From NCBI GenBank assembly GCA_019056805.1, contig DXJG01000002.1:373103-405102 (forward strand): a DNA stretch of 32,000 nucleotides. Reading direction: 5' to 3'. The notes below the pieces were generated by a model that saw only the letters and a program-made list of their open reading frames with translations, was not told where the DNA came from and searched no databases. The position numbers and the translations under genes are program-made. Positions 1-32,000 of this stretch are shown here, piece after piece. This DNA comes from Candidatus Baldrarchaeota archaeon (lineage in GTDB: Archaea > Asgardarchaeota > Baldrarchaeia > Baldrarchaeales > DXJG01). Each line of letters opens with the position of its first letter. The first letter of the stretch is position 1.

Positions 1-86
1 AGTCTTACACACCTATAACCTCGATAACCCACAATAACACTACACATATAGCTCCTCATCTACAATTATCCATAGAGGAGACGTAA

Positions 87-3000
87 ATGGGTATCAAATA
101 CGCCGAAAACCCTTGGAACGATGAAGAAATACTAAAAACGTTAAAACCCTACGTAGCAAAATGGTTCAAACAAACATTCGAAACATTCACCCCACCACAA
201 AAATACGCAATCCCACTAATCCAAAAAGGAGAAAACACGCTCGTATTCAGCCCCACTGGTAGCGGAAAATGTATAACACCAGACCAAAAAGTCTTAGTAA
301 AAATAGACGGGCTTGTATACCTATTAAAAGGCGAAGAACTGATACAAATGGCTAAAACCGAGGGAAAAACACTACAAAAAATAGATAATGGAATTCTATA
401 CGAAATCCCTTCCCTTAAGGTATTTTCGTTAAAAGAAAATAAGATAGTTGAATCTCCAGCTTATATATACATCGAAGACTATAATGGAGAAATTATCGAA
501 ATAGAAACAGAAGCTGGGAGAAAGATTAAAGTCACACCAAATCATCCGCTGTTAAAAGAGGACATCGACGGAACCTGGAGATGGACTCCAGCTGAGAAAT
601 TGAAAGTCGGTGATAGAATAGCTGTAGCTAGAGAGATAAACTATAAATCTTCTATTAAAAAGCTTAAACTAAAAGAATCACTAAAAGCGTTGAAAACGAA
701 GTTTAAAGAAGTCCTTACATACAAAGACTTTCTTAAACTTAGGAAAAGAATAGATCATGTTGGTTTTAAAAAGCTAAGTTTAGAAGAATTAAATCAAGTC
801 AGAATCTTCTGCAAGTTAAAGTATACTAAAATAGCTAAGGAAACCGGTATTGGGCTAACTACAGTATGGAACTTCTTTAGAGGAAAAACCATTTATAAAA
901 AGGACTTGATTTTAAAAATCCTAAGAGAAAACTTCCCTAACTCTGTAGAAGAAAATAGAATCTTCATTCTAGGAAGAAACGGCGATATAATAAGTTTTAA
1001 ATATCCTAAAAAGATAGATGAAAAACTTGTCAAGTGGGTCGCTTTCGTCTTAAGTGAAGGTCACATTCAAGCAAGTTCCCGCGATAATTTTATAGACTTC
1101 ATGATGGTTGCTCAAGCAAAAAACAAAAAATTATTAAAGGAGTTTCTATCCATCACCAAAGAGCTTTTCGATGTAGAATTTAGAAAAAAAGATGAAATAA
1201 ACTGGGTTTTGAACTCTAGAGCTTTCCTCGAATTCATCTCAGTGTATCTAGATCTACAGCCAAATAGCCGAGAAAGAAGGAAAAAAATGCCAGAGTGGAT
1301 ATTGAGCCTCGATAAACCCTTAATGCGCATTTTCCTTAGATGGTTCTTCACACTAGATGCGGAAGTAAGAGACCAAATAGTCCTCTTTCAAGCAAGCGAA
1401 GATATCATCGACAAAATTGCATATATGCTACTTAGATTTGGAATTTTCCCTAGCCTAAATGTAAAATATAAATTTGCTTCAAACACTACCGAGAAGAAAA
1501 AAAGAAAATACTATAGTGTCAGCATATTTGGCATAAGAAACCTAAGAAAATTCGATCAAGAAATTGGTTTAGAAAGAGAACCACCTGCTTCCTACATTAA
1601 TCTATTAAAAGCCAAACCAAGCGGTGAACATGTAGGAAAATTCCACTTAAATTTCAAGGAAATATCTGAAATTAGAAAGATACTTGGGTGTTCTTGGCAC
1701 GACGAATTTGAAAAAAGATATGGAAACATATACGAGGTTGTAAGAAGAACAGGAATGATAACCTTAGGTGCAACACAAAAACTACAGGAACTATTAAAAC
1801 AAGATCTTCAAAAACTAAGCTTTAACGGAAATATTAAACTAATAGATTCCTTAAGAAAAATCCTAGGCTCAGAAATCTTTTTCCTAAAAATAAAGAAAAT
1901 TACCAAAATTCATTACGAAGGTAAATTGCTGGATTTCACCGTACCAAAGCTAAGAAACTTTATTGGCGGCAAGGGCGCTGTAGTTCTCCATAATACTCTT
2001 GCGGCTTTCTTATTTGCTATAAATTGGCTTTTTGGGCTGGGTGAGGAGGGGAAGTTAGAAGATACTGTTTATGTTGTTTATGTTTCGCCTCTTCGTGCGT
2101 TGGCGAACGATATTCGTAAAAATCTTCTTGTTCCTTTGGAGGGGATCCGTGAAGTTGCAAATGGTATGGGTTTAGAATTACCTGAAATTAGAGCATTTGT
2201 AAGAACTGGAGATACTCCTGCAAGTGAAAAGGCTAAGATGCTTAAGAAACCTCCTCACATATTAATAACAACTCCGGAAACTCTTTCAATAGTTTTGTGT
2301 GCGCCTAGATTTCGTGAAAAACTAAAAACAGTTAGATATGTCATTGTGGACGAAGTACACGAGCTTTGCGATAATAAACGGGGAGTTCATCTCTCATTAA
2401 GCTTGGAACGACTGCGAGAAATAGCAGAACAAGAATTTGTACGCATAGGACTAAGTGCAACTCAAGCACCATTAGAAGAAATAGCAAAATGGCTAGTAGG
2501 ATATAGAGAGAATGAAAAACTAAGAGATGTAACCATAGTAAACATATATGAAACAAAGAAGCTAGATATGAGAGTGATATGCCCAGTAAGAGACCTAATA
2601 CACACAGACTACGCATATGTAAACGCAAGAATGTACGAAATACTAAGAGACCTTGTAGAAAAACACAGAACAACCCTAATATTCACAAACACAAGAAGCG
2701 GAGCAGAAAGCGTAACATTCCACCTAAAACAAGTATTCGGAGAAGAATACATAGACCAAATAGCAACACATCATGGAAGCTTATCAAGAACAACAAGACT
2801 AGAAGTAGAAGATTTACTAAAACAAGGACAATTAAAAGCAGTAATTTGCGTTTCAGAGGACTCAAGAATCTTAACAAATCACTACTGGAAACCAATAATA
2901 GAGGTTAAACCACAAGACAAAGTTGTATACCTAGATGACCAACTAAAATTAAAAGAAGGAACATTCGCCGGACGTGTCTCTGTGCCCTATTACGACGAGG

Positions 3001-6000
3001 GATTTATGATAAAAAGCAGACTTGGTTTTGAAATCAAATGTACCAAGGAACACAAGTTTCTCACTATAAGACGTTCTAAACTTACGTGGATCGAAGCAAA
3101 AGACTTAAAAGTCGGTGATAAAGTCGCCGTAATAAGAAAAATTCCGACGTTTCAGCAAAAAATACCAAGTTATTATGAGCTCATTCCTGAAAATGCCTAT
3201 GTATGGTTAGAAGAGAACTTCTTAAAATCTCTGCGAGATGAAATCGTATCAAAATTTAATAGCATCAAACATTTCTGTAAACTAATTAATCTAAGATATT
3301 CTACAATCAAAGAAAACTTAAATGGAACGTATCCTATCAAATTTGCAAATCTCATGAAGATTTTAAAAAAGCTAGAAAGAGAAAACGAGATATTAGAGGA
3401 AATAAAAAATATAGGGACAGATAAACGAAAATACAATATACCTAACAGAAAAATTTCGAAAGATTTTATAAGATTTCTAGGTTTCTGGCTTGCTGAAGGT
3501 TCTTGGGACGCGTCGGGGATATCAATAGCTGGAAATGAAAACCTTCTTAAATACTATTCAAGTTTACTAACCAAAGAGTTCCCAGTTAAATTCATAAAAG
3601 ATAAAAATCCATATGGGATACCTCAAATAAAGTTTTATTCAACACTTTTACTTGGAATATTTAAAAAATTAACTGGCACTTTACATAAAAAATCTTTATA
3701 CGCTAAATTTCCGACTATTCTGTACGAATTACCATCTAGTTACAAATGGGCTTTTCTTTCGGGATACTTTGATGGTGATGGGTACTTAGAAGTAAAATCT
3801 GGAAGAATATATTCAGCTGGTTTCACCACATTTAACTTAAACCTAGCGAAGGGAATGCAAAATTTACTTCTCCAATTAGGGGTCATAGCTTCCATAAGAA
3901 AGAAAGAATACAACGAGTCAAGAGAATTCAGAGGAAGAAAAATAAGAAAAAGGGGTACTTGTTACACGGTTTCGATTTATGGAGGAGAAAATCTAAGGAT
4001 CTTTGCGACCAATATTGATCCGAAACGAGAAGAGTTCTCCAAGATTAAGCGGGTATGTGAACTTAAAGGCTATTGCAATAGGGATGTAGTGCCAGGCATG
4101 GGTGAAATTTTGCGAAAAACCAGAGAAGAAGCTGGAATTAGTACATACAAGCTTCAAAAACTTGGATACAATCCGGTTAAAGTAGAACTCGAGAAGAGAG
4201 AAATTCGAAGAGAAAACTTGAAAAAGTTAGCTGAAATCTACAAAGAAAGCAACCATAGTTATCTATTAAGAATATTGTCTAACTCTGATGTTTTCTGGGA
4301 TGAGATAATAGAGAAAAAACCCTTAAAGCTGAAACAAGTCTATAGTCTTGTTGATACAACGAATCATAATTACGTAATAGAAGGATTTATTTGTCGCAAC
4401 AGTTCGACAAGTCTTGAGCTTGGTATAGATATTGGTTATATTGATCTTGTGGTGCAGATTGGTAGTCCTAAGAGTGTAGCTAAAGGACTGCAGAGAGTTG
4501 GAAGAGCAGGACACTTTTTACACGAAGTTTCAAAAGGACGATTAATTGTTTTTGATAGAGATGATTTAGTTGAATGTACAGTTCTTGTAAAGGCAGCATA
4601 CGAAGGAAAAATAGACAGAGTACAAATACCTAAAAACTGCTTAGATGTACTTGCACAACACCTCGTAGGAATGTCAGTAAATAAGAAATGGAAGGTAGAT
4701 GAAGCCTACAAACTTATAAAAAGATCCTACTGCTATCACAACCTTTCCAAAAAAGATTTCATAGAAGTTCTAAGATATTTGGGAGGACACTATGTACACC
4801 TAGAAGATAGAGGAGTGTATAGAAAACTTTGGTACGACGAAGAAGAAGGTGTCTTTGGAAGAAAAAGAGCGGCAAGAATGATCTACTTCATGAACATTGG
4901 AACAATACCCGATGAGGCAGACTTCAGAGTAATATTAGAAGATCAAAGAACAACAATAGGAAGAATAAGCGAAAAATTCCTAGAAAGACTAACACCAGGA
5001 GACATATTTGTTCTGGGAGGAAAAACCTACCAATACCTAAGAACAAGAGAAAGTAAAGTATTCGTTAGAAGTGCTTACGGAAGAAGACCAACAGTTCCAC
5101 AATGGATAGGTGAAATGTTACCAAGAAGCTTCGACCTCTCAATAGAAGTTGGAAAATTCAGAGAACTTATTACAGAAAAGCTAAGAGAGCTGCCGGTTGA
5201 AGAAGTAAAAGAATGGCTCAAAAAAGAATACTATTTAGATGAAGCAGCAGCAAACAGCCTCATTCAATACTTCATAGAACAGTTAACATACGCAGGAAAA
5301 GTAGCATCTCACCGAAAAATAATACTGGAAGAGTTTTTCGACGAAAGAGGAAGACAAAACATAGTATTTCACGCACCCTTTGGAAGAAGAACAAACGACG
5401 CTCTTTCAAGGGCTTATGCTTATCAAGTCTCAAAACTTGTAAAAGCAAATGTAGCAACAACCGTAACAGATGACGGATTCATGTTAATCCTGCCTTATGG
5501 AAAAGTAGTAGACTTAAGAGAAATACCACCATTAGTAACCTCGAAAAACCTAATTGAAGTATTAAAGAAAGCAATTAGAAACACAGAGCTCTTCAAAAGA
5601 AGGTTTCAACATGTGGCAGCCAGAAGCTTCATGATACTTCGAAAATACAAAGGATACGAAATTTCACTATCAAAACAGCAATTCAGAGCATCAAAAATTT
5701 TAGATCTTATCGCGGACTGGGAAGACTTTCCAATAATAAAAGAAACATACAGAGAAATATTGGAAGATGTTTTCGACGTTGAAAACGCTAAAAAAGTTTT
5801 ACAATGGATAGAAGAAGGAAAAACAGTATTTGACTTCTTACCAGCAATGGAAATACCCTCACCATTCGCTCATGGAACAATTCTAGTTGGAATAAGCGAC
5901 ATAGTGATGATGGAGGACAGACAAGCCTTACTCAAAGAACTACACCAAAAAATTCTTGAAAAAATACAAAGAATGCCAGCGACTATCACAATAGAGAGAA

Positions 6001-7628
6001 GATCTTTCGAAACAATACCAGAATCTATAGTTTCCGAATTCTTAAAGAAAAGGCGAATGTTAACTATTAGAACAAAAGAAGACATAATAAAAATTTTACA
6101 TGAAATAGGAGCAATAAAACCTAGTGAAATAAAGAAATCAAAACATTTTGAAATAATAATATCAGGAACTGAAGATTCATCCAAGGAGAAAATGTGGAAA
6201 CAAATTAAAAATTGGATATTGAAACTCGAAGAAGAAGGCAAAATCATACAAGTACCCTGCTTAAAGGGAATGACACTTCACTACATAACAGTTGAAGATT
6301 ACCCAATATATGCCACCGCTTATCAAGAATCCGTAAAAATAAAAAGTGTAGAAAGAAAAATTCTAGATTACGTCAGAAGCTATGGCGGAGTAACCGCTGA
6401 TCAAATAGCGGAAACACTACAAATAGAGAAGAAAGAAGTGAATAGAGCGTTAAAGAAACTTGAAAAAGCATACATACTACATAGAAAGAAACAAAAAACA
6501 AAAAAAGAAACAAAACGGCTCCGTACAGCATGGTACATTGCAGAAGAAATACTTCCAAGAAGAATTCTAATAAAAACAGCTAAGATGAATAAAGCAGAGG
6601 CTCAAAAACAAATAATTTTAAAATTCCTTCACATAAACGGACCATCCACGTTCAAAGAGATAACAGATTATACGGGATTTCCCCAAGATGAAATATCAAA
6701 AATCTTATCCATATTAGAAGCAGAAGACATGATTGAAAGAGGAAAATTTGTAGACTACAAACCTACACCACAAGTAATCATAAAAGAAGACCTAGAAGAA
6801 CTAAGAAGATTATCAGAAATAATTGTAGAGAAGAAAATAATACCAACAGAAATACTAGAAGCTTATTATATGAAAATACAACATCTAACAGAAGATACTA
6901 AAGGATTTACAGAAAGCGATATACTAAAAATCTTAGCTGACTGCGGCCCCATGTACACCCTCGTAAACCGAACACCCACCCTATTAAACAGAATGAAAAT
7001 ACCAAGAGAAGAAATAGAAAAACTAATCAAAAAACTATGGAAAGAGAAAAAAATCTTTTGGATAAGATGCTTGAGAGAAATGAAAGCCCTTTGGATAATA
7101 GACAAAGAATATCCATTATTCTATAAATTATATGCTAAACAAATCAAACTTAACGACATAGATCAAAAAATACTTAATGAGATAAGAGAAAACGGACCAG
7201 TAGCCACTCACATTCTTGCACGCAAACTAAAAATTAAAACCGGGCAACTAAGAGCATCTCTACAAAAACTGGAAAGAAGCTACAAAATAATAAGAGTAGA
7301 CATCACAACAGACGAAAAGGGAAGACCAGCAATACTATGGGACACAGCAGAAAAATTTGTACCAAAACACCTACTCAAAGAAGCCAAGAAAATAAGCATA
7401 GAAACAGCGCTCAAAAAATTAATTATAAAATTCCTTCACATAAACGGACCATCCACAATAGATGAAATATGCGGATGGATAGGCTTTCCAGAAGACAAAA
7501 TCAAACCACTATTGAATGAACTACAAAAAGAAAAAATTACAAAACACGGCATGTTCACAAGAACAAAAATAGCAACACAATGGATATTAACAGAAGATTT
7601 AGAAAAACTATTCAAACCAGAAACTTAA
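87..7628 (+). CDS. lhr: Lhr-family SF2 ATP-dependent helicase precursor (2513 aa; ~1420 aa after removal of two inteins) with a long winged-helix C-terminal extension
   Basis: With the inteins removed, the motifs read: Q motif FTPPQKYAI, Walker A SPTGSGK|TLAAF, Ia YVSPLRALAND, II VIVDEVH, III GLSAT, IV LIFTNTRSGAE, HHGSLSR, V AVI|SSTSLELGIDIG, VI QRVGRAGH. Lhr-specific LDVLAQH and FHAPFGRRTNDALSR segments are present. RBS GAGGAG at 75-80. Confidence 0.95.
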   Translation: MGIKYAENPWNDEEILKTLKPYVAKWFKQTFETFTPPQKYAIPLIQKGENTLVFSPTGSGKCITPDQKVLVKIDGLVYLLKGEELIQMAKTEGKTLQKIDNGILYEIPSLKVFSLKENKIVESPAYIYIEDYNGEIIEIETEAGRKIKVTPNHPLLKEDIDGTWRWTPAEKLKVGDRIAVAREINYKSSIKKLKLKESLKALKTKFKEVLTYKDFLKLRKRIDHVGFKKLSLEELNQVRIFCKLKYTKIAKETGIGLTTVWNFFRGKTIYKKDLILKILRENFPNSVEENRIFILGRNGDIISFKYPKKIDEKLVKWVAFVLSEGHIQASSRDNFIDFMMVAQAKNKKLLKEFLSITKELFDVEFRKKDEINWVLNSRAFLEFISVYLDLQPNSRERRKKMPEWILSLDKPLMRIFLRWFFTLDAEVRDQIVLFQASEDIIDKIAYMLLRFGIFPSLNVKYKFASNTTEKKKRKYYSVSIFGIRNLRKFDQEIGLEREPPASYINLLKAKPSGEHVGKFHLNFKEISEIRKILGCSWHDEFEKRYGNIYEVVRRTGMITLGATQKLQELLKQDLQKLSFNGNIKLIDSLRKILGSEIFFLKIKKITKIHYEGKLLDFTVPKLRNFIGGKGAVVLHNTLAAFLFAINWLFGLGEEGKLEDTVYVVYVSPLRALANDIRKNLLVPLEGIREVANGMGLELPEIRAFVRTGDTPASEKAKMLKKPPHILITTPETLSIVLCAPRFREKLKTVRYVIVDEVHELCDNKRGVHLSLSLERLREIAEQEFVRIGLSATQAPLEEIAKWLVGYRENEKLRDVTIVNIYETKKLDMRVICPVRDLIHTDYAYVNARMYEILRDLVEKHRTTLIFTNTRSGAESVTFHLKQVFGEEYIDQIATHHGSLSRTTRLEVEDLLKQGQLKAVICVSEDSRILTNHYWKPIIEVKPQDKVVYLDDQLKLKEGTFAGRVSVPYYDEGFMIKSRLGFEIKCTKEHKFLTIRRSKLTWIEAKDLKVGDKVAVIRKIPTFQQKIPSYYELIPENAYVWLEENFLKSLRDEIVSKFNSIKHFCKLINLRYSTIKENLNGTYPIKFANLMKILKKLERENEILEEIKNIGTDKRKYNIPNRKISKDFIRFLGFWLAEGSWDASGISIAGNENLLKYYSSLLTKEFPVKFIKDKNPYGIPQIKFYSTLLLGIFKKLTGTLHKKSLYAKFPTILYELPSSYKWAFLSGYFDGDGYLEVKSGRIYSAGFTTFNLNLAKGMQNLLLQLGVIASIRKKEYNESREFRGRKIRKRGTCYTVSIYGGENLRIFATNIDPKREEFSKIKRVCELKGYCNRDVVPGMGEILRKTREEAGISTYKLQKLGYNPVKVELEKREIRRENLKKLAEIYKESNHSYLLRILSNSDVFWDEIIEKKPLKLKQVYSLVDTTNHNYVIEGFICRNSSTSLELGIDIGYIDLVVQIGSPKSVAKGLQRVGRAGHFLHEVSKGRLIVFDRDDLVECTVLVKAAYEGKIDRVQIPKNCLDVLAQHLVGMSVNKKWKVDEAYKLIKRSYCYHNLSKKDFIEVLRYLGGHYVHLEDRGVYRKLWYDEEEGVFGRKRAARMIYFMNIGTIPDEADFRVILEDQRTTIGRISEKFLERLTPGDIFVLGGKTYQYLRTRESKVFVRSAYGRRPTVPQWIGEMLPRSFDLSIEVGKFRELITEKLRELPVEEVKEWLKKEYYLDEAAANSLIQYFIEQLTYAGKVASHRKIILEEFFDERGRQNIVFHAPFGRRTNDALSRAYAYQVSKLVKANVATTVTDDGFMLILPYGKVVDLREIPPLVTSKNLIEVLKKAIRNTELFKRRFQHVAARSFMILRKYKGYEISLSKQQFRASKILDLIADWEDFPIIKETYREILEDVFDVENAKKVLQWIEEGKTVFDFLPAMEIPSPFAHGTILVGISDIVMMEDRQALLKELHQKILEKIQRMPATITIERRSFETIPESIVSEFLKKRRMLTIRTKEDIIKILHEIGAIKPSEIKKSKHFEIIISGTEDSSKEKMWKQIKNWILKLEEEGKIIQVPCLKGMTLHYITVEDYPIYATAYQESVKIKSVERKILDYVRSYGGVTADQIAETLQIEKKEVNRALKKLEKAYILHRKKQKTKKETKRLRTAWYIAEEILPRRILIKTAKMNKAEAQKQIILKFLHINGPSTFKEITDYTGFPQDEISKILSILEAEDMIERGKFVDYKPTPQVIIKEDLEELRRLSEIIVEKKIIPTEILEAYYMKIQHLTEDTKGFTESDILKILADCGPMYTLVNRTPTLLNRMKIPREEIEKLIKKLWKEKKIFWIRCLREMKALWIIDKEYPLFYKLYAKQIKLNDIDQKILNEIRENGPVATHILARKLKIKTGQLRASLQKLERSYKIIRVDITTDEKGRPAILWDTAEKFVPKHLLKEAKKISIETALKKLIIKFLHINGPSTIDEICGWIGFPEDKIKPLLNELQKEKITKHGMFTRTKIATQWILTEDLEKLFKPET
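270..1994 (+). mobile_element. Intein 1 (575 aa) inserted in the Walker A loop of Lhr, with an HTH and a LAGLIDADG-type endonuclease region
   Basis: Starts at Cys (TGT 270-272, CITPDQKVLV) directly after GSGK. Block B is KVTPNHPLL, block F is LLDFTVP, and it ends VVLHN (1992-1994) followed by Thr+1. Removal restores GSGKTLAAF. Endonuclease-like motifs: VAFVLSEGH and FLRWFFTLDAE. HTH-like segment: YTKIAKETGIGLTTVWNFFRGK. Confidence 0.93.
2847..4400 (+). mobile_element. Intein 2 (518 aa) inserted at helicase motif V of Lhr, with a LAGLIDADG homing endonuclease
   Basis: Starts at Cys (TGC 2847-2849, CVSEDSRIL). Block B is KCTKEHKFL; LAGLIDADG blocks are FLGFWLAEGS and FLSGYFDGDG. It ends EGFICRN (4398-4400) followed by Ser+1. 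Removal restores KAVISSTSLELGIDIG. Confidence 0.92.
6010..7610 (+). repeat. Intragenic tandem duplication of a ~265-aa winged-helix module in the Lhr C-terminal extension (about 6010-6810 and 6835-7610)
   Basis: Paired segments: EDIIKILHEIG / SDILKILADCG; KIIQVPCLKGMTLHYITVEDYPIY / KIFWIRCLREMKALWIIDKEYPLF; ERKILDYVRSYGGV / DQKILNEIRENGPV; AWYIAEEILPR / LWDTAEKFVPK; KFLHINGPST in both copies; EDLEEL / EDLEKL. An exact 31-bp repeat lies at 6619-6649 and 7426-7456. Confidence 0.9.
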
Positions 7629-7739
7629 CCTCCAACACAAATTCATTTTAATATTAAACTACGAGATAAAGCATCAAATAAGTGATCTCTTGTTACCTAA
7701 AAAACAAGAACTGCAACATAATCAAAAGATAATTAGTAT

Positions 7740-8996
7740 TTAATCCCAAGGTTTTCTATCTAATTCCATCTTCTCTAATTGCGTTAAAACATATTTTCGA
7801 GTTTCTTCTGGTTTAGGGAATTCTCGTATTATCTTTCCATTCCTAACAAGAGGCTTTAACATATTTTCCATGTTTTTTCCACATTTAGGACATTTTGGAG
7901 CAGGCTCATTTTCTAAGCGAACCACATCTATAAGACACTCAGAACATCTATACACTCTCTTAACACCGCTAAATTTTCCCCTCTTAGCACAAGGAACCCA
8001 TTTACCCTCATGATGAATGGCAACAATATCCATAGCAAAATCGATTATCCTAGCATTAGCTATCGAAGAACCAACACCAAATCCAGAAACACCAGCTTTA
8101 ACAAGTTCAGGAATCGTATCCTCATTAATACCGCCAGAAACAAAAACTTTTCCATCAAAACCTCTAGCTTTAAGTTCCCAAATAACTTCCCGAACGATAT
8201 CCGCAAATTTACCACGCCTAGAACTTGGAGTATCAAGTCTGAAACCCCATATTCTATCAGGTCCAACAGTTTTCACAGCTCTTATTGCCTCAGAAACCTC
8301 GTCCAAATAAGTATCACAAAGAATTATTCGAGGTACATCCTCAGGCATAATACGGTCAAAAGCTTTCCAAGCCTCACTATGATCACCTTTCAAAACAGAG
8401 TAAATAATCATTAAACTATGAGGCATCGTACCAACAGGCTTCATTCCCAAAAATCTTTCAGCCCCCAATACACAAGACACTGCATCGCAACCACCAATGT
8501 AAGCATAAAACGCATTAAACGGTGAGATTGCAGGATGCGTTCTCCGTGCACCAAAAGAAACAATCAACACATTATTTCCAGCAGCTTTTCTTATTCTAGC
8601 AGCTTTCGAAGCAATACCAGAACCAACACAGAGAAAACCAAGAAGAGGAGTCTCATAAATAACAAATTTACCATAAGGACCTCTGATAGTCATAACAGGC
8701 TCCTTAATGCCGTAATAATCAGTTTTATAAATTACTGATCCTTCCGGAAAAGCATCAATATCAACAGGGACACCTTCAAACAACTTTGCAACATCTCTTA
8801 ATCCCCCAAAAATGCCCCAAGGATAACCATGCGGCAAACCACTAATAGTAATTTCAGCATGAACCAAAGTATCCGCAAGATTCTCTTCTTCTAAGATCCT
8901 TAAAGTCCTGTAAAAATATATGTCAGTAGTCTTTCCTTCCTTAACATCCTCATGCTTCGCAAAAATAAATAAATAGTTATCATCCTTCCAATTCAT
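7740..8996 (-). CDS. pncB: Nicotinate phosphoribosyltransferase, archaeal type
   Basis: TTDIYF, SFGARRTHP, GTMPHSLM (phospho-His), LCDTY, FRLDTPSSRRG, VFVSGGI, GFGVGS and AKRGK motifs; C-terminal CxxC...CPKC zinc ribbon. Confidence 0.92.
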   Translation of the reverse strand: MNWKDDNYLFIFAKHEDVKEGKTTDIYFYRTLRILEEENLADTLVHAEITISGLPHGYPWGIFGGLRDVAKLFEGVPVDIDAFPEGSVIYKTDYYGIKEPVMTIRGPYGKFVIYETPLLGFLCVGSGIASKAARIRKAAGNNVLIVSFGARRTHPAISPFNAFYAYIGGCDAVSCVLGAERFLGMKPVGTMPHSLMIIYSVLKGDHSEAWKAFDRIMPEDVPRIILCDTYLDEVSEAIRAVKTVGPDRIWGFRLDTPSSRRGKFADIVREVIWELKARGFDGKVFVSGGINEDTIPELVKAGVSGFGVGSSIANARIIDFAMDIVAIHHEGKWVPCAKRGKFSGVKRVYRCSECLIDVVRLENEPAPKCPKCGKNMENMLKPLVRNGKIIREFPKPEETRKYVLTQLEKMELDRKPWD

Positions 8997-9121
8997 GTTA
9001 ACTGCCTCTCATCACTCACTTGCCACTTATCAAGACATTATCAAATACCTTATTAAAATGATTTCACTTAAAAGTAAAATGAAATCCAAGGGGTAGAGAC
9101 AGGATCTATGGAGGAAGAGCG

Positions 9122-9664
9122 ATGAAAAAGGTAATTCTGGTAATAGATATGTTGAATGATTTCATAAAAGAAGGAGCACCGCTAGAATTACCAGAAGGGA
9201 GAAAAATAATACCAAACATAAAGAAATTACTGGAAGAGGCAAGAAAGAAAAAAATACCAATAATATATATTTGTGATGCTCACCGTCCTGACGATACAGA
9301 ATTTAATCAATGGCCAAAGCACTGTGTTGAAGGTACATCTGGGGCAGAAATAGTGGAAGAACTAAAACCAGAAAAAACAGACATAATAATAAAAAAGAGA
9401 AGATATAGCGGATTCTACTCCACGGATCTAGATCTAACCCTCAGAGAACTAAAAATAGACACACTGATACTGACAGGAGTAGCAACAAACATTTGCGTAC
9501 TACATACTGCAGCTGACGCTTACTTTAGAGGTTACAAAATCGTGGTGGTTAAAGATTGCGTAGCAACATTAAACGAAGAGGCACAGAAAATAGGATTGGA
9601 GCACATAAAAAACGTATTGGGAGGAGAAATAAAAACACTAAACGAAACAATAAAAGAACTATAA
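9122..9664 (+). CDS. pncA: Cysteine hydrolase (isochorismatase family), probable nicotinamidase
   Basis: VIDMLNDF (Asp), DAH and WPKHCV (metal site), KKRRYSGF (Lys), GVATNICV (Cys). Divergent from pncB. RBS GGAGG upstream. Confidence 0.8.
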   Translation: MKKVILVIDMLNDFIKEGAPLELPEGRKIIPNIKKLLEEARKKKIPIIYICDAHRPDDTEFNQWPKHCVEGTSGAEIVEELKPEKTDIIIKKRRYSGFYSTDLDLTLRELKIDTLILTGVATNICVLHTAADAYFRGYKIVVVKDCVATLNEEAQKIGLEHIKNVLGGEIKTLNETIKEL

Positions 9665-9675
9665 GAGGGAGAAAA

Positions 9676-9825
9676 ATGAGTGAAAACGAAATACTTGAAT
9701 TAATAGAAAAAATAAAAGATGAACTAGACGACCTAACAATAAGATATCCACAAATAGAAGACGATGTAAGTGACATACTACTCTTAGTAGAAGAACTAGA
9801 AAGAAAAATCAAAGAAACACTATAA
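9676..9825 (+). CDS. Small acidic helical protein (49 aa), hypothetical
   Basis: ATG at 9676 with GAGGG upstream, 11 nt after the pncA stop. MSENEILELIEKIKDELDDLTIRYPQIEDDVSDILLLVEELERKIKETL has an amphipathic helix-turn-helix pattern and host-like codon usage. Confidence 0.6.
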   Translation: MSENEILELIEKIKDELDDLTIRYPQIEDDVSDILLLVEELERKIKETL

Positions 9826-9853
9826 CTAAAGCACATCTCTCGGAGGAAACATA

Positions 9854-11218
9854 ATGTACGAAGAAATTGAACACATATTCAGAGCATATGACATTAGAGG
9901 AATATACAACCAAGATCTAACACCTGAAACGGTAACAAGAATAGGAATAGCTTTCGGAACACTCTTAAATGGTGAAGGAACAATAGCAATGGGAAAAGAC
10001 GTGAGAACAAGTAGCACAGCAATAGAACAAGCCCTAACCGCAGGAATAACATCAACAGGGGCCAACGTAGAACTCCTAGGGACACTACCAATACAAGTAA
10101 CAAACTGGGCAACATGGCAGGGAAACTACAAAGCAGGAATCGTAATAACAGCAAGTCATAATCCACCAGAATATAATGGAATAAGATTCCGTCGCTGCGA
10201 CGGAACAGGATACATAGACATAGAAAATCAAGAAGTAAAGAAGATATTCTACCGAGGAAATTTTAAACTAGCAAAATGGAACAAAATAGGGAAAACAAAT
10301 CAAGTAGACACCGAAAATATAATCCAAAACTATGTAGAGTTTGCATTAAAACATGTACAACCAGAAAGAAAAATAAAAGTAGTTTTAGATCTCGGAAACG
10401 GAGCAGCAACCTACGTAGCACCAAAACTATTCAAAGAAGCAGGATGCGAAGTAATAACATTAAATGAAACACCTGATGGAACTTTTCCCGGAAGAACACC
10501 AGATCCACTAGAAGATCCATTGAATGATCTTAAAGAAACAGTTGTTCGTGAAAAAGCAGATTTAGGTGTAGCTTTTGATGGAGATGGAGACAGGGCAATC
10601 ATGGTAGATAACCTAGGAAGGAAAGTACAAACAGAGAAAGCAGGAATAATAATGGCAAAATACTTACTTCAAAAAAGAAAAGGGAAGATAGTTGCAAACA
10701 TATCATGTAGTATGATAATAGAAGAAGAACTAAGTAAAATAGGTGGAGAAGTAGTTAGATGCAGGGTAGGAGACGTATTTGTAGCAAAAGCAGCAAAAGA
10801 AAACAACGCAATATTTGGAGTAGAAATATCAGCCCACTACTTCCTACCAATCTTCGGATTTTACTTCGACGATGCAATACTAGCATCTCTACTAATGACA
10901 GAAATATTATCAAAAACTGAAAGAAAACTAAGCCAATTACTTGATGAAATACCCACATACCCAATAAAAAGAATAAATGTACCTTGTCCAGACAAAATAA
11001 AATTCAAAATAACAGAACAACTGAAAAAAGACCTTATAAAAGAAGGATACAAAGTCGATGCGACTGATGGAGTTAAAGTAATTTTCGAAGATGCATGGGT
11101 ACTAATAAGACCCTCAAATACAGAACCAAAAATAAGAATAACGGTGGAAGCCCGCACTGAAGACAAAGTAAATAATCTACTAAAGATTTACTCCAAGAAA
11201 ATAGAGAACATGATATAA
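9854..11218 (+). CDS. Phosphohexomutase (phosphomannomutase/phosphoglucomutase family)
   Basis: FRAYDIRG, ITASHNPPEYNG (phospho-Ser), AFDGDGDR (metal), GVEISAHY (sugar-binding loop), DGVK and IRPSNTEPKIRITVEA motifs. RBS GGAGG. Confidence 0.93.
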   Translation: MYEEIEHIFRAYDIRGIYNQDLTPETVTRIGIAFGTLLNGEGTIAMGKDVRTSSTAIEQALTAGITSTGANVELLGTLPIQVTNWATWQGNYKAGIVITASHNPPEYNGIRFRRCDGTGYIDIENQEVKKIFYRGNFKLAKWNKIGKTNQVDTENIIQNYVEFALKHVQPERKIKVVLDLGNGAATYVAPKLFKEAGCEVITLNETPDGTFPGRTPDPLEDPLNDLKETVVREKADLGVAFDGDGDRAIMVDNLGRKVQTEKAGIIMAKYLLQKRKGKIVANISCSMIIEEELSKIGGEVVRCRVGDVFVAKAAKENNAIFGVEISAHYFLPIFGFYFDDAILASLLMTEILSKTERKLSQLLDEIPTYPIKRINVPCPDKIKFKITEQLKKDLIKEGYKVDATDGVKVIFEDAWVLIRPSNTEPKIRITVEARTEDKVNNLLKIYSKKIENMI

Positions 11219-11687
11219 CCAAAGGGAAAATCTCAAACCAAAATAGATAGCTAAAACGTTCAAAGTTCAAGTAAGTGTTAAATTTTAATATTCTATAATC
11301 TTTTCAATTTACTGTTCAAAAATAAGTTTTATATTTCTTTTTCCTAGAATATTCAGAGATATTTATGTTTTCGAATAATCGGTTTTCATGGGAATCTATC
11401 ACCATAGCAATATTGTATTTTAAGCCTGTTCGGATTTTGATTAACATTTTCCTATAAACCGAGAGATTTAACTCTTCTTAATAATTTCCTAACATACTTG
11501 TGTGAAAGCATTGAACATACAGACTAGAATTCCTAAATTATATAGCCGTTATTCAAATTAAATAAAATCAAGCATTTATAAGCAAAAATTTGGCATGTGC
11601 ACTCAACGTAAACTTTTTAAGTAAGAACATAAGGAAATACATGATAACAGAATATTTGTGGGAGAAGGAGAGTGTAAACACTTGAGA

Positions 11688-13640
11688 ATGTCACATAAAA
11701 TAGCATCACTTATACTATTAGTTTTAATAGTAGCAGCCTTTCTAAACTTCTCACCGCCAGCAACCGCCCAAGAAGGAGAAGCATTGGTCTTTCGATACGC
11801 AATGTTAGATGATATGGACACAACAAACTTCCTACATGGAGATACAACTTGGGACTGGGATGTATACGGAGTAGTTCTAGACGGCTGCTTTGCAAGAAAC
11901 TGGACAAACTGGCCAGAGCTAATACCCTGGATAGGAAGCTGGACAATTGAAAATATAACAGTTCCAGACGGTTGGAGAATGAAAATAACAGTGAAACTAA
12001 GAGAAGGAGTTCTATTCCACGACGGAACAGAACTTACCGCAGAAGATTGTGTATTCTTCCTAAACATGACCCTAACACTAGACATCGCATTATATGCTCC
12101 TGCATTCTACAGAATCGAAAGAGTATACACCATTGACAAATACACCTTTGCACTTGAAACATACACAAACACCTCAGACGCATGGGTACTACCGGCAATA
12201 CCCGGATTACTCTATCCAAAATGGGTATGGAAAGTAAGATTCGACCTAGACTGGGACAAACTAGCATACTTCAAAGAACACCCCGATGAAGCAGCAGAGT
12301 TCCTCGAAACAGTATTATTCCCATGGGAACCAGCAGAAGAATATATCGACGAATACCTACCCGAAGGTGCCCAAAACATAACAACGTATACCGATCCGGT
12401 AACAGGAGAAACCTTCAGACTAACATTCCTATTCGGAACAGGACCATTCATATTCAAGAAGAGAATACCTGGAGCATACATTGAATTAATTAGAAACCCC
12501 AACTACTGGGCTGAGAAATACCTAGCAGAAATAGGAGCTGTACCAGAAGGTACAAAAGTACCAAAGATAGACAAACTAATCTACTCAATTATAACAAACC
12601 CAGATGCACAACTACTAGCACTAAAGAAGGGAGAAATCGACTACATGGGCTGGTACGTACCACCAGCATCAATAGAAGCAGTAAAAGCACTGCCAGACGT
12701 TGAAGTAGTAATAGCACCAGCATACAACATGTACTACTTCTCATGGAACATGAGATTCAGACCCTTCAGTGACTACTGGTTCAGAAAAGCCTTTGCACAC
12801 TGTGTAAACCAAACAGAAATCGTTGAAAAACTACTACTAGGCTACGGATATCCACTAGATGCACCACTACCAAAAGAAGTCTACAGCTACTGGTATAACG
12901 AGGAATACGTCGTTAAATATGAATTTGACATAGAAAAAGCAAAAGAAATACTAGATGCCCACGGATTCGTAGACACAGATGGTGACGGTATTAGAAACGA
13001 CCCAGAAACCGGAGAAAACTTAGAGTTTGAATTAATGACACCAAGCTACGACCCAATAAGAGTTAGAGCCGGAGAAATGATCGCTGCATGGGCTGCAAAA
13101 GCTGGAATAAAAGTTATCGCAAAACCAACAGACTTCAGCACAATCGTAGACAGAGTATTCTATACAGGAAACTTTGAAGCATGGATCCTAGGTTGGGGTC
13201 TTGGCGTAGACCCAGACTTCTTGTACTACTTCTTCCATAGTGCCTTTACTGAATTCCCATGGGCATGGAACCCAGAAGGCTTCGTAAACTCAACCTTTGA
13301 CATGTACGCAGACAGATTCATGCAGGAAATGGACCCAGAAAAGAACAGACAGGAAAATGTATGGCCAATGCTAGAAATATTAACAGACGCACTACCGTAC
13401 ATTCCACTATACTCAAGAGCAGCAGCTGATGGTATAAGAGCCGAATGGAAAGACTACGTAGTTGCCACTGGCGGAATACTACTATGGTACAGCTATCACT
13501 TCATGTACAAGAAAGCTGCACCACCAAAGCCAACATTACCATACAGTGCAATATTTGGTGGAATTGCGGCTTCATGGATATTCTTCATAGCTGTTGCAGC
13601 AGTATTTGCAAGATGGATTAGAAAAGTCGGCGCAACATAA
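11688..13640 (+). CDS. oppA: Peptide ABC transporter substrate-binding protein (family 5, OppA/DppA) with signal peptide and C-terminal membrane anchor
   Basis: N-terminal hydrophobic signal; LREGVLFHDGTELTAEDCVF, GTGPF, IELIRNPNYW, LKKGEID and FRKAFAHCVN motifs; C-terminal TM helix; several N-x-S/T sequons. The start is uncertain (11658, 11682 or 11688). Confidence 0.92.
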   Translation: MSHKIASLILLVLIVAAFLNFSPPATAQEGEALVFRYAMLDDMDTTNFLHGDTTWDWDVYGVVLDGCFARNWTNWPELIPWIGSWTIENITVPDGWRMKITVKLREGVLFHDGTELTAEDCVFFLNMTLTLDIALYAPAFYRIERVYTIDKYTFALETYTNTSDAWVLPAIPGLLYPKWVWKVRFDLDWDKLAYFKEHPDEAAEFLETVLFPWEPAEEYIDEYLPEGAQNITTYTDPVTGETFRLTFLFGTGPFIFKKRIPGAYIELIRNPNYWAEKYLAEIGAVPEGTKVPKIDKLIYSIITNPDAQLLALKKGEIDYMGWYVPPASIEAVKALPDVEVVIAPAYNMYYFSWNMRFRPFSDYWFRKAFAHCVNQTEIVEKLLLGYGYPLDAPLPKEVYSYWYNEEYVVKYEFDIEKAKEILDAHGFVDTDGDGIRNDPETGENLEFELMTPSYDPIRVRAGEMIAAWAAKAGIKVIAKPTDFSTIVDRVFYTGNFEAWILGWGLGVDPDFLYYFFHSAFTEFPWAWNPEGFVNSTFDMYADRFMQEMDPEKNRQENVWPMLEILTDALPYIPLYSRAAADGIRAEWKDYVVATGGILLWYSYHFMYKKAAPPKPTLPYSAIFGGIAASWIFFIAVAAVFARWIRKVGAT

Positions 13641-13655
13641 ACTCTAACTTCACAC

Positions 13656-13676
13656 TTTATTTTATTTTATATTTTT
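13656..13676 (+). terminator. T-rich archaeal terminator-like tract after oppA
   Basis: TTTATTTTATTTTATATTTTT, 16 nt after the stop codon. Confidence 0.45.
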
Positions 13677-13703
13677 AACCTTATTTAACCGAGGAATATT
13701 AAT

Positions 13704-14222
13704 ATGAGTTTTCACACAGAAAGATACCCTCAGAGAAAAGAGTATACAATACTAAGTTCTATAAGTGTAATTTTTATGATTTTTATCCTAATCGTAGCTT
13801 TTTTCTACCAGTTGATTGTAGTGCTTCTTTTTTCTTCCCTTTTAATTTTTACATTAGTTAGTGGTATTTTTACATATCGTTTTTTCAATTTTCTCAAAAT
13901 TAAAGAAGAACTTGCTAGAGTCGGAAAAGTTTCCGAAAAAATATCAGAAGAAGAAAAAAGAATGAAAGTTTTAAAAGCTCGCTTTTTCTTTTTTCTTCTT
14001 CTCTCAACGCCACTAGTAATGATGCTTTTTCTCGACCCAATCACATGGACAAGCCTTGTGGTAGGATTGATGGGTGGAGTAAGCTTAGGAAACCTTTCTT
14101 TTTCACTTTATGTACGTGCTTGGGAGCATCGAAATAATCTTACTTTATACAGATATGTTCAAGATGTAGGCAAAGGGTTAATAGAACAAGGAATTATTGC
14201 TTACCGCAAACGAAAGAAATAA
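13704..14222 (+). CDS. Hypothetical membrane protein (about 4 TM helices)
   Basis: 172-aa ORF with two hydrophobic hairpins separated by a charged loop, and a basic C-terminus. Confidence 0.7.
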   Translation: MSFHTERYPQRKEYTILSSISVIFMIFILIVAFFYQLIVVLLFSSLLIFTLVSGIFTYRFFNFLKIKEELARVGKVSEKISEEEKRMKVLKARFFFFLLLSTPLVMMLFLDPITWTSLVVGLMGGVSLGNLSFSLYVRAWEHRNNLTLYRYVQDVGKGLIEQGIIAYRKRKK

Positions 14223-14269
14223 ATACACTGGCTATTTTTAAAACCCTAGATATTCTGGATGGAGAAAGA

Positions 14270-14806
14270 ATGAGATCAAAACTATTTAGTATTCTAATGA
14301 TCTTAGTATTGTTAAGTGTCTCGGTCACTTTCTATCTTTACTACGTTATGGTATCATTTTGGGTTATCAATTTTAAGACAGCTGCGTATTTTGAAGTGGA
14401 AGTTATAAGCTTTGAGGTTGTATCTGCTGATAACGGTACAATAGCTGTGGATATAAAACTATACAACCCAGGCAAGCTACCCGTAGAAATATACATGATA
14501 CAATATCGAGTATATGTTAGCAAAGACAGTTATGCAACTTTCCTTTCTCCACCCTATATTGTATACTATAAAGACCCTTTACAAATTAAACCTAATGAAA
14601 CTCTAATCTATCAAACAATATACAGAACGGATTATATTGAAGTACTACAGTCGGCTGTTAAAAGCAAAGAAATGGCATGGCTAGTTGCAGGTGAAGTACA
14701 CATCTCTCTTCCTCTATATCCTGGTATAATAGTATCATTTTACAAATTAAACGGAACAATGGAATACCTACCAGTAGGATCACCATCCTCAGGCTTCAAT
14801 CCATAA
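14270..14806 (+). CDS. Membrane-anchored extracellular beta-sandwich protein, LEA_2/WHy-like
   Basis: N-terminal TM helix, then VDIKLYNPGKLPVEIYMIQYRVYV and PLQIKPNET, resembling the LEA_2/WHy pattern. Sequons NGT, NET, NGT. RBS GGAG. Confidence 0.6.
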   Translation: MRSKLFSILMILVLLSVSVTFYLYYVMVSFWVINFKTAAYFEVEVISFEVVSADNGTIAVDIKLYNPGKLPVEIYMIQYRVYVSKDSYATFLSPPYIVYYKDPLQIKPNETLIYQTIYRTDYIEVLQSAVKSKEMAWLVAGEVHISLPLYPGIIVSFYKLNGTMEYLPVGSPSSGFNP

Positions 14807-14832
14807 ATTTCCGTATATCTAGGTGACGCAAT

Positions 14833-15231
14833 GTGAAAAACGAAAAATTCGTAAATATTTTAAAAGATTTATCAGTTCTCATCCTAGCGAACAACATCAT
14901 TGTTGTCTCAAGTTTAGCAAGGATAATTTACCACTTTAGTAATTATGCACTTATATATATTCTCACTTTTCTCAGCGGAGTTATTCTAGGTCTTGTAGCA
15001 AGAGATATCAAACGAACTTTCCTATATAGTTTAGTAGTAACAACCTGTTCTTCTCTAATTCTTTGGATAACTCTTAACCTTCCTGTTTTTCTAAATGTGG
15101 TAACAGGTGAATCGCTAGTAATAGCGTATATCATTGGAAGAACATCGCAAGTAATTATTACCTTCCTTATAACATTAATTTTAATAGTTTCTTCCAGTCT
15201 ATTTACGGTAATGATTCTAGGTGAAAAATAA
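14833..15231 (+). CDS. Hypothetical membrane protein (about 4 TM helices)
   Basis: 132-aa, almost entirely hydrophobic ORF; RBS AGGTGA; GTG start. Confidence 0.7.
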   Translation: MKNEKFVNILKDLSVLILANNIIVVSSLARIIYHFSNYALIYILTFLSGVILGLVARDIKRTFLYSLVVTTCSSLILWITLNLPVFLNVVTGESLVIAYIIGRTSQVIITFLITLILIVSSSLFTVMILGEK

Positions 15232-15302
15232 TTGTCAAAACCTTGCCCCTTTGAAAATATTTAAAAGATACTATAAATAACGTGTAAAAGAGGTGGCAAA
15301 AC

Positions 15303-16283
15303 TTGGGTATGAGAGAATACCTCATTAAAAGAATCATCCAAGGAATAGTAACAATATTCGTAGTAATATCGATAAACTTCTTCCTATTCAGAGCAATGCC
15401 AGGAAACCCCTTCATGAGATTCATAGAAAGCCAACCACGTGGCAAAGTCAAAGAAATGGTCGACATATACATAAAACTATTCGGACTAGACAAGCCACTA
15501 TGGGAACAATACCTAATATACATCAAAAACCTACTCATGGGGAAATTCGGCTACTCCTTCCGTCAAGTAGGTGTTCCGGTGTCTAAAATAATCATGGAAA
15601 GACTACCAAACACACTTATACTAATGGGAACAGCAACCACGCTCACAATAATAATTGGTATTGCCTTTGGTGTCATTGCAGCTGGAAGAAGAGGAGAACT
15701 AGCGGACATATCAACCGTAGTAGTAGGACTAACTCTATATTCGATACCAATCTTCTGGCTAGGCCTTGTATTTATACTAGTGTTCGGCTTCTGGCTCGGC
15801 TGGTTCCCACTATGGGGAATGATAACTCCAGGAAAATACTTCTCAAACCCATTTGAATACGCAGTAGACTATCTATGGCACATGACCATGCCATGCACAG
15901 TTCTAGTTTTAGTAAGTGCTGGCGGTTGGGCTTTAATCACAAGAAACGCTCTTCTCGACGTCTTTACAGAAGATTACATATTGACAGCAAAAGCAAAAGG
16001 ATTAGATGAAAGAACAGTATTTTACAAACACGCACTACGAAATGCTATGCTACCCCTAGTAACAATGATAGCCTTAAGCTTTGGTTTCATAGCAAGCGGA
16101 GCAGTACTAACAGAAACAGTATTCTCATGGTACGGAATAGGAAGACTACTTTATGAAGGAACAATGCAACACGACTACCCAGTAGTCCAAGCGGCATTCT
16201 TCATGATCGCAATATGTGTAATAGCAGCAAACATAATCGCAGACATACTATACGCGTACCTAGACCCCAGAGTAAAGTACTAA
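15303..16283 (+). CDS. oppB: Peptide ABC transporter permease
   Basis: FGLDKPLWEQY, RLPNTL, EAA loop EDYILTAKAKGL, KHALRNA, TETVFSWYGIG and DPRVKY motifs. Confidence 0.95.
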   Translation: MGMREYLIKRIIQGIVTIFVVISINFFLFRAMPGNPFMRFIESQPRGKVKEMVDIYIKLFGLDKPLWEQYLIYIKNLLMGKFGYSFRQVGVPVSKIIMERLPNTLILMGTATTLTIIIGIAFGVIAAGRRGELADISTVVVGLTLYSIPIFWLGLVFILVFGFWLGWFPLWGMITPGKYFSNPFEYAVDYLWHMTMPCTVLVLVSAGGWALITRNALLDVFTEDYILTAKAKGLDERTVFYKHALRNAMLPLVTMIALSFGFIASGAVLTETVFSWYGIGRLLYEGTMQHDYPVVQAAFFMIAICVIAANIIADILYAYLDPRVKY

Positions 16284-16370
16284 CAGCCGCAAATTAAACC
16301 ATTTACAAATATTTCCTTAATTCAAAACTTATAAGTTCAATTTCAAGTTTATGATAAGGAGGTATATGAA

Positions 16371-17261
16371 ATGTCAGATGATGATGTTGAAATGGCACCA
16401 TGGAAAAGGAAAGTAAAAGGTTTTTGGGAAGCATTCAAAAGAAGTAAACTTGGAATGACAGGGCTAATATTACTATTAATCTTTCTCATAATAGCAATTG
16501 CAGCTCCCATTATTGCTCCTTACCCAGTGTATGGGCCAGAATCAAGAGTAGGAATACCCTTTGAGCCTCCAAGCAACGAACACTGGCTTGGATGCGACGA
16601 ATTAGGAAAAGACATTTTCAGCCAATTACTATGGGGAACCAGAGTATCCTTATTCGTAGGCTTTTTAGCAGCATTAATGGCCACTTTCATAGGCTTAATA
16701 ATCGGAATAGTCTCAGGATACTTCGGCGGTGTTATAGATGACTTACTTATGAGAATTACAGACATAATACTTGTCATACCAGGCTTACCTTTCATGATTA
16801 TATTGGCAGCAGTACTTGGACCAAGCATCATAAACATCGTATTCGTTATAGGAATCCTCGGCTGGACAGGAACTGCAAGGCTGATAAGATCGCAAGTACT
16901 CTCCCTTAAAGAACGTCCATTTGTAGAAGCTGCAAGAGCAGCAGGCGCAAGCGACGCGCATATAATGTTTAAACATATAATGCCCAATGTAATGCCACTA
17001 GCATTTGCACAAATGATTCTCGGAGTTTCTGGAGCAGTACTATCCGAAGCAGGTCTAAGTTTCTTGGGACTTGGTGATCCAACACACATAAGCTGGGGAA
17101 TGATGTTACATTACGCTTACGAATTCGGTGCACTACACATAGGAGCATGGTGGTACGTGATACCCCCAGGAATACTAATAACTGCTGTCGTGGTAGCATT
17201 TACATTCATGGGATACGCATTCGATGAGATATTAAATCCAAAATACAGGAGGAGAAGATAA
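16371..17261 (+). CDS. oppC: Peptide ABC transporter permease
   Basis: HWLGCDELGKDIFSQ, GTRVSL, EAA loop FVEAARAAGAS, KHIMPN, EAGLSFLGLG, SWGMML and DEILNP motifs. Confidence 0.95.
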   Translation: MSDDDVEMAPWKRKVKGFWEAFKRSKLGMTGLILLLIFLIIAIAAPIIAPYPVYGPESRVGIPFEPPSNEHWLGCDELGKDIFSQLLWGTRVSLFVGFLAALMATFIGLIIGIVSGYFGGVIDDLLMRITDIILVIPGLPFMIILAAVLGPSIINIVFVIGILGWTGTARLIRSQVLSLKERPFVEAARAAGASDAHIMFKHIMPNVMPLAFAQMILGVSGAVLSEAGLSFLGLGDPTHISWGMMLHYAYEFGALHIGAWWYVIPPGILITAVVVAFTFMGYAFDEILNPKYRRRR

Positions 17262-17285
17262 CAACAAGAGATGGAGGTATGTATA

Positions 17286-18260
17286 ATGGCGATGCTAGAA
17301 GTTGAAGATCTTAAAATCTACTACGAAGTCATCGGAGGAGATGTAAAAGCCGTAGATGGAGTATACTTTGATTTAGAAAAGGGAGAAGCATTAGGATTAG
17401 CAGGTGAATCTGGCTGTGGAAAAACCACCGCAGCCCTCGGTATACTAAGACTATTACCTTCAAACGGAAGAATAGCAGGTGGAAAAATACTATTTGAAGG
17501 CAAAGATCTAGCAAAAATGAGCGAAGAATCCATAAGAAAATATAGATGGAAAAGAATATCAATTATATTTCAAGGAGCAATGAACGCCTTAAACCCCGTT
17601 ATAAGAGTCGGAAACCAGATAGTTGAAGCAATATTAGCACATGAAAATGTCACAGAACAGGAAGCATGGAGAAGAACGGAAGAACTATTCGAAATGGTTG
17701 GATTAGATCCAGAAAGAGCAAAAGACTATCCACATGAACTTAGCGGTGGAATGAGACAAAGAGTAATGATAGCCATGGCATTAGCATGCAACCCTGATCT
17801 AGTAATTGCAGATGAACCAACAACAGCCCTTGACGTAACAATCCAAGCACAAGTCTTAGAATTAATGAAAAAATTACAAAAAGAACTGAATCTATCATTA
17901 ATACTAATTACTCATGATCTAGCTGTTATAGCAGAAACATGTAATAAAGTAGCCATTATGTATGCTGGTAAAATAGCGGAATATGCCGATACCTACACAA
18001 TTTTTAAGAAACCGTTACACCCATATACAAGAGGACTTATCAAAGCAGTACCAAGCATAAAAGGTACAAAAGAAAAACTTGTAGCAATCCCAGGAAGTCC
18101 ACCAGACCTATTATATCCTCCGCCTGGCTGCAGATTCCACCCACGCTGCAAATACGCCAAAGATATATGCAAAGAAAAAGAACCAGAACTCACCGAAGTA
18201 GCACCAGGACATTACGCCTCATGTCACTTCGTAGATGAAATGAAAAACATACCATTCTAG
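17286..18260 (+). CDS. oppD: Peptide ABC transporter ATP-binding protein
   Basis: Walker A GESGCGKT, signature ELSGGMRQR, Walker B IADEPTT, H-loop ITHDL, C-terminal PPGCRFHPRC domain. RBS GGAGGT favours the ATG at 17286. Confidence 0.95.
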   Translation: MAMLEVEDLKIYYEVIGGDVKAVDGVYFDLEKGEALGLAGESGCGKTTAALGILRLLPSNGRIAGGKILFEGKDLAKMSEESIRKYRWKRISIIFQGAMNALNPVIRVGNQIVEAILAHENVTEQEAWRRTEELFEMVGLDPERAKDYPHELSGGMRQRVMIAMALACNPDLVIADEPTTALDVTIQAQVLELMKKLQKELNLSLILITHDLAVIAETCNKVAIMYAGKIAEYADTYTIFKKPLHPYTRGLIKAVPSIKGTKEKLVAIPGSPPDLLYPPPGCRFHPRCKYAKDICKEKEPELTEVAPGHYASCHFVDEMKNIPF

Positions 18261-18270
18261 GTGAGACAAA

Positions 18271-19263
18271 ATGGAAAATAAAACTGTAATAAAAGTAGAA
18301 AACTTAAGAAAATGGTTCCCAATCAGAAGGAGCTTCTTTGCAACACTGTTTTCAAAAGAAGAACTTTATGTCAAAGCAGTCGACGGAGTAGACTTTGAAA
18401 TAAAAGAAAGAGAAGTTTTCTGTCTAGCAGGTGAATCTGGCTGTGGAAAAACAACAACCGCAAGAACCATACTCAGACTTGTAGAACCCACAGATGGAAA
18501 AATCTATTTTGATGGTGACGACATAACACACTTAAAAACAAAAGAACTCAAACCTTACAGAATAAAAATGCAAATAATATTCCAAGACCCCTACGAATCT
18601 CTAAACCCTAGACTATCAGTCTTCGATATAGTTTCAGAACCCCTACAAGTAAACAAACTATATGAATCTCAAAGAGAACTTAAAGAAAAAGTAGCAACAG
18701 CACTAGAAGAAGTTGAATTGATCCCCCCAGAAAGATTCATGTACAGATTCCCACACGAACTTAGTGGTGGACAAAGACAAAGAGTAGCAATAGCAAGAGC
18801 AATAATAACAAGACCAAGATTCATAGCTGCAGACGAACCCGTATCAATGCTTGACGTTTCAATAAGAGCAGAAATTCTCGAATTAATGGACCGCTTTAAA
18901 CGCGAGTTTAACATAGCTTACCTATACATTACTCACGATCTATCAACAGCACGATACGTAAGTGATAGAATAGGAATCATGTACCTCGGAAAAATAGTTG
19001 AAACAGGCAACATAGACAAAGTATTAGATGACCCACAACACCCATACACACAAGCTCTAATATCAGCAATACCAGTACCAGACCCAACAATGAAAAGGAA
19101 ACGTGTAATATTAAGAGGCGAGCCACCAAACCCGATATATCCTCCGCCTGGCTGCAGATTCCACCCACGTTGTCCCTATGCTAAAGATGTATGCAAAGAA
19201 AAAGAACCAGAGATGGTAAAAGTCGGAGAAGAACACTACGCAGCCTGTTGGTTACTCAGCTAA
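18271..19263 (+). CDS. oppF: Peptide ABC transporter ATP-binding protein
   Basis: GESGCGKT, FQDPYESLNP, ELSGGQRQR, AADEPVS, ITHDL, HPYTQAL and PPGCRFHPRC motifs. Confidence 0.95.
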   Translation: MENKTVIKVENLRKWFPIRRSFFATLFSKEELYVKAVDGVDFEIKEREVFCLAGESGCGKTTTARTILRLVEPTDGKIYFDGDDITHLKTKELKPYRIKMQIIFQDPYESLNPRLSVFDIVSEPLQVNKLYESQRELKEKVATALEEVELIPPERFMYRFPHELSGGQRQRVAIARAIITRPRFIAADEPVSMLDVSIRAEILELMDRFKREFNIAYLYITHDLSTARYVSDRIGIMYLGKIVETGNIDKVLDDPQHPYTQALISAIPVPDPTMKRKRVILRGEPPNPIYPPPGCRFHPRCPYAKDVCKEKEPEMVKVGEEHYAACWLLS

Positions 19264-19616
19264 ACCAAAATAATTCTCTCAGTTTTTTCACTTAATAATT
19301 ACTTAAAATTGGCTTCCATCCCAACATATATTTTTCTATTTCCTTATTGTTGAAAATTACAGTTTAGTATGTACCCTGTTATTGAAATAGTTGTGCTATG
19401 GTAAATAGTATATCTAATAGCATTTTATTTTAAAAGTAGGTCAATAAATTTTTCGCGTCACCTATATAAAATAGCATCATTGTTTTGCTGAAGCTTTATC
19501 GAACCTTTTACTCAGATGTTTAAAATCCATAAATCGAAAACTATATTAGTAAGGTTATGAATAAAAAATTAAAAAGCTGTTACCGAATATGCATGTTTAG
19601 TGGAGAGGTGGATAGC

Positions 19617-20516
19617 GTGAAAAAAGCTGCAATCTTAATAACACTATTTGTCTTAACCTTAGCCTTGGCATGGATACCAACAAACAGTGGAGTAGTTGCT
19701 GCTCCAACCGTTACAATCAAACAAATCAGTGTGAAAACAATACCACGCGTCGATGCGCCGCAAGCTCTTTATATCAGCAATGAACCACTCGTTACTGGGA
19801 GTGTAAAAGCTGATGTAGCTATCGAGGATGTTACAATCGAGGTATCTCCAACAACAGATGGTTTTGTAGAGTCGATAGTCAGTATTCACATATATGTTGA
19901 ACCTGAAAATGCAACGTTCAGCGGTACCTACTCCATAATTAGTTCGGAAGGAGATGTTATTAGAGAAGAGGAAATAGAATTCGAAGGTTTTTACGGTGCA
20001 ATATGGGATACAACGACAATACCAGATGGCGAGTACACAGTTAACGTTACTGGTGTGGATTATTTGGGTAACAGATTTACTGATGCAGTAACCGTGAAAG
20101 TTGACAACACTCCACCAGAAATAACATTCGTAACCCCAGCAAATGGATCGTCACTACTCGGAACAGTAGTAATAAACTTTACCATAACTGATCTATACCT
20201 AGAAACTGAAGCAACCTTAAGAATAGATGCAGTAGAAATAGCCTTAACTGTCACATCAGGTACACCTGTACTATACACATGGGACACAACAGAGGTTGGT
20301 GATGGAGTCCACACGATCGTAGTAACGGCACGTGACGCTTTAAGAGAAGCATCAGCATCATTGATAGTTGAAACACTAAATTACATAAAAATAGCCAATT
20401 CCGCATTAACATACGGTATCCTACTAGGACTTCCACTCGGTCTCGGCATTGGTGTAATAATCTCATTTGCACTAGCAAAAGCTATGATTCCAAAGAAACT
20501 CAAAGAAGAGGGTTAA
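19617..20516 (+). CDS. Membrane-anchored surface protein with two Ig-like (Big-type) domains
   Basis: GTG start after RBS GAGGTG and a signal peptide. Repeated WDTTTIPDGEYTVNVTGVD / WDTTEVGDGVHTIVVTARD with a DNTPPEITFVTP linker. C-terminal TM helix with a basic tail. Confidence 0.8.
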   Translation: MKKAAILITLFVLTLALAWIPTNSGVVAAPTVTIKQISVKTIPRVDAPQALYISNEPLVTGSVKADVAIEDVTIEVSPTTDGFVESIVSIHIYVEPENATFSGTYSIISSEGDVIREEEIEFEGFYGAIWDTTTIPDGEYTVNVTGVDYLGNRFTDAVTVKVDNTPPEITFVTPANGSSLLGTVVINFTITDLYLETEATLRIDAVEIALTVTSGTPVLYTWDTTEVGDGVHTIVVTARDALREASASLIVETLNYIKIANSALTYGILLGLPLGLGIGVIISFALAKAMIPKKLKEEG

Positions 20517-20521
20517 CGACA

Positions 20522-20558
20522 TTTACTCTTTCTTTTATTTTGTATCTTTTTTCTTTTT
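20522..20558 (+). terminator. T-rich terminator-like tract
   Basis: Long pyrimidine/T run immediately after the 20516 stop. Confidence 0.45.
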
Positions 20559-20618
20559 AGTTTCTAATTTTGATAAACTTTAAAATCCATATATGTACTG
20601 AGTTTAATTTGGTGGATA

Positions 20619-21041
20619 TTGTTGGAAGAGAAGAGTCTGGAGGAACTAGTATCAAAATTAAAGGAAGCAAGAGAATATTTGAGTAAAGCAATAAATGTAT
20701 TTGAAACACCTAAAAAACTAAAATTTTTTGACGCTATCCTTGGAGGTCTTTTCGTACGCGTAGGAGTAGCAACCTTACCGGCAAAATATAGAAAAGCACT
20801 GATCTATGTTGCAAAAGCACAAGAGTCGCTAAATAATATGCAAAAACTACTTGAGGAACTATCAGAAGAAGCATATGATATAGTGGCCCCTGCTTTACAA
20901 AATATTCATAATATAGATCTAAATCAAATCATGCTAATTTTATCTAAAGAATGGCCAGAAAATGAAATAATCCAACAAATAGACAACAAATTACAAATAA
21001 TTGAAAATATCATAAAAAACGTAGAGAAAATCAAAATTTAA
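20619..21041 (+). CDS. Hypothetical alpha-helical protein (140 aa)
   Basis: Intact ORF with host-like codon usage; helical segments flank a short hydrophobic FFDAILGGLFVRVGV stretch. Confidence 0.65.
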   Translation: MLEEKSLEELVSKLKEAREYLSKAINVFETPKKLKFFDAILGGLFVRVGVATLPAKYRKALIYVAKAQESLNNMQKLLEELSEEAYDIVAPALQNIHNIDLNQIMLILSKEWPENEIIQQIDNKLQIIENIIKNVEKIKI

Positions 21042-21105
21042 AAACAACTAATTTTAAAATCAAAATTCAAAATTTCAAAAGACTTAAGAAAATTTTATCA
21101 GCATA

Positions 21106-21213
21106 CTACTTCTTTCTTCTTCTCTGTTTTCTCTTCATTCTTCTTCTTCTCTTCTTAAGCCATTTTCTCCTCATTCCATGCCGCTTAGCTTTAACACCCC
21201 ATAAATGTCCCAC
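21106..21213 (-). CDS. rpl41e: Ribosomal protein eL41/eS32 (L41e), 35 aa; absent from the ORF track
   Basis: Minus-strand translation: MGHLWGVKAKRHGMRRKWLKKRRRRMKRKQRRRKK*. GTG start at 21213 with a perfect GGAGGT 7 nt upstream. The core MRRKWLKKRRRRMKRKQR matches the eL41 pattern MRxKWxKKRxRRxKRxxR. Confidence 0.85.
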   Translation of the reverse strand: MGHLWGVKAKRHGMRRKWLKKRRRRMKRKQRRRKK

Positions 21214-21271
21214 TTTCTTAACCTCCATCCAACTGGTCAAGATTTAAAATTACGCTGATTTAATGAACACA

Positions 21272-21292
21272 TAGCTTAAAAACTTTAAGCTA
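21272..21292. promoter_or_regulatory. Perfect 9-bp inverted repeat between the divergent rpl41e and AIR-synthase-family genes
   Basis: TAGCTTAAA-AAC-TTTAAGCTA; each arm contains a TTTAA TATA-like element. Confidence 0.35.
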
Positions 21293-21434
21293 GGAAAGAT
21301 AATACTTCATCTTCTAAAAAATTATAAAATTTAAACATTTCCTTTAATACTACTATTACCCAATTAAATATACTACAACAAAGAAGTGTAAGTAAAAGAT
21401 AAAATACTGATTGACAAACTTTGGAGGCTTAGCT

Positions 21435-22472
21435 TTGAGTATAAAGTTACCAGAAGGGAAAATTCCTCCAGAGACATTAAAAAATATCGTTTTTAAAAAT
21501 CTTGGAGTATCAAATCCAAGAGTGCTGTTAGGACCTGGAATAGGAGAAGATGCGGCGGTAATAGAATTAGAGCGGAAAGTAATTGTAGTAGCTACAGATC
21601 CAATCACGGGAGCAATAGAGGACATAGGATGGCTAAGTGTGCATATAAATGCTAACGATATTGCGTGTCACGGCGCAAAACCCACATGGTTCCTATCCAC
21701 AATTCTCCTCCCAGAAGACTCAGATGAAAAAATATTAGAAAAAATAGTTGTACAAATGGACAAGGCAGCAAAGGAACTAGAAGTAACCATTGTGGGAGGA
21801 CACACCGAAGTTACACCTGGACTAAAACGACCAATAGTCACAGGATTCATGATAGGAGAAGTAGAAAAAGGTAAATTTATTACAAGTAGTGGAGCCTCAC
21901 CCGGCGATAAAATCATCCTAACAAAAGGAGTAGCCATCGAAGGAACAGCAATAATAGCAGCCGAAAGAGAAAAAGAACTTCTCAATATACTCGATAAAAA
22001 CTTAGTAGAGAAAGCAAAGCAGTACAAATGGAAAATAAGCGTTGTTAAAGACGCATTAACAGCAGTAGAGGTTGGGGGGGTAACTGCAATGCACGACCCA
22101 ACAGAGGGAGGAGTTCTAGGAGGTTTACATGAGATAGCAGATGCAAGCAAAGTAGGATTCGCAATACAAGAAGAAAAAATAAAAAAGATGATCAGCAAAG
22201 AAACAAGAAAAATATGTGAAACATTGCAAATAGATCCCTTATGTTTAATAGGCAGTGGAGCATTGCTCATAACGGCAAAACCTGAAAAAGCGGAACAAAT
22301 AGTTAATACTCTTAACGACAAAGGAATATTTGCAGAAATCATAGGTCACATACTAGATAACCCTAAGAGAAGAATATTCTTTAGAAAAGATGGGAAAACA
22401 AAGAAAGCTCAAAGACCCATGCAAGACTCTCTCTGGGAAGCTTTATCAAAAAAATTAAAAGTTAATCGATAG
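21435..22472 (+). CDS. AIR synthase-related protein (PurM/HypE/ThiL superfamily)
   Basis: GPGIGEDAAV, ATDPITG, HINANDIA, IVGGHTEVTPGL, SSGASPGDKIILTKG, AMHDPTEGGVLGGLHE and LIGSGALL motifs. RBS GGAGG favours the TTG at 21435. Confidence 0.88.
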   Translation: MSIKLPEGKIPPETLKNIVFKNLGVSNPRVLLGPGIGEDAAVIELERKVIVVATDPITGAIEDIGWLSVHINANDIACHGAKPTWFLSTILLPEDSDEKILEKIVVQMDKAAKELEVTIVGGHTEVTPGLKRPIVTGFMIGEVEKGKFITSSGASPGDKIILTKGVAIEGTAIIAAEREKELLNILDKNLVEKAKQYKWKISVVKDALTAVEVGGVTAMHDPTEGGVLGGLHEIADASKVGFAIQEEKIKKMISKETRKICETLQIDPLCLIGSGALLITAKPEKAEQIVNTLNDKGIFAEIIGHILDNPKRRIFFRKDGKTKKAQRPMQDSLWEALSKKLKVNR

Positions 22473-22956
22473 TTAAACCAGCTTTCTTAAGCAATTCCAA
22501 TATTATTATACCAATAAACACCCAAAAACCAGCTTGGAAAGTATCAATTAAAGCATAAAAAGCAGAAGCAAAAATAGGAACGAAAAATATAGAAATAAGA
22601 AAAGTAGGTAAAAATCCTCCAATCAATGCGCCAGAAACTACATATAAAACCTTCTTCATTCTCTTTCTTTCCTCACTAACAACATCCTTTACTATTCCCG
22701 TCGAAAATCCTAAAGCTACATTACCCAACAATGGGATAAGAGGAAATTCACCTCCACGAATAGAACCAGCAACACCCACAATTACACCACATAAACTCCC
22801 ACCGAGAGAACCCATAAGCATACCAGCTAATTGAGGAATTAAAAATGAAGGAGTAAGTTCTACGACGCCAGGTATAACCACAATAGCAGCAAAATATCTT
22901 AACAAAGCTCCGAGGGCACCTAAAACAGTTACAATCGCAATCTGTTTAGCATTCAC
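22462..22956 (-). CDS. ECF transporter S-component-like membrane protein
   Basis: GTG start after GGAGGT. About 5-6 TM helices; N-terminal IAIVTVLGALGALL, and PQLAGMLMGSLGGSLCGVIVG resembling the S-component GxxxG pattern. Confidence 0.6.
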   Translation of the reverse strand: MNAKQIAIVTVLGALGALLRYFAAIVVIPGVVELTPSFLIPQLAGMLMGSLGGSLCGVIVGVAGSIRGGEFPLIPLLGNVALGFSTGIVKDVVSEERKRMKKVLYVVSGALIGGFLPTFLISIFFVPIFASAFYALIDTFQAGFWVFIGIIILELLKKAGLTID

Positions 22957-22973
22957 CTCAAAACCTCCACATA

Positions 22974-23966
22974 TCATTTAGATAAAGCGTCAAATAATGC
23001 TCTTACCAGAATATTTAACTCTTTCGTTGAGGCTACACCAACCATAAGGAATTTCACATATTTTAAAGCAAATTCAATAGCTTCTAACGGCTTTAACCTA
23101 CCCCCAGCTAAAACCTTAATAGCAATAACTGGCCTTTTTGCTTCTTCAACAGCTTTAAGAGACAACTCTTTTGAGGGAAACATCATGACACCAAGCATAT
23201 TTATAGGGGTCATAAAACCATTAAAACTAAGTTTAGATTTTTCTAATACCGGAATCGTGATGCCAGAATGATGAGAACCAAGAATTACGAGGCCTCCATA
23301 CAAACTTTGTAGAAAACTTAACAAACTATCCAAAAGATCAAACCGTCCGGAAACAACTAAAAAATCAATCTCAGAACCTGGTTCAACAAACACTACTTTA
23401 TATCCATCAAAAATGTTTAAAATACGTTCAACAGGACGTAAATTTATCGAAAGTCTCTTAAAATCTTCTTTCGCATAGGGCTTCAAATGTTTGGATGCTT
23501 TTAAAAACTGTTTTTTCCATCCTTTTCTCCACTGTAAAACCGGATCATTCAGATATCTTTTTAAAAGATCATTCTCATCAACAAGTTTCTTTTCGTTATG
23601 ATAATAGGTTAACCATCTTCTAAATACATCAATTGGTTTACCGTCGATTTCAAGAGGCACTGGTATACAAATTCCAAGACCAATTTCAATTCCATAGTTA
23701 GCTTCCACCTTTTTAATAGCATTAAGTAAATTATTGAAAAGAGAGTTTTCTATATCTGGCATAACACCTAAAACATCAATACCATATTCAACGGCAACCG
23801 ATAAAATTTCTATAATATTCTCTATATTGCTAAAGCGTTTCCTGTAAATTTCGTCATGCTTAAAAGACTTATAAGAAACACCGATGAAAGGTAATGAACC
23901 TAATATCAACATCGGAAATTTGTATTTTTCTATTTCTAGGCGTGGAATTACATTTTCATGTTTCAA
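22974..23966 (-). CDS. Hypothetical protein, probable aldo/keto-reductase-like TIM barrel
   Basis: Alternating beta/alpha pattern; the C-terminal FMTPINMLG and PVIAIKVLAGGRLKPLEAIEFA resemble AKR-like proteins. Confidence 0.55.
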   Translation of the reverse strand: MKHENVIPRLEIEKYKFPMLILGSLPFIGVSYKSFKHDEIYRKRFSNIENIIEILSVAVEYGIDVLGVMPDIENSLFNNLLNAIKKVEANYGIEIGLGICIPVPLEIDGKPIDVFRRWLTYYHNEKKLVDENDLLKRYLNDPVLQWRKGWKKQFLKASKHLKPYAKEDFKRLSINLRPVERILNIFDGYKVVFVEPGSEIDFLVVSGRFDLLDSLLSFLQSLYGGLVILGSHHSGITIPVLEKSKLSFNGFMTPINMLGVMMFPSKELSLKAVEEAKRPVIAIKVLAGGRLKPLEAIEFALKYVKFLMVGVASTKELNILVRALFDALSK

Positions 23967-24137
23967 TTTTCTTCCCCTTTTCCGCCTGATACACTTTATG
24001 ATACAATTCTAATAAAATAGATTTTGATGGAATTACTTCTAGGATATACGGCAATTATTTTTTAGGTTTATTGACTCTAAAGTTAAAATAGAAATGTCTT
24101 TCTGAAAACTCGAAGTCTTAAATCCACTCGCAATTCG

Positions 24138-24653
24138 GTGAAGCGTAGGATGATAAAGACATTAAAAGTGAAGATACGTCCTTATATGGAAGAAGATTTA
24201 GAGGGTGCTTCAAAAGTAGCTTATAGAGCTTTTAAGGGTACCCTCGATGCTAAATGGGCAATTTGGGGACTTAATAGATGTGAAAAAGTCCTAGTAGCTG
24301 AAATAGATGAAAATATAGTTGGTGTGGTGGAATTAGAAAGTTTCTGGTTTAAGAATATCCTTCATGGATACATATACTACATATTTGTTGACCCTGACTG
24401 GCAAAGACAAGGGGTTGGAAGCGCTTTACTTAGAGGTGCTGAATCTTATTTCAAGGAACAAGGAGCCAAATACATTTGGGCAACAACCGGTAAAAGAAAT
24501 TTCAAAGCCAAAAAATTCTTTGAAAAAAATAAATACAAAAACATTGACCCTCAAGAACTCAAAAAGAAGTATAGTAGGCGAGAATTTAAATATCTACTCT
24601 GGCATCTCTACTACTGGAGTGAAGATGTAATTTACCTCAAAAACATAACGTAA
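24138..24653 (+). CDS. GNAT family N-acetyltransferase
   Basis: IRPYMEED, ENIVGVV, motif A IFVDPDWQRQGVGSALL, and NFKAKKFFEKNKY. Confidence 0.9.
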   Translation: MKRRMIKTLKVKIRPYMEEDLEGASKVAYRAFKGTLDAKWAIWGLNRCEKVLVAEIDENIVGVVELESFWFKNILHGYIYYIFVDPDWQRQGVGSALLRGAESYFKEQGAKYIWATTGKRNFKAKKFFEKNKYKNIDPQELKKKYSRREFKYLLWHLYYWSEDVIYLKNIT

Positions 24654-24676
24654 GAAAATACTAGGGAGGAGAAAAC

Positions 24677-25675
24677 TTGAGTAGGGAATGGGAAATCATT
24701 CTATGCTCTGGCGCCGAACATTTAACAGACCAATTTAAAAAATTAAACTATAATGTTCATGTAAGCGGCTTAAACTATGATGAAAAACGTTTTTTCCCAA
24801 ACAGCGATCTCTACACAAGACTTGATACCGTGGAAGAACTAAGTGAAAAAAGAGTCTTGGTAATTCAAAGTGCAACCTATAGCGGAGAACTAGATAAAGA
24901 GAAATTTACCACTGCTGATCGACTCTGGGAAACCTTACAAGTATTAGATATACTTAAACATCCGCTAAAAGTCTCTGAAAAAGCACATAAATTTTACGAA
25001 TACCAAAAACTCGAACCTCCAAAAGAAATAATTGTACTTTACACGTTTTTACCATGTGCTCTCCAAGACAAAGCTTTCAAAACAGGTGAAGTAATATCTG
25101 CTAAGCTTGCAGCTGAACTAACCTTGATGAAAGCAAATAAAATAGTTACAATAGATCCACATCCACCTGAAAATGTGCTTTGGGTAAAAAAGCTAGTGGA
25201 AGATGGCAGACTAGAAGTGATATCGGCAGTACCAACACTAATAGAAGAGGCTGAAAAAAGATTTAACTTGAAATCCTACGATTTACTAACTCCTGATGAA
25301 GGGGCACAAGAAAGATTTGGAATCAAAGGCTTTAAAAAACAACGATTTGACAGCTTTACAGTTATGATAAGTGGTGACTTCGACGTTAGAGGGAAAGAAA
25401 TAATTGTTGTAGATGATTTAACAAAAAGCGGATCAACTTTAATAAAAGCTAGAAACACCCTACTAGAGAGTGGAGCAGAAGAAGTTGTATGTTGTGTAAC
25501 CCATGTTCTACCCACTGTAAGTGAAGGCGAAAAACTTCTCAGAAGACTCGTTGAAAAACTTGAGGGAAAAATTCTAACAACAAATACGGTTAGAACTAAA
25601 ACCTTTGAAGAAGAAAACCCCCAATGTCTAGTAGACATAGTACCAATTATCCATAATTGGTTACAAACCACGTAG
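24677..25675 (+). CDS. Ribose-phosphate pyrophosphokinase (PRS)-like protein with degenerate motifs
   Basis: KRFFPNSDLYTRL, LQDKAFKTGEVIS, TIDPH, TPDEGA, KKQR, GKEIIVVDDLTKSGSTL and GAEEVVCCVTH align with the PRS motifs. Confidence 0.8.
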   Translation: MSREWEIILCSGAEHLTDQFKKLNYNVHVSGLNYDEKRFFPNSDLYTRLDTVEELSEKRVLVIQSATYSGELDKEKFTTADRLWETLQVLDILKHPLKVSEKAHKFYEYQKLEPPKEIIVLYTFLPCALQDKAFKTGEVISAKLAAELTLMKANKIVTIDPHPPENVLWVKKLVEDGRLEVISAVPTLIEEAEKRFNLKSYDLLTPDEGAQERFGIKGFKKQRFDSFTVMISGDFDVRGKEIIVVDDLTKSGSTLIKARNTLLESGAEEVVCCVTHVLPTVSEGEKLLRRLVEKLEGKILTTNTVRTKTFEEENPQCLVDIVPIIHNWLQTT

Positions 25676-25728
25676 ATTTCAAGCAACATTTTAATAAAAC
25701 TAAGTTTGGGAGTTTATGTTAAGTTTAG

Positions 25729-27186
25729 GTGAAAGACAAATTGAATATACCATCCGAACACACAAGATTTTCATTGGAAGTAGAATTGGACCCGTCTCAA
25801 TTTGATAAGTTTTTAAATTTCATTGAAGAATATTACATATTGCCAAAAGTTTCACTAATTTTCAGACATATTATAGAAGAGAGTATTGAAGGATATGTAG
25901 TTAAATTTATTGAGATCTGTCCAGCATACCCACAACTATATGCTCAAATATTCATACATGTCACAACTAGACCATATGTTGAAATATATTATCCGTCTAC
26001 ATGTCCTTCTCAATGGATAGCATCCATAGTATATCATCTAAAACGAACAGCACAGATTTTCGCTAAAACAGAGGGAAATGCTGTTCTTTCACTATTATTT
26101 GTAACAGGTAAACCTCCAATAATGGAAAAATTAAAAACACCAAGATCACTTGGCCTATTTAGCGATAGTATGATCATGCTATACATGTTTACCTATTTCA
26201 TCATTCTCCTAGCCTTTTTTGCAAACCCCATGTTGGCTCCAATAGTTTTTGTCGTTGTACAATTATTTATTCTTTTTAACGCTGATAAAATAGTTTATTC
26301 GATGGGAAAATGGAAAATAACCGATGAACATAATATCGTGCAACTAGTAAAGATAGTAACACGATACAGAGACCTCCAATGGTTCTTACATACCTATGGA
26401 GATTCCATAACAGAAATTAAACAGGCTATCTATGAAAGAACAATTGCACTTGGAGAACTAATAACCCCTCCACGAGTTTTAGAAATACTTGAAGACATTG
26501 GAATAAATATAGAAATTCGACAACTAGAAGTAAGAAATATCGATCTATATAGGTTAGTTTCGATCTTAGCCGCTAAATTCAAAGCTCATATGCCTAAAAT
26601 AGCAATAGCTAATGTTCTTCTACCGAATGCTGCTGCAGCAGGAATATCCCATAAGAGATCAACATTACTTATAACCTCCGGTCTTCTAGGCATATGTGAC
26701 GAAGGAGAACTTGAAGTAATTGTTGGACATGAGTTTTCTCACATTAAAGGAAGAGATCCACTTTTTCTCTTCTCTCTCTTTATAGGAGAATTTGCATTAA
26801 GATTCCTAGTGTTTTCCATTTTTCCCTTCCTTATACAACTATGGCTTCTATATTTTCTTGCAATATTCTCTCTTTTATTCTTCTTTGCGAAATTCTTCGA
26901 AGCTAAAGCAGACTTAGAAGCTATCTATATTTCTGGAAAACCTAGAGAACTCGCTTCGGCCCTCAGAAAATTCACTATATTTATGCCCCCTCGAAAACTA
27001 CGTAGATCTGTCATTAAATGGTTTAGCTGGGATCCTCACCCACCCTTATGGTTTAGAATCGAAAGAGCGGAAGAATATGCAGCAAAAGGACTAAAGCCTG
27101 TAAAGCATTTTCTGCTTAGAAGTGTAATCGACGTAGTTAAAGGACTATTTCGGGATTTATTCAAAATAAAACCCAAAAATATGTAG
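25729..27186 (+). CDS. HtpX-like M48 zinc metalloprotease with a long N-terminal extension
   Basis: PNAAAAG, ITSGLL, HExxH in VGHEFSH, EAKAD and HPPLWFRI motifs; TM helices at about residues 140-190 and 345-390. Confidence 0.88.
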   Translation: MKDKLNIPSEHTRFSLEVELDPSQFDKFLNFIEEYYILPKVSLIFRHIIEESIEGYVVKFIEICPAYPQLYAQIFIHVTTRPYVEIYYPSTCPSQWIASIVYHLKRTAQIFAKTEGNAVLSLLFVTGKPPIMEKLKTPRSLGLFSDSMIMLYMFTYFIILLAFFANPMLAPIVFVVVQLFILFNADKIVYSMGKWKITDEHNIVQLVKIVTRYRDLQWFLHTYGDSITEIKQAIYERTIALGELITPPRVLEILEDIGINIEIRQLEVRNIDLYRLVSILAAKFKAHMPKIAIANVLLPNAAAAGISHKRSTLLITSGLLGICDEGELEVIVGHEFSHIKGRDPLFLFSLFIGEFALRFLVFSIFPFLIQLWLLYFLAIFSLLFFFAKFFEAKADLEAIYISGKPRELASALRKFTIFMPPRKLRRSVIKWFSWDPHPPLWFRIERAEEYAAKGLKPVKHFLLRSVIDVVKGLFRDLFKIKPKNM

Positions 27187-27202
27187 AAAAAGGATGAGGT
27201 TG

Positions 27203-27640
27203 TTACTTATAAGCAAAGAATGCGCAGTGAAGATCTTTAAGTGTGGAGTACCTTAGCTCTACTGAAGTTTTTCCGAACAACTTATCAATTATTTCCTGCA
27301 TAGCTTCAGAAAATAAATCTAAATCTTTGTCTTCAAAGGATTTCAACAATTTTTCTGCAACTTTAAAAGCTTCTTCATCTAAAATTTTACCATATTTGTC
27401 TGGTTTCTTTTTCATAAACTCTATGACTTTCCTAGGTGACTCTGTATTATTGACAAGCATAGAATTTATAACCATGTCAAGAACAAATTCAGCGGCAGCT
27501 TTATAATTCTCTTCCTTCACCTTACTGGACACCATTTCAGCATCATTTCGAGCTATCGTGTATAAATCTTCACGTGCATTGTTTATGTATTGTTTAAAGT
27601 TCCTTATGTCTTCTTCAGAGGGAGGTTCTTTCCATGACAT
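27203..27640 (-). CDS. Hypothetical alpha-helical protein (145 aa)
   Basis: Intact ORF with an upstream GTGG; amphipathic helices throughout. Confidence 0.7.
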   Translation of the reverse strand: MSWKEPPSEEDIRNFKQYINNAREDLYTIARNDAEMVSSKVKEENYKAAAEFVLDMVINSMLVNNTESPRKVIEFMKKKPDKYGKILDEEAFKVAEKLLKSFEDKDLDLFSEAMQEIIDKLFGKTSVELRYSTLKDLHCAFFAYK

Positions 27641-27713
27641 TAAACCACAACCATTTTAATTAATGTAGAATTCAAAATCTATTACTTACTTTAAAATATT
27701 TCCACTTCAAGTC

Positions 27714-28112
27714 CTACTTAACTGAAAACTTAGTTTTTTGTGAAACGATGATTTTTAATTCTTTTACGTTAGTATCATTCACAAAGTTCTCAACATTTGA
27801 AATTATTTTTTCTGCTGGTTGTTCTGCAAACATCTTGGGAGTTGCAGCAACGATCCTAATTCCTAGACTTATCCATTCAAAAATCACACCTAACGGTTTT
27901 TCTGTATTTGCCGTATAAACGATTACGGGTGCATAGTAATCAATAGCCTTATTTCTACCGTTACAAGTTAACTCGAAATCTGAAAAGACCATTGTTCCCT
28001 TCCTTTTTAAATCATCAATCATATAATGCCTAAGAATGATGCTACCAAGTTTATTAGTTACATCATAAAAAATCAAAGCTTCTTCTCCAAGTTTTAATTC
28101 CCAAATGTTCAA
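27714..28112 (-). CDS. Hypothetical alpha/beta protein (132 aa)
   Basis: TTG start with RBS GAGGG; globular composition; no recognised motif. Confidence 0.65.
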   Translation of the reverse strand: MNIWELKLGEEALIFYDVTNKLGSIILRHYMIDDLKRKGTMVFSDFELTCNGRNKAIDYYAPVIVYTANTEKPLGVIFEWISLGIRIVAATPKMFAEQPAEKIISNVENFVNDTNVKELKIIVSQKTKFSVK

Positions 28113-28160
28113 GTATATCCCTCTTAATAATTCTTGAATAATAATCTTAAAAGTTAAGTA

Positions 28161-28463
28161 TTACCCTTTATTCTTACTTAAAAAGTTAAATATCCCTGCT
28201 CTTGCATCGTCCAACTCAGCAACTTCCCTAGAATAAGCAGTAATTTCCACTTTCCCATCTTTTTTAAAAAGTATTTCACACATTAAATAACCATAATCAT
28301 CATAAAATATTTCAAGCCTCTCATCAAAATCAAAAACATCCGCCAAGAAGATTGAACGCAAATTATATAATCGAATTAATTTTCTTCTAAAAGCATTAAA
28401 CTGCCTATTCATTTTATGACTAATAGACTCAAAAACATCTGGAAGCTCCATAAACCACTTCAC
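28161..28463 (-). CDS. Hypothetical protein (100 aa)
   Basis: GTG start with RBS GAGGT; no recognised motif. Confidence 0.6.
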   Translation of the reverse strand: MKWFMELPDVFESISHKMNRQFNAFRRKLIRLYNLRSIFLADVFDFDERLEIFYDDYGYLMCEILFKKDGKVEITAYSREVAELDDARAGIFNFLSKNKG

Positions 28464-28652
28464 ATCAATAACCTCGCTCTTTAAAATAAAAATTGCATAT
28501 ATTTAAACCTTATCGAGCTAGAAAGTTAATATACCACTTTCATCTATTTAGCAAATAACCAAAAATATAAACAAAGTAATTTAGGATTTACAAAAAACAA
28601 AAGTCTATTAGAAAATCCATATACCCTTAAAAGTCATTGGAGATGTTAAAAG

Positions 28653-29612
28653 ATGCAAATACTTATAACAGGTGGTACAGGCTTTATTGGACAGTATTTA
28701 ATTGAAAGTTTAAAGAAGGAAGGACATGAAATTACCGTATACGCGATAGATCCACTCCAAATAGAGAATATAGATGTCGTTATAGGTGACATAAGAGACG
28801 AAACAAACCTTAAAGAAACCTTTGAGAAAGTTCGTCCAGAACTGGTTTTTCACCTTGCTGCGATTGTAAGCTACTCAGCACCAAAGGAATTAATGTATTC
28901 TGTTAATGTTGAAGGTACAAAAAATGTAGTAGATAAATGTCTGAAATACAATTCAAAAATGGTATTCACAAGTTCCGTATCAGTCATAGGAAGATTTAAA
29001 GGCATAGCAAACGAAGAGACACCCTGTAAACCATTTACAACCTATGGAAAAACAAAATTAGAAGCAGAAAAAATAGTGGTAAAAGCATATCAAGAAAATG
29101 GGCTTCCAATCTCAATAATAAGACCCGCTCCAGCATACGGAGAAGGATCCCCCCAATATAGAGTTCTTATACCCTTAATAGCAAAAGGAAAACTACCAAT
29201 AATTGGCTCAGGAGAAACAACAACACATCAAATATATGTTAAAAATCTAATTGATGCGCTCCTCCTGCTAGCCCGTGAGAAAAGAGCGGAAGGAGAGATT
29301 TTTATAGCTGCTGATGAAGAAACAATAACATTAAAAGAACTGTATTATTTCATTTTAGATTATCTGGGAATTAAAAGAGAAATAAAACATATACCAGTTT
29401 TTTTAGCAAAAACGGGGGTTCTTCTGTCAGAAATTAAGGCGAAGTTAACAGGTAAAAGACCAAAAATAAGTAGAGAATTCTTAGAAACAATACTTGCACA
29501 TCGACACTATGATATTTCTAAAATTAAAAACTTAGGATACAAACCGAAATATTCCCTTAAAGAAGGTATGACTAGGACAATTGAATGGTGTAAAGCAGAA
29601 GGACTAGTTTAA
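28653..29612 (+). CDS. NAD-dependent epimerase/dehydratase (extended SDR)
   Basis: ILITGGTGFIG, VFHLAA, VNVEGT, FTSSVSV, YGKTK (YxxxK) and IRPAPAYG motifs. Confidence 0.93.
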   Translation: MQILITGGTGFIGQYLIESLKKEGHEITVYAIDPLQIENIDVVIGDIRDETNLKETFEKVRPELVFHLAAIVSYSAPKELMYSVNVEGTKNVVDKCLKYNSKMVFTSSVSVIGRFKGIANEETPCKPFTTYGKTKLEAEKIVVKAYQENGLPISIIRPAPAYGEGSPQYRVLIPLIAKGKLPIIGSGETTTHQIYVKNLIDALLLLAREKRAEGEIFIAADEETITLKELYYFILDYLGIKREIKHIPVFLAKTGVLLSEIKAKLTGKRPKISREFLETILAHRHYDISKIKNLGYKPKYSLKEGMTRTIEWCKAEGLV

Positions 29613-29753
29613 GCTTAACACTTCAAATAATATCTTTAAACTCAAGTAGTATAAAGGGATGGCGCCATTTCAAGCCCCATATTAGTGCTATTTCTCGCAT
29701 TGTTTATAAACATAGTATTATAAGATTTAAATCGGCTTGGATGGCGATGAAAT

Positions 29754-29999
29754 ATGAAAACTTCTCAGCAAGTCGACGGACCAAAACATAAACATGTATG
29801 GCGCCTAACTATCATTGCACAAGGTAAAAATCCTCGAAAACCTCCAATACCTCTCTCTGCAGTAAAATGGAAGAGCTCAGGGATATTTTATACATTTTGG
29901 TTTCTAGAAGAGAAAGAAGCAGAAAAGTGGAGAAGTTATTTCGCATCTAAAAAGGATTTTTTAGTATTTTGGTTCTTAAAAGAAAAAATAAAAGCGTAA
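29754..29999 (+). CDS. Hypothetical protein (81 aa)
   Basis: The only ORF filling this gap; basic and aromatic-rich; no recognised motif. Confidence 0.4.
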   Translation: MKTSQQVDGPKHKHVWRLTIIAQGKNPRKPPIPLSAVKWKSSGIFYTFWFLEEKEAEKWRSYFASKKDFLVFWFLKEKIKA

Positions 30000-30113
30000 T
30001 TTTTGCCAACAATTTTAAATAAGGATTTTTAACCTTAAAATTCGACCATAACAAAAAATACCCGACAACTTCATCGTAATAACTATTTCAAAGTTGAATG
30101 AGGGTATTTAATA

Positions 30114-30647
30114 ATGCCCCTAATACCCTGGAAATATGTTGCGACCTGGACTTGTTTTGCATGCGGTAAATGTTGTCGCAAATTTAAAGTCCAATTAAAC
30201 CTCAGCGAAGCAGAAAAACTAGTAGAAAAATATGGTACAAACACCATAGAATTCGAGAGAGGTAAACCATATCTAAGAAGGAGAGGGGAAACATGCATTT
30301 TCCAAGATGGAAATATCTGCGGTATACAAGAAGACAAACCAATCGCTTGCAAACTTTGGCCCTTCTACGTCAAAAATGCACCAATACACCCAAACGACTT
30401 CTTTTCAGCACACTACAGATATAAAAATAAAACTTTTTACATCTATATTCACAGCTGGTGCACAGGAGTCAATAAAGGACACATCCCAGTATATAAAATT
30501 TTACCAGAAGTCGTATCACTATATTTAGGAGAACAAAAAAACCAGTTGTTCACAACATCAACACTCCTACCAACGATACCTTACCAAGTAAATTTCCCAG
30601 CAAGCATCCTAAGAATGAGCAAACTGAACCCACATAAAATCTTGTAG
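30114..30647 (+). CDS. YkgJ-family CxxCxxCC cysteine-cluster (zinc/Fe-S) protein
   Basis: WTCFACGKCC, CIFQDGNICGIQEDKPIACKLWPF and a downstream WCTG. Confidence 0.85.
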   Translation: MPLIPWKYVATWTCFACGKCCRKFKVQLNLSEAEKLVEKYGTNTIEFERGKPYLRRRGETCIFQDGNICGIQEDKPIACKLWPFYVKNAPIHPNDFFSAHYRYKNKTFYIYIHSWCTGVNKGHIPVYKILPEVVSLYLGEQKNQLFTTSTLLPTIPYQVNFPASILRMSKLNPHKIL

Positions 30648-31487
30648 TTCCCGTAGAAAGTCTGAATACTCTAGTGAACCTAATGGCAAATAATCACAAA
30701 TAATAATTCTCAAAATACTGTCTCTCACATGTAGAACAATTCTCTCACTATTGGATAGAGAGATATACTTTCTTAGAAGGGCAACAATTTCATGAGACCA
30801 CTCCGGCGCTACCACATTATCCTTCTTAGACTCTTCCCGTTCTTCGTCTTCTGTAGCATCCACAGTGACAGAAAACGAGTTCTCAAACTTAAAGGGAATA
30901 TTAAATTGAAAAATTAAGAACTTTCCATATTGATCGTTAAAAACCTCCGTATCCTTAATGAAAAATTTTAAACCATTTTCAACAAGGAATACTAATTCAC
31001 GCGGTCCGTAAGCCAACTTTTCTCCATCTTTTTCAAGAATCATATTTGCTAAGTCTTTCTCTTCCAATTTGTTTTGTAACTTCACCTTAGCATTCAAAAA
31101 TCGTCGAAGAAAATTTAATTCTTCCTCTATTATTGTCCTACCGATATCTAGAAGCGATTTATCGCTTTTTACTGCCTTAATTTCAGTTCGCTTTGCCCAA
31201 AAGGCCAAAACGACATTTATTGGAAGAACTATGAGCAACGAAGAACAAAGAAAGGACAAAAAAAGCAGATCTACAAAATTTGAAAGCAAGATAACTTTTG
31301 GTGAAAAAATTAGCAGAAACAAAGGAGTAAACAAAGCAAAAACAATAAGCGTTTCAAATAAAACAAACCTTAATTTGCCCGCGTAAGAAGCAAATCGAAC
31401 AATCCTGCTAGTGGAATACAATCTTGATTTAAAACCCTTAACTCTTTCTAAAAACTCTTTCCTTAGAAATTCCAGATCCTTTCTCAT
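30609..31487 (-). CDS. Hypothetical membrane protein (two N-terminal TM helices plus a soluble domain)
   Basis: RBS AGGTGA favours the ATG at 31487. Hydrophobic hairpin followed by a charged alpha/beta domain. The 3' end overlaps the convergent YkgJ gene by 39 nt. Confidence 0.7.
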   Translation of the reverse strand: MRKDLEFLRKEFLERVKGFKSRLYSTSRIVRFASYAGKLRFVLFETLIVFALFTPLFLLIFSPKVILLSNFVDLLFLSFLCSSLLIVLPINVVLAFWAKRTEIKAVKSDKSLLDIGRTIIEEELNFLRRFLNAKVKLQNKLEEKDLANMILEKDGEKLAYGPRELVFLVENGLKFFIKDTEVFNDQYGKFLIFQFNIPFKFENSFSVTVDATEDEEREESKKDNVVAPEWSHEIVALLRKYISLSNSERIVLHVRDSILRIIICDYLPLGSLEYSDFLRELQDFMWVQFAHS

Positions 31488-31509
31488 CGAATCACCTGAC
31501 TTCAATAAT

Positions 31510-32000
31510 TCATACATACTGCTTTAATAGGTGTTCAATTTTCTTTCTGCAAGCTAAACAAAAATTTTTGGTTTTAAAATCTGTCTCTCCAACATGATTG
31601 CTAAACTTCATAACACACCTAGGATTACTACAATGACCAAGACCAAACGTGTGACCAATCTCATGAATAACGGTTTTTATAATTCTCTCTGATAAAAGTT
31701 CCATATTTGGAGGGTCACCGTAAACTTCGGGTCGAAGCATGAAAAAGGAAACAACAGCTCCACGGCCGTGCAAATTTGCTTGCCCAAAAACGAAATTTAA
31801 ACCTGGAACAAAGAGATTAACATCAGTAATAGCTATAACTCTTGTGAAATTAAGTTTTTTAGCATATTCCTCTGCTATTGACACAAAGTATGAAGCAAGA
31901 TATTGTTTTCTTTCTGGAACGTAAGCTTCCTCAGGAACGGGGAGACTTTCCGAATAGATTTCGCAAACTGCTGTATATACTTCTTTTAATGCGGTACAAA
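31510..32000 (-). CDS. amzA: Archaemetzincin (M54 zinc metalloprotease), 5' end outside the window
   Basis: HEIGHTFGLGHCSNPRCVM and DFKTKNFCLAC motifs, plus NFVFGQA. The frame stays open beyond the 31884 track start to the window edge (...EEAYVPERKQYLASYFVSIAE...). Confidence 0.92.
   Translation of the reverse strand, partial: CTALKEVYTAVCEIYSESLPVPEEAYVPERKQYLASYFVSIAEEYAKKLNFTRVIAITDVNLFVPGLNFVFGQANLHGRGAVVSFFMLRPEVYGDPPNMELLSERIIKTVIHEIGHTFGLGHCSNPRCVMKFSNHVGETDFKTKNFCLACRKKIEHLLKQYV

Follow-up and report, generated by a model that had tools for sequence, protein, structure and literature searches.

Lhr motors are 3'-to-5' ssDNA translocases/helicases. What the large AlkZ-like tail does for Lhr helicases is debated: in mycobacteria crosslink repair depends on it, via tetramerization, and in E. 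coli it is a reported uracil glycosylase. The C-terminal domain (CTD) of M. smegmatis Lhr (MsmLhr), which is devoid of the AlkZ active-site residues, is needed in vivo via tetramerization (PMC8053096, PMC9841417). Uracil-DNA glycosylase activity has been reported for the E. coli CTD (EcoLhr-CTD) without a QxQ motif (PMC10953399); hence, a missing AlkZ motif alone does not exclude catalysis. Neither purified MsmLhr-CTD nor EcoLhr-CTD gave a stable DNA complex in gel-shift assays (PMC8053096, PMC10953399), which leaves DNA binding unproven for the winged-helix arrays of this family. The AlkZ family uses the catalytic motifs (Q/H)-Phi-Q, Q-Phi-D, and H-Phi-(S/T)-(D/E) (PMC9040887). In archaea, Hajj et al. 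2021 described one HTH_42 domain in the aLhr2 of Methanomassiliicoccales and unannotated extensions in Thermoplasmatales, and noted intein sites in RecA1 and RecA2 (PMC8301817).

Here, we analyzed a window of 32,000 nucleotides from a Candidatus Baldrarchaeota genome (contig DXJG01000002.1, positions 373,103 to 405,102), in which an intein-bearing Lhr gene ends in two AlkZ/YcaQ-like modules.

The Lhr gene and its inteins

The precursor gene (Table 1) is a single uninterrupted frame with zero stops and zero frameshifts, as seen in the ORF list and the translation. Pfam matched all four core domains on the precursor, namely DEAD, Helicase_C, WH_Lhr (PF19306, aa 1504-1667, 129 bits), and DEAD_assoc (PF08494, aa 1740-1928, 190 bits), and the NCBIfam model NF010338 scored 1193 bits (cut-off 849). 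The boundaries of the two inteins were fixed by comparison with intein-free orthologues, one of which is 1422 aa long; intein 1 contains a LAGLIDADG endonuclease, and the C-terminus of intein 2 is C-R-N, not H-N. The GSGKT, DEVH, SAT, and QRVGRAGH motifs are restored in the spliced sequence, and after the splicing of both inteins the core is predicted to be a standard Lhr motor. The earlier note on this DNA had placed the core end near residue 870 of the spliced protein, with an extension of ~550 aa behind it; we located the end at residue 868, and all of the strings quoted there (KELHQKILEKIQ, DIIKILHEIGAI, LKGMTLHYITVEDYP, WYIAEEILP, LKFLHINGPSTFKEITDYTGF, and EDLEEL) were found in the translation.

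Table 1. Coordinates of the Lhr gene and its parts (positions in the analyzed window).
Feature	Position	Strand	Description	Evidence
Lhr helicase precursor gene	87..7628 (stop codon included)	+	2513 aa; 1420 aa once spliced	ORF list, translation
Intein 1	270..1994	+	575 aa, aa 62-636; P-loop insertion GSGK/C...HN/T	Pfam Intein_splicing, LAGLIDADG_3
Intein 2	2847..4400	+	518 aa, aa 921-1438; in RecA2, immediately upstream of SSTSLELG	Pfam, orthologue comparison
C-terminal extein of the Lhr core	4401..5969	+	Remaining RecA2, WH_Lhr, Domain 4 (DEAD_assoc); core end ...KELHQKILEKIQ	Pfam
Module copy 1	5979..6806	+	aa 1965-2240; predicted three-winged-helix AlkZ/YcaQ-like module, M1 type, barrel-less	PF06224, AF2, VIA, tree
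K2011-P2012-S2013	6117..6125	+	Copy 1, at the place of AlkZ Q-A-Q / YcaQ Q-x-D	Alignment A3, AlkZ alignment
Basic beta-hairpin wing	6480..6533	+	aa 2132-2149, HRKKQKTKKETKRLRTAW; strongly basic, part of the central winged helix in copy 1	Models, alignment A3, charge count
Module copy 2	6807..7625	+	aa 2241-2513; predicted second M1-type three-winged-helix array, barrel-less	PF06224, PF24741, VIA, tree, AU test
Y2290-T2291-L2292	6954..6962	+	Copy 2, at the catalytic-motif place	Alignment A3, AlkZ alignment

The core of an intein-free orthologue scored 476 bits against MsmLhr (5V9X), compared with 271 bits for the second Lhr paralogue of the genome. Because this core belongs to the paralogue nearer to bacterial long Lhr, we infer from these relative scores that the helicase is probably aLhr2-like. 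The neighboring genes encode a phosphoribosyltransferase, an isochorismatase-family protein, a phosphoglucomutase-type protein, and an Opp-type ABC transporter; a repair operon was ruled out, as these are housekeeping genes. A 125-aa ORF on the minus strand (5870-6247), overlapping the tail region, had zero Pfam matches and was taken as spurious. A consensus scan revealed no terminator 3' of the stop codon, which carries little weight since the consensus describes bacterial signals and the host is archaeal.

Structure and history of the duplicated tail

The tail extension (aa ~1963-2513, nt 5973-7625) is built of two tandem copies of ~275 aa, which share 33% identity over 273 columns with an E-value of 5e-39 (BLASTP), far beyond chance. 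Taken alone, both copies exceed the gathering cut-off (25.9 bits) of the AlkZ-like family PF06224, with 35.3 bits for copy 1 and 30.0 bits for copy 2. The matches cover positions 46-213 and 82-213, respectively, of the 329 positions of the profile, and neither match extends into the portion of the profile for the C-terminal beta module. Copy 2 also matches PF24741 with 32.9 bits. In addition, the central winged helix in either copy is matched by MarR_2, TrmB, HTH_24, and z-alpha, with scores above or close to the respective Pfam cut-offs. A phmmer search of the tail against PDB sequences returned short Z-alpha and MarR matches only, and a profile of the module placed generic MarR winged helices at the top, followed by 7LHL (E 9e-6) and 9ZD6 (E 1.3e-3). 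Phmmer with the free-standing homologue P0068 found zero matches in the PDB, and a profile of 17 free-standing homologues reaches AlkZ with an E-value of 6e-20. The module family cannot be told from generic winged helices by sequence alone, but it can be by comparing structures.

The AF2 model of copy 1 has a pLDDT of 89.8 and a pTM of 0.86, and the model of the whole tail has a pLDDT of 87.3 and a pTM of 0.52, with low pLDDT in the linkers, including a low-confidence linker that precedes copy 1. The pTM of the tail compared with that of one module suggests that the packing between the modules is not fixed, and a tail of two beads on a flexible string would fit both the low pTM and the poorly modelled linkers. 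Both copies match AlkX/YcaQ (9ZD6) with VIA Z-scores of 18.6 (copy 1, residues 13-294) and 19.6 (copy 2, residues 14-294), and AlkZ (5UUJ) with 16.1 and 16.8 (residues 1-273 in both cases); these superpositions have an rmsd of 2.7-3.7 Å over 238-246 residues. Copy 1 matches residues 1071-1373 of the M. smegmatis Lhr CTD (7LHL) with a VIA Z-score of 15.5. Furthermore, residues 30-564 of the tail model are colinear with residues 895-1371 of 7LHL_A (Z 17.1, 411 residues; Foldseek E 6.9e-9). Each module is thus predicted to form the three-winged-helix array found in the N-terminal ~275 aa of AlkZ/YcaQ and in WH4-WH6 of mycobacterial Lhr. The two tandem AlkZ/YcaQ-like winged-helix modules that the earlier note had recognized by eye on this archaeal Lhr are borne out by the PF06224 scores, the identity between the copies, and the structural matches, which are not confined to generic MarR/TrmB folds: AlkX/YcaQ, AlkZ, and MsmLhr-CTD are at the top with Z-scores of 15.5-19.6, compared with ≤ 12 for generic winged helices.

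The absence of the glycosylase motif, with K and Y where Q would stand, had likewise been pointed out, as had the end of each module before the C-terminal beta module, and both observations hold. In alignment A3, the free-standing AlkZ-like proteins carry G-G-L-H-A-Q-D, and the corresponding residues are G-A-I-K-P-S-E in copy 1 and G-P-M-Y-T-L-V in copy 2; the h-a-g/Q positions of the free-standing AlkZ-like profile align with Q-A-Q of AlkZ (5UUJ). Neither copy contains any of the three catalytic motifs of the family, and the residues at this place vary among the orthologues. The structural matches stop at residue 273 of AlkZ and residue 294 of YcaQ, leaving AlkZ residues 274-371 without a counterpart. 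There is no C-terminal beta-barrel in the protein: copy 2 begins directly after copy 1, and the chain stops right behind the final helix of copy 2, with no residues beyond the last winged helix for the terminal barrel of the bacterial CTD, including the Asp-1536 region of E. coli. A free-standing AlkZ-like gene that could give the barrel in trans was considered and rejected, as a PF06224 search of the same genome (91% complete) matched this gene only. Since both modules are without the catalytic motif and the cleft-closing barrel, the tail probably has no glycosylase function.

In the module tree, both copies fall in the M1 clade with a support of 98/95, and an AU test rejects the grouping of copy 2 with the canonical second (M2) modules (p 7e-5), a grouping that was chosen after the tree had been inspected. 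The two copies also share the M1-type insert (alignment A1). In long archaeal Lhr proteins, the module that adjoins the core is always the barrel-less M1, and M1 modules are everywhere without the catalytic motif (alignment A3). M2- or M3-type modules with barrel segments are missing from this protein, in which copy 2 is of the M1 type and nothing follows it. Because the tree and the AU test place both copies as M1, this lineage appears to have duplicated M1 in tandem, without a complete (winged-helix plus barrel) AlkZ-like unit. The duplication proposed earlier therefore stands as far as two real copies are concerned, and is refined to the duplication of an M1-type module.

Possible roles of the tail

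We favor, with a probability of roughly 60%, the reading that the M1-duplicated tail of the spliced Asgard Lhr is a non-catalytic appendage for holding DNA and/or linking protomers or partners. The basic winged helices of the tail would keep the helicase attached to duplex or branched DNA, and the tail might also, or instead, link Lhr protomers or partner proteins, as the bacterial CTD does by tetramerizing. The net charges of the two copies are +12 and +15, and the basic character of the copy 1 wing is retained in the orthologues (alignment A3); the basic charge may partly mirror a low-GC genome, whose proteome is rich in Lys.

A tail that serves mainly as a protein-protein platform, for Lhr oligomerization or the recruitment of repair factors with little DNA contact, is unlikely, although several observations agree with it. 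The main interface residues of the MsmLhr-CTD tetramer (H1199, R1206, and R1286) are located in WH4-WH6, the part that the modules resemble, and in vivo this tetramerization is indispensable (PMC9841417, PMC8053096). The colinearity of the tail with 7LHL and the failure of the isolated bacterial CTDs to shift DNA point in the same direction. However, the beta-barrel, which is a component of the bacterial CTD body, is missing here, the modules are strongly basic, and the solved structure with the nearest fold, 9ZD6, contains DNA. A homodimer prediction for copy 2 (two copies, alignment A3) scored 0.00 and weighs neither way.

It is rather improbable that the two barrel-less modules work together as a pseudo-dimer within one chain, clamping duplex or crosslinked DNA next to the motor and replacing both the complete AlkZ-like units and the oligomerization of other long Lhr proteins. 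If so, the protein would be a natural separation-of-function variant, showing that the helicase needs nothing of such a tail but the winged-helix array. The earlier note had raised the idea of a dimer mimicked in a single chain, for which the pTM values above suggest no fixed packing of the modules.

The regulator-type Pfam matches on the central winged helices, together with the basic wing in copy 1 and the profile matches to MarR and Z-alpha proteins in the PDB (E 1e-5 to 1e-9), would also suit a sequence- or structure-specific DNA reader that targets the helicase or regulates its own gene through MarR/TrmB/Z-alpha-like winged helices. We consider such a reader very unlikely, as these matches span only ~65 of the 275 aa of each module and reach Z ≤ 12, compared with 16-20 for AlkZ/YcaQ. 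MarR-type regulators work as dimers through a dimerization helix, which is missing here.

The activity of EcoLhr-CTD without QxQ (PMC10953399) is an argument for a hidden catalytic role, as a DNA glycosylase or a lesion-processing enzyme whose active site is non-canonical, and K-P-S-E in copy 1 faintly recalls the AZL2 motif H-x-(S/T)-(D/E) (PMC9040887). Nevertheless, the E. coli activity needs Asp-1536, situated 3 residues from the C-terminus and past the winged-helix array, and its counterpart is missing here; K-x-S-E is not kept in the orthologues, which have K-F-N-E, K-I-S-K, and P-E-D-E; and the barrel is required for the C-shaped cleft of AlkZ (PMC8053096). This enzymatic role is hardly probable, and it is unlikely that the protein is a new enzyme.

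Finally, the longer tails of related lineages, with three to four modules and barrels, might suggest a decaying, functionless remnant of a longer C-terminal domain, which is extremely improbable and already disfavoured: dN/dS is ~0.16 for each copy (versus a same-genus MAG), indicating that purifying selection acts on both, the frame is intact in all recovered full-length orthologues (two families, down to 42% identity), the sole stop seen being one TAA in a MAG of the same genus, and both modules fold confidently in the models.

Distribution and comparison with known systems

We searched 1.84 billion representatives, clustered at 50% identity, with the module (E ≤ 1e-10) and found 285 matching clusters; among the best 150, many are of Lhr length (1400-2350 aa). 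Asgard and Thermoplasmata archaea commonly encode long Lhr proteins with two to four of these modules; such proteins were present in 8 of the 27 sampled Asgard families as well as in Thermoplasmata. A locus scan with the single protein recovered three same-genus MAGs only, and the architecture is retained in a sister family at 42% identity. MAGs of this genus carry the labels Baldrarchaeota or Odinarchaeota. The earlier view of this locus as an undescribed repair system gives way to a single fusion protein amid housekeeping genes; the supposed rarity of the architecture is contradicted by the spread of long archaeal Lhr; and its novelty in the literature is reduced by the HTH_42 domains already reported on some aLhr2 proteins (PMC8301817). 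The impact on current views is accordingly modest, the wider family being already common in databases.

The aLhr2 proteins with HTH_42 belong to an archaeal Lhr class that groups with bLhr-HTH and, as here, have a C-terminal PF06224 match; tandem modules, module types, and Asgard forms are absent from that description (PMC8301817). In bacterial long Lhr (bLhr-HTH, such as the M. smegmatis core 5V9X and CTD 7LHL, and E. coli), AlkZ-homologous winged helices likewise directly follow the core, and the AlkZ catalytic residues are missing there (PMC8053096) as they are here. However, the bacterial CTD consists of WH2-WH3 and one AlkZ-like unit with a barrel, whereas this tail has two full three-winged-helix modules, both barrel-less. 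The archaeal host, the intein-bearing gene, and the lack of a counterpart of E. coli Asp-1536 further separate the two. The interstrand-crosslink glycosylases of the HTH_42 family, such as AlkZ (5UUJ) and AlkX/YcaQ (9ZD6), contain three tandem winged helices that are reproduced in each module; in contrast, the modules are barrel-less, without (Q/H)xQ or QxD, fused to a helicase, and tandemly duplicated.

The two-module Lhr of Njordarchaeales (P0014 cluster, 1425-1433 aa) has a similar length, a two-module tail, and no complete barrel. However, its second module is of the canonical M2 type, with the M2 of Odin/Asgardarchaeum as its sister (support 100/99), and the protein ends ~30 aa later; its two-module state thus seems to have arisen by truncation, not by duplication of M1. 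Two modules would therefore have been reached independently, by M1 duplication here and by truncation in Njordarchaeales, and the comparison shows that the Lhr tail evolves by module shuffling.

The long archaeal Lhr proteins of Asgard, Thermoplasmata, and Marine Group II (1700-2350 aa) have the arrangement core, M1, M2 with a barrel, and M3 with a barrel. They share with this protein the core type and an M1 adjoining the core, with E-values of the module profile down to 0. Their M2 and M3 modules are each followed by ~100-150 aa, by which the PF06224 match is extended in one case to profile position 296 of 329, whereas here a second M1-type module is followed by the end of the protein. The protein is a stripped-down, lineage-specific variant of this common but barely described family. 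The barrel and all candidate catalytic residues have been lost in its lineage, which retains the winged-helix array only, as two copies evolving under purifying selection; the protein is thereby a small, naturally "minimal" test case, which could show what the array contributes to the Lhr motor, whether DNA grip, self-association, or partner binding.

An intein-split Lhr helicase with a duplicated C-terminal tail

The window's long ORF carries the DEAD, Helicase_C, WH_Lhr and DEAD_assoc domains of Pfam and matches the Lhr family NF010338 of NCBIfam (1193 bits). It contains two LAGLIDADG inteins, whose boundaries were placed by comparison with intein-free orthologues. After splicing, the protein has 1420 residues, the motifs GSGKT, DEVH, SAT and QRVGRAGH are restored, and the core runs to residue 868, its last residues being ...KELHQKILEKIQ, in agreement with the earlier note, which had put the end at about residue 870 and quoted this sequence. 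The ~550-aa tail behind the core consists of two copies (33% identity over 273 columns, E 5e-39), as the same note had proposed. Taken singly, both copies pass the gathering cut-off of the AlkZ-like Pfam family PF06224 (25.9 bits), copy 1 with 35.3 bits and copy 2 with 30.0 bits, with partial coverage of the profile (positions 46-213 and 82-213 of 329, respectively). MarR_2, TrmB, HTH_24 and z-alpha also match each copy in Pfam, restricted to the central ~65 residues.

Coordinates of the Lhr gene, its parts and the other genes discussed
Feature	Position	Strand	Remarks
Lhr helicase ORF	window 87-7628	+	2513 aa, single long ORF (ORF list, translation)
Intein 1	aa 62-636, window 270-1994	+	splits GSGKT between K and T
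Intein 2	aa 921-1438, window 2847-4400	+	immediately upstream of SSTSLELG
Intein 2, C-terminal junction	window 4386-4400		C-R-N followed by S
Tail	window 5973-7625	+	~550 aa, two tandem copies
Tail, copy 1	aa 1965-2240
Tail, copy 2	aa 2241-2513
Phosphoribosyltransferase gene	window 7740-8996	-	quinolinate/nicotinate type
Isochorismatase-family gene	window 9122-9664	+	nicotinamidase-like
Two adjacent ORFs	window 13704-14806		172 aa and 178 aa
Second Lhr paralogue	L021:1990-4872 (G000:C6)		960 aa, same genome
Two-module gene	L017:2447-4783	-	779-788 aa, no helicase
Two-module gene	L018:8945-11308	+	779-788 aa, no helicase

Intein 2 lacks the penultimate His of the usual H-N junction, although the host gene is otherwise intact and conserved. 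Among close relatives, intein presence is independent at the two sites: P0002 and P0006 have the P-loop intein only, P0003 has the RecA2 intein only, P0004, P0005 and P0007 have neither, and the window's gene has both. This patchy distribution points to recent gain or loss by homing inside one genus.

The window's own genome (91% complete) holds no second PF06224 gene besides this lhr; its second Lhr paralogue is intein-free, carries a DEAD_assoc domain and lacks an AlkZ-like tail. The core of the intein-free orthologue scores 476 bits to M. smegmatis Lhr (MsmLhr) versus 271 bits for the paralogue; by these scores the window's gene fits an aLhr2-like assignment, following Hajj et al. (PMC8301817), and the paralogue is probably an aLhr1-type copy.

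The lhr gene is flanked by an opposite-strand phosphoribosyltransferase-type gene (quinolinate/nicotinate) and by isochorismatase-family, phosphoglucomutase-type and Opp-type ABC transporter genes. No repair operon was found among these flanking genes, and the "undescribed repair system" of the earlier note is not borne out. The first two form a divergent pair just 3' of lhr that looks like an NAD salvage pair. Two adjacent ORFs between the Opp substrate-binding and permease genes have no Pfam match. An opposite-strand gene inside the tail region was rejected as unsupported.

Fold of the copies and the missing barrel

For the whole tail, AlphaFold2 with an alignment of 26 homologues gives a mean pLDDT of 87.3 and a pTM of 0.52, with low-confidence stretches ahead of copy 1 and between the copies, while copy 1 modelled alone reaches pLDDT 89.8 and pTM 0.86. 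The models thus suggest two well-folded beads without a fixed mutual orientation. The top Foldseek matches to the tail are 7LHL (the MsmLhr C-terminal domain, CTD; E 6.9e-9), 9ZD6 (DNA-bound AlkX/YcaQ; E 3.7e-8) and 5UUJ (AlkZ; E 2.1e-6). In pairwise alignments, with Z on the DALI scale, copy 2 matches 9ZD6 residues 14-294 (Z 19.6, 2.7 Å over 246 aligned) and 5UUJ residues 1-273 (Z 16.8, 3.7 Å over 243), and copy 1 matches 9ZD6 residues 13-294 (Z 18.6, 3.0 Å over 242), 5UUJ residues 1-273 (Z 16.1, 3.6 Å over 238) and WH4-WH6 of 7LHL, residues 1071-1373 (Z 15.5, 5.2 Å over 241). The whole tail aligns colinearly with 7LHL residues 895-1371 (Z 17.1, 411 residues). Against generic winged helices either copy reaches only Z ≤12 over about 65-95 residues, which argues against a generic MarR/TrmB identity, the alternative that the earlier note had weighed against its AlkZ/YcaQ-like modules. 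As modelled, both copies are AlkZ/YcaQ-type three-winged-helix arrays.

The structural matches go no further than the start of the beta-barrel in AlkZ (residues 274-371) and YcaQ. Copy 2 adjoins copy 1 directly, the protein terminates right behind the last helix of copy 2, and no barrel is present anywhere in the window's Lhr protein, in sequence or model; each copy does stop before the beta module, as had been claimed. The catalytic motifs of the family are Q-Phi-D (YcaQ-like), (Q/H)-Phi-Q (AlkZ-like) and H-Phi-(S/T)-(D/E) (AZL2) (PMC9040887). Free-standing metagenomic homologues of 350-420 aa have G-G-L-H-A-Q-D, and in their profile H-A-Q aligns with Q-A-Q of AlkZ. At these columns of the module alignment, copy 1 reads G-A-I-K-P-S-E and copy 2 G-P-M-Y-T-L-V, so that the predicted loss of the motif, with K and Y at the Q position, holds as K-P-S and Y-T-L; the residues differ between orthologues too. 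Lacking barrel and motif, the tail is probably non-catalytic. [quoted passage not shown]

Constraint and a possible role of the tail

Lhr cores are 3'-to-5' ssDNA translocases. Each copy of the tail has a dN/dS of ~0.16 against one same-genus MAG, and a sister family keeps the two-module tail at 42% identity. Both copies are positively charged (net +12 in copy 1, +15 in copy 2), and in copy 1 the wing of the central winged helix contains about ten Lys/Arg among 18 residues; orthologues share its basic character. AlkZ-type proteins hold DNA in the cleft between winged helices and barrel (PMC8053096), the close structural match 9ZD6 is a DNA complex, and the bacterial Lhr CTD is needed in vivo and works at least through tetramerisation (PMC9841417). 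The motor is followed by two basic, conserved, probably flexible AlkZ-type three-winged-helix arrays without barrel or motif, and this appendage most likely serves in DNA holding and/or in self-association or partner binding.

Module types and comparison with other Lhr proteins

When 1.84 billion representative proteins were searched with a profile made from 21 modules, 1712 passed E ≤ 1e-3, of which 285 also passed E ≤ 1e-10 and 60 E ≤ 1e-30. Among the matches listed are many Lhr proteins of 1700-1950 aa with three modules behind the core and free-standing AlkZ-like proteins of 350-420 aa, aligned over their full length. Members with a taxonomic name belong to Asgard MAGs labelled Odinarchaeota, Asgardarchaeum, Njordarchaeales or Baldrarchaeia and to Thermoplasmata; their annotation is just "ATP-dependent helicase". 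The module occurs in 61 of 151 sampled Asgard genomes; the proposed search for Lhr fusions in archaea found them in Thermoplasmata and in 8 of 27 sampled Asgard families, including one with 14/14 genomes, and most remaining families have free-standing ~390-aa genes only. In one Asgard family, a conserved two-module gene (both modules AlkZ-like, no helicase) directly follows a 1907-1941-aa Lhr in all 14 sampled genomes.

Long archaeal Lhr proteins usually have the layout core + M1 + M2 + ~140 aa + M3 + ~100 aa, where M1-M3 are module types numbered from the core and M1 is barrel-less. In a maximum-likelihood tree of 31 fused modules, with seven free-standing homologues as outgroup, M1 forms a clade (support 98/95) distinct from the M2 and M3 groups, and both copies of the window's tail fall inside it, as do those of the same-genus and sister-family orthologues. 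A tree constrained to unite the second copies with canonical M2 modules loses 43.8 log-likelihood units and is rejected by the AU test (p 7e-5), the group for this test having been chosen once the tree had been seen. A ~9-residue insert behind the first winged helix is common to M1 modules and both window copies and absent in M2-M4 types. By these sequence comparisons, the barrel-less module was therefore duplicated in tandem in the window's Lhr, giving a layout core + M1 + M1' that includes no complete unit.

Tandem modules on archaeal Lhr were not found described in the full-text literature on aLhr2, Lhr-CTD and archaeal or Asgard Lhr. Buckley et al. (2020) stated that the bacterial C-terminal region is absent in archaeal Lhr (PMC7437997); Hajj et al. 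(2021), who included few Asgard sequences, reported that aLhr2 of Methanomassiliicoccales carries an HTH_42 domain and that Thermoplasmatales have extensions with no annotation (PMC8301817); Bradley et al. (2022) counted 12 archaeal HTH_42 proteins and called helicase fusions understudied (PMC9040887).

Four modules are present in the 2344-2353-aa Lhr of one Asgard family; there, M2 together with the next 150 aa matches PF06224 as far as profile position 296 of 329, so that these appear to be fuller AlkZ-like units. In bacterial long Lhr, the match consists of a reduced M1 with two winged helices and one additional unit, in agreement with the WH2-WH3 plus WH4-WH6-barrel described by Warren et al. 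(PMC8053096). The Njordarchaeales cluster P0014 (1425-1433 aa) arrives at two modules by a different route, M1 plus a true canonical M2, and on sequence evidence is a second, independent two-module form; its proteins end ~30 aa past M2, in a stretch resembling the first strand of the barrel segment that was lost. Compared with these, the new element of the window's Lhr is the barrel-free M1 + M1' form.
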